Source: Octopus sinensis (taxonomy: Eukaryota). From it: a stretch of 64,000 nt of DNA. The notes under the pieces were generated by a model. The model ran no database searches. It was not told the origin of the DNA and worked only from the letters and a program-made list of their open reading frames with translations. Below, piece by piece: positions 1 through 64,000 of this stretch; position 1 is the first letter of the stretch, and the number at the start of each line of letters is the position of its first letter. The stretch covers positions 61,938,001 through 62,002,000 of the forward strand of contig NC_042998.1 of the NCBI RefSeq assembly GCF_006345805.1, in the 5' to 3' direction. The translations under genes were made by a program, and so were the position numbers.

Positions 1-820
1 CACGGGGCCGACCTGCCCGAGATGCGGTCAGAGCGACGAAACCGTACTGCACGCACTCATTCAGTGTCCAACAATTTCCGACCTGTGGGCTTATGTCGAA
101 CAACTGCTGTCACGTGTGGGACGAGTCGGTTTATCAGCTGAGTCTATCGTCAATATTGTCACACCTCCTTCCTTCAAACGGGAAGGAAGAGCTATTTTCA
201 TCATACTTGTGGCTATGGCGAAAGAATGTATCTGGTGGACGCGTCTGAAAGGATTGGAGACAAACACTTTCCTCTCTGGTCAATCTCTCATCAACTTCTT
301 CAAGTACCACTTGAAAAGGAAAGTGAGAGTAGAGAGGCAAGTTTTGTCTAGCGAATGTTTTAAAAAAAGATGGGTGAATGTAGCAAGAATGGCACGTATG
401 AATGACGAAGCCACCTTGAGCATAGTCCTATGAACCCAGAAATCGAAAACAGAGAGTTGCTTATTTGCAAAAAAAAAAAAAAAGAAATATAAAATGTGAC
501 TTCATTGACCGAGGTTAGCGTGGTCTTTTCCGTAGGCTTTTCTTTCCACGGGTAAACCTCACCTGTCCTCCCCTTTACACTTCATATTGACATTTCTGTG
601 ATAACGATCCCTATTGATCAATTTTTTTTTCCTCTCCCCCTTTTTTTTAACCCCCCCTTTTTTGTCCTCTTTCTCTCCTTTTACGATCCCTTTTGATCGA
701 AACTCCCCCCTTCCTTTTTTTTTTTTTTTTTAAACCCTTCAAAAGAAAAGCTCTACCTTGTAATTTGTTCTATCTGTGTGCAGCCCTGTGTGGCTAATAA
801 AGAAACATATCTATCAATCT
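1..820 (+). mobile_element. 3' end of an L1/Tx1-clade LINE (ORF2 C-terminus with CCHC knuckle, 3'UTR)
   Basis: Frame open from base 2 to 433: TCPRCGQSDETVLHALIQCP (C-x2-C-x8-H-x4-C). CpG-rich. U-rich 3'UTR with AATAAA near 796 that runs into (ATCT)n. Confidence 0.85.
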
Positions 821-829
821 ATCAATCTA

Positions 830-1062
830 GGCGCAATGGCCCAGTGGTTAGGGCAGCGGACTCGCGGTCGCAGGATCGCGGTTTCGATTCTCAGACCGGG
901 CGTTGTGTGTGTTTATTGAGCGAAAACACCTAAAAAAGCTCTACGAGGCTCCGGCAGGGGGTGGTGATCCCTGCTGTACTCTTTCACCACAATGGCGGTG
1001 CCCCAGCATGGCCACAGCTCAAGAGCTGAAACTGGAAAAAACAAAACAAACAAAAACAAAAC
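830..1062 (+). mobile_element. tRNA-derived SINE inserted in (ATCT)n
   Basis: A-box TGGCCCAGTGG and B-box-like GTTTCGATTC. The 3' part ggtgccccagcatggccacag is shared with other SINEs in the window. Confidence 0.8.
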
Positions 1063-1086
1063 ATCTATCTATCTATCAATCTATCA

Positions 1087-1130
<44 letters not shown>

Positions 1131-1132
1131 GC

Positions 1133-1164
<32 letters not shown>

Positions 1165-1169
1165 TTATC

Positions 1170-1200
<31 letters not shown>

Positions 1201-1204
1201 CTAT
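1063..1204. repeat. (ATCT)n microsatellite
   Basis: Direct reading. Confidence 0.95.
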
Positions 1205-1376
1205 CCCGAAAACTGTTACTCAGAGTTTCACATTCCCTTTCATCAATATTCCAATGCTTTGCAGCTTTATTAATAAAGCATATTACTCTACCTCCGGTAT
1301 TCAAGTACTATCTTTTCCACCTTGTTTCACAGTTATGTGCTTACTCTGGTGTGTCTATATGTATATATGTATATAT

Positions 1377-1862
1377 GTACATCACTGGCACAGGTATCAC
1401 AACTACAATTTCCATTTGATCTTTTGATGTTGATGTACTTGACTCAATAGGTCTCCTCAAGCACATTAAGTAGATGACCTGCTGTGCTTGAGGAGACCTA
1501 TTGTGTCAAGTACATCAACATTAAAATAAATAGCAAATAGAAATTGTAGTTGTGATACCTGTGCCGGTGGCATGTAAAAAGCACCATTTGAACGTGGTCG
1601 ATGCCAGCGCTGCCTTGACTGGCTTCTGTGCTGGTGACACGTAAAAAGCACCAACCAATTGTGGCCACTGCCAGCATCCCCTGGCACCTGAACCAGGAGT
1701 ATGTAAAAATCACCCACTACACTCATGGAGTGGTTGGCGTTAGGAAGGGCATCCAGCTGTAGAAACACTGCCAATCAGACTGGAGCCTGGGGCAGCCCCC
1801 TGGCTTCCCAGACCCTGGTTGAACCGTCCAACCCGTGCTAGCACGGAAAACAGATGTTAAGC

Positions 1863-1898
<36 letters not shown>
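1377..1898 (+). mobile_element. RTE-type 3'UTR/tail element ending in (GAT)n, with an inverted duplication at its 5' end
   Basis: Shares the gttggcgttaggaagggcatccagctgtagaaac...gctagca...gttaa-(gat)n tail with the RTE end at 59.7-60.4 kb. Confidence 0.75.
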
Positions 1899-1899
1899 A

Positions 1900-2067
1900 G
1901 GCACTAGAGTGGCTGTGTGGTAATTAGCTTGCTTCCCAATCACATGGTTCCGGGTTCAGTTCCACTGCATGGCACCTTGGGCAAGTGTCTTCTACTATAG
2001 CCTCAGGCCAACCAGAGCCTTGTGAGTGGATTTGATAGGCGGGAACTGAAAGAAGCACATCGTGTGC

Positions 2068-2161
<94 letters not shown>

Positions 2162-2205
2162 GTGTGTGTGTGTGTGTGTATGTATATATATATATATATT
2201 ATAGA
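1900..2205 (+). mobile_element. tRNA-derived SINE (truncated) followed by TA/TG microsatellite
   Basis: Head gtggctgtgtggtaa...gggttcagttccactgcatggcaccttgggcaagtgtcttctactatagc recurs many times in the window. Confidence 0.85.
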
Positions 2206-2590
2206 TGCATATATATGCATACATGTATATAAAATTTATATACATTATTTAAAACAGTTTGATTAGGTTCCAAGCAACTTAAAGTTTTGCAGGTCTCTAA
2301 CAGAAGCCTGTCTCTTTAAGGTTTTAGATTACCCAATGGAAAGATACTAGAAGTCCAAGATGGCTACCTGAAGATAGGCTGCTACTGGTCAAGGCAGATC
2401 ATATTGTTTTGTCCAAGAATATCAGTTGCTCAGCAATAACAGTTCCTTTAGAAAGGGGTTTCTTTGACCATGTTGCTAGACAGTAAGCTGGTGGTACCTA
2501 GATGTCTGAGGGTGAAAGAAGTAAGACCAGTGTGTATGTGTGTGTGTGTGCGTGCACATGAACGCGTGTGTGTGTGTCTATGTGTACACA

Positions 2591-3485
2591 CATATGACAT
2601 CTGGTGTACCACAGGGATCCGTTCTTGGACCCCAACTGTTTGTTGCATACATTAATGATATTGATGCCAACTTGAAGGATGTTACAGTGTTGAAATATGC
2701 AGATGACAACAAGCTGTACCTTTAGATAAAAAGAACAGATCCTATATACTATAGATCTTTTCTACAATCAAACCTGGACACAATGCAGCAATGGATAAGT
2801 AACTGGCAACTAAAATTGACTGCAGTCAAGTACGTCACCATGCACATCAGGAAGAAAAAATGCTGTTTTTACATACTCCTTTAACCACATCAGTCTTTAG
2901 AAGTTTGTTAGTGAACATGCCCTGGGTATAATTGTAAATAGCGATCTTCAGTGAACAAACCACATCTCTAAGATTATCAAGAAGGCTGGGGGTGTCTTAG
3001 CATCATTCAGTAAGACCTTTGTCAACTAATCTCCATCTATTTAAAACTGTATCTGGCTCTGGTACATCTACACTTAGAATTTACATTACCAGTCTGGAAC
3101 CCTTAACTTGCTCAGCATATCAATATCCTGGAAGCTGTTTAGAAATGTGCAACCAGACAAATACCTGCCATCAGGCATCTACCATATTCTGAACATATTG
3201 CTTCTCTGGGCATGGACACATTAAAGCTCTGACATCTGACCACAGACTTGGTAGACATCAACAAAATTATTCATCATCTTTCCAACAACAACCTCAGGCA
3301 CCTTTTTGAATTCCATATGTCTAACACTCATGGACATGCTTACAATATCAAAAAACAATATAAAACCTACAACTTTCAGAAACATTTATTTCATGCACAG
3401 AATTGTTGAAGCATGGAATAAACTATTTGCATCAGTTGTTAGCTGTTGAAACACTGCATCCTTCAAAACTTCGATGCTTCCTGAT
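2591..3485 (+). mobile_element. Degraded CR1/L2-type LINE reverse transcriptase fragment
   Basis: MTSGVPQGSVLGPQLFVAYINDID...VLKYADDNKLY (RT motifs). Decayed downstream with frameshifts and stops. Confidence 0.9.
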
Positions 3486-4744
3486 ATTTTTTTATGTAGG
3501 GCACCTTAGCACTGTTTGCAACAATTTCATTATTATGATATATATATATATATAACAAGGATAAGACAATAGAGAATAAATGGATGTAATTACTGATTTA
3601 TTTGCATGCTGTAGAAAGATAAGGTTTTTTTTTTTAAACATTACAAATAAAAAATTGGAAGTTGAAAGCTCAAAAAGTTAAGAAAAAAATGTAAAAAGAA
3701 CCTACATATATGTTTCCATCAAAGCAATAAGTTGATGGGAATCTCCAAAACATGTTGTTTAATGTCAAGGAAATTGCAACATTCATATTATTTTATGGTT
3801 GGACTTCTTCAGGATTCAAAAAGCGCTAACTCCACTTAGGTGATCATTATATCTTTTGAGGGAAATGAATAGTGTTAGCAGGTCAAAGTTAAAAGCTATG
3901 TTTAGAGATCCTATTTGATTGGTAGGTTTTGAATATTTGTGGATATACTATATCAGGCATGTGCTGTCAGTAATTACCCAAAGTAAGTAGTTGAAAGGAT
4001 GAAAGGCAAAGTCAACCTCGGCAGAATTTGAACTCTGAATGTAAAGACAGACAATATACTGCTAAGCAATTCACCTGGCATGCTAACATTTCTGCCAGCT
4101 CGCTGCCTTCAAAGTGATACCTAGTGATCCTTGTTCAGCCTCATGTAACATCACCATTAACACAGAATTAATCAGAAACCATTTTTTTATAATTTTTATT
4201 TGAAGAATAAATAAAATCATTGAGAAATACAAATTTCTAACTGACAGTCAAAATGGATTTAGAACAACCAGATCAACCTCTTTTGATGCTTAGTGAATTA
4301 ATTAAAGAAATTATTAATTGTATAGACAAAAATAAAATGTATTCAGTGTGAGTATTTATAGATATTATTGATCAGAATAGATCATTCAATAAATTGGAAA
4401 AGTATGTTATTAGAAGGGGTTGGGCTTGATTAGTTGAAAAGCTATTAAAACACAGGCAACCAGGATTAATACCAGGGTTACTGGCACCCAAAGCATGTTC
4501 AATTTTGGCACATTTACAAGTATTTTTATATATTATTATTTTGTTTGAATTTTCTCAGGGAGTAAAAATTGCAAAAATTGCAATAAAGTTTTCTTTTTAC
4601 AATACAGGGTATTTGAGCTAAATTTGACAGTTTGTAATGACTTATTGACTGTTCACTTCCTGTGCATATTCTATGCAATTTTGGTTACTTTTTCTGACAC
4701 GTTGTAGTGCACCTGAGCACTGTATACAATAAAAGTTCATTACA

Positions 4745-4765
4745 TTATTATTACTATTATTATTA

Positions 4766-4817
<52 letters not shown>

Positions 4818-4925
4818 CATTATTATTATTATTATTACCATCATCATCATCATCACCACCACCACCATCATCGTCGTCGTCGTCATCGTCAGCGTCGTTA
4901 TCATCATCATCATCATCATCATCAT
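4745..4925. repeat. Compound (TAT)n/(CAT)n/(CGT)n trinucleotide microsatellite
   Basis: Direct reading. Confidence 0.95.
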
Positions 4926-5240
4926 AGAGTGAGAGAGCAGTGCATGCCATCAAAGTGACACTGAGGTAAAATATACGAAACCCAGTATAATCATCATGAC
5001 TACTGGTCTGATAAGGGTACACCAGGCACATGCATCACAACAATATGTATACAACATGGTGATCTCATATCAAGATCAACAGCGCATGACCTTGCAGGTG
5101 GGGCCCAGTTAGAATTTTCTTCTGGTCAAGTAGCCCATCCTGCTCAAAAGGTCCCTGAATAAGGATTATTTAAGGATGTTTCCAAAGGTGAATTATCCAA
5201 ACCTCCAAGAATTCCTTTCAACAGGTTGCACATAAAAGAC

Positions 5241-5477
5241 ATCATTTGAGTGTGGCCGTTGCCAGTACCGCTTGACTGGCCCTCATGCTGGTGGCACGTA
5301 AAAGCACCCACTACACTCTCAGAGTTGTTGGCATTAGGAAGGGCATCCAGCTGTAGAAACTCTGCCAGATCAGATTGGAGTCTGGTGCAGCCATCTGGTT
5401 CGCCAGACCATAGTCAAATCATCCAACCTATGCTAGTATGGAAAGCGGACGTTAAACGATAGTGATGATGATGATGA
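5241..5477 (+). mobile_element. RTE-tail element nested within another interspersed repeat (approx. 4925-5725)
   Basis: Typical tail ...ggaaagcggacgttaaacgat(gat)n. The flanks read as one interrupted older repeat ending in (ATT)n. Confidence 0.65.
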
Positions 5478-5924
5478 CACAGCTATAATGCTCCCCCACT
5501 ACTTCTATTTGTGGTCAGAGATGCACATTTCATCAGCCACTAAGAGACATGTTCAACTGGTTAAGGTCAAACAACTGACAAGCAAATCTGTGGTATTGAG
5601 CAGAATATTTGCTGTAGCCCATCTTTTATACCAAGACAAAACAATGTACAAAATAACACTTCCAATCAGTTAAGATCAGAAGCCACGAGAGCCACTGTCT
5701 GGTACTGCATCAGGGCATTCATCATCGTCATTGTAGTCGTCGTCATCATTGTTGTTATTATTATTATTATTATTTTCTCTTTATCACAGGTTTTGTTGGA
5801 ACTCCTGAAGTCTTTCATGCATAGCTGGCTTACTTCCATAGCCAGACTATTTCGTACCTAAGAAAGTTGTACACATATTGATGTGATGCATGTGCCTGGT
5901 ATACCCTTATCTATCTATCTATTT

Positions 5925-6256
5925 ATATATCTATCTATCTATCTATCTTTTCACTTTCCTTCTTGACTACTTGTGGGCCAAAGGGGCATGCAACATCAAC
6001 TAAATAGTATATGTGATGCACCTTGTCCACCACCACTAGGTCTGGTCTGGTGTGCTCTAGCACCTGATCTATTTTGGTTGGGAAATCCCAGAGGATTTTG
6101 CTAGTGCCTGACTCCACCACTCTCTGCGGTTTGTGCTCATACCACATTTTGCCTCTCTCTTACCCCTACTTTTCGCACAGTTTCCAATGTAACACTTTTG
6201 CTACCTGGTTGTGTTTCCACAACTTGTAGTGGTTTTGGGAAAGTCTAGGGCATTTG
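5925..6256 (-). mobile_element. Fragment of an RLE-type (R4/NeSL-like) LINE: C-terminal zinc knuckle end and restriction-like endonuclease
   Basis: KCPRLSQNHYKLWKHNQVAKVLHWKLC..MWYEHKPQRVVES..KILWDFP..RPDLVVVDK..LVDVACPF..KESEKIDR, a PD-(D/E)xK RLE pattern. Confidence 0.85.
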
Positions 6257-6369
6257 TTAATGATATGGGCAATGGTTTCTTTAAAAGAAAACACAATATC
6301 CCATCCAAAAATATAAGTATTAAAACAAAAATTTTAAATATTAACTAGATTATGGTTGGGTGATAACAG

Positions 6370-7070
6370 TTTACTCAAAGTAGTTGCCCTCAGCTTTCCA
6401 CCATGGCCTCAAGATGGCTCTGGAACCTGACACATTCATTCCTTGCTGGGTCCCTGGGAAGATCTTTGAAACCCCTCCTTAAACTTAGTCACTAGCTTGG
6501 CCTTGGTATTGTAGATAGAGTGGTTGATGTCTTTTTCAACCATGCTCTACACACAGTAATCAATGGGATTACAATCAAGGGAAATAGGAAACCAGAAATT
6601 GGGGCTGGTGAAGTGGTAGAAATTCTCCGAACAACTACTTCTGACTATTTCCAGAGGTATGGCAAGGAGCCAAATCCTGCTGCTGCACATATGGTCCCCT
6701 AGTGGCAAGCTTCTTCAGCCAGCGGCTTCATATGACCTAAATCCCTGTTCAGAAATGTGGGGATGAATTCTAGCATGCATGTGCAGTGAGAGCATCTGTC
6801 ACATTCACTTCCTGTTGGTCACAGCTTTGTTGTCAGCATTGCAGTCTTCCATACCATGCCTTACAACCTTTCCAACATTCTCAGAGCATTGAGCAACAGT
6901 CATGATGACAGCATTTTCATACCTGGTACGAATCATCATGATACAGGTAAATCTTTTCCAATATTCAGATGGCTTTTTCTCACCTACAACTTCAATCTTT
7001 ATGCTCTCCAACACCATTGACTGTTCACCAATACATCAAGTTGCTACTGTAAAAAGAGGACATAAACCAT
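6370..7070 (-). mobile_element. Degraded Tc1/mariner transposase relic
   Basis: Minus strand gives GPYVQQQDLAPCHTSGNSQK followed by frameshifted remnants of the WPPNSPDxNPxDY and C-terminal YFE* segments. The intervening N-terminal part is also decayed. Confidence 0.75.
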
Positions 7071-7087
7071 TAGCAAATTTAGTCTGT

Positions 7088-7490
7088 ATAGGCTGTGTAG
7101 TAAGTAGCTTGCTTACCAACCACATGGTTCTGGGTTCATTCCCATTGCGTGGCACCTTGGGCAAGTGACTTCTACTATAGCCTCGGATATAGTGAGTGGA
7201 TTAGGTAGACAGAAACTGAAAAAAGCCCCTCCTATATATGTATACATATATATGTACATGTGTGTATATGTTTGTGAGTCTGTGTTTGTCCCCCACCCAA
7301 CATCGCTTGACAACCGATGATGGTGTGTTTACATCCCTGTAACGTAGTGGTTCGGCAAAAGAGACCGATAGAATAAGTACTAGGCTTACAAAGAATAAGT
7401 CCTGGAGTCGATTTGCTTGAGGAAAGGTGGTGCTCCAGCATGGCTGCAGTCAAATGACTGAAACAAGTAAAAGAGAGAGAAAAAGAGAGA
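7088..7490 (+). mobile_element. Near full-length tRNA-derived SINE with internal microsatellite
   Basis: Head ggctgtgtagtaagtagcttgc and tail ccagcatggctgcagtcaaatgactgaaacaagtaaaagag. Confidence 0.85.
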
Positions 7491-7994
7491 GAATACCCTG
7501 TATATTAAAGACAACATCACTCACTGCATTTATTTCTGACCCCATCTCTGTTCATCTACCACTCCCCTCTTCTCATATATATACTCACACCACTTCTCAT
7601 ATATTCATCTTCCTGTAGCTTTACAGTGCACCCTCACACATTTTCCCTGCCATCCTCTTTCTTTTCAAACTGCAGTGACCATGTGTCTCTCTACAGCAAG
7701 ATGCCTATTCCTGTTGTTTCATCATACTTTAATTTCTCATCACCTGATATAGAGCCACTGCCCTCAAAATTAATGCCCTGTCAATTGAGGGGATTTGTCA
7801 TGCCAGTGCCACACTAAAAGCACCCAACACACCCTGTAAAGTGGTTGGTATTAGGAAGGGAATCAAGCTGTAAAAACCATGTCAAAACAGGCTGTGAAAC
7901 TGGGAGCAACCCCTGGCCTTATGTTGTTTGCATGTATGTCCAAATTAATATGTGTGTGTATGTAAAGATGTACATAGATGGATGTGTATATGTG

Positions 7995-8362
7995 GAGGTG
8001 CAATGGCTCAGTGGTTAGGGCAGCGAACTCGCGGTTTCTATTCTCAGACCAGGTGTTGTGAGTGTTTATTGAGCAAAAATGCTTAAAGCTCCATGAGGCT
8101 CTGGCAGGGGGTGGTGGTGAACCCTGCTGTACTGTTCATTCACAGCTTTCTCACACACTTTCTCCCTGTTTCTGTTGTACCTGTATTTCAAAAGCCAGTC
8201 TTGTCACACATTCCGTGTTATGTTGAATCTCTCCCAAGAACTATGTTAAGGGGTACACGTGTCTGTGGTGTGCTCAGCCACTTGCATGTTAATTTCTCAA
8301 GCAGGCTGTTCCATTGATCGGATAAACTGGAACTCTCATCATCATGACTGATGGAGTGCCAC
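7995..8362 (+). mobile_element. tRNA-derived SINE (head as in 830-1062, longer 3' part)
   Basis: Head gcaatggctcagtggttagggcagcgaactcgcgg. The 3' part matches 58.4-58.6 kb. Confidence 0.75.
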
Positions 8363-8480
8363 GAATATGCATATATGTATATGCAGTTATTACTTCAACT
8401 CCTAAATTTCTCTCTCTCCTTTTTGTACTACTAGATTTGTTCTTTATTCTCTCTCCCATTTACTGAAACAATTTCTGATT

Positions 8481-8830
8481 ACATTATTTACATTTGACAG
8501 ATATTTGTCCTCATCATGGACAAGTACAGGAAAATATTAGATTTATAAGCCCTAAAATTCACTCCATAATTGCCTACGAGCACATGGCATAGCGGTTAAG
8601 AGTGTGAGCTACTAACCCCAAGATTCCGAGTTCGATTCCAGTGAATAATAATATTAATAATAATAATAATAATAACATCGAAAAATACCCAGGTTCGAAA
8701 TTTCCCCAAGATACCTGATGAAGGCTGGAGGGTATATCAGCTGAAATGTGTTAACAACAAACAAGATGAGGACAAATATCCATCAAATGTGAATAATGTA
8801 CATAATTCCTCATCTCTTAAATATAGAACT
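8481..8830 (+). mobile_element. Composite Penelope-like/tRNA-headed element with hammerhead-like motif
   Basis: A-box 8585-8595, B-box 8630-8638, (AAT)n, then CTGATGA-AGGCTG...CAGCT-GAAAT at about 8709-8752. A short inverted copy of the tail lies at 8481-8516. Confidence 0.6.
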
Positions 8831-9960
8831 GTAATTTCTGATTACTAATTATGCATGAATACTTCATCCAAATGTAAATTTTGTATAATTTTATTCTCTG
8901 TCTGAAGAATTTCTAATAGGAGATATCTTACATGTTTATTCTGAGATTCTGAGCATGAAAATATGTTTCCAAAAGTCATGAGTGTAGTGATATTGTTTCA
9001 TTTTGTTAGCATGTGCATGAGTGTTAAACATAGAGAATTCAAAAAGGTGCCCAAGGTTGTTGTTGGAAAAATGGTGGATAATTTTGTGGGTCTCTGTTGA
9101 CTGTAAACAGCAACATTCTTTTCTACTCTAGGCACAAGACCCGAAACTTTTGGGGAAGGGGGCCAGTCAATTAGATCAACCCCAGTATGCAACTGGTACT
9201 TAATTTATCAACCACGAGAGGATGAAAGGCAAAGTCGACCTCAGTGGAATTTGTAAACTGCAAGATTGTACATAGAATTAAGTATTTTATTGACTTAAAG
9301 TTGGGCTCTTCCAGCAGGGAAAGCTACAATGCAGTAAGCCAGCCATGCTCTCTAAACGGAGAATCATTAGTCATCCATGTAATTAGTTAATTGACATCTA
9401 TCTCAAACTTACTTTGTCGTGGATTGTCTTTGCTTGAAAATACAGCATTACCTTGCAGTACCCCTAAGATATATATATATATTTGTATGTATGAGTACAT
9501 ACATACATATATGTATATACAGGAGCACTCCGTCAGTTATGATGACGAGGGTCCCAGCTGATGTGATCAATGGAACAGCTTGCTCATGGAACTCCACAGA
9601 CATGTGTACCCTTAACATAGTTCTCAGGGAGATTCAGTGTGACAAGGCTGGTCCTTTGAAATACAGGTACTGCTCACTTTTGCCAGCTGAGTGAACTGGA
9701 GCAGTGTGAAATAAAGCGTCTTGCTCAAGGACACAATGTGCTATCAGGAATTGAACTCATGACCTTACGATTGTGAGACGAATGCCCTGATCACTAAGCC
9801 ACATGCCTTCACATGTATATATATGGCTGTGTGTTAAGAAGTTTGCTTCCCAACCATATAGTTCTGGGTTCAGTTCAACTGCACAGTACTTTGGGCTAGT
9901 GTCTTCTACTTGGGCCAACAAAAACCTTGAGTGAATTAGGTAGATGGAAGCTGAAAGATG

Positions 9961-10345
9961 TCCATCATCATCATCATCATCGTTGTTTAACGTCTGTTTT
10001 TCATGCTGGCATCGGTTGGCCGGTCGGTTTCTCTGAGGACCGGCAATCCAGGAGGATGCACCAGGTTCCAATCTGATTTGGCAAAGTTTCTACAGCTGGA
10101 TGCCTTTCGTAATGCCAACCACTCCTTGAGTGTAGTGGGAGCTTTTTACGTGCCACCAGCAAGGGTACCAATCAGGCGGCGGCACTGGCATCAGTCATGC
10201 TCAAATGGTTTTTTTTTATGTGCCACTGGCATGGGTGTCAGCCGGGAGAAACTGGCATCGCCCACGCTCGAATGGTGCTTTTCACATTCCACTAGCATGG
10301 GTGCCAGTCAGGCAGCACTGGCAATGACCACGACTACAATTCCAC
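9961..10345 (-). mobile_element. RTE-tail element with about 3 internal 65-bp repeat units
   Basis: (CAT)n-gtttaacgtc start. Internal units match the array at 62.0-62.5 kb. Confidence 0.75.
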
Positions 10346-11676
10346 ATGTATGTATACACATACACACATATGTGTGTGTCTTTGTGCCTGTGCTTATCTC
10401 CTATTGCCACTTGACAACCAGTGTTGGTGTGTTTACATCCCTATAGACCAATAGAATAAGTACTAGGGTTTAAAGGAAAAAAAGTATTGGTCAATTCATT
10501 CAACTAAAATCCTTCAAGATGGTGCCCCAGTATGGCCACAGTCTAATGAGTGAAACAAGTAAAAGATAAAAGAAAAAAATAGACACCAAAATAAAAATAA
10601 ACACAAAATTTGATTTCAAAAATTTTTTACTTTATTTTCTAGATTTTCAACTTGTTAACAATAGAAGCAGAACATAACCAAAACAATTTTTTATCACACA
10701 TCACTTTTTTTTACCAACTAAAATTACAATAGTTAAAATTATCAGAAAGTGAATACACACACACACAGTCTTGTATTCTTCTTGTAGTCAATGCAGCCTG
10801 AAGGCTGTGGCCATATATGTACATGTATGAATACCCATATATAAATGTATATATATATACACACACAAACATACACACAATATATATATATACATATACA
10901 CTATATATATTTACAAACACACACACATATATATATATATGTATATATATATGTATATATATATGTATATATATATGTATATATATATATATATATAGTT
11001 AAAATTTATAGAAAAACAAGAGACGAAGACAGGTGTATGAATATACACACACTTGAATATGCATATATATATGCATGTAATTAAATATGTGTATGCACCT
11101 ATGTATACACACACACACATATATATATGTACTTATATGTATGCATATATATATACATATATAACTGTATGTATGTATATACACATGCATATATATATAT
11201 ATATATATATATCCCATGTATATATGTGTGTGTGTATATATATATATTCACACATACATACATGAGAACGCTTACAAATATTTGCTATGTTAGCAAAAAG
11301 TTTTGTCATAATAGGCACATTGGAGATGAAAAGCTAATACCTAACAGAAGAAAAAAAAAAGTGAAATAAAACATACTTCAAAACAATCCTGTTTGATTTT
11401 ATTTCATAATTCTGATTTAATATTGTGACTTTTTTTTATGTGAATATGAAAAAAAAAGAATAAAAAATATGAAATTATTTTGAAACTTATTAAAGAGAAA
11501 AAAACAGTTATATTGTTCGATATATGGCTCTATAAAAACTGAACTTAGAATTGGATATTTCAAGAGGACTGATTCAACTACATCTTACAACAATAGTAAT
11601 ATTGAGCATTTGTGTGATGTTTTGCGCATTTAAAAAAGAAAAACTGTATATATATATTTAGTTGTACTTTATTTAA

Positions 11677-11912
11677 CCCGTTTGATACCAACCTATTCAA
11701 GATTACTGCTGGTGCTTCCGTACAAACTTTCTGTTTTAAAGTGACCTAAATTACAATCTCCCATCAAATTTTCATGTTAATTTATGTTCCAATATGTTAC
11801 AAACACCAGTTTAATAATGACAAAGTTATTTTACTAAACACTTGATTATTTTTTAAAAATTAATTGAAACACAAAAGCTGTGTATTTCAATAGAAATATG
11901 GTAACAAGTGGG
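11677..11912. mobile_element. piggyBac-type MITE
   Basis: TTAA on both sides (11673-11676, 11913-11916). Imperfect 13-bp TIR CCCGTTTGATACC / GGTAACAAGTGGG. Confidence 0.7.
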
Positions 11913-12974
11913 TTAAGTTCAAAATTATACATTTTTTAATGCTTATAAACTTGACTTGCATATAAACATTTCGTACACTGATAGGACAGCAATAACTTTA
12001 CTCTTAGTAAAATGGGGGCTAATATATTTAACATGATGGACCAAGAAATATTAATTAGATATAATTACATCATAGGTGGAAAGAATGAACAAATTCTTGT
12101 CTTGATGATTCACTCTGATCAAAATAAATCTGCAGATAACACCACCACAATTGAAATTTATTAAAATCCAGCAAGTGTTATAGTTTTACATTCATATTTT
12201 ACTCTTGCTGGTATGTTTGGTAGGAGCAATCCCTACCATTTGTGATATATGATGAGTTAAGCATTGCAGCAACATTGAAAGTAAACTGCACACTCTCCCT
12301 CTTACCTACTGGTAGCCAAGCAGAGTTATCTACCTTGATTTGGTGTACAAAGAGTCACGTTCGAACAAATGTCTAAGTTGTCAGCAGCCCAGTACTAAAC
12401 CTCACAGCCATTGTACTCTGTGTATGTGTGTTATGCGTGCGTGTATGTGTGTGCTGTATTTTTTCCAGGTTTAACAAAACAAAAAACAATCTGAACTGGT
12501 ATATAAATACCTTTAAAATTAGTTGTAGATTTCATAAACATACATATATATAATTTATATATCTATGAATATACATATACAATATATATATATATAAATA
12601 TATATATATCTTATAAATATACTTTATATCATGTGTATGTATATATACATGTATATTATACACACACAAGCACATACATACACACATATACTGACATATA
12701 AATACACAAACACACACATAAAATATACACATTAAGATAATTAACTAAAAATATTTAATTGGTAAGACAAAATATTAGAATATTTGTGACAATTAAAATT
12801 ACAGTTAATTTCTTTTGAAACATATTTCTAAAAAAAAAAAAAAAGAAATATTACAATTAATTGAAAAATCATATTTTAAATATTACTATTACAACCAAGA
12901 AAAAAATATTCATTTGATTAATCAATATATATAAAAAAAAAATAGATAGTGATTGAAATTTTCAATGAATACAA

Positions 12975-15030
12975 AATGAATATTGATTTCTAATTTCGGC
13001 ACAAAGCCAGCAGTTTTGAGAGAAAAGGAGGTTAATCAATACTATCAATCCAGTACTTGACTGGTACTTTATTTTATCAACCTTGAAAGGATGAAAGGCA
13101 AAGTTAACCTTGGCAGGATTTGAACTCAGAATGTAAAAAGCCAGAAAAAAAACAAAACAAAAAAAAAACTCGCAAAGCATTTTTTCTGGCAATTTAACAA
13201 TTCAGCCAAAATAATAATAATAATAATAATAATGATAATAATAATATTAATAAGTGGAGCTAAGGTACAAATATACAAGGCCCGATATGCCCATCACAAT
13301 ATGACACCAGATAGGTAGATGCATGTGCCTTGCGTACCCTTATCAGATGTGTATATTGGGATTTGTATATCTGTACCCTAGAGTCACTTTTATAATAACA
13401 ATAATAATATTAACCTTTTCTACAAGTGGCACAAGGCCTGAAATTTCGGGGGGAGGGGACTAGTCAATTACATCAACTTCGGTGTTTCTCTGGTACTTTA
13501 GTTATCAACCCCAAAAAGATGAAAGGCAAAGTTGACCTCAGCAGAATTTGAACTCAGAACGTAAAGCATTTTGCCCAATGTGCTGACGATTCTGCCCGTT
13601 CACCAACTTAATAATAATAATTCTTTCTACTGGAAGCACAAGGCCTCAAATTTGGGGATAGGGATTAAGTCGATTACGACCCCAGTGCATAACTGGTACT
13701 AATTTTATCGACCCACAAAAGGATGGGATATTTAGAAATATCTATGCAGTATGGAAAACAACAATACATCAATTTTCAATATTTTTCTCATTCTGGCAAA
13801 TACAGGAGACAACTCTGGACATATTTTGACCTTATTAGACCTCCTCAGTAAAGCTATGCATAAACTTCCAAATACTTATTCTTTTCTACTCGAGGCACAA
13901 GGCCTGAAATTTTGGGGGAAGGGGCCAGTCAATTAGATCAACCCCAGTATGCAACTGTTACTTAATTTATTGACCCTGAAAAGATGAAAGGCAAAGTCAA
14001 CCTCAGTGGAATTTGAACTCAGAATGTAGAGGCAGACAAAATATTGCTAAGCATTTCACTCGGCATGCTAACAATTCTACTAGCTTGCTACCTTAATAAT
14101 GATAATAATAATTAATTCTTTTATTGGCCACAAGGGCTGAGAAAAATTAATAATAATGATATTAATAATAGTAGTAGTAGTAGTAATAACTTTTTTCTAC
14201 TGTAGGCACAGGGCCTGAAATTTTGGAGGAGAGTGCTAGATAATTATATTAACCCCACTGCTCAATTTGTATTTATTTTATTGACCCTTAGAAAAGGACG
14301 ATAGGCAAAGCTAGCCGTGGCAGGATTTGAAATCAGAACTTGGGGGGGGGGAATGCAGTTAAGCATTTTGTCTAATGCTTTAACGATTCTGCCAGATAAT
14401 TACCAGAATAACTTATAATAATAATAATAATCCTTTCTACCATAAACACAAGGCCTGAAATTAATGGGGAAGGGACTAGTCGATTACACTGACCCCCAAT
14501 ATTTGACTGGAACCAAATTTATTGCACCCCACCAAAGGATGAAAGACAAAGTTGACCTCAGCAGAATTATATAATGGTTTCAAATTTTGGTACAAGGCCA
14601 GCAATTTTGGGGGAGGGAGTAAGTTGATTACAGCGACCTGAGTGCTCAACTGGTACTTTATTTTATCAACCCTGAAAGGATGAAAAGCAAAGTCAACCTT
14701 AGCAGCATTTGAACTCATGGTGTAAAGACAGATGAAATACTGCTAAACATTTGTCCAGTGTGCTAACAATTCGGCTAGCTCACTACCTTAATAATAATAA
14801 TCCTTTCTACTATATAAGCACAAGGCCTGAAAAATTTTTTTGTAGGAGGGGCTAGTCGATTACACCAACCCCAGTGTTTCACTGGTACTTAATTTATCAA
14901 CCCCGAAAGGATGAAAGGCAAAGTCAACCTTGGCAGAATTTGAACCGAGAACATAGCAATGGGTGAAATATTGTTAAGCATTTCATCCAGCATGCTAACG
15001 ACTCTGCCAGCTTGCAGCATTAATAATAAT
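12975..15030 (-). mobile_element. Cluster of about 8 head-to-tail tRNA-derived SINE copies separated by (AAT)n
   Basis: Repeated ggcacaaggcctgaaa...ggatgaaaggcaaagtcaacct...tttgaactcag units. Confidence 0.9.
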
Positions 15031-18000
15031 AATAAATTCATTACGTGTTAATAAATAACATATACCTTAATTTATATAAACTTTAGAAGACACTTATTTC
15101 ACCTGAAGCATTTATGTTGTTTTCTTACTCAAAGGTTGAGGCCGGAAAAAAAATAAGAAAGCTTTCCTTTACTAACAATATACAAAGTTAACGCTTAAAA
15201 TCCAGAATATATTTGAAAACATGACTTTTCATTCATAAATAATTATTATTTATTTTTTCCCAAAGAAAATAATCCTATAGAAGGGAAAACAAGTAGCACA
15301 AGAGACACAACAGAAGTGAGCGCCATGCCCACCCCTAGCAGTATATAATGGAACATGAATATTATATATCTTCTCTTGAGGCATTGCTTAGTTTAAATGA
15401 GTATGAAATCAAAATCAATGGTAAAAATCTATAATATAACTTCATGACATGCTTAAGACACTGCTGATAGCACCCCATTTGAAAAGTAACCAAACCAGCA
15501 AAATGATGATAAATATGATCATTAATTTATATTATCATTTCCAATGCTCTCTTTCTTTAAGTTTTGTTTTTGAGCCTTTTTGAGCATTCACACATAAGAA
15601 TATACACACAATCAAACACTCGCATACAAATTTGAGATTTTTTTCAAAGTCCCATCCCATTTTTTGCTTTCAACTTAAAGTTGTCTTTCTTGAAATGATT
15701 GAAAAAAATATGAATAGTTCTTCAAAAACTTACTGGAATTGGTTAAATCAATTAAATATAGAATTATCCTAGCAGCAAAATGAATATATTTTAATTTCAA
15801 TTTTTTTTTTATTTAAGTGGTTTATTAATATAAACAAATTGTTATATCAGCAAGCTGTAAAATAGCCAAGAATAATTTCATGATGGGGTTTCTAAAATAG
15901 TGTCATGTATAAATATTGTCAAAATTATTCAGGGTCTATTTACATATGAATTTAGATTTATATGTAAAATATTTTGATTGGCTGATTTGTACCCATCTTC
16001 AGACATATGCTAATTTGTTACTTGCACTAGAATGTTGATATTGTCTCATTAGACACAAAGCACACACACACACAAATATATATATATATATATATACATC
16101 ATTTAATATACACAATTTACAAAAGAGCTACTAATAGTTTTATGCCGTAGAGACACACTTTTTTGCATTAACCTTCTTCATGATTTTCTTCTCATTTTTT
16201 CCCCCATGTTTTTTCCATAGACCAGCATCCTGGTTTTTTAAATACATCAAACAATATGCACTGAACCTCAAAGATCCCTTAGAGATACATAGCATGTTAT
16301 ATAAATCAGCCAAATTATTGTATCACAATGGCATGAAACTATTAGCAGCTCTTTTTTAAATTGTGTGTATTAAATGATACTTATCTCTCACAGGATGAAG
16401 CAGTTTTTCTGTTGATCCTACCTACAATGGAACAGTAAATATGTGTGTGTATGTAGTCTCTGTTCCACTTTCAGTCACTCTAACATGTCTCATACAAGTA
16501 CCTTGTTTCTACTTTTCTTGTACTTTTATTTTTTTTTCTTCAAGGAGAAAAGAGAAAACATCTAAAACTTAAGACATTCTCAAACTTCGTTTTTTTTTAT
16601 TCCAGCATGAAACTGATATCGCAACTTTGTATGTTCATTATCTATTTTCTTGTGGTGTACTTTTTAAGATACATTTTTAGATTTTCATCATGTTGACACA
16701 GAATAGTGATCTGCTCATTTGTATTACACTGAATATGTTATATATATAAATTCAATGTAATACAAATGAACATACACACACATGCACGTATGTGTGTAGT
16801 GATGAAAATTAGCTTCAAATTTTGGTACAAGACCAGCAAGTTTTGGGGGAGGGGGTTAGTCAATTCACATCAACCCTAGTACTCGACTGGAACTTAATTT
16901 AACGACTAAAAAAGGATGAAAGGTAAAGTCAACCATGGCAGAGTTTGAACTCAGACCAGAAAGGGTGAACAAAATGCCACTAAGCATTTCACCCAGGGTA
17001 CTGACGATTCTGCCAGTTCACTGCCTTATGTGCAGTGATAATATTAAAGGATGAAAGGTAGTAAAGTTAAGCTGCTGGAGAATTTGAATTTTTTACATTA
17101 AGGAATGGGACCGTATGCATTAACCTTTCTACCAGTTCACACTCCACTCTGTGTTAAAATTGTGATAGAAATAGTATATGGTTATGATAAAAATTTTGCA
17201 ACTTCCATCTCTGCTAGGAATATAAATGAGAGCCACACCCGAAGAAGACTGAAAATACAGCCAACGTAGTTCTGAAAATGAGTAAAAATGGAAATCCTAA
17301 ATTGTTCACATTTTTAATACACAGAAATATAATCACCATGTATTATTAAATATTATTTTAAACAATATTTTTTTTTCAACAAATATATAGTTGAGGCTGT
17401 ATATAAATTATTTGATATTCTTTCATTAATTTATTTATGTTCAGTGGAATCAACTTTTTAAAATTAATAATAAAAGAAACAAATTTAGTCTAAATGTAAT
17501 CTTTTTTTTTTTTACTGTTAATGTAATTAAAAAACAAATTACATCTACAGGCAGCAGCTATCACAAATGCTGCCAGTAATAATGGTGTTAAAAACATTAA
17601 TTAATGACAACATATTTAAATGATTATTTTCAAAACTGTACTAAATATTCAGCTTACAAATATACTAATGCCAAAATATATTTTAAATAAAATTAAATAA
17701 AATAAAACCTCAATCAAAGTAAGGGAATTTTCATTTTAGAACACATTTTCATTTTACAATAATTGGAATGTTTCTTTTCGTGAAAATGTAAAATAAATAC
17801 TTATGTTTGTTATTTGATGCAATTCTAAAGTATAATTAAAGGCTATTACTGTTTGTATTATATATATATTATATATATATGTGTATATATGTATATGTAT
17901 GTACCTATATATACATATATGTATGTTATGTATGTATGTATGTATATATAAATATATATATATTTAAGTATAAATATATATATATGTATGTATATATGAG

Positions 18001-18706
18001 TGTGCATGTGTGCATATAAATATCTATGTATAAATATGTGTGTGTGTGTGTGTACATATAAAGCTAGGCAATTTGTTTCTTATTTGGCTAGTGTTTATTT
18101 GTTTTTCTTATAAATGTCATTGCAAAACTGGCTCTAAATTTGATAGAAAACCATTGATCACTGTTCCAACATTTAACAATAGAAAAAAAAATGAAATGAA
18201 CAAAAATTCATTATACATTTTCTATACAAAATATTCCCACTCGTTTTCATAAATATCTTGGTTTCTTTGTGCATTTTCCTTCCTTCTTCTCTTGTAATTA
18301 GCACTGTTCAGGATGGGGAGATAAATGGCAGTGTATGGAAAATAATCCTGAAAGCGATAACTTTCACTGGAATTAAAATTATTTTCCCTCCCCTGTTCAT
18401 GTATGCTTTTTCTTTTGAATGTTATCAATTAAAATAAATTGCATTTTTTTCAGAATTTTAAACATCCAGCCATTATACTTGCATAATCATCAAGCATTAT
18501 TACCACTTTTATGAGGTAACTTCCCTTCCAAACAAATAATTGTGGCAGTGATGTTTTTGTTAAGAGGAATTCATTCCAGCTTCCTTTTCATCCACAGCTG
18601 GGTTTGTGCAAAGTCCCACAACTCAGTGAAAAATCTGATGAAGCTATGTGAGATCAATTAAGCTAAATATTTGTTAACACAGTCATTACCCTGTCACATA
18701 ATTATA

Positions 18707-18751
18707 TCACTCTCCTTTAGGTTCTTCATCTGTGTCTTCAAGAACGGAATC
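18707..18751 (-). CDS. BCL2L14: BCL2L14-like gene, last coding exon (DSVLEDTDEEPKGE*), no TM anchor
   Basis: Acceptor ttttcttcctacag|GAT, phase 0, completes BH2 as GGW|DSVL. TGA at 18709-18707. Confidence 0.85.
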   Translation of the reverse strand, partial: DSVLEDTDEEPKGE

Positions 18752-20044
18752 CTGTAGGAAGAAAATAAGTAAATAAATAAATAAATAAAAACAGATGCAT
18801 GGTCCAAGAACTAAACTACTAATCCATCCCCTATTGAAGTCAGTTACTGCAGGAAAAAGGTTGGTGCACTTTTTCCTGCAGAAGCCTGGTCTGAAGCCCG
18901 AACAACTGAAGAAAGCCACTAAGGAGATAGGCATAACAATTGAAACCAGCTTGAGGTGGTTGTGGTTGATAAGAAACCACAGGTGGAACCCTCCTGCAAG
19001 TGAAGACTAATTCAGTCCGTGCTGCCACATTCAGGTGAAGCATATAAGCTAAAGGGCAAAACACTTGTGACCCTGAAATCCCTGCTGATTATATGGAAGA
19101 GTTTTCAACATTGCAATAGATTCAAAAGAAGAGCTTGCAACATTTCTGAGTAACTCCCACAGTTTCTGTAGGGGGCAAAGCATATCTGATGTTTATCAAA
19201 TAAATATATCGCTTGGTGAAATAAACATTTCATCAAGCAAGTCAAAATCAAATTATATTACTAAAGATAACATGTACCTCTTGGCATGGTACATGAAATA
19301 ATTCTGTCATATTCAATTTGCCTGATTCACATTTGAGTGGTAGAAAAGGGGAAGAGCAATAAATGTGACTTGCAACAATAATTAACTGAATCAATCATCA
19401 ACATGTGAGAAATACTCATCTATTTTACTGACCCAGGAGGGATGGAAGTCAAAATAATATTCCAGTTTTGAACAATCTATTGTGTTTCATAATTATAAAA
19501 TAGTGACTTTTAACATTGGTATATAGTCATATATTTTAGGACAGTACAAGTCAACTAATTTGACGGGTACATATTTTATTGCTCTTTATGACACAAAAAA
19601 ATCAAAAACAGAAAGCAATATTTTCTCTCAGAATGTAAAAAGGATATTAATATCACCGTACTTGTTAATCTCTGGATATTTACTATCCCAAGTCCCCAAG
19701 GACTCATAGGGTCAGACACCTGGCTTCCATGGTGATAAGTGGCTGGGATCACTACATTACTCATCTACTGTTGAGTGGGCTGGGGCAATGTTGAATGAAG
19801 TGTTTTACTCGAGAACACAACGTACCACCCAGTATGAGAATTGAAACCACGGTCTTGCAACTGTGAGTGCAACACTCTAACCACATGGCTATGTACCATG
19901 GCAATTTGTACTGATTGCAAATTTTGGCAAGAGGCCAGCAATTACAGGGAGGGCAATAGTTGATAACATCGACATCACCGCTCCCAATCTCCTCCTCCAC
20001 CTGTTCCCTCCACATTTTTCCTAGTCTACCTAGCTTTTGCTGTC

Positions 20045-20200
20045 CATTTACCTAAAACTCTAGCACCCTCTTCAGAACATTCTCCTCACCCCTCCTCAAC
20101 ACATGCCCATACCACCACACTCCATTAGCCCTTGTCAGCCATTTCACTGATTCCTCCAACCCCAGCACCCCCATCAAGTCCTCAGTCCTCCCCTTATCAA
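20045..20200 (-). mobile_element. RTE-clade LINE ORF C-terminal fragment
   Basis: LGLEESVKWLTRANGVWWYGHVLRRGEENVLKRVLEF resembles the RTE RxxRLRWxGHVxR motif. Confidence 0.75.
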
Positions 20201-20283
20201 ACATCGTCATGATAAAATGATATTTATGAGGTGAAAATGTCAAATATCTTTAAAATATTCTAACAAAGATTAAACATACGTAC

Positions 20284-20532
20284 CCAACCACCTTTCTCCA
20301 CAATGAATGCTGCACACTTATCCTCAAAGTATCGCAGAGTTAGTTCTTTTATCTGGGAAGCCATTGCACGAAAAGGTCCAACAAGGTTGATAGCTGCCTT
20401 GGAAAGGAAGAAGAGAGCTGCCACCTCTTGTAAGCCACTCTTGTCTTTAGAGTATGCTTCAAAAGTCTCTTTGAAATTCTGATAGGTAAGTTGTTTAAGT
20501 ATGTCTATGACAGCTTCACTTGGGAACTGACT
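20284..20532 (-). CDS. BCL2L14: BCL2L14-like gene, coding exon 5 (Bcl-2 helical core and BH2: LTYQNFKETF...YFEDKCAAFIVEKGGW)
   Basis: Acceptor ttgttttccag|AGT and donor TGG|GTACGT immediately after GGW, the conserved Bcl-2-family BH2 intron position. Confidence 0.9.
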
Positions 20533-20671
20533 CTGGAAAACAATATATTTCACTTTTTATAATTTCTCTTTTTCTTAAAAGTAAATTCTAAATTAAAAAT
20601 AAACAGCATAAAAAGTAAAAAGAATTCAAGTTCTAATAACTAAGCAGTTTAGTATATGTGTGTATATATTC

Positions 20672-21040
20672 TATTTGTTTCAGTCATTTGACTGCGGCCA
20701 TGCTGGAGCACTGCCTTTAGTCAAACAAATCAACCGCAGGACTTATTCTTTATAAGCCTAATACTTATTCTATTGGTCTCTTTTGCCGAACCACTAATTT
20801 ACAGGGACATAGACACACCACCATTGGTTGTCAAGCGATGGTGGGGGACAAATACAGACACACACACACATATATATATGGGCTTCTTACAGTTTCCATC
20901 CACCAAATCCACAGACAAGGCTTTGGTCAGCCCAAGGCTATAGTAGAAGACACTTGCCCAAGGTGCCATGCAGTGGGACTGAACCCGGAACCATGTGGCT
21001 GGTAAGCAAGCTACTTACCACACAGCCACTCCGGCACCTA
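20672..21040 (-). mobile_element. tRNA-derived SINE (intronic)
   Basis: Reverse complement of the 7088-7490 family. Confidence 0.85.
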
Positions 21041-22484
21041 TACAAATATATATAATATCAGTGGAATGACAGTGTATTTCATTATCTTTGCTTCTTTCTT
21101 CAATTTTTTTCTTTTTATAATTTACAGCTGTAACAACTGGTATATCAATGAATAAAATGTAGAATTTATTATGCCTTTATAGCACAACAGACATTTACAT
21201 AGGCATAGACATTTAATGCATTTCAGAGCTGGACATAAAACAATAACTTTTGTAGGTTTTTAGTTTCCACTTTCTCATGCTTACATGGGGCGGAGAGAAT
21301 TTGTTGAAACAGATTTTCTACAGCCGTATGCCCTTCCTGTCACAAACCTTTACCAGTTTTTAAGTCATATATATTTCCCAGACATGTCTACGTAGAAAAT
21401 TGGAAATGAAGGGCACTGTTTGGGTGACAGTGACACTTATTTTACAACTATGACACAATGTCAAAAACACACACACATACATGCGCATGCACACCAGGCT
21501 TCTTTTCAGTTTCTATGAATGAAATTCACTGAAAAAACTTTGCACAGCCCAGAATTATCGTACAAGATAATAGCTCAATGTATAATACAGTGGGACTGAA
21601 CCTGAAACCATGTGGTTGGGAAACAAGCTTCTTAACCACAGAACCATGATACACACACATATACACACAAGTTACACATTCCTTTAATCTCTCCTTTGTC
21701 TCTCATTCATGCCACTATCACCCAGTCTCTATTGCCCATAACATTATCACTATTACCTCTAACACTCATACTCCAACAGCCCATCTCTCTTCTCATTCTC
21801 ATTGTACTATGCTACCAATGTGACTAAGGATAGCAGTGAATCTCTTACGTTCACTACATATTGCATCCAGTATCACGAGGGATTCTGTTGGACTTGTTAG
21901 ATTTTTATCTCCAACTTAAACAACCTCATCAGATTTGTATATATCTCAAACACTACCGATATTTTCTATACCCTGGCCATTTGGTGTCAATATCCATCAT
22001 CCACTCCCACCATGTATCCATCTCTTACAATTCATCACTCTCTCACCCGTCTCCTGGTGTGCTGGTGTCACAATAAAATAGCACCTAGTACACTCAGTTA
22101 AGTATAGGGCTGGAAGGACCCCTTTGTTTTGTCAAAATCACTAAAGCCTTTCTAATGCAGGGGTCACAATAAAATGCATGCACCATACACTCTGCAAAGT
22201 GGGTGCTGTTTGGAAACCAAGCCAAAAGTGAAACTTATAAGCAAGATGCAGTCACCTGATCCATTAAGGAGAGCAACCCATACCAGCATCGAAAGCAGAC
22301 ATAAAACAAGGTTGAAAGATACAGAAAATTGTGCCTGTCTTATATCAAAATATTAGCGACCTACTGAATTTCAATGAATTTTTAGCTTTAAATTAACATT
22401 TTTATAATGAATTATAAATCATTTACTTTTCATATTTAAAATGGTTAATATTTAGATTTTTAATTAGGGTAGAACAGAACTTAC

Positions 22485-22546
22485 AGAGGTTTTTATAGAA
22501 AGAATGTATTCCACAAGTTCTTTCTCTAATTCACTCAGTTCTGGTG
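22485..22546 (-). CDS. BCL2L14: BCL2L14-like gene, coding exon 4 (APELSELEKELVEYILSIKTS)
   Basis: 62-nt exon absent from the ORF track. Acceptor attattttacag|CA and donor TCT|GTAAGT. Its phase 1-to-0 is exactly what is needed to bridge exons 3 and 5. Confidence 0.85.
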
Positions 22547-22664
22547 CTGTAAAATAATTGTAATTTGTATATAATTTCATCCATGTTTATCCTTATCATC
22601 ACTATTATTATTATTATTGCTATTATTATTATTAATATTTTTAATGCTGTCACAATAATAATAA

Positions 22665-23135
22665 TTGTTTCAAATTTTGGCACATGGCTAGCAATTTTTT
22701 AAGGACGGAGTTAGTTGATATCACTGATTCAAGTACTTGGCTGCTACTTTATTTGTTGACTCCAGTGCATAACTGGTATTCATTTCATCGACCCAAAAAG
22801 GATGAGAGGCAAAGTTGGCCTCAGCAGAATTTGAACTCAGAACATAAAGACAGATGTATACCACTAAGCATTTTGCCTGGTGTGCTAATGATTCTGCCAG
22901 TTCACAGCCTTAGTAATAGTAATAATCCTTTCTTCCTTTCAGGTACAAGGTCTGATATTCGGGGGAAGGGGATAGTCGATTACATCAGCCAGAGTACTCA
23001 GCTGGTATTTATTTTACTGATCCCAGGAGGATGAAAGGCAAAATTGCTCTCACCAGAATTTGAACTCAGAACGTAAAGACAGACAAAATGCTGCTAAACA
23101 TTTTTCCCAGAGTGCTAACAATTCTGCCAGCACAC
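22665..23135 (-). mobile_element. Two tandem SINE copies in the intron between exons 3 and 4
   Basis: Same family as the 13-15 kb cluster. Confidence 0.8.
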
Positions 23136-23679
23136 TGCCATCATTAATAATGATGATGATGATGATCATCATAATAATAATAATAATAATAATAATAGCA
23201 ATAACAACAACAGCAATAATAATAAAAACAATAATAATTGTACTTTAATATCTTTACTGTGAATTTTTAGAAAAGAAACTCTTAGAAAGTAGTTAATGAT
23301 CAAATATAGTAACTGAGGTACACATTTAATAAACTTTTAGAAGTTTAAATATTTGAGATGGAAATGCAAGTTGTGCATGCATAGGCATATATTAGAGTTA
23401 AATAAGTTTTTAATTCAAATTTGATGTTAATAAGTTCAATAAAAAAAAATTGTAATCATATTGATTGAGTTTTGTTTTTCACAATATAAATTAACAACGA
23501 ATGTAACATGAAACAGATGTAACATGAAACAGATGCATTAAAATTTGGTGTAATTTACTTTGAATGTAACATAAACAGATTACTAATCATAATCAAATTA
23601 ATTGCTTGTGCCAGAACGTAAGAACTTGAACTGAGAAGAAAGTAGAGATAATAATTACATTGGATTCTAGCACAGGCAC

Positions 23680-23826
23680 CTTCTGAATCAGATGCTGATG
23701 TCTGTGTATCAGCGAGATTCATCAGTTTATCAGCCACTCGTTTAAACATATCAGTTTTTGATTGGTCTTCGCTAGGTTCAGAAGACATAACGCCGCCGAC
23801 AGCACCATCAACTTCATCAAATTCAT
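23680..23826 (-). CDS. BCL2L14: BCL2L14-like gene, coding exon 3 (DEFDEVDG...FKRVADKLMNLADT; caspase-type site and BH3-like motif)
   Basis: Acceptor tttttcttgttataaacag|AT, phase 1. Donor is either GAAG|GTGCCT (23680) or CAAT|GTAATT (23659); both are phase 1. Confidence 0.8.
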
Positions 23827-24086
23827 CTGTTTATAACAAGAAAAATGGGGAAAATACATTTAGTAAAATTTATTGGGTTTTTAACATAAAATACACTAAA
23901 ACAAACACCCCACATCATTCACTATTTACATAATTTGAGCAATATGTATATGTATAGATACAACACAACATGCAGCCTGGTCCAGGAATTGAACTCACAA
24001 CCTCATGATTGTAAGCTCAATGCTCTAACCACTCAGCCATGTGTCTTCACATACATACATACATATACATACATACATATATATAT

Positions 24087-24176
<90 letters not shown>

Positions 24177-24752
24177 TCTATGCCATTTTGTTTTTTATAG
24201 AAAGTCTGAGTATCTCAACCTGTAAAACTCTTCCAAACCACAAACTAGGGCAAGTATTTTTGAGGAGGATGAGCAACTGGCCATACATGCAGGATACCCC
24301 ACTACATGCCAAATAGTGTCCCATAGAAGGTGAGAGTCCTACACCTTGGCACCAGTATCACTGCAAGGTACTTCATCTAAGTCATGCCAGTCCACTGGCG
24401 TGTATGTGTGTGTGAGAGAGAGAGAGATCATACAATTAAAACTAAAACAAGTTTTCACTGAGATACCTAAATATATATCAACAAACCTCAGCAAAATGAT
24501 GTGAAACAATAACCAATTTTACCACAAGCATGTATTGAGTACTTCAATACTTATGCAATATATATCAGGCTGTGGCCATGCTGGGGCACTGCCTTGAAGG
24601 ATTTTAGTTGAATGAATTTACTCCAGTACACATATTTTTAAAGTCTGGTACTTATTTTATCGGTTTCTTTGGCCAAACTGCTAACTTACGAGGATGTAAA
24701 CATACCGACACCAGTTGCCAAGCAGTGCTGAGGAACAAAATATATATATATA

Positions 24753-25305
24753 CAGGGTGACCCAAAAGTAGGTTTACAGTTATTTAACTATCTCTTTCAC
24801 ATTCATATATTAATAGTTTAGATCTTAATTATAAAACAATATGAAACCATTATTCAGCAAGATGGAGCACCGCCACATTATGCGTTGACAGTAAGAGACT
24901 ACATTAACCAAGCCTTTCCACAGTGTTAGTTTGGAAGATGGGGCAAAATCGAATGGCCACCATGTTCATCTGACCTGACACTAATGGATTTCTTTTTTGG
25001 GGTGTTGTAAAGAACAAGGTTTATAAGAAGAATCCCAAAACAGTAAATGAATTAAAAGATTACATTTCTGACGCATTCACTGAAATTGATGGAGATCAGA
25101 ATTTGTGCTGCACTGAGTGTCAGAGTGTTCTGAAGAGGTTTGAAGAATGTTGCAATGAAGGAGGACATTTTGAGCATCTAAGAGATTAAACATTGTCTGT
25201 TTAAGATGTGCAGAAACAATATGATTGTAAGGTAGAAATTTAAATGTAATAAAATGTTTTAAAAGAGATTTAAAGTGCCTACTGTAAACCTACTTTTGAG
25301 CCACC

Positions 25306-25308
<3 letters not shown>
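24753..25308 (+). mobile_element. Internally deleted Tc1/mariner element with both TIRs
   Basis: 28-bp TIRs CAGGGTGACCCAAAAGTAGGTTTACAGT / ACTGTAAACCTACTTTTGAGCCACCCTG with TA flanks. Internal QQDGAPPHY...EWPPCSSDLTLMDFFFWGVVKNKVY...GGHFEHL. Confidence 0.92.
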
Positions 25309-25371
<63 letters not shown>

Positions 25372-27460
25372 GATATCTAGACTTTATTATTCTTTTACTG
25401 TTTTCTGTGACTGAAATGCAGCCATGCAGTGATTGCTGTGGTTTTGGTTATTAATGTCAATGCCAATCAATTGTGGGCAGCATATTTTGTTGTTCTCAAA
25501 AGGAACTGTTACATTTTAAACAAAGGGAAAACGTTGCTGCCAAACCTACTCATTTCCTCCCTCAAAGTAATTTTCTGACCAGCAAGGGACTCATTTTATA
25601 TTTGTGTAGATTTAAAAATACAAGTTTACGACTTAGTTTTGGAAAACCTTTCAACAAGTTTGTAACATATCACTATCATAACTTTTGTATTGATCTCTGG
25701 TAATTTTGATGTAGAAAATCTAAAATGACAGCAAATACAAGCCAGTAAACATATCTATCCTCACTCCTCTCACACCATTTCTCTGTTATCTCAAAAATCA
25801 CACATTTGTTCCCCACCACTTACCCAATAAACTGATTTGTACACTCTATGTTATCTTATCAGTACAGAAATCGTCAGAGCTTAAAATAAAACAATTATTG
25901 TTTGATAATTTCTTGACAAACCAAGTCAGAAATGAAATTTCACTTGAAGCCATTTCACTTCACTTACATCACTATTACGTTAGAAAGAGCATGAACATCA
26001 CAACTACCACTCCTCTTCAATTAGGCAATAGACCTGTGTTTGAAACAATAACATGTAATAAAATAATTGTTTCTAACATAAGCAAAGAGCTGAAATTTAG
26101 GAGAGGCTTAGTCAATTAAATTAATCTCAGTACTTGATTGATATTTTATTTTATCAACCTCGAGAGGATGAAACGCAAAGTTATCTAGGTGAGAGTGAAC
26201 TAATAATGTTAGTATGTGCTGATGCCATGTAAAAAGCATCCAGTATACTCCACAAAGTGGCTGGTGTTAGGAAGGGCATCCAACTGTAGAAACCAAGCCA
26301 AGACAGACTATGGAAAATGGTGCAGCTCCTGTTAAACCATTCAACCAGCATGGGAAACAGACATTACATGATGATGATTTAATACTGTAACAATTCTGCT
26401 AATCTAATAAAATAATTGCTTCTGATTTGGTCAAAAAAGCAAACAATTCTGTGGGAAAGGAATTAGAAAATTTAAAGTGTGCAAGTTCAGAGCCAATTCC
26501 TTGCCTTCAGTTGCAGCAGGCTACCAGTGCCTGATCTGCTGTAGAGCCTAAGCACACATTGGACTAATTGGCCACAGCCAGACACACCATGACCTGTCCT
26601 CTTCTCCATGTGATGTCCTTGGTCACCATTGGTAACAACAGATGAACTAATAGTGAGACATCAAACTGGATCAGTTGGTATGCTGCTATCTTGGCCATCT
26701 AAAGCACAGGAAAGAAACTAAATATTTTAACTGTCAATATAATAAAGAAAAAAAATGATTGTGTGATGTTCATGCCTTTCTCTGAGAACAATGACATATG
26801 GAATTTATTCACCATTACTTTGGGATTAAAATCAACTCATAGATTTCATTCATAGAAAGTTGGACTTTATTTCTTCACTGATTTTAAACAAAACGTAAAA
26901 GTCCTTACAGTCAATTTAGTGTGTTCATTAACTTCATTAAACCCAGAAGGATAAAAGACAAACTCAAACTGAAAAGTACTCAAAATAAGAACATAAAATT
27001 TTGTGACTAAATACTGCAAAACATTCAAAACATTTTGTCCTTTGTGATTGTACCTGGTTGTGTCAAACCACCACCTTTATATATTACTTGCCAATAAACT
27101 AGTAAGTTAATAAAGACAACGACAACATATATGAGAGGTGCAACAAAAAATATAAATAGCTTAACTATAAGAATAAAAAAAACCCATTTACCAGTTGCGT
27201 AGTACTGATGAAGGCAATGAGTGATGAGTGAGTACATAAAATACATTATTTTAGTTTGAGAAAGACACAGAAACAGAAGCTGAGATGTAGAAATATTCAT
27301 GATACCATCAAGTCATTTAATCTGAACTAGTGTTTTCAGAGATAGCCAGGCCCATAGTATGTGGGACAAGCTAGGGTTTGATAAAGCAATTGCGTGAACA
27401 AGACACATAGGGTGCACTTAATTTTGATATTTTAAAAATGTTTTATTTTTACTGATTTGA

Positions 27461-27676
27461 CCCTTTAGCATTTAAACTTGTCATATCAGGGCCAAACATT
27501 TTACCTATTTTCTTTTCAAATTGGCTAGATCTGGCCTCTCAAACCTACCTTACAATGTCATTCTAAAAATAATCACATCATTGGAAGTTTGAAGCTACAA
27601 GATTAATGCATGATTAATCCAAAATATTGTGAATAAATAAGCATTACATATTGACAGAGTAATCAATGCTAAAGGG
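27461..27676. mobile_element. piggyBac-type MITE
   Basis: Perfect 12-bp TIR CCCTTTAGCATT / AATGCTAAAGGG. Flanks TTGA and GTAA are degenerate TTAA. Confidence 0.7.
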
Positions 27677-28365
27677 GTAAGAGATTAGTTCAGAGTTTAT
27701 TCTAAAGCATATGTATATATACATCTATATACACATGCATGCTGCATAATTCATAACAGATCATAAATATGCGTTGTAGTGAGGAATTGCAAGTGTGCAT
27801 GTGCTTTTAAATAACCCAACAGTATCAAAAATATTTCAACAGTTTTCCAGAAAAGTACATTAGACAGAGCAGTAAGAGAATACAAAATATGTATGCATAT
27901 CTACATATATATATACATACATACATATATATATACATACATACGTACAGATACAAATATATTCATGCAAAGTATGAGAAACTTAAATATTAAAATGATA
28001 AGTTGAAATCAAGCAAGAAGCAGAGAATTTTTAGTATTCCATTTCCATAGGTCATAATAGAGGCTTACATTTATTTATATGGCCTTTGTTATGATCTATG
28101 TAATGTTTAGCAGTTAAGAATTAAATTTAAAAGAAAGTAAAAATTAAGACATATATATATATTGTGTTATTATTTTCACTAAACTAACTGTAAGCCCTGA
28201 AAGAACAATCTTTAAAGAGGTCATCATGCTCTTGTAGTACTTGTAAGCAAGACGCTTTTTTTTCTTTTTCTATTTTTTTTTTTTTAATATGGAAAGTTTG
28301 TAAGCTTCCAATGATTTTCGATAAAGAAAATTTTAGCTTGAAATACTTCCTGGACGATAACTTAC

Positions 28366-28755
28366 CATTATTAACTTCAGTATTATCACAGTCACTGAGA
28401 TGCTCATAATGCTCAACAGATGATCTGCGTTGAGTCAGACCATCTGGTGTACAAACAGTCGTTACTTTCTCAACGTGTTCAGCCTTAAATTCAAAATTTC
28501 CTCGATCTGGAAGCTCACTGGTAAAAACTGGATTAATGTTCAGATGCAAATTGTTTCGTGGAGCTGAAGTCTCAATAAGTGGATAGTCATTCTCAGCGTC
28601 ATTGTCTAATGCTATAATCTCATTGAGAACATTTGTTGTAGTGCTATCTTTATTATCTTTACTTTCTTCTTTGATTACGTGTATAGCTTTATCATTGCCT
28701 TCAGATGCTGTTCGGCGATGGATGTTTTGAACAATATTCCTCTGCTCAGTGCTTT
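28366..28755 (-). CDS. BCL2L14: BCL2L14-like gene, coding exon 2 (acidic/low-complexity linker, ESTEQRNIVQ...NTEVNN)
   Basis: 390 nt, stop-free, phase 1-1. Acceptor ttgaacag|AA and donor AATG|GTAAGT. Includes the 28184..28549 ORF frame. Confidence 0.85.
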
Positions 28756-31700
28756 CTGTTCAATCAATAAAAATATGGTGGTAGTAATAGTGGTAGTTGT
28801 TGTTGTTGTTGTAGTAGTACTAGTGGTTGAGCTTTTTCATTTAATTGTTAGATGTTCAATGCAGAGAATTTAGTAGTGAAAGAGTATATAACATTATAAA
28901 TGCATATGTGTAAACATGTTTGTCAAAATCTTGCATGTCAATAGAATAAATTTCATTTGAAAAAAAAGAAGCATGTGTGCTTGTGCTTATTATTTAGGCC
29001 TCTTTTGATATATTAATGCAACAGGTAGCACAGTAATATAGCTAATACAACAGGTAGCATAGGAATGCATCCAATTTATTTTCTTGATTAAATGGATAAG
29101 TTATATCAATATTCTCATTATCATTTATAATATAGAATAATTACTTTCTGAATTTAAACATGAAACGCATACACATATGCTTATATACACACACGCAGAC
29201 AAATATAAATATTTATATAAGGGCATCCTATTTGTAATGTCATTTTTAGCACATAGAATGTTTTAATGTGCCTGGTTCTCTTTAATCTGATATACTTTGT
29301 AAAGGTTATCCATCCCATTCATCTAGCCAGCCAGCCAGTCAGAAACACATCAGATCTAACAACATACTTTACACATAATGCCCAAGTGTCAGATCAGTGT
29401 TGCTGTGTATCAAAACTGCACCTTGTTGGGGTTAGAGAAATGCATATACTACATACAGTACTGCCCTGTTTCAAAAATAGGAGTGGTACTATAGAACTAA
29501 GATGAAACAGGAATTTTGTCAGATATTTTTGTATGTGAAAAAGTAGATTAAAATATTTATTCCAAAGTAATTTAACAGAAGCAGGACTACTGTAAATGAA
29601 TTAAGTTTCATGATTTATTGAAAACTACTCTTTAAAATAATTATTGAATGACAGTCAAAAACTTGACCTATGATTCTCTTTGACTCTTCCTTTAAATTGG
29701 CTGACATTTTACGAACATAGTCAAGTGTTTAAATTTTTAAAAAAAACAGGTGTCATGAATTGTGAATAAATTATTTAAATGACTGTGTAAAAGTTTACAC
29801 AGCATTTATTACTGATGGATTGGAATTTCAACCACGGAGTAACTGGAGATAAAATAAGCTTTAATGTTGTTACTGCTGCTGTTTGTTCCAAATTCTGACC
29901 TGATTGGACAGATGAATAATCAGTATTTCTAATCACAATCATCCAATAATTTTTTATTCTTCTGATTTTGTAGGTGTGATTTGACTGACAGAAATTCAGA
30001 GATTTGACAGTTATTTCTAGCCGTGCTGAAGGTTATATGTTGACTCAATAATATTGGTGGTAATGAAGCCAGACATAACAATAGTTGCAGTAGTCTTTAT
30101 TGCCATTTAGCATCAAGTCAACCCTGACTGAACAAACCAATGAGCAAAGGCATTCCAGCCATGAGCATTCCTTTTTTTTTTAATGTCTAAGACTACATTG
30201 TTCTGCAATGTGTTTTTACATTTCTTATTTTAAAGATGGTGGGTAAGGTGTAATAAGGGACATTTGGTTGCTATTCCGGTATGTTGAGCCACTTTAAAGA
30301 AATTCAGGATATGATAGCTTAACAGAAAGAATGATGCACCAGAACTCAGCTGGTGTTCATTACAAATGAGTAGACTAGAACAAAGTAAACTGATGTGTCT
30401 TACTGAATGACACAAGGTGCTGCCTGGTCCAGGAGTTGAACTAATGGCCTTACACTTATGAGCTGAACACCCTAACCACTAGGACACAAACATCCACTGG
30501 AATCCTGTTAGATGATTTAAATAGATTTATAATATTATTCAAGGAATATATTATAATGAGAAACTGGGAAACTGGCCCTATGCTCCTTACAGAGTAATGT
30601 GGACTAATCCCTAACATTGGTTCCAGAAGATGTTTTCTTTTTTTCTTTTTGTAGCACTATGTATTTCCAGTCACATTCCAACAAGGTGATTTGTGTGTAA
30701 CAACAATAATTTTTGTGCAGTTAAACCTCAATCTAAGAAATGACACTACTTTACAGGGTGTGTGTATGTATATACATATATAAGATATACATACATACAT
30801 ACATTAATATACACACAAACACAAATATGTCTATATATACATATATATATATATATATACATATACACACTGCATATTATAACCAAAACACGTGAAAAAT
30901 GGTTACTGGTGAACAGAAACAAGAAGACCATATTTACAAAATTTAGAGAAATGCTCAATTAGGATTGTTTATTTTATTTCTAATGAAGACATATTTCATT
31001 TACTCAAGTGAAAAAAAACAAATGCTTCCAAATTTTGTGAATTTGGTAAAAGTAAAGATCATTAAGAATTAATTATAGTATTTATATGAATAGTGCATTT
31101 TATAATTACAAGTAACGTAATAATAAATACGGTCTTTGACAATGTTACAAATAAACATCAGACTTTGTTAAACAATATACAGCATTTCCAAAAACATTTT
31201 TGTCGTAAGCTTGTTAATAGAAATAGTTATTGATAAGCATAGATTCTGTCAATGAATTTAAAGGATGTGCTAAGATTTTTAACTTCAAATATGAAAACAT
31301 TATATGGCTAAAATAATCTTAGGTTAAATCCCAAATCTGCTTTCTTCAATTTAAGATATTTTTACATCATTGGATTTTGGAATTGGTAAATAAATAAATG
31401 TTATATGTGAAAAACATTTAGTCATTATTGTAAAGGAATTTTGAATTTAAACTCAAAATTTAATGGAGGCAAAAATGCCTACAAACTGAATAATTACAAT
31501 TTTGGTTCTATTTTTTAAAGTTTAGGTAAATTTAGAGCAAAATGGAAAACAATTAGGAATACAGAGTTCATCTCATTAAATTTAGGATTTAATATGACAA
31601 AATATATTTTCATACATAAAATTTATCAACTAAATCACAAATCCGTAAAGTATCAATGACCAAGTAAAAGAAATGGTGTTGATTTAAACAGAAAACAAAC

Positions 31701-32429
31701 ACAACATTTTTATGTAACCAAGCACAACATATTCTGTAAACTGCCACTATGACTTATAGTTTTATATCACGCAATTTGTAAACAGTAGATAGCATCATTG
31801 GTAATATTCTAACAGGCTAATCTGATATCAGGAGTGACAGTGCAACTCAGTTGAAATAAACACCAAAAGGTATTTTTGTTTGAAAGCACAGGTTTATCAG
31901 TTGTCTCACCAATATGTACATTTTTTCTCAATATACATATTGGAGAAATAGATACATATGTACAGCACTTAAAACATACTTTTTTACTGAGAAAATCAGA
32001 CATTTCTTATTCAGAAGTTTAACAAATTAGCTCCAACTTCCTATTTTGCAAGTTTTCATTTAAACTTTTCAGGATTTGGTAACAAATATTTACATGAGAA
32101 AAAAAAAAGAACTATAACTAAGAATACAAGTTTTGGCTTCATCTGATCTTCTCTTATCATCATCCACACTGTGTCTATACTCCACCCAGAATGCCACCAC
32201 TCTAAAATATTTTCCTCACCCATGTTCTTCCTGCAGACAAGGAGGGGAGGAGTTACAATTGTTCAAGTACTGCATACATGTCAGGGGTTATAGGAAGCCT
32301 ATGAAGGCCTTGGACACAGGCCATTTCTTCAGAACTCGTCATGATTAAAAAAACAGATTTATATAGAAAAATGATTTATATAAAATATATCTATAAGTGA
32401 TAAAAGTGAGATAATAAAATAAAACTAAC

Positions 32430-33291
32430 CTTTTCTCCCAAGAGAGAGGGTTTTCTTCCCATTTCTGTGAAGTGATTTTAATTTGTTAAGAGATGATGGC
32501 AGTCCTTTAGAACCTGAATTGTCTGAACTTTCCTTAATGCTAAGATGAGATTCAATATGACGTGACTCACCATTCTTCTCTTTTATTTTCTTTGACTCCC
32601 AGATTTCCCCTTCACGAAGGGTAATCTCAGTTTTTTGGCAAGGAATATCTGATATTGTAGACGATTGACGAATGTGTGTCCTTGTATAGGTTGTCACTTC
32701 TTTCAGTACTTTATCTTTTGTCTTGACCTTCTTCTTCTTTTTCTTATCTTTCTTCTTTATAAAAACATTGTCATTGTTCGCTTCCTTTTCGGCTTGAATT
32801 TTTTTAAACTTTCTCGATATGTTAAACGACATTCTCAGTCGTTCTTTTGCCCGTTTAAACAGGCTCTTTTTACGACGTACTCTTGAATCATTATCAGAGC
32901 TAGACGACGACGAATTACTCGAAGAATGCCGAAGTTTAGAAGAATTACAAAGAAAGCCAGGAGCTGATGATGGTGACTCAATACTCGAACTACATTCCTC
33001 ATCGCTTGCAAGAGGAGCAGTATTTTCATAAGTAATTTCAGTTTTTGTCATTGAATGGAAACTGTCATCACTTAGAATGGATTCATGTGATGCTTTTCTG
33101 TAACTGGCTCGACGCTTGAAATTTGGTTTCTCTTCAAACACTTCGAGTTCTGAAACTTTTTGGTAAACTGAGTTCATAGGAGTAATAGATGTGAGGCTTT
33201 CCTGATGCCTCATCAAGAACTCTTCCAAGATAGCATTAGCCTCTTGTTTAACCATAGGAATGGTTGACTGCCTACGCCTTTTCCCAACCAT
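32430..33291 (-). CDS. BCL2L14: Bcl-2 family (Bcl-G/BCL2L14-like) gene, coding exon 1: BH4-like N-terminal helix (VKQEANAILEEFL) plus Ser-rich and polybasic region
   Basis: 288-aa ORF. A polypyrimidine acceptor (cattttctttttctatag) lies 7 nt before the ATG at 33291. Phase-1 donor AAAG|GTTAGT at 32430 joins in frame to the next exon. Confidence 0.85.
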
Positions 33292-33439
33292 CTTGGAGCT
33301 ATAGAAAAAGAAAATGAAACAACTGTGAAAATCAACATATAAGCTAGTAAGTTAATAAATTACATCCATATTTAGATTTTTAAAATGTACAAAACAGTTA
33401 TGGCTCCATTCCTTTACTCACTAAAATAGTATCGACACA

Positions 33440-33712
33440 CAGTGGCGGACTGGCCAGGTTGCCAGATGGCAAGTGGGACCCTGAGCCATTAGAATCCATA
33501 TACGGGGGCCCATCCCCTCAAGTTTGATAATTTTTTATTCACTCCTGGAAGAATGCATTGATTATTTCAGCTTGGCTGTGTTTGTAGACAGTTGAAAAGA
33601 ATACTTTTAACAAAAAAATAAAATAAAATAAAAAATGATAGCATTGTAGTTGCAGGTGGGCCACCTTAGTAGTCTCCTGGCAACCAATATTTTTAGATCC
33701 AGTCTGTCACTG
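33440..33712. mobile_element. hAT-type MITE
   Basis: TIR CAGTGGCGGACTGG / CCAGTCTGTCACTG (12/14). 8-bp TSD TCGACACA / TCTACACA (7/8). Confidence 0.8.
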
Positions 33713-35929
33713 TCTACACACCACCTTCATTAATGACAAAACTAAATCTTTTCTCCATAGAATATCATACTTTTGGAATTACCATCCTTGTTCATGTTTT
33801 TTCTGCTGTTGTTCAAGAAAATCAACTATGTTGCCCTCGCCAGTCTTAGAGGGCCTGCAAAAACTGCCTGTTTTCACCTATTAAATTCTAGTATAGCTAT
33901 AATTAATCAGAGATTAACTTAATTTTTTTTTTACTATGTTATTTTTATAAACTACATTCCAGTCATTGCAATTAATGGACAATCATATTCTAATAGCAAG
34001 TTTGAAATATATAAATATACACTGGTATAGTTTCCATGTACTTATCATGACTTCATGATTACAGCTGCCAACAGTCAAAGTTACACAATAGAGGTAACAT
34101 GCAATGATTGTTACTGGCAACTTGTACACAATTGATCAACTTGCTACAGAGTGCAACCAAATCTCTCTCAAATGACACCCTACTGTTTTATCTAAGTATG
34201 AGCCAACTATGAAGTCTCTAACTAGTTGCTTGACCAGGAAGAAATACAAGCCAAATCTTTCTTAAACCACACCTTACTTTCTTAAGTATGAACCAACAAG
34301 AGGTGACATGGTCACTTGATCTGCAACAAATACCAACTAAATCTCCCTCAAATCACATTTAATCATTTTAAACAAAGGATATATGAGATGTTGTCATCCT
34401 TGATACACAAAATATTGGGTTGGTCATGGCTGGAATGCCTTTGATGACATAAATCTGCTTGATCAGGGTTGACCCTATTCTAGAGTGGTACACTTAATCT
34501 ATTGTTTAATTTAAACCCCCACCCCACCTGGACCTTGTGTGTCTCTGGTGGTCACTAGTTTTGCTGCATGCACTCAAACCAAGTCTCTAAGGTTTCATAA
34601 AATAACTTCTTTATTATTAAGTTGGTGTTTGGAAGATATCTCAATAAAAGATCCTTACAAAAAATTGTGATAGAAGGCTTAAACTTATATGTAAACATTT
34701 TGAGACAAACAGTTTTTGCATCATAGAACCAGTATCAAAAGTTATGAACAAACTCATTTTTTATGAAGAACCCTTGACTTGCTCTCAGAGCTGGGTAACA
34801 CTGAGTTACTCAGTATCAAATTTTAGACTACTTCAGTGCCATAGGCTCACTTAATAATAACAAATTCTTGGATTGTAACTGATCTATCATTTATTTTGTT
34901 ACTGTTATGTAACAATCCCAAGATCTTTCAATCTCTAGATGGCCCAATAGCCAGAATGGATCTAAAATCAATGTTTAGGAGTCGATAGTCCAGTAATTTA
35001 TCTACAGACAAAATATTCCATCGTCTCTGTTCATAGAGATCTCACAACAAAGACCTTTACACAATTTACAAATACCAGGCCTTATAATTACCCATGAAGA
35101 CCAATGTATAGCGATTATAAGAATGCCAGAATTGCATCTCAAAGACTGGGCCATGTTTTATACTCACAGCAAGCAACGGCTCCTTACCCTTTGTAAGGTA
35201 CATGTGTACTTCCTATATAAATGTCATTCCTATATAAATGGAAGTGATCGTTGCTAAGCAGACTTGACATCAAAAACAGAAGGAAAGTTACCCAACTGGT
35301 TGGTAAGATATATTACCACTAACCCACTTTTGTCCAGTAATATCCTCCTCATCTCGTTGTTACTGCTTTGTTGAACTAGCAGACTGCGTACAGGACCATC
35401 TGATTCACTTCCAAATTAACCTTTGTTCCCGTAAGGGGCAAAACTCAACAGCACTCTTCTTGCCCACATTTTTTTCGCGTTGACTCCCAACTTCAATGGC
35501 TTCCCCAGCTGAGGAGATCGCGACAATTTCCCCTCCTTTTCGAGTTACAATGTGAAAGAAAAAGGAAACAAAAGGAAATCAACCCTTCAGTTTTACTCCC
35601 ATTGAGTTAATAGTTTATGGGAAAAGTTTCTAACTCAGATTTCAGAAAACGAAACCCTACCAAACCATCTTCAGATGTCAGACAAATGATCCTGTAGATG
35701 ATGTACTCAATATCGGTGTAGGTTTCTTTATTAGACCTGCTCTCCGAGGATCGCAATCATTTCTACATCTTTATAACAACCATGCAATGAATGCGTTTTT
35801 GTTTTACTTGAAACAAGACACGACACTCTATTTCTAATTGTGGTGGCGTAGACTGAATTATTTCGTTACCCCACATACACAGTTATTGTTTTAGTCGCCG
35901 TGTATAAGTGTTACTCTTCATATATATAT

Positions 35930-35993
<64 letters not shown>

Positions 35994-38900
35994 AGAGAGA
36001 TGTGTGTGTGTGTGTGTACATATGTGTGAGTGTTTTGTTATTTCCAGCTCTTTGTCTCTTCAAAAGCATTATGGGCGAACTGTTTTCTAACATAGATATA
36101 TAAACATCTCAGAGAAATGGCAAATTATGGCGTTTTATACTTTCTCTTAAGAACATTAAGAAGCATACAGGAATCACGGAGGTTTTTGTTTTTACTAGGA
36201 ATCGAAATCGGGTTCCTCACTGGGTTCGACGAGGACTTGTGTCACATAATAGTGACTGTCACAAAAGCCACTGTCTGTCAGTAAATAAGTACTAAAATTT
36301 CTGAAAACAATAAAGCTACGATTGTTGAATTGAATAACGACAAACTGACCAGACAAGAGAGCGACTGACGAGGGTGGAAAAGGTTTGAAAATAAAAAGAA
36401 AGAAACAATGATTAAAAGAAAAGAAATGGGATCGTCTTGTGATCATTTTTAGTTCAATGACTCATGTATAACAAATCTATCAAGTTTACGAATTTGACGT
36501 TTAGTCAAGTTTTAGAGGAAGAAGAAAAACAAACAAACCAATTGCACGAAGAAGCAATGGAAAAAAGTAAACACATATTAAACGTAAAAAAACAGTCCCC
36601 TACCTCTTGTATTACGTGATCGATTATAGATGTATAATAAAGCAACTGTAACACGTGTCTTGTCTTATATTAATGATAGACAGGCAGACAGACAGACAGA
36701 CTTAAGATATTTATCTCAATGCAAATTCCGATTTACTGATCACAACACTAATCGGTCAACTAATATACCTTCACACACACACATACATATATATGTGCGT
36801 GTGTGTGTGTATGTGTGTGAGTGCATGTGTGTGTGTGTGATTTTAGTCAGCAGTAAACTTCCGAAATAACTTAGGCTCTACGTTCAACGAAATAATATAT
36901 ATATATATATATTCTTTTATCATGCTTTCCTCATTTTGTTCCTTATCTAGTGTTGTCAGCAATATATCGAATCATACACACTCACATACACACACACACA
37001 CGGTCACAGTGCGTGTACGATGCTGTTACCAAGACCACCTCCACCACTATCACCTGGCGAATCCGAATACCTTTCCGACGCTGGGGAGAGCGAATCTACC
37101 GAAAATAGCCACCAATACCCAATGACTTAATCGAAATGATTTTGCCATTTAAAACACCCCCACTCCAATTTATGCTTTTTAGGCTTCTAATGATAGCAGA
37201 CTGACAACATACGGTAATTATACAGTATGTAGGGATATGCACTTTGTGTAACCCTCATACACATTTTATAACCTACACACAGTCTATGTACCAGGGAGAC
37301 TGGCAGTGGTCTGCCGTAGGAGCAAAATATATATATATATTTATTTATTGGTATGAGAGTAAACTTACTTCTTCGTTGGTATATCGGTGTAAAAACTGTT
37401 TCCGTTATTTCAAAATCCTATGCATATTCGTGTCCCTATTAGCCACACTTGCTTTATATCTACCGCATACAAGTAACATATATTACATAGCTATTTCATA
37501 ACAAATTACACACATACACACACACACTATATATATATACATACACACACACACATACATATTACATAAGTAAAGACACTTCCGAACAAAATGGTCAAGT
37601 CGTTCACAAAAACTAACCATGGTGATTGAAAAATAGTGAGCAAACAATAAAATATAATGCAACTTTGAACACAGTCGACATATAAAAAAAAAAATCTAAA
37701 TATTAGATTATATAATTAATTAGACAGACTTGGTTTCTTCTCTGCATACATTACGGCTAGCCTTTTCCCGTAAAAAGTCCGTTGCACTTGTCAGTACATG
37801 TATTATTTAAGGAATAACAGTTGATGTAAACAAATAACTAAACAAAAAGTAAATAAGTATAAAGCTAATTTCTAGTGAAACAAAATATGTTTTATCAGAT
37901 GGAAGAAGAAGACGGAAGAAATGAAAAATCGCAGTATGTTTAGTATTTGAATAGACAAAGAGGACCACCAAGTAGTATTTTGTATGTGTGTGCGTCGTCA
38001 GTGTGTACATATGTATATGGTGCTCTTTAAATATGAATATAAATGTTAGAGTATCAATTAAAATATTCATGCAGTTGGTGTTGTCGCCAGCATTGAAATA
38101 TCAATGTTGAGGAAAATGTCCATTTTTACATACACACACATATAGAGAAAGAGAAAAATATACTAAGGGGTTTTTGGAAGCTCGAGAAGAGGAAAATTAT
38201 GGTTAACAAGCGAAAGGTTTAATAATTTAGATAAACATCCTGTTAATGTAATGTTTAAAAATGAATTTAAACTGCAGTTGTTTTGTTTGTTTAGGCACGT
38301 GTGTGTGTGAGAGAGAGAGGGTTAATAAAGCGAAGGCCAAAGTGTGTGAAGATAGGGAGGAAAAAAACTGCGAAATCAACTTTGGTATACAAGCACTTAC
38401 GCACAGACGCAGATAGCTACACATACACACATAGCAACACAGGGACTAACAAGAAACAAAGGTGCAAATACACACGCAAACATACATACATACAATGGCT
38501 CTTTTACGTGGTTGCCCACGCTAATAGAGATAGCAACCAAATCTCCATCAAATCATATCCCATATCTTTATTTTGCCCAGCGAAAATTCGGAGCAAACGA
38601 AAATACCAAAAAAAAATCACGATTCATATATATATATATATATATATATCTTAAAATCTACATACAATATTTATACAGTATAGATTCATACACAATGTAT
38701 TATAACCTCGACTAAGGAGCGAAGTTCCCATTAGATAATACAGCCTAAGAGATACAAAAAAAACAGGGTGGTCATGATTTGGAAAGTCCTTGGTCCAACA
38801 TAGCTTAGGACCAAACGACGATAACAAAAAAAAAAAAAAAGGAGGAAGGGAAGCATTTCTTTCGTAGTTTAGGCAAGTAACTATGTGCCCCAGGACAGAG

Positions 38901-40397
38901 AGATATGATAGTGATGACGATTATAACTATACGAGACAAGAAGTCTGACAGTTATAACTAATTAGTTACATCGCACATTATCAGTTCACTCCTGGAAGAG
39001 ATGGGAGTATAAAGGAGGTTTGTTTGTTTGGAAACATAGTAAAACAATAAAAAAAATTGTCATCAAAGTGTTTAACTTACTCGCTTTCACTGGAATTTGA
39101 ACTCATTTTGTGTTTTTTATTATCGTTGCGCTTTTTGAAGGACTTCAATGAAATGTGGGTCACCATAAACCAATAGAGTGAGAAACCTGCTATTTGTGTG
39201 CGTTGTTCTTAATGTTAGGGCGGGTATCTTTCGTTTTTCTTCTCACAGATTTCACTGAGTTTCAAATGCATACTTCTAGGTTTAGGGCGATGTGTAATAT
39301 ATGCCTTTAGTAGTTTTCAGTAGTAGTTCTGACTTGATAGAGGGCAGAGCTAAAGCCGATTGGCTCCGACACGGAGACAGGTTCATACTATATGTATATA
39401 GAAACCCACGATGCATACCTGTGTAGTCGAGCCAAACGGACAAGCAAATAGTTGAAAAGATTGCTGAAATATGATCCGAAGTTGACAGCTCGACAATGAA
39501 TCTCAAGTGACTGGACTACTTGATGTTTTAAAGGACTATAAATAAACGAGAAAGCCAACCGACAGAAACAATGTTAAAACAGTAGCGAACTATTATCTTT
39601 ACATTGCTCAGTGACAAACCAACGAATGATCTGGAGATAACAGAGGCACAAAAAGCAAAACAGAACCTACAGTATGAATAATGTAGCATTAGTGTTGGAC
39701 TGCAGGCATAGCAGTCCCACCGGGGTCTGTTTTGCCTTCCATCTTTCCAGGGGAGGGGGCTAGCTAAGTAAGTACCAGTAATACTACTATTCGGTTCAGT
39801 TCGCTAGCTTTGTGGCTAATTACAAGGAAAATTTAATTTCATAAAAACATTTTTACTAAGTCATACAGAGATAGATAAATAGAAAGAAAGGAAGACAATG
39901 TAAGTGTACTGTAATTAGCATTTGTAAAAGTTGTGGAACTACTTAAAAACTACTCCATGTAAAGATGTGGCTATAGATAAATGTGCGCTCGCGCCTATGT
40001 GCTTGTGTGTCTGTGTGTATGTAAAGTCAGTAGAGAGGAAGCTACTAATACAAAAATAGCAGTCTGCATTTGTTAGAGTTAAGTAGCCGGTAAGCTAGGT
40101 TTTTAGATGATTCATCATTGCCCTTCTTTCCATGGTTAGTGTGTCCATCAAATACCACAAGACCTGTACATTAAACAATAGCTTAAAGAGAAGCTTATAT
40201 TTTTGCCTTCTATTTTCTTTCTGTATAATCATTCCCAACAATACTTCTAGAGATTTTCCATTCCGCAACATTCGAAGGGGCTCATATCTTAAAATCCCTT
40301 ACAGTTCACAATTCCCCCGGATTTTTAATTTCAATGCCAGGATCTTTTTTCTGTATGAATATTTATCTACTACAAAATGAAACTTAGCTTCCCGTAG

Positions 40398-40456
<59 letters not shown>

Positions 40457-40472
40457 TAGAATATATATATAT

Positions 40473-40534
<62 letters not shown>

Positions 40535-42075
40535 ATATAAAAAAAGTAGAAAGAATAGCCAAAACTCTTTGACTGCTATTTCTAAATTCGGTGTGTGGTG
40601 AGGCAAATCGTTGCTAAACCCTTAATTACTTAGTATATATGTATATATATATATATAAGCACATACACACACACAAACACATGTATTTATGTATGTAATA
40701 GTGCATTGTATATTACAAACGGTCTCCTTTTCCGCATCATGCAACAGAGAAGACACGCATAATTGAACATTTCTGAATAAACAATGTGATGCGTGAACGC
40801 GCGCGCGCGCACACACCTACAATCGAATCCAGGTTCGAAAGTTCGTTTTGCAGTTACGGGGTGTGTAAAGCTAATTTCCGGCATTATCTCATATACACTA
40901 TGTCCCACTGATTCGGCATACATATCATTAAGGTTACATGTATCTGGAATATGCAGCCGTATACAAAGTACTTACATGTTCCTCATCGAAACCGACGGAG
41001 GATGCATTGCATTTTTTTGTCTCTTTTTTTTTTTTTTTAATTATTATTTTATTGAATCTCAATCTACGATGCTTAAAACACATCGGGATATTTCAACCGG
41101 TTTTGGCGCACTAACTTCCGACAACAGACACATATACAAACATATACACATACAAACACATACACACGATTCGTTACATGCGCAGCCAAGAATTTTTTTC
41201 AGATTACCTTTTCATAAAATACAAATTACGATTCTCAAAAGGACCTTTTTTTTTTGTTTGTTTTCAAACAATTTCTATTGTTTAATATCTCCACTCACCC
41301 CATTATTTGGGTCCCTTTTCCTTCCCCATGAATTATTGAGAGATATTTTGAAAACTGCCAAAATGTTTTTTTACATGCATCCATTCACACCCCGATTTTG
41401 TTTATCAACAGCAGACATTGCGTCCATAAGTAATCCCCCATCCACCAAATCGGTAAATGAAGTTTCGCTATCACTATTTTTACGGCAATTTGTTTTAAAT
41501 CAGTGGCCCCAAAAATGACAAGTAGCAGGCCCAGACACACACACACACACAAAAGAAAAATAATTGTAAAATTATTTGCTCTCTTCCCTCGTAAATACCG
41601 ATACTTTGCCTCTGTACAGTTCTTCTTCGCCGTGGTATCGGACAAGTCTAAAAAGTTTTAAACTATTTCAATTTTATTAAAATTGGCAATTTATTAGCTC
41701 CATTCCCCGCCTTCAATTCTCATAGCACCACCATCGAAGAGGACAAGGGTTCGCCTCCATGAGAAACACTGCTTTAAGCCAAACACCCAAAGGTCAGTGG
41801 CCCTTTTATCAAAATTACGCTCGGCAGTTCCAATCAATTTTAGTACACTTTAAACAAATAAAACTAAATTTGCTGTGTAAAGAAAACCAGTAGTTTGGAA
41901 AGGCTTCTTCCCATAATCAACATTTGTCATGGAAAAGTATGTTTGTGCATGTGTTTCTCCACATAAACACATTCACTAGAACTGTTTCCACACACACACA
42001 CACACACACTATACGCCCGCGAACCATTTTAATAAAAGGAAAATAAAGTCCCTTTCAATGTCTGAATATTTTGTA

Positions 42076-42290
42076 AGGCGGTGAACTGGCAGAAATGTTA
42101 GCAGGCCGGGCGAAATGCTTAGCAGTATTTCGTCTGTCTTTACGTTCTGAGTTCAAATTCCGCCGCGGTCAACTTTGCCGTTCATCCTTTCAGAGTCGAT
42201 AAATTAAGTACTAGTTGCGTACTGGAGTCGATCTAACCGACTGGCCGCCCAAAGTTTCGGGTCTTGTGCCTAGAGTAGAAAAGAATATCT
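42076..42290 (+). mobile_element. tRNA-derived SINE, CpG-intact copy
   Basis: Same family as the 13-15 kb copies; 15 CpG counted in about 215 bp. Confidence 0.9.
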
Positions 42291-44101
42291 GAATATTTGG
42301 TCACGTAAAACAAAACTAAATCTGATCACTTTGTACAGAGTTCTCAAAGTTGTTTCATTTAAGAACGCCTATATTGTATATTGTTGTAAAAGTGATATAA
42401 CAACGCTTATTTGATATTTCAACAATTTCCTTATCATCCCAGGTGACCAAATACTCACTGACTGTCACATTGGTACCATTTTGTCGCATACAAAACAATA
42501 TGTCAAAAGGAACGTAAGGAGTTTGAAAGTGTGGTCGCAAAAGATAAGCAGATTCGTTAGAGCTTGCTTTGCAGCATTAAGTTGCGGCCCTTTACATTAT
42601 ACTTTCAAACCAGCTTTTCCTTTCATCCCTTCCAGATCGATAAAGTAAAATGTTTTGTTTTTTTTGTTTCCCTTTTGTTAAATCTTAATCATCATTGCTG
42701 AAAACGTGGGAATTCGAAGAAATTTTAGAAAAGGAGGTCGGGGTGCTTATTCGATATATCTAATTGGACATTGCCAAACAGTGTTCCTATTTCCAATTTC
42801 TGATCCAGTTTATTGCAATCCTATGAAGTATCCAAGATACGCATCTTTGAATGGACTGAAGGGAGACAATAATGTCATGACTTAGTTTGAAATGATGTGC
42901 AGCCACAGTTATGTCCGGATGAGCAGACCTACGGTCAAAGGCAATCAAGACGGGAGCAACCCCTCTTTGGGAGGATTATGAGATTGTCAAATGCGCCTGA
43001 CCTTTCTTTAGCGCGTTTTTTAAAAGTAGGGAGGGGTGATTTCAGAGAGACGTGGTTGCTATTTCAAGCAGGTCGAATGACAAAAGGCTTTTACAATTGT
43101 TTTACAACAGACTCACACACTCTCGTTAAGTGTGTGTGTAGATAGATAGATAGATAGATACATACATACATACATACATACATACATACATACATGCATA
43201 CACAGTGTTCTCTATTTCGCCCATTTTTCTAATTTATGTCAAATGTTAGATAGATATTCATACTGGATTGTAATACTGGAATAAGCAAATGTTTCAAGAA
43301 GACAGCTTGGATTTTACCTTACCTATAATATATACACAGTAAATCCCAAAAAGAACATACACACACACACAAAAAAAAAAACAACAACGCGAGTACTTGG
43401 TACATGTAATACATTAGCAGACGCTCACACACACACACATATATATATATATGTAATACAAAATGGGACAAGAACGCAAAACATCCAGATAGACGATACA
43501 AAGAAAACAAGGACGGGTCATTCGGAGTTTTCTTTCCTCTGTCGAGTTCCAGATTATCTTTGCATATATATATAAGGTTAGTTGAGTTAGAAGTTAAAAT
43601 AGCCGTCTAAGGGATATAAGTATCCATTACACTACCGGTATATTACCTATGTTTAAGCATAGGCATACATATTGAAACATTATGTTCATAAGTTATAGGT
43701 AAAGACAAAGAAAAACACGAGTTTATCAAGAATCAAAATTTAAAGAAAACAGAAAAATGTATATACATAGGAAGTGAGAGAGATTGTGTGTGTGTGTGAA
43801 AGAGGCTTGCGTGCTGTGGTTTAAAACAAAACTTGGGAACACAGACACAATTTTGGGGTGTGTTACCCGTAAACAAAAAATAATAATAATAAATGTAGAT
43901 TTGTTAGAATGATGAAAAATAAAACAAAGACATACAAAATTTTACCAAATCTAAAGCTATCGTTTTTCATAACAGAAGTGTTTTGTCGCTCTTGTCTTCG
44001 TCTGTTATAATTTCAAGTGTTTACATCCTACGCAACAATTCATATTATATATATAAGACAGACAGACAAACAAGCAGACGGGCGGAGAAAGAAAGGCAGA
44101 A

Positions 44102-44152
<51 letters not shown>

Positions 44153-44332
44153 ACACACACACCACACACATTCAGATACATAGATAGACAGAGAAAGTGG
44201 TGAGGGCGAAAAAAAGGATTGGTCAATGGAGTTCGGAACAACTGTAACTATTTTGTTAGAAGCAACAAGTGTGTGTGAGTATATTTGTATGTGTATACTC
44301 TCTCTCTCTCTCTCTCTCTCTCTACATATATA

Positions 44333-44382
<50 letters not shown>

Positions 44383-44418
44383 CGTACATATATGTATGCA
44401 TATATTTTATTATTACAC

Positions 44419-44456
<38 letters not shown>

Positions 44457-44472
44457 ATATACATAATGTGTG

Positions 44473-44512
<40 letters not shown>

Positions 44513-44551
44513 TGTGTGTGTGGCGTATGTATGTAATATTATATGTGTATG

Positions 44552-44599
<48 letters not shown>

Positions 44600-45700
44600 C
44601 ATATTATATTACTTGTGTTTGTGCATGGTTTCACAAAGTGAGTCACACCAATTAATATTACGAATTCAGTGACATCGCAAAGGGGAATTCCATGCAACTT
44701 TAACAACTTATAGATTAAATGACAGAAAAACAACAGAAAGATGTGTGCGCGCGCGTACGTGAAAGAGAGATTTTAGTTTAATTACAATAAAAGTTGGGTT
44801 TGAATTATTTATAATAATAAAATTAGTAATTGAAAAAGTTATGCCTTATATTTCAATCTAACTATACACACACATATATATATTTCCCTCCTTAATATGA
44901 TTGTACATTCTATTTAAAATTACAATTATTGGTATTCCAAAAATCTTGTGTGTAAGGTCATGTTTTCTTTCTTTTTTCTTATTATATCTCCAAAAATATA
45001 ACGGACTTCGTTTGTAAAAACAAATATAATATTATTGGATAACATACAAAAAAGAAATTGCTTAAATAAATTACAAAATATATTTAAGTCATATACAAAC
45101 ACATAGGACTCCGTTACGTGGTCGCTCAAATGATACAAATTGAAGCCAAATTTTCATCAACTCACACACTCATAGTCTTAAAAAAATAATGGACACATTG
45201 GATAAAGTAGTCCATGATATACAAACAGACCCAAAAGGTCTAAGCTTTGATTCCTACTTCTATATAATTAGCACTAACATGAAGTTATACAATCCCTAAA
45301 GGAACCTTTATTGGCTAGAAATAGCAGCCAAAGCTCGATCAAATCACTACCTACTGCCTTTGCAAAGAAAAGGTACGTAAGTGAAAAGACGGATGGGCAC
45401 AGAATCCTGAAATTATAACTATGTTGTTCCAGTCAGTGATGAATTTTCTACATTAGTGATTCTCAACTGTCACTTACCCTCTCAGTTTTACCATTTTCTC
45501 CTTTGTTCTCAAGTAAAATTATACACAGGTTATATAAAAGCCTGTTACCAACAAAGTACTACCTTTAAGATAGCCAGTTAACACTTATTGTTTATATGTC
45601 TATCCATCCGACCATCGATTTATTTATACATCCATCTCTCTCACACACACCCTCTCTCTAATATACGCAGTCACACACACACACACTCTCTCTCTCTCTC

Positions 45701-45735
<35 letters not shown>

Positions 45736-47024
45736 GCAGATATAAAATGTGTGTAAGTATGCTTTCATTTAATGCACAATACTTTTAATCTGGCGTCTTA
45801 TGTTTCCTCTAACACAAGACACACTCCTGACCTACACCTATTCATGATATATGAAGCGGTCAATAACATAATCGTGTAACTAAATGTACTCCAGTGAGAC
45901 TCGTATTGCCGCACTTACAGGTTTAGCAACAATAATGCGTGACCCCCGCCACACACACACATACACGCAAATATATCAATGTACACACGCACACACACAT
46001 ATATATATATATATATACATATATACTGGAGACTGAATCGCGTAGTCGTTAAAAATGCTAGAAAAAGCAGGCAAAATATTCCTCAAATTACGTGCAGGTA
46101 TCTTTAAAAAGGGAAAGAATGCAATAAATAAAACGTTCCTAGATACGCAATCTAAAAAGTGAATAAATAAATGGCAACCAATAACGAAAGATTATCGTTA
46201 GATTGGAAAGGTGTAGATCACAGATGTAATCGATCAGTTGACCTAGGGCTAATAGCAACAACAACGGCAACAACCCCAACTGAATAACATGATGTAATCA
46301 GTTTCGCAGTAAATACCTGCAGCCAGTAAACACGACTGTAGCAAGTGTAAACGAGTTTGTTGCCAAGGCAACCGTTTACCAAAACAAATTTTCATGCCAA
46401 GCCGTTGTACGCTGTACAGGTGTTCGACCCAGACAAATTGCCTTGTCCTTGAAAGTGACGAGCTTTTTACCGTTCCCTCCTTAAATTGTTCCACTTCATT
46501 CATGTCACTAATGTCTAAGACGTTTTCCATAACAATCGTAACATCCTATTGGAGACAGATTCCCTGCTATATTCACTTCTAGAGTGCATAATATGAATAT
46601 TAAATCTCCAACAGCACTTGACTCGTTGAACTTTATGTTATTTCCCTCTCCATGGAACCGGGCAGGTTGGAAGATAAAATTGATTGCGTCTAGATTTGAA
46701 CTCAGAATATAAAAAGCTGTGGTTACAGTTCTAAGTGCTGCTGTTGTTTAACTCCAGCTCTACCCAGATCAAGCAGACGTTTGAATAAAGGTTTTTCAGT
46801 TGTGACCATTTTTTTTCTTTTAATTTAGTATTACATACGTACGTACATACATACATAAATGTACACATACATCTATACTATAATAATGTGTATCTATGTG
46901 TTTAAATATGTATATATGCATATCATATATACATACATATATATATATATATAACATGCATGTGTATTTATATATATGTGTGTGTGTGTGTGAAAATATA
47001 GTGTGTGTGTATATATATATGTGT

Positions 47025-47063
<39 letters not shown>

Positions 47064-48087
47064 TATGTGTTAGTATATATATATGATATATAATGTGTAT
47101 ATATATATATATAGTGTATGTATGTATATATAGGTGTGTATAGTGTATGTGTGTGTATATACAAATATATATATATACACACATACTTCACGATATATAT
47201 GTGTGTGGGTGTGTGTAATATGTAGGTGTGTATACACGTGAATGTATTGACATAACAATTGCACCTAGAAGTGTGTGTATGATTTATTTATAGCTCTATA
47301 GTATTACTTAGTGAGGAAGTGGGTATATAAATCAATAAAATTGTGTGAACAATAATGTGTACACAACTTACGTTATCAAGCCATATAGACATTGACAAGA
47401 TGTCACAAAGATGGCGCCAAAAAAAGTTTGAAAAGCCACTTTTAAAACGATGTTTGTTGTTGTTGTTGTTACGGTTTAGGTAAAAGGTCGGCGTTGATTG
47501 ACAGAGCCCACGATCAAAGGTTTTTTCTTACAACGACTGTACAATCTTATTTTCAGGAATAGTATTTCTAGGAATACATTATTCAGCATGTCGTTTTTAT
47601 TTGAAAGAACATCAAGTGATTTGCTGTTATTTCTGGTAGGTAAAGACGATTGTGTTGTGGTTTCCTCTTTGTTTACATCGTAACGACGGAGGTTTCATCG
47701 ATGCCAAATTTTATGAGAAGGTTGTTGAACTTAGCACACACATAAACACGCTCTCTCTCTTTCTGCTTCCATCTCTCTCTCTCTCTCTCTCCTCTCTCTC
47801 TCATTTAAACACATAATCACGTTTTCTTCTAAATATCTAACATTCTTAATTATTTGGTGAAAATCCTACCGCTCATTTTCTCTGACATTATGTTTGTATA
47901 TTTAGGCCAGCAACCTTCAACGAATACTCTGTCCCTTCAACGTCCTATATATGTGCCCTCTTGCCACCTTTAATGGCCTGTGCTTCCACTTTCAATTTAA
48001 CTGTCTTCACTTCTTCAAGCACCCAAAACCATCGCTCAAAAATGTGTATCTTCTTCGCCAGTGTCATCTGATAGGTTTTCTGGGGAC

Positions 48088-48270
48088 CTCGCTGGCAGAA
48101 ACGTTAGCACGCCGAGTGCTAACGTTCAAATTCTGCTGAGGTCGACGTTGCCTTTCATCCTTTCGGGGTCGATAACTTAAGTACCAGTTGCGTACAAGGG
48201 TAGTTCTAATCTACTGGCACCTTCCCCCAAAATTTCGGGCCTTGTGCCTAGAGTAGAAAAGAAAAGAAAA
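48088..48270 (+). mobile_element. tRNA-derived SINE (internally deleted)
   Basis: gctggcagaaacgttagcacgcc...tttcgggccttgtgcctagagtagaaaag. Confidence 0.85.
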
Positions 48271-49186
48271 AAAGGTATTCTGGGGACCTCGCTAGTCAGT
48301 GGGTTGAGTGTAATGATTTGCTCAGGTGCCTATAATGTTGCTAAGACAGCCCTGCGCTTCGCTCTTTCAGTACTTCGATTAGTCATAAAATGTGCAACTT
48401 TTTCGATCCTTTCAGCGCCCTTGACCAACCTATAATATAATCCCCGGATAAAATCTGACGAGAGGTACTAAAACTGAAAAAGGAAAACACAATCCTGACC
48501 CAAATTTAGTCTTTGCTCTGCTTTGAGTTCAACAAATATGAAACATATATATGCCAAAAATGATCAAATATGATTATATCATAACAGGCGAATTATATTA
48601 AAGTAGTCTGGCAGGTTGACGGTCCAAATTCTGACCATACAAGGAAAAAAATATTGATCCTGAAATTTTCTGTTCACATTCAGCCACACCCAGATAATAT
48701 AACAGGTTAACAGTATTATACAAGCCTCGTCTTCTCCACCCCAGTCATTCTCTGTTTTGGGAATTACCTCGCCCATTTCATTCCCTTGTCTAACCTTACA
48801 TGTTTTTACGCAGATAAAGAAATTTTATCTAAGTTACTATTCCTTTATTTTTATTTCTTTTACAGAATTTACGTGACATTTTCTCTCATCTCGAGATTTT
48901 AGCTTTCCAGGGCGATTCACAGAGGTTCTTGACCTTTTTTTCTTTTCTTTTTTTTTTATTATAGATCCGTTTGATTCCTACTTCATTCGGGTGGACCCAC
49001 ATCGTCAATCAATATTTAAAAAATCCTATTATTATATTTTTTATCATGAAATGTTATTAAGAATTGTATGAAAGGAATAAAGATATTTCGTGTAATACAG
49101 AAGTATAACCAATTTATTTCAAATAATTTTTAACGAACCCGTAATGGACCCATAAGGGTCTAACATTAGGTTTCTCTTAAAGAGTA

Positions 49187-49350
49187 TCGGCGAAGGTAAA
49201 GAACACACATAACCGGTGTTTAGGGTTAAGGTTAGGGTTCAGGGTTAGGGCTTAGGGTTAGGGTTTAGGGTTAGGGTTTAAGGTTAGGTTAGAGTTAGGG
49301 TTTTTGTTACGCCAAAAACGGGTGGTATGCGTATTCTTTACCTCTGCCAA
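49187..49350. mobile_element. MITE-like element enclosing degenerate (TTAGGG)n
   Basis: Imperfect inverted termini tcggcgaaggtaaagaacac / gtattctttacctctgccaa with TA flanks. Telomere-like repeats at 49220-49300. Confidence 0.6.
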
Positions 49351-49790
49351 TATATTCTAGGTGTCTTTGTGGGGACAGAGGAAAAGGTGAGGGCAAATAA
49401 AAATTAAGATGGTTTTAAATATTTCAAACTTCAACGACACCATTTGCACAGATAGAACAATTTTGAATAGATGTAAACTTTATTTTATCTTCTCACTAAT
49501 AAAAAAAAGTGGGTGAATGGACCGGACATTAACGTTTTTGTAGGGGAAGACTCGTATTTGTCAGGTTCATACCTACAAATCAATGGGTGTGTGTGGAAAG
49601 AGCCTTTTTAGGTACAAGAGGTCAAGCTCTGCAAGGAGCAGAAAGCAATCGCGTATGTATATATGTGAGTGTTTATGTATACACTCGTTATACATACACT
49701 CACTGACATATATGTATATATGTTCACAATTATATATAGCAAAAACAATTACATAAACATTGGAGATAATATAATATATATATTATATAT

Positions 49791-49822
<32 letters not shown>

Positions 49823-49936
49823 ATATCGATACATGTACATATTTTATACATCCTTCCATAATCGTCTCTGACTATGACCATACATACATACACACATGTA
49901 TGTATGTATGTATGTACACACTCAATTCCACGTATT

Positions 49937-50043
<107 letters not shown>

Positions 50044-50101
50044 CTATATATACATATATATATAATATACATATATATATATAATACATATATATATATA
50101 C

Positions 50102-50160
<59 letters not shown>

Positions 50161-50193
50161 ATATATAATATATAGTACGTATACATACATACA

Positions 50194-50225
<32 letters not shown>

Positions 50226-52245
50226 CACACACAGGGAGTAACCAAAGAATATTTATACAAACTTAAAATATGTCAGTCTAAAGTTTCATTCTAAGAACAC
50301 CATATCGCCACTGGCACCAACAATATTTGGAACACTAAATTTACCCACAGAGGAAATCATGTATTTTTACATTAAATCTCTCAAAATCTCTTAACATCAA
50401 CTAGCACACACGAAATAATAAGTTGGACAACTTTTCTTCTTTCTCGGAAAGAAAATTGTAGAAGAGATCTCAGATCAATGCAGTTAATTTTTTCAGGTTA
50501 AGATGTATGGCTTCTTCAGAGAAAAATATTTTAAACAACAGTATCAGAAACACATTACCTGTATTAGCAGCTCAAGAATAAGCCAAGCAACATCCTGCAA
50601 GTTGGAAGGCGAACTTTTTAAGAAATGCTTGGTGCCTGATATTGTACAATGTGACAATAGAATCAGTGAATAGATCCACCTTAAATTGAGAGACATGTAG
50701 GTGTAACACTTTTCAATAAGTCCTGAGTGCTTGGTACTGTACTATGTGACACCAGAATGGCTGGTTAGATCCACATTAACAGAGATATATAGAGGAGTAA
50801 TATTCTGCATACCAAGTTGTGCTGTGTATACTCTTACATGTTAAATTTGAGAACGATACCAGCATGAGCTAAACACATGTCTTGGTTACATTGCCATATA
50901 TTTAGACGCCCCACCATTCCACCAGACGCTTCGAAAATACTGACTATGTCTGCAGAAAACATCAGGCATATAATGAGTAGTTGCTTAAGAAGTGTCTTCA
51001 AAGTATTACCTTTATATGTAGCATAATGTTATTGCTGAAACAGATGTATAATGTCATCCGCAGTAAGGACTGTCCTGGAGTGAATGTATAAGACAAAAAA
51101 AAAAAAAAAAAAAACACGTCGTCTGCAGTGCCAAAAAATGACTGAAGCAGACGATCGTTACTTGTCTTCTAAAGTCCGTTTATTTTCCGTTTAACACAAT
51201 TAGTTTTATTATTGTGAGATACCATCATTAAATAATTAAAAGGAAAAATGTTTACAAACATTTATTTAAAAAAAAATAGAAATGGAATGAATGGCGGCGG
51301 TTTTGAAAACTGCTTACATTTCCTTAGAATTCGACGAAATATGTGCAAGAGTTTCTGTATATCAACATATCTATAATTAATATCATATACATGCAACATG
51401 TTCATGTGTATCGTGCTTGTAAATCATATCGATTACATATATTAAAGACAAGTGGATGTTATGATCCAACAAGGTATCTGCTGGAAATGGCAGCCAAATT
51501 TCCTCGTATTACACTTTATTTTTTCTCATTAAAAAAACAAAAACATTTAATCCATAAAATCTATACTGGGGGTTTCCTCTTTTTGCCAAACCCCTATGTT
51601 ACAGCAACATAAACTTAAACGAAGAGAAACAAACACAAGAACACGCGCATATACAAATATATATATGTGTGTGTATGTATATATATGCGCACACATATAT
51701 ACATGCATATATTGATAGATAGATAGATAGATAGATACATACATACATACATACATACATACATACATAAAATGCAACATTTAGTTTGTGGACATCCTTG
51801 GGTGTGAACATTTATTTAGCAGCAGGTTAACTACTGGTCAAACACTTATAATTCCAGTCGTGAAAGTTTTGTTTTCAATGACATTGTTTCCCTGACCATA
51901 TTACGCAACATATACTTCTTTTTCAAAATAGTAAAGAGTAATCTGAGGGAGATTTAGCTGACATTTCTGTCAGTCCGAGTCACACTTAGACGCTCCGTTG
52001 TTGACATCCATTTATTTGTAGCACACATAATAGACATGAGTTACAGAAGAAGTACACATAAACATGTTACATGTGTGATATTTATTATGGATACATTTAT
52101 GTATAGAAACGCTTGCATATATTTCGTCGAAATAACTGGAAAGTGTTGTTAAACAGTTTTCAAAATCGCTGCCATTCATTGTTTGTCTTAATTTCCGTTA
52201 TAATAATTTATTAATTTCGGCAACTAAAGCAAACGACACCTAGAA

Positions 52246-52760
52246 ATAGACGGTAGCTACATAGAAAATGGTTGTTTCACAGCATACGATAGATACACAG
52301 TACACGATAATAGTTTATCAGGTGATAACTATACAGAAGACAATAGCTACACAGAAGACAATAACTCCACAGCAGACGATAATTCCACAACAGACAATTG
52401 TTACAGAACAGACGATAGTTACACAGATGACAGTAACTATAAGTTAGAGACTCTCAATCGGGGTCCAAAGTTTGCTCTAGGCATATTTATTGCAAGAAAC
52501 AGCTTGCTAGGTTGCTTTTTCTGATGTTTTACATAGTTCAACATGTTCTCTTAGTGCCATTGCACTTACACAAGTAAATGAGGGAAAAACCCAAATAGGA
52601 AAGAAGTATCAATAAACATAGAATGGCTGACATAGTAATCAAAGGGATCCATTATTAAAAAAATGGTTGAAAACCACTGCGTTAGACAATAATACACAAC
52701 AGACAATAACTACTCGTAGACGTAAGTCATAATGCAGCCGATAGTTACGCGATAGACACA
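52246..52760. repeat. Degenerate 18-bp minisatellite (consensus about GACRATAGYTACACAGMA)
   Basis: About 11 units at 52246-52443, more after 52680. Confidence 0.75.
52445..52679. mobile_element. Degenerate hAT-like MITE interrupting an 18-bp minisatellite
   Basis: Right end GGTTGAAAACCACTG, left end a decayed counterpart. The repeat resumes after it. Confidence 0.5.
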
Positions 52761-55190
52761 AGGTCAGGGACGAAATCTATTTTCTCACGCACCAGTTCGA
52801 ACGAGGAGGTCAATCCCAATCTAAATTATTTTTGTTAAAAATTAAAAATAGCTCGCATAATTCAACATTGACGTGGAGTTCATCCCCCACATCGAGATTT
52901 TAATTTCAATCACTATTTAAAACAATGTGTTTGTGTATGTGTAATCATTTGAGTTTGTAGAGTTAAATGTGTCACATAGGATCGAAAACTTCAAATGACA
53001 CCACAAGATTTTATTTTTATTTAAGGTAATTTGAGATACAAATAAGATTTATTCTATAACGGAAAAAAAAAAAAAATTATATGAATGAACATCATTTAAT
53101 TACATACATACTCAGTTGTACATATATGTCTGAGTGTGAGTATGTTCGTTTGTGTGTTTTACTCAATTATTCAGTGTAGGTATATTACTCTAATAGACTT
53201 CTGATAAGTATTTTGATAAGCTTGTTGGTCATCGACTCTACTTCCAGATCAGGTAGAATGTATTTTAAAGGGTCGGTGTGTGTGAAGGCCGATAGTCAGT
53301 CATAAGACAGTGGTATGGTTTAAGAATGAAGCAAATTGAGGTGTTCAAATCATTTCATCATAAACTAAAACGTCGTTTATGGACAACAAAAATGACCTGA
53401 TGTAAAGTAGCTATGGGCAATAATAGACAACAGGTTGCCAAATCAATACTAGATAGACACATGTACACACACATTTTACATTGATATATATATATAACAA
53501 AGTAAAATTGGAAGGTACCGCACATACACACAAACACACACACACATATACATACATACACATACATACATGGACACACACAAATCAAATAGATAGATAG
53601 ATATACATGTATATATGTGTGTATCTGTTTGTATATTTATATAATATACATACACGCACACACACATATATATATTATGTATATATAATATATATACATA
53701 TACATATACATACATGTGCGTGTGTGTGTATGCGTTTATATATACATATGTCTGTGCGTGTATACATATATATACACACACGTTTTATGATGTTTAGTGA
53801 CGCTTCAGTAGAAACAGTAGAATTTATAAGTTTAGATAAATTCTAATAGCAAAGATTTCAAATTGATCACTGCTAACATGATAGTCTTGGATATGTTTTA
53901 TTATTTTTTTTTAAATACATAAAACAACAACAATAATAATCCTTTCCACTTTAGGCACAAGGCCTGAAATTTGGGGGTAGGGGGTTAGTCGAATACATCG
54001 ACTGCTATTTATTTTATTGAACTCGAAAGGATGAAAGACAAAGTTCGGGGCTAACACAACAATAACAACGAAATAATAATAATAATAATAATAATATAAT
54101 AATAATATAATAATAATAATAATAATAGCGATAATGATGATGATTTCATCTATTTGCCACAAGGGCGAAGGATGAGGGGGGACAATATAAAGACAAATAT
54201 GATGTGTGTGATTTTACATATAATGAAATGATAGGGAAAAAAAGAAGAAAAAGTGGGGGTCATGTTACACGGTATACAGTGGAAAAGAAGGGACATATAC
54301 ACAGTATAGAAAGTTTTTTTTTTTTTAAATAAAAAGGTGGGGAGGAGGATGATAGAGATGGAATCCTCCTGATACGGGAGGACCTCTAGGGATAATTGAG
54401 GAACCCCGCTGTGAAAACCAAGAGCAAGTGCCCTCTCCAATTCGTTCTCTCTAAAAATCACCAGAAAGGCTGACAAGAAATTTATAATTTAAATAACAAG
54501 CAAAATCTAATTAAAATATATTAAATATATTTTACCTGGCCCGGAACGTTGAGCTTCTCTCTTTCAGTGTCATATTATAAAACTTACTTCTTGGCAAATC
54601 TTTTAAAAATTCAAGATTCTTTGTTATATAAATATTTATATAAATATAAAGAATGTTTTTGTTTTGTTTTTTCTCAATCAAGAAATCAAAATATATATTT
54701 TGAAATTGTTGTAAGATTCAGCAAAACCGATGTACTTTTTTTGGTTTTAAATTATATCAAATAAATAGAAAAACAGGTTTTGCTTTTGCTTGGTTTTTGA
54801 ATTGGTAAAGTTTTTCGAGATTTTTTTTCTTCCTTTTAGAATGAGATAAATTTCGAAATAAATTAAATTAAATTAAATTAATCAAGAGTGTAAATTTTTG
54901 TCAATATTTTGTCCAAGTTGTAGACTAAGATATATAAATATAATATTCAATATATTTGTATATTAATTAAGAGTAAACTTTGTTTAACTTGCTCTCCTTG
55001 TAGGATTACTTTCGGACTATTGTCTAAAGCGGACGAGCTTTCTCTATTTATACATAAATAGGCGGGTTTTTATGCCTACGCATACATACGTTTGAATATG
55101 GGTTTCTAAGAATCAACGTGTGTATGTTTATTTTTATGTTATATGTATCCATGTGTGTGTGTGTGTGTGTGTGGTGTGTATGTTTGAATC

Positions 55191-55194
<4 letters not shown>

Positions 55195-55224
<30 letters not shown>

Positions 55225-55336
55225 TGTATGTATGTATGTATGTATGTATGTATGTATGTAGTATGTATGTATGTATGTATGTATGTAGTATGTATGTATG
55301 TATGTATGTATGTATGTATGTATGTATGTATGTATG
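55195..55336. repeat. (TATG)n microsatellite
   Basis: Direct reading. Confidence 0.95.
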
Positions 55337-56042
55337 TTTCTCTGCATGTAGATATTCAGTGTGAATATAATTTTGTGTAAGTATACGTGTGTGTGTGCGG
55401 TTAATAGTGGGAAGGTATTGCTCTGAACGCATTTCATTGGTCAATCAGTCACAATGTCCAACAGGTGTCATAAAAAAATAAAAGGATACATAATTACCGA
55501 TAAGAATTTCCCTCAAAGATAACCCAACAACTACAAACGTGTAGTAATGACAAAACAGGTAAATGGACCAATAAAATATCGTAAAGTTTGGTTATTAGAG
55601 AATAAGATGTATCAAAAAAAAAAAAGTTAAAAACGTAGATATTCATTTATGTGGTGAGAAAGAAATGGACCTGTAAATGCAGACACTGCGTGTGTGTGTG
55701 TATGTGTATGTGTGTGTGTGTGCGCGCGCGCGCGTGTGTGTGAGAGAGAGAGAGAAAGAGAGAGAGTGTGTGTGTGTGTGTGAATAAGTGTTAACGTGTG
55801 AATTTCTTAGTAAAAAAGGAAATGAGAATCAACCGCTACAATTGACACTTCGGAAAATTACACTCATAATACGTGTTCATAGATGCGTTTAATATAATCG
55901 CATACGTAAATCCGTGTTTCTATGTATATCCACGCACATACATTTTATATGTTTAATGCACTTGGGCACTGTATACAATAATTTCATTATTATATATACT
56001 TATATATAAGTGTGCATTTATATTAATATATATATATATATC

Positions 56043-56101
<59 letters not shown>

Positions 56102-56102
56102 T

Positions 56103-56269
56103 GTGGTTGTATACTGTCAACTTAACGTGACAGTAAAGGAGTTACACCACCGCTGTTTAGCCCTAGGAAGCATCGACGCTTCCTGTCGGCCTCACACATT
56201 TCCTGTGTCCTTATATATTCCCTTATATAATTCCCTTACTGTCACGTTAAGTTGACAGTATACAACCAC
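56103..56269. mobile_element. 167-bp MITE with perfect 34-bp TIRs
   Basis: GTGGTTGTATACTGTCAACTTAACGTGACAGTAA at 56103-56136 and its exact reverse complement at 56236-56269. Confidence 0.8.
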
Positions 56270-56312
56270 TCTATCGCCCCACCACCGTACATATCTCTAT
56301 GAGATATTTAGA

Positions 56313-56372
<60 letters not shown>

Positions 56373-56593
56373 ATTAATATACACATACACACACACACAC
56401 ACACACATATGCACACATTCAATTAGGGGTTAAATTAGCCTCGTGTTAAGGGATGGTATTATCCATTGAATTACTGGTTTAATACCTGATATTTGTTGTG
56501 AATAATAATATTCATAAAACGATAGGTTTATAATCATTCAAAAGAAAGTAAGAAAATGGAGATATAACAACTTATAAAAATTTATTATTTATT

Positions 56594-57010
56594 TCCATTA
56601 TTTACATTGGATGGATGTGTGTCCTCATCTTGTTTGTTATTACCACAACGTTTCGGCTGATTTTCTCTCCACCCTTCATCAGGTGTCCTGGTGGAATTTT
56701 GAACCCAACCTGGGTTCTCATTCCTAAGGTTTTTTTTTTTTGCTGATGTTATTATTATCCCAAGATTCTGAGTTCAATTCCAGGCAATGCCTTGAATAAA
56801 TAACAACAACAACAAGAATAACAATAATAATAATAACATCAGCAAAAAAATACCTTAAGAATGAGAACCCAGGGGTGGGTTAAAAATTCTACCAGGACAC
56901 CTGATGAAGGCTGGAGAGTAAATCAGCTGAAATGTTGTGGTAACAACGAACAAGATGAGGACACATATCCATCCAATGTAAATAATGTACAGAATTCCTC
57001 ATTTCTAAAA
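56594..57010. mobile_element. Foldback Penelope-like element, two ~160-bp inverted arms each with a hammerhead-like motif
   Basis: Arms at about 56594-56757 and 56826-56988. CTGATGA...GAAAC on minus (56642-56688) and a CpG-decayed copy on plus (56894-56940). Confidence 0.7.
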
Positions 57011-57270
57011 TATTGAATAATGAAAATTTATTTATTAAATTTTTATTAAATGTTATATCTCCATTTCTTTCCTTCTTATGAATGATTATAAACCATGATA
57101 TATATGTACATACACGTACACACACATATATAAATTAATATACACATACACTTATATATATATATATCATCATCATCATCATCATCATCGTTTAACGTCC
57201 GCTTTCCATGCTAGCATGGGTTGGACGGTTCAACTGGGTTATATATATATATATATAAATATGTATATAT

Positions 57271-57660
57271 ACTAGCAGTATAGCCCAGCGTTGCTTCTTT
57301 TCAACCCTTTAGAATTGGAATTTTTGAAAAGTAAATATTTTGCATTATGTAGCTTGTTATTCTCTTTAAGTGAACATTTTTCTGGTTGAAATACACTGAA
57401 AAATGGCGACACAGCAGTAAAAAAATCGTAAAAAAATAGGGATTTTCATAGAAAAAAAGCACCTTTACGATGTAAATAATTTGTGGTGTTAACATGGTTC
57501 GATTTGAATTTTTTCTTCTACAGAAGGAAGAGCAAGACTTCTTCTATCATACTTTCAATTTTGGTCAACTTGCATTGCAGGGTCTTGGAGGAGATAGTGT
57601 TAGTTGAAGGCTACCAAACCTGCCATACACAGACAACTTCACCTTTATATATATATAGAT
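57271..57660 (+). mobile_element. Helitron/DINE-like non-autonomous element
   Basis: Starts ACTAGCAGTATAGCCCAGCGTTGC and ends ...CTTTATATATATATAGAT, termini resembling DINE-1/Lep1-type elements (recognised from memory). Confidence 0.5.
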
Positions 57661-58272
57661 TTACATTTCAAAAATTTAACAAAAACATAACAAACGTCCA
57701 AAAGGTCCTTACAATTTCATGCCTTATTATGTTGTCATGGGGGTGGTCATTATGCCAATAATAGTAAACACACACACAGTTTTAGTATAATTTCTTTATT
57801 ATTAGTAATTGCATTGAGGTGGTCTGCCTTGAAGAATAAGGGCATGTCATTGATGAGCTCATGAATAGTGATGAAATAACTTTGACAAACAAACAGCTGA
57901 TTGATTGCTTAGGTAATACAATAAAGAAAAAAAAATTAGTTAATTGGTTAGATATCTAACTGATTGACTAGTAATATAGAAATGATATTGAGCCGGAGTA
58001 TATCTTTATTATTAACATTGTAATGACCCTCACATTAAGGCAAAATTTGTTGCAACACACAAATTCACATCAAGAATCTTGCAAACCAAATATGTGTGTG
58101 TGTGTGTATGTGTGTGTCAGTATATATGTGTGTGAGTATATGTGTGTGTGTGAGTATACATGTGTGTGAGTATATATATATGTGTGTGTGTGAGTATACA
58201 TGTGTGTGAGTTTATATATATATGTGTGAGTATGTGTGTGTGTATATGTGTGTGTGTGATATATATGTGTGA

Positions 58273-58310
<38 letters not shown>

Positions 58311-58887
58311 TGTGTGTTAAAGCACATGGCTTTGTGGTTAGGATATTTCGTTCACGATTATAGGATCATGAATTCAATTCCCGGCGGCGCATTGTGTCCT
58401 CCAGCAAGACACTATATTTCATGGTGCCCCAGTCCACTCAGCTGGCAAAAATGAGTTGCACCTATGTTTCAAGGGGCCAGCCTTGTCATACTCTGTGTCA
58501 CGCTGAATCTCCATGAGAATTATGTGAACGGGTATGCGTGTCTGTGGAGTGTTCAGCCACTTGCACGTTAATTTCACGAGCAGGCTGTTCTGTTGATCAG
58601 ATCAACTGGAACCCTCGTTGTGGTGACCAACAGAGTGGCACATATGTATGTACTATGTAAGTATATATATCATCATCATCATTATCATAGCTTTCTGTCC
58701 ATTTTCTATGCTGGCATGGGTTGGATGGTTTAACAAGAGCTGGACAGCTTGAGAGCTGTCTGGACTGCAAATTGTCGGTTATGGCATTATGTATATATAT
58801 TCCAACCCATGCTAGCATGGAAAGCGGATGTTAAACGATGATGATGATTATATATATATATATAGATATATATATATATATATAAAT

Positions 58888-58958
<71 letters not shown>

Positions 58959-58992
58959 ATATATATATATATATATAAATTTATATATATAT

Positions 58993-59421
58993 AAATTCAG
59001 CAAACACCAGAACATAAGTGGGTAAGACAAATCAAAATATACAAAATAAAGAATTAATCGTAGACTAGTTCGCCATTAATGATATTTACTTACGTAACAA
59101 CATCCATGACTCTTCAGCATGACCGTTCTAATTCAATATAATTTGCAGAACTATATACAGATTGTCCTCATAAAATTAGACGTGTGTACAGTTCTACCGA
59201 TTACATTGGGGTTATTTTCAAATGTTTCGGCTTTAATTTTATGAGGACAATCTGTATATAGTTCTGCAAATCATATTGAATTAGAATGGTCGTACTGAAG
59301 AACCACGGATGTCGTTACGTAAGTAAAATCATTAATGCCGAAACTAGTCTATGATTAATTCTTTATTTTTTGTATATCTTCATTTGTCTTACTCACTTAT
59401 GTTCTGGTGTTTGCTGAATTT
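58993..59421. mobile_element. Foldback element with ~186-bp inverted arms, each with a type I hammerhead ribozyme remnant
   Basis: Arms 58993-59178 and 59234-59421, with a 55-bp spacer. Confidence 0.8.
59289..59355 (+). ncRNA. Minimal type I hammerhead ribozyme motif (stem II mutated)
   Basis: GUCGUA-CUGAAGA-[stem II]-GAAAC-UA-GUC|UAUGAU. Stem I pairs 6/6 including two G-U. Confidence 0.6.
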
Positions 59422-59622
59422 TTCTAGAGAACATTCTTTTCATTTGTGGGTAGATCGTAGGTGATCTATTTCTAGCATATTGGATGTCCACTTAGTGGTC
59501 ATCCCTTCTTATATGCATGTAATACAATTTTCTGAATTTTGAGATTTTTCTATGTGCTAGGCCACTGGTTTTAAATCGATGTTAATTAAATTAATATTCA
59601 ATTTATCACCCTCATTATTTAG

Positions 59623-59659
<37 letters not shown>

Positions 59660-59663
<4 letters not shown>

Positions 59664-60365
59664 TCTCACTGAGGAAATGACTAGAGACCGAAACCTCTGG
59701 AAGTGTGCTGTGCGCGAGAAGACCCGGCAGGACAAGTGAGTCCATAACCCGTGGCCTCCTACATGGGATGGAGCCAGCCTACGTATGCATACCTTCCCTT
59801 CTTGGGACACAAAACTCTACTTGTGAAGACGTGATGAGGCAAGTGAGGATCAGAATCGAAATCGATCAATGGAAATTGCAGATGTGCTACCAGTGCCGGT
59901 GGCATGTCAAAACTCTGCTTGTGAAGACCCATTGAGGCAAGTGACGATCAGAATCGAAATCGATCAATGGAAATCGATCAATGGAAATCGATCAATGGAA
60001 ATTGCAGATGTGTTACCAGTGCCGGTGGCATGTAAGAGAACTTTCCGTTTCGCGACCGTTGCCAGCACCGCCCCGTTTCGTGTCCGTTGCCAGCCTCGCC
60101 TGGCCCTCGTGCCGGTGGCACATAAAAAGCACCATCCGTTTGTGGCCGTTTGCCAGCTCTGTCTGGCACCAGTGCGGGTGGCACGTAAAAAGCACCCACT
60201 ACACTCACGGAGTAGTTGGCGTTAGGAAGGGCATCCAGCCGTAGAAACACTGCCAGATTTGACTGGGCCTGATGAAGCCTTCTGGCTTCACAGACCCCAG
60301 TAGAACCGTCCAACCCATGCTAGCATGGAAAACGGACGCTAAACGATGATGATGATGATGATGAT
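59660..60365 (+). mobile_element. 3' end of an RTE-clade LINE (last codons, 3'UTR, (GAT)n tail)
   Basis: GLTEEMTRDRNLWKCAVREKTRQDK* followed by a 3'UTR ending gctagcatggaaaacggacgctaaacgatgatgat. Confidence 0.8.
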
Positions 60366-60573
60366 ATATGTATGTATGGACTTCTTTCAGGTTCATCTAC
60401 CAAATCCAATCACAGGGCCTTATTTGGCCTGTGGCTATAGTAGAAGACACTTGCAACAAGGTGCCGTACTGTGGGACTAAACCCAGAGCCATGTGGTTGG
60501 AAAACAAACTACACCTGTGCTTATACATACATACATACATACACATACATACATACATACATACATACATACA

Positions 60574-60608
<35 letters not shown>

Positions 60609-60730
60609 TGTTTGTCTGTCCAATGAATAATAAATGTATTTGTCAAGATAAAAAAAGACCTTTCTTTTCCACCTTCTATTTTGGGTTTTCCCTTTATCCC
60701 ACTAAAATAACTCATTTAAATACAATCTGC

Positions 60731-60766
<36 letters not shown>

Positions 60767-61269
60767 TATATATATATATATTATATATATATATATGTAT
60801 GTATGCATTTATGTATGTATGTATGTATGTATGTATGTATGTATGAATGCTTGATGGGACCTGTTTTTGGAGAGCATCGTTGTTACTATAATTTATATTT
60901 TATGTTGTTGCTGTTGCTATTGTTGTTAGTTGTAGCAGGATCATTGTGGGGGTAAGTGTGTACTATCATATAATATGAATGGCAGTGGCAGTGCTGTTAC
61001 TGATGATGATGGTGGTAGTGGTGATGTTGACAGAGAGGTTATATTAGTAATGCCTATAAATTTTCATCATAGTTTTTTTTTTTTTTACCTTTTCCTTTTT
61101 ACTGTAAATGCTATTCAACACTCATGCGTTATGCAGTCATAGCAAATCTATTATTAAATACAAAAAATATTGACACACATGAAACAAGTTTATGTTAGAA
61201 TTTCAAGGAAAAGACAAAATTTACCTGGAAATTTTCCGTTTCCTTTCATGTTTTTTTTCTAATGAATAA

Positions 61270-61640
61270 TCAGGCACAGGCATGGCTGCGTGGTAAGAAG
61301 CTTGCTTTCCAACCGCAAGATTCCAGGTTCAGTCCCACTGCATGGTACCTTTGACGAGTGTCTTCTACTATAGCCTCAGGCCAACCAAAGCCTTGTGAGT
61401 GAAGTTGGTAAATGGAAACTGAAAGAAGCTTGTGGTATGTGTGTGTGTTTGTGGGGGGGGGTCTGTGTTTCTCCACCAACACCATTTGACAATCGGTGTT
61501 GGTGTGTTTATATCCCTATAACTAGTGCTCTGGCAAAAGAGACCAATAAAATAGGTACCAGGGTCAATTCATTTGACTAAAAATTGTTCAAGGTGGTGCC
61601 CCAGCATGGCCACAGTCTAAGGACTGAAACAAGTAAAAGA
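61270..61640 (+). mobile_element. tRNA-derived SINE
   Basis: Same family as 7088-7490. Confidence 0.85.
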
Positions 61641-61865
61641 ACCAGTTCATGGTTTCTGATTTCAAACCACCACTTGAATTTTGGTAAGGCCCTTTGAAAG
61701 ACATTCTATATTAGGTGTCATCAAGCCCCTTACTGCCTGCATTTTGATGCAGCCTCATGAAGTGCATCCTATGCAAGGTGTCTTCAAACACTTACTAAGT
61801 TATAAGCATTAAACACCTGATCTTTAATGAACATTACCTTCAAATTACCTGGTTGTTATATCATT

Positions 61866-62478
61866 CTCATCATCATTGTTTAACGTCTGCCTTCCATGCT
61901 GGCAAGGGTTGGATGATTTGACTGAAGACTCCAATCTGATCTGACAAAGTTTCTACAGCTGGATACCCTTCCCAACGCCAACCACTCCTAGAGTGTAGTA
62001 GGTGCTTTTTACGCACCAGCAGCATGGGAGCCAGTCAAGTGGAACTAGCATCGACCATGTTCGAATGATGCTTTTTCCATGCCACCAGCACAGGAGCCAG
62101 TCAGATGGCACTTCATTGACCTTACTCAAATGGTGCTTTCTCTGTGCCACGGGCACAGGTGTCAGTCAGGTGGAACTGGCATTGACCACACTCAAATGGT
62201 GCTTTTTATGTGCTACCGACACGGGAGCCAGTCAGGTGTCACTGGCATTGACTATGCTCATATGGTGCTTTTTATGTGACACCAGCACAGGAGCCAGTCA
62301 GATGGCACTTCATTGACCTTACTCAAATGGTGCTTTTACTATGCTACTGGCATTGGGACCAGTCAGACAGCACTGGCATCGACCTTGCACCAATGGTGCC
62401 TTTTCTGTGCCACCAGCACGGGGGCCAGTCAGGTGGCACTTGCATCAACCACACTCAAATAGTGCCTTTTACATGCCA
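61866..62478 (-). mobile_element. RTE-tail element with an expanded internal array of about 7 x 65-66 bp units (62030-62478)
   Basis: Unit about agccagtcaggtggcactggcattgaccacactcaaatggtgctttttatgtgccaccggcacagg. Confidence 0.85.
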
Positions 62479-63199
62479 TTCCCACATCATGTTACAGAAA
62501 CTGAAATCAAGTTCAGGCCAAAATCAATCCTTGATGGATACTATAATGGTGAGTAAAGCAGCAAACTAGCAGGCTTGTTAGCATGTCAGACCACATGTTT
62601 AATGGCATTTCCTTTGGTACTTTATATTCTGAATTCAAATTTTACTGAGGTCAACTTTGCCTTTGGTCCTTTTAGGATCAATGAAAAATAAAGAACCAGT
62701 CAAGTAATGAGGTGAAAGCTATGAACCCTCATTTCATAATTACTGGCATTAAATCCTGCAACAGACAAGGATCCCATTCAGGAGAAATGCTGTGATTTTG
62801 GTCGCTCATACACCATAGAAGCTGCATAACCAGCCTTAAGATTTCTAGGACTCAAGAAACAGAAAAATCTGTAATGGTGGGCACTAGAGTAGAAAGATCT
62901 GAACAATGGTCCATTTCACTTTATAGGCCCCTATTCATATGTTATTGTGACATTTAACAGTTTGAAATTTGGCATAGACTGAAAACAAAATAGCAGTGTT
63001 CTTTGAAATTATCCTGCATACATGTATAAGCAGTCCTTCTGGTTATTGCGCATGGCTAAAATAACGGCTGATGAATTCTATGTAGACAAAAAATTGGGTT
63101 TTTTTGTCTGATTCATTTTTAAGAAAATGTAAATGCACATTGATACTCAGATGTGTGTATAGGTGTGGGAGTATGTGTGGGTTTGTGTTTACACACACA

Positions 63200-63317
63200 C
63201 AAATATACATGTGTGTGTGTGTGCATATATATATATATATATATATGTATGTATATATATACATATATATATATATATATACATACACACACACACAAAT
63301 ATGTGTGTGTATTTATA

Positions 63318-63356
<39 letters not shown>

Positions 63357-63608
63357 GATAGATAGATAGGTAGATACATACATACATACATACATTACAT
63401 ACATACATACATTACATACATACATACACATACATACATATACATACATACATACCACATACATACATACACATACATACATACATACACATACATACAT
63501 ACATACATACATACACACACATACATACATACATAACATACATACACATACATACTACATACATACATACATACCACATACATACATACATACACATACA
63601 TACATACA

Positions 63609-63639
<31 letters not shown>

Positions 63640-63782
63640 CACATACATACATACACATACATACACACATACATACATACATACATACATACATACATAC
63701 ATACATACATACATACATACATACATACATACAGATATATATATAGATATATACATATACATATTGGTACACACACACACAT
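63200..63782. repeat. Compound (TA)n/(CATA)n/(CA)n microsatellite field
   Basis: Direct reading. Confidence 0.95.
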
Positions 63783-64000
63783 ATATTCTTTTATTCTTTT
63801 ACTTGTTTCAATCATTTGACTGTGGCCATGCTGGAGTACCGCCTTGAAGGGTTTCAGTCAAACAAATCGACCACAGGACTTTTTTTAAAGCCTAGTACTT
63901 ACTTTATCAATCTCTTACACTGAACCTCTAAGTTATGGGGACATAAAACCAGCAACACCGGTTGTCAAGTGGTAATGGGGGACAAATGCAGACACAAAGA
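63783..64000 (-). mobile_element. tRNA-derived SINE 3' half, running off the window edge
   Basis: cttgtttcaatcatttgactgtggccatgctggag, the reverse complement of the family tail. Confidence 0.85.

What the first reader, a model, noticed from the sequence alone, without database searches (positions are those of the whole stretch)
23700..23826. Canonical caspase site DEVD|G about 25 aa upstream of a BH3-like motif: a BID/Bfk-like switch
Seen: exon 3 encodes DEFDEVDGAVGGVMSSEPSEDQSKTDMFKRVADKLMNLAD. Established: DEVD|G is the optimal caspase-3/7 site, BID is activated by cleavage upstream of its BH3, and human Bfk is reported to be cut at a DEVD before its BH3. Inference: cleavage would shed about 425 N-terminal residues and release a ~160-aa BH3-led fragment, a possible caspase feedback amplifier in a mollusc.
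Basis: partly seen in the sequence, partly recalled or inferred. Interest (0 to 1): 0.72.

Follow-up and report, generated by a model that had tools for sequence, protein, structure and literature searches.

The report
Caspase-site-gated BH3 protein in octopus
An unnamed octopus gene encodes a cell-death (Bcl-2 family) protein with a textbook caspase cutting site in a floppy linker just ahead of a BID-like "death helix"; the same layout recurs in unnamed relatives from molluscs to starfish, so it is a strong but untested candidate for the BH3 activator that molluscs were thought to lack.

Summary
Window 23826-23659 is coding exon 4 of 7 of a gene whose product is identical to Octopus sinensis LOC115232331 (606 aa, "uncharacterized").

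- **The site.** DEVD(436-439)|G440 lies 24 residues before KRVADKLMNLAD. Cutting there would leave a 167-aa fragment.
- **Conservation.** D-x-[VI]-D-G-A-V-x-G is invariant in six cephalopod orthologues, and its flanks vary. A profile search found about 119 relatives across Bilateria; every source name seen is uninformative. A caspase-type x-[E/D]-[V/I/T]-D|G motif lies 10-55 residues before the BH3 in 22 of 46 relatives, against 1.4% expected.
- **Structure.** AlphaFold puts the site in a disordered linker between a β-rich N-terminal module and the BH3-like helix. A divergent Bcl-2 fold follows (the family profile matches Bcl-xL at E 3e-12). It has GGW but no BH1 tryptophan and no membrane anchor.
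- **Closest motif.** The best natural PDB match to the helix profile is the BID BH3.

A BID/Bfk-like, caspase-gated switch is therefore the best-supported reading. Cleavage and gain of killing activity are untested. Orthology to BID or Bfk is not shown, and exact DEVD is not conserved.

The parts
54536..54573 (-). Coding exon 1 (MTLKERSSTFRA, then 2 nt); ATG at 54573
   Evidence: Peptide mapping and GT donor; matches P0002.
32430..33298 (-). Coding exon 2 (residues about 13-303): N-terminal conserved helix, KKSLFKRAKERL motif, first three long β-strands
   Evidence: AF2 helices 26-50 and 159-188 and strands 209-272.
33187..33261 (-). Conserved N-terminal helix IPMVKQEANAILEEFLMRHQESLTS (residues 26-50); possible BH4-like/α1 helix (untested)
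   Evidence: pLDDT 82-91; the [DE]A..ILEEFL motif is conserved across phyla; coordinates.
32836..32871 (-). Basic motif KKSLFKRAKERL (residues 156-167), the most conserved N-terminal motif of the family
32521..32712 (-). β-strand module, part 1 (residues 209-272), polar and His/Thr-rich
   Evidence: AF2 strands 209-228, 237-253 and 258-272, pLDDT 83-94; coordinates.
28366..28755 (-). Coding exon 3 (residues 303-433, both ends on split codons); skipped in isoform P0004
28391..28495 (-). β-strand module, part 2 (residues 390-424; FEFKAEHVEKVTTV...VEHYEHLSD); ends 12 residues before DEVD
   Evidence: AF2 strands 390-404 and 410-424, pLDDT 92-93; coordinates.
23659..23826 (-). Coding exon 4, the exon of the finding: (D)EFDEVDG...KRVADKLMNLAD...ACARIQ
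23807..23818 (-). DEVD, residues 436-439; predicted scissile bond D439|G440 (G440 = 23806-23804)
   Evidence: D436, D439, G440, A441, V442 and G444 invariant in six cephalopods. Linker 428-448 has pLDDT below 50.
23693..23770 (-). Helix A (residues 452-477) carrying the BH3-like core KRVADKLMNLAD (23743-23708)
   Evidence: AF2 helix. K461, R462, A464, L467, A471 and D472 invariant. Helix profile matches BID, PXT1, BAK, BMF and BIM BH3 peptides.
22485..22546 (-).
   Evidence: AF2 helix 494-505. In non-cephalopod relatives this helix carries LRxxGD.
20284..20532 (-). Coding exon 6: helices C to F, degenerate BH1 (SGLQEVAALFFLS, 20439-20401) and BH2 GGW (20292-20284). The exon ends directly after the Trp codon.
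18707..18751 (-). Coding exon 7: acidic tail DSVLEDTDEEPKGE plus stop; no transmembrane segment

Best explanation
The gene encodes a soluble, latent Bcl-2-family protein that belongs to an unnamed family found across Bilateria.

Its layout, from N to C, is:
- a conserved N-terminal region (two helices plus a polar, His-rich β module);
- a roughly 25-residue disordered linker holding a caspase-type site (DEVD|G in Octopus sinensis);
- a BID-like BH3 helix;
- a divergent Bcl-2 helical bundle with BH2, no BH1 tryptophan and no membrane anchor.

The proposed mechanism is inferred, not shown. An active caspase cuts after D439. The 439-residue N-terminal part is removed or loosened. The 167-residue fragment G440-E606, which has the BH3 helix near its new N-terminus, then engages pro-survival Bcl-2 proteins and/or Bak/Bax, as tBID and truncated Bfk do, and this pushes mitochondrial apoptosis forward.

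In octopus the D at P4 points to an executioner caspase, which would make a feedback loop. In many relatives an I/L/V-E-x-D site, often in tandem with a D-E-x-D site, points to initiator caspases as well.

Shown here: the sequence, gene model, conservation, predicted disorder, fold and motif similarity. Inferred: cleavage, exposure of the BH3 and pro-death output.
For: - **Gene model.** It equals P0002 exactly.
- **Cephalopods.** Dx[VI]DGAVxG is an invariant island among variable, indel-rich flanks in six species.
- **Family.** The profile search gave 119 hits at E <= 1e-3 and 70 at E <= 1e-10, mostly 450-930 aa with the domain at the extreme C-terminus. Named members come from molluscs, a brachiopod, annelids, nemerteans, a bryozoan, a priapulid, a nematode, echinoderms and a hemichordate. 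Source names are 'uncharacterized'/'hypothetical' or evident mislabels such as 'starmaker-like'.
- **Site enrichment.** x[DEQSN][VIT]DG lies 10-55 residues before the BH3 in 22 of 46 representatives, against 1.4% expected from the rest of the same proteins (p about 2e-28, not corrected for phylogeny). Tandem sites such as SLEIDGDEVDG also occur.
- **Predicted structure.** Residues 428-448 are disordered, and helices lie at 452-477, 494-505, 514-522, 526-536, 543-560, 564-588 and 592-600.
- **Fold.** Foldseek probability is 1.0 for Bcl-xL, with Bcl-2, Bak, Bax, BOK and Mcl-1 lower in the list (0.35-0.98). The family profile matches Bcl-xL at E 3e-12. Pfam Bcl-2 is hit by 32 of 35 members.
- **BH3.** The best natural PDB hit of the helix-A profile is the BID BH3 (E 0.018), followed by PXT1, BAK, BMF and BIM BH3 peptides. 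hhalign of the family against human BID 75-188 gives probability 63% and E 7e-5. Six of 35 members weakly hit Pfam BID.
- **Precedent.** Human Bfk has DEVD41|S42 in the loop before its BH3, and the truncated form is more pro-apoptotic (PMC8814693).
Against: - There are no biochemical data of any kind.
- The octopus protein scores below Pfam's Bcl-2 threshold (21-22 bits against 31.4).
- The octopus BH3 is imperfect: Ala replaces Gly, and Gln replaces the fourth hydrophobic residue.
- Cephalopods have lost the BH1 Trp and the GD of helix B.
- By spacing and by Pfam and Bcl-xL alignments, helix B rather than helix A matches the α2/BH3 of Bcl-xL. Helix A may therefore sit where α1 sits.
- About half of the relatives lack the strict motif.
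- The structurally similar Bcl-G turned out not to be pro-apoptotic in mice (PMC3481120, title and abstract).
- AF2 confidence is moderate (pLDDT 64-71) and TM-scores to Bcl-xL are about 0.5.
Confidence: 0.55

Rival explanations
1. The site is a real, conserved caspase site, but cleavage does not create a killer. It could inactivate the protein, relocalise it, or free the conserved N-terminal β/His-rich module for a non-apoptotic or other role. The Bcl-2-like domain would then act as a regulatory or docking domain, as suspected for Bcl-G.
For: - The N-terminal 439 residues are conserved and partly well folded in the model.
- Bcl-G, another protein with BH3 and BH2 and an N-terminal extension, is reported not to be pro-apoptotic (PMC3481120; review PMC10244440).
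- The cephalopod BH3 and BH1 are degenerate.
Against: - The BH3 signature of helix A (A464, L467, A471, D472) is the most conserved feature between the site and the BH1 region across phyla.
- It resembles functional BH3 peptides.
Confidence: 0.22
2. The conserved x-E-x-D-G block is not a caspase site. It would be an acidic binding or metal-binding motif, or the target of another protease such as taspase-like cleavage at x-[IV]-D|G-x-D-D. Its nearness to the BH3 would then be a matter of linker architecture only.
For: - In cephalopods the conserved block runs past the site (GAVGG).
- Several relatives read [IV]-D-G-x-D-[DE], which recalls the taspase1 motif as I remember it.
Against: - P1 Asp, P1' Gly, P3 Glu, P2 Val/Ile/Thr and P4 Asp or aliphatic make up the classical caspase signature.
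- Octopus lacks the D at P3'/P4' and the Q at P3 that taspase needs.
- The motif sits in a predicted disordered linker.
- An LIR reading of DEFDEV fails, because the Phe is Leu, Pro or Gly in the orthologues.
Confidence: 0.1
3. It is a chance motif: DEVD arose by drift in an acidic linker and has no function.
For: - The expected DEVD count per protein of this composition is small but not negligible (0.009).
- Proteome-wide, many DEVD motifs are never cut (general knowledge).
Against: - The motif is invariant in six cephalopods among variable flanks.
- It is enriched about 30-fold at the same position in distant relatives.
Confidence: 0.03

Closest known systems
BID (BH3-interacting domain death agonist, vertebrates)
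   Same: - A caspase site with Gly at P1' lies in a flexible loop about 25 residues before the BH3.
- The BH3 sequence is the best natural PDB match of the helix-A profile (ESQEEIIHNIARHLAQIGDE against the consensus eEKeelykkiAerLaeIGDs).
- Both are soluble, helical Bcl-2-type bundles with no membrane anchor.
- hhalign aligns helix A and helix B with the BID BH3 and α4.
- A short relative, P0115, hits only BID in the PDB.
   Different: - The piece removed is 439 residues with its own conserved helices and β module, not the two-helix p7.
- BH2 (GGW) is present here, and BID has none.
- Pfam BID is not matched by the octopus protein and is matched only below threshold by 6 of 35 relatives.
- The literature places BID only in jawed vertebrates (PMC8998228).
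Bfk / BCL2L15
   Same: - Both have BH3 plus BH2 without a BH1 Trp and without a membrane anchor.
- A DEVD site lies in the disordered loop directly before the BH3 helix.
- The truncated form is the active one in human Bfk (PMC8814693).
- The 167-aa octopus fragment is about the size of whole Bfk (163 aa, from memory).
   Different: - Bfk has only a short N-terminal α1/α1' piece.
- No sequence or fold hit to the Bfk crystal structure appeared among the best PDB matches.
- Orthology was not tested with a Bfk sequence.
Bcl-G / BCL2L14
   Same: It has an N-terminal extension followed by BH3 and BH2 at the extreme C-terminus, no BH1 and no membrane anchor (PMC10244440).
   Different: - No Bcl-G sequence was available in the tools, so there was no direct comparison.
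- No caspase gating is described for Bcl-G in the passages read.
Bcl-xL / Bcl-2 (multi-motif pro-survival proteins)
   Same: - They are the best sequence and fold matches of the C-terminal domain (E 3e-12; Foldseek probability 1.0).
- The intron directly after the GGW Trp codon is shared.
- From memory, caspase cleavage in their α1-α2 loop converts them into killers.
   Different: - The octopus protein has no NWGR, no BH4 and no membrane anchor.
- It has an extra BID-like BH3 helix before the core and a 439-residue N-terminal region.

Membership tests
Bcl-2 family (Bcl-2 fold, Pfam PF00452) | Significant sequence similarity to the family model | tested here: inconclusive
   The octopus protein alone scores 20.8-22.2 bits (E 2e-4 to 6e-4), below the gathering score of 31.4. 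The 35-member family profile matches Bcl-xL at E 3e-12, and 32 of 35 members hit PF00452, with a best E of 5e-9. Homology is therefore clear at family level.
Bcl-2 family (Bcl-2 fold, Pfam PF00452) | Helical bundle around a central hairpin (α5-α6) | tested here: met
   AF2 gives seven helices at 452-600, with pLDDT 82-94 over 520-590. The leading Foldseek hits to the C-terminal model are Bcl-xL (probability 1.0; TM by target 0.45-0.55), with Bcl-2, Bak, BOK and Mcl-1 lower in the list (0.35-0.98). With the full-length model, Bcl-xL ranks first and Bax, A1, Bcl-w and BHRF1 also appear, interleaved with low-probability non-Bcl-2 hits to the β part.
Bcl-2 family (Bcl-2 fold, Pfam PF00452) | BH2 motif (GGW) and the intron directly after its Trp codon (the intron hallmark is from memory) | tested here: met
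   G590, G591 and W592 are invariant in cephalopods. The exon ends ...GGT GGT TGG|gtacgt at 20284.
Bcl-2 family (Bcl-2 fold, Pfam PF00452) | BH1 motif (NWGR) | tested here: not met
   Octopus has KSGLQEV where Bcl-xL has VNWGRIV. Most non-cephalopod relatives keep G/S-W.
Bcl-2 family (Bcl-2 fold, Pfam PF00452) | C-terminal membrane anchor (present in many members, not all) | tested here: not met
   The C-terminus is acidic, DSVLEDTDEEPKGE.
BID | BH3 motif of BID type | tested here: met
   The best natural PDB hits of the helix-A profile are BID BH3 peptides (E 0.018-0.06). The octopus copy is V-A-D-K-L-M-N-L-A-D-T-Q, with Ala for Gly and Gln at the fourth hydrophobic position.
BID | Caspase cleavage in a flexible loop N-terminal to the BH3 | not testable with these tools
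   The sequence prerequisites are met: DEVD|G lies 24 residues upstream, is conserved and is in a low-pLDDT linker. Cleavage itself needs an experiment.
BID | Match to the Pfam BID model PF06393 above threshold | tested here: not met
   The octopus protein gives no hit. Six of 35 relatives give weak hits (best E 1.4e-4, 12.7-19.5 bits in the hits seen, cutoff 25).
BID | Absence of BH1 and BH2 | tested here: not met
   BH2 (GGW) is present and invariant.
Bfk / BCL2L15 | BH3 plus BH2 only, no membrane anchor, DEVD in the loop before the BH3 | tested here: met
   Features as listed in PMC8814693. The octopus C-terminal 167 residues show the same set.
Bfk / BCL2L15 | Orthology or specific sequence similarity to Bfk | not tested
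   No Bfk sequence could be fetched. Bfk did not appear in the 60 PDB sequence hits listed or in the 50 Foldseek hits.
Bcl-G / BCL2L14 | Specific sequence similarity to Bcl-G | not tested
   Only the architecture was compared, from the text of PMC10244440.

The most novel reading that the evidence does not exclude
This is a cephalopod member of an unrecognised, bilaterian-wide 'proto-BID' family of caspase-gated BH3 proteins built on a Bcl-2 fold. The family would predate, and may be ancestral or sister to, vertebrate BID, Bfk and Bcl-G. It would supply the BH3 activator reported as missing from molluscs.

Its conserved His-rich β module would act as an upstream sensor or autoinhibitor. A more remote variant is gasdermin-like logic, in which the cut frees the N-terminal β module as the effector.
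Probability: 0.35. Interest if true: 0.8.

Novelty: new variant of a known kind. Interest (0 to 1): 0.66.

Why it matters
Studies of oyster and lophotrochozoan apoptosis state that no BH3-only protein has been found in Mollusca (PMC5550854). An evolutionary survey places BID only in jawed vertebrates (PMC8998228).

If this family is cut by caspases and its BH3 is active, two things follow:
- The link from caspases to mitochondria (the BID/Bfk logic) would be ancient in Bilateria rather than a vertebrate invention.
- Molluscan mitochondrial apoptosis would gain its missing upstream activator.

The claim is directly testable with one recombinant protein and one D-to-A mutant. None of the named family members carries an informative name, so a functional result would allow gene models in many phyla to be annotated.

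Tried and rejected
- **Plus-strand reading.** The given coordinates on the + strand give an unrelated peptide without the motif.
- **First gene model.** I joined the finding's exon directly to the BH1/BH2 exon. The splice phases did not fit, and the orthologues revealed a 62-nt exon in between.
- **Word-indexed protein search for named vertebrate relatives.** Profiles A2 and A3 found only family fragments and no Bcl-G, Bfk or BID.
- **LIR (Atg8-binding) reading of DEFDEV.** The aromatic residue is not conserved (Phe, Leu, Pro, Gly).
- **N-myristoylation of the new Gly N-terminus, as in tBID.** The loose pattern fits all cephalopods and Elysia (G-A-V...) but only 10 of 29 family sites. It is kept only as a cephalopod/mollusc-level speculation.
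- **Structural identity of the N-terminal β module.** Foldseek gave only low-probability hits: hotdog thioesterases, the gasdermin A3 pore at probability 0.14, and outer-membrane proteins.
- **Taxon of the BID-like short relatives P0108 and P0115.** Only the run accessions were obtained (SRR21676461, SRR7507850). They are not mentioned in the searchable papers.
- **Literature search for the locus names.** It found nothing.
- **tRNA-like SINE next to the exon.** ARAGORN found no tRNA gene in the window.
- **Whether the N-terminal helix 26-50 packs on the Bcl-2 core as α1.** This could not be read, because neither coordinates nor PAE are available.

Full report
**1. Observation**

The + strand of 23700-23826 encodes an unrelated peptide without the motif. 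The reverse complement reads TDEFDEVDGAVGGVMSSEPSEDQSKTDMFKRVADKLMNLADTQTSASDSEGACARIQ.

I built the gene from open frames and splice signals, then corrected it with orthologues. There are seven coding exons, all with GT-AG boundaries:
- 54573-54536
- 33298-32430
- 28755-28366
- 23826-23659 (the finding)
- 20532-20284
- 18751-18707

The 1821-nt CDS translates to 606 aa and is identical to P0002, Octopus sinensis LOC115232331 isoform X2, "uncharacterized protein". DEVD is residues 436-439 and G440 follows. The BH3-like core KRVADKLMNLAD is residues 461-472. A cut after D439 leaves 167 residues.

Only three DxxD motifs occur in the protein. From its composition, 0.009 DEVD and 0.0003 DEVDG are expected.

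**2. Conservation in cephalopods**

Six orthologues were aligned: O. sinensis/vulgaris, O. bimaculoides, Argonauta hians, Acanthosepion pharaonis and two further sequences of unknown species that resemble Acanthosepion.
- D436, D439, G440, A441, V442 and G444 are invariant. The sites read DEVD, DEID, DEVD, DQVD, DQVD and DSVD.
- Positions 425-435 and 445-453 vary and carry indels.
- K461, R462, A464, L467, A471 and D472 of the BH3-like helix are invariant.

**3. A wider family**

A profile of the cephalopod C-terminal region, run against 1.84 billion representative proteins, gave 119 hits at E <= 1e-3 and 70 at E <= 1e-10. Most are 450-930 aa long and carry the domain at the extreme C-terminus.

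Look-ups gave source names that are uninformative: 'uncharacterized' or 'hypothetical', apart from evident mislabels on the Haliotis entries:
- bivalves: Crassostrea, Mizuhopecten, Pecten, Dreissena, Potamilus
- gastropods: Elysia, Haliotis, Nucella
- a brachiopod: Lingula
- annelids: Helobdella, Dimorphilus
- nemerteans: Lineus, Tubulanus
- a bryozoan, a priapulid and a nematode (Plectus)
- echinoderms: Antedon, Acanthaster, Holothuria
- a hemichordate: Glandiceps

No paper in the searchable library mentions the loci.

The shared architecture is:
- an N-terminal helix, [DE]A..ILEEFL
- RKKKSxFKRAKERL
- a variable region
- one or two x-E-x-D-G sites
- a BH3 of the form [EK]E.[ML]Y.KIA..L..I[AG]D.[YF]
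- a second helix, L..LE.EI...LR..GDR
- TY..F
- a BH1 remnant, GW.Q.A..F
- GGW[DE]S
- an acidic tail that often ends SELD

The strict motif x[DEQSN][VIT]DG lies 10-55 residues before the BH3 in 22 of 46 representatives. From the rest of the same proteins, 1.4% is expected (binomial p about 2e-28; the representatives are less than 50% identical, but the test is not corrected for phylogeny).

Many members carry tandem sites, an aliphatic-E-[VI]-D|G followed by D-[ED]-[VI]-D|[GS]. Examples are SLEIDGDEVDG and VEIDGVDEADG. In octopus the first site has decayed to TEVN-N.

**4. Structure**

AlphaFold2 was run on residues 403-606 with the 35-sequence alignment (pLDDT 70.8).
- Residues 403-451, including DEVD, are disordered.
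- Helices lie at 452-477 (A, BH3-like), 494-505 (B), 514-522, 526-536, 543-560, 564-588 and 592-599.

The full-length model (pLDDT 64) repeats this result.
- It places DEVD in a low-confidence linker, 428-448.
- It predicts that the N-terminal part is not simply disordered. It gives helices 26-50 and 159-188 and five long β-strands (209-272 and 390-424), with pLDDT 83-94.

In Foldseek searches against the PDB, the confident matches all belong to the Bcl-2 family.
- Bcl-xL scores probability about 1.0, with TM by target 0.45-0.55.
- Bcl-2, Bak, Bax, BOK, Mcl-1 and A1 score lower (about 0.35-0.98).
- The β part gets only low-probability hits.

**5. What family it is**

Sequence evidence for a Bcl-2 fold:
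- Pfam Bcl-2 scores 21-22 bits for octopus, below the threshold of 31.4, but it is hit by 32 of 35 relatives.
- The family profile matches Bcl-xL at E 3e-12 over Bcl-xL residues 86-193.
- GGW is invariant, and the exon ends directly after its Trp codon. From memory, this intron position is a hallmark of the Bcl-2 family.
- The BH1 Trp is absent in cephalopods, and there is no membrane anchor.

Evidence on the BH3-like helix:
- The 25-column helix-A profile has BID BH3 peptides as its best natural PDB matches (E 0.018). PXT1, BAK, BMF and BIM BH3 peptides follow.
- hhalign of the family against human BID 75-188 gives probability 63% and E 7e-5. It pairs helix A with the BID BH3 and helix B with BID α4. 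The BID sequence was taken from the output.
- A short relative of unknown taxon, P0115, hits only BID in the PDB, over the BH3 through α8. It also hits Pfam BID weakly.

There is one unresolved conflict. By spacing and by the Pfam and Bcl-xL alignments, helix B (LRxxGD in non-cephalopods) corresponds to the α2/BH3 of Bcl-xL. Helix A may therefore occupy the α1 position, or it may be an extra BH3. This is not settled here. On either reading, helix A is the first helix after the cut.

**6. Mechanism**

The best reading is a caspase-gated BH3 protein that works like BID and Bfk.
Human Bfk has DEVD41|S42 in the disordered loop before its BH3, and truncated Bfk is the stronger killer (PMC8814693).
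- Asp at P4 in octopus suits executioner caspases, which would give feedback. Aliphatic P4 in relatives suits initiator caspases.
- None of this has been tested biochemically.

The main rival is that cleavage serves another purpose. The N-terminal part is conserved and partly folded, and Bcl-G, which has a similar architecture, proved not to be pro-apoptotic (PMC3481120). Non-caspase readings and chance are unlikely.

**7. Novelty**

Oyster work states that no BH3-only homologue is known in Mollusca (PMC5550854). A survey places BID only in jawed vertebrates and found no lophotrochozoan BH3-only protein by seed searches (PMC8998228). The family described here is unnamed and does not appear in the searchable literature.

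It is a new variant of a known kind: Bcl-2 family, BID/Bfk-like logic, but with a large conserved N-terminal module and two BH3-like helices. Interest is moderately high. It rests on strong comparative evidence and no experiments.

Noticed in passing
window 32712-32521 and 28495-28391 (-), residues 209-272 and 390-424: AlphaFold predicts five long β-strands (15-20 residues each) with pLDDT 83-94 in the 'extension'. They are polar and rich in His and Thr (VEHYEHL; relatives read HTHKHGHVEQHHY and HVHISKHIHQTH), with alternating His that would line one face of a strand. No confident structural match was found. The weak hits include hotdog thioesterases and the gasdermin A3 pore (probability 0.14).
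   Followed up: partly
window 33261-33187 and 32871-32836 (-): Two N-terminal motifs are conserved across phyla: the helix [DE]A..ILEEFL and the basic RKKKSxFKRAKERL. The first loosely resembles a BH4/α1 helix. Whether it docks on the Bcl-2 core could not be checked.
   Followed up: partly
window 22532-22497 (-), helix B; relatives in alignment A3: Non-cephalopod relatives carry a second BH3-like signature in the next helix (LExEILxCLRxxGDR, like the Bcl-xL LREAGDEF). Cephalopods have lost the GD (ELVEYILSIKTS) and also the BH1 Trp, so the cephalopod copies are the derived ones.
   Followed up: partly
relatives P0010-P0113 (C-termini): Most non-cephalopod members end in an acidic tail that finishes ...[ST]D[ST]E[LV]D at the very C-terminus. 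Cephalopods end ...DTDEEPKGE or with a Lys-rich extension. The function is unknown.
   Followed up: no
window 28755-28366 (-) and within 33298-32430 (-): Deposited isoforms differ. P0004 (O. vulgaris, 461 aa) skips the 390-nt exon and joins ...SLGRK to DEFDEVDG. P0001 (544 aa) uses an internal donor in the large exon. Both keep the site and the BH3.
   Followed up: no
window 23806-23792 (-), G440-G444: The would-be new N-terminus G-A-V-G-G is invariant apart from one Tyr in cephalopods, and it is G-A-V-S-A in the gastropod Elysia. It fits the loose N-myristoylation pattern, as does the tBID Gly. Only 10 of 29 family sites fit.
   Followed up: partly
window 20055-20249 (-), 1-430 (+), 2525-2722 (+), 5938-6159 (-): Retroelement fragments lie in introns and flanks. 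They are reverse-transcriptase-like open frames such as ...ANGVWWYGHVLRR... and ...VLKYADDNKLY... The first lies directly downstream of the GGW exon and could mislead exon finding.
   Followed up: no
window 12965-13201, 14479-14742, 22724-22909, 26111-26266, 26870-27076 (-) and others: A dispersed repeat shows the recurring open-frame peptide ...NFAFHPF.VDKIKYQ.... Long (TATG/CATA)n-type microsatellites also occur throughout. This is typical octopus intronic repeat content.
   Followed up: no
L001 (P0115, run SRR7507850) and L002 (P0108, run SRR21676461): These are two short relatives (332 and 291 aa) of unknown taxon. They have DEVD|G before the BH3 and no helix B, and they hit BID in Pfam and in the PDB. 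They may link this family to BID/Bfk.
   Followed up: partly
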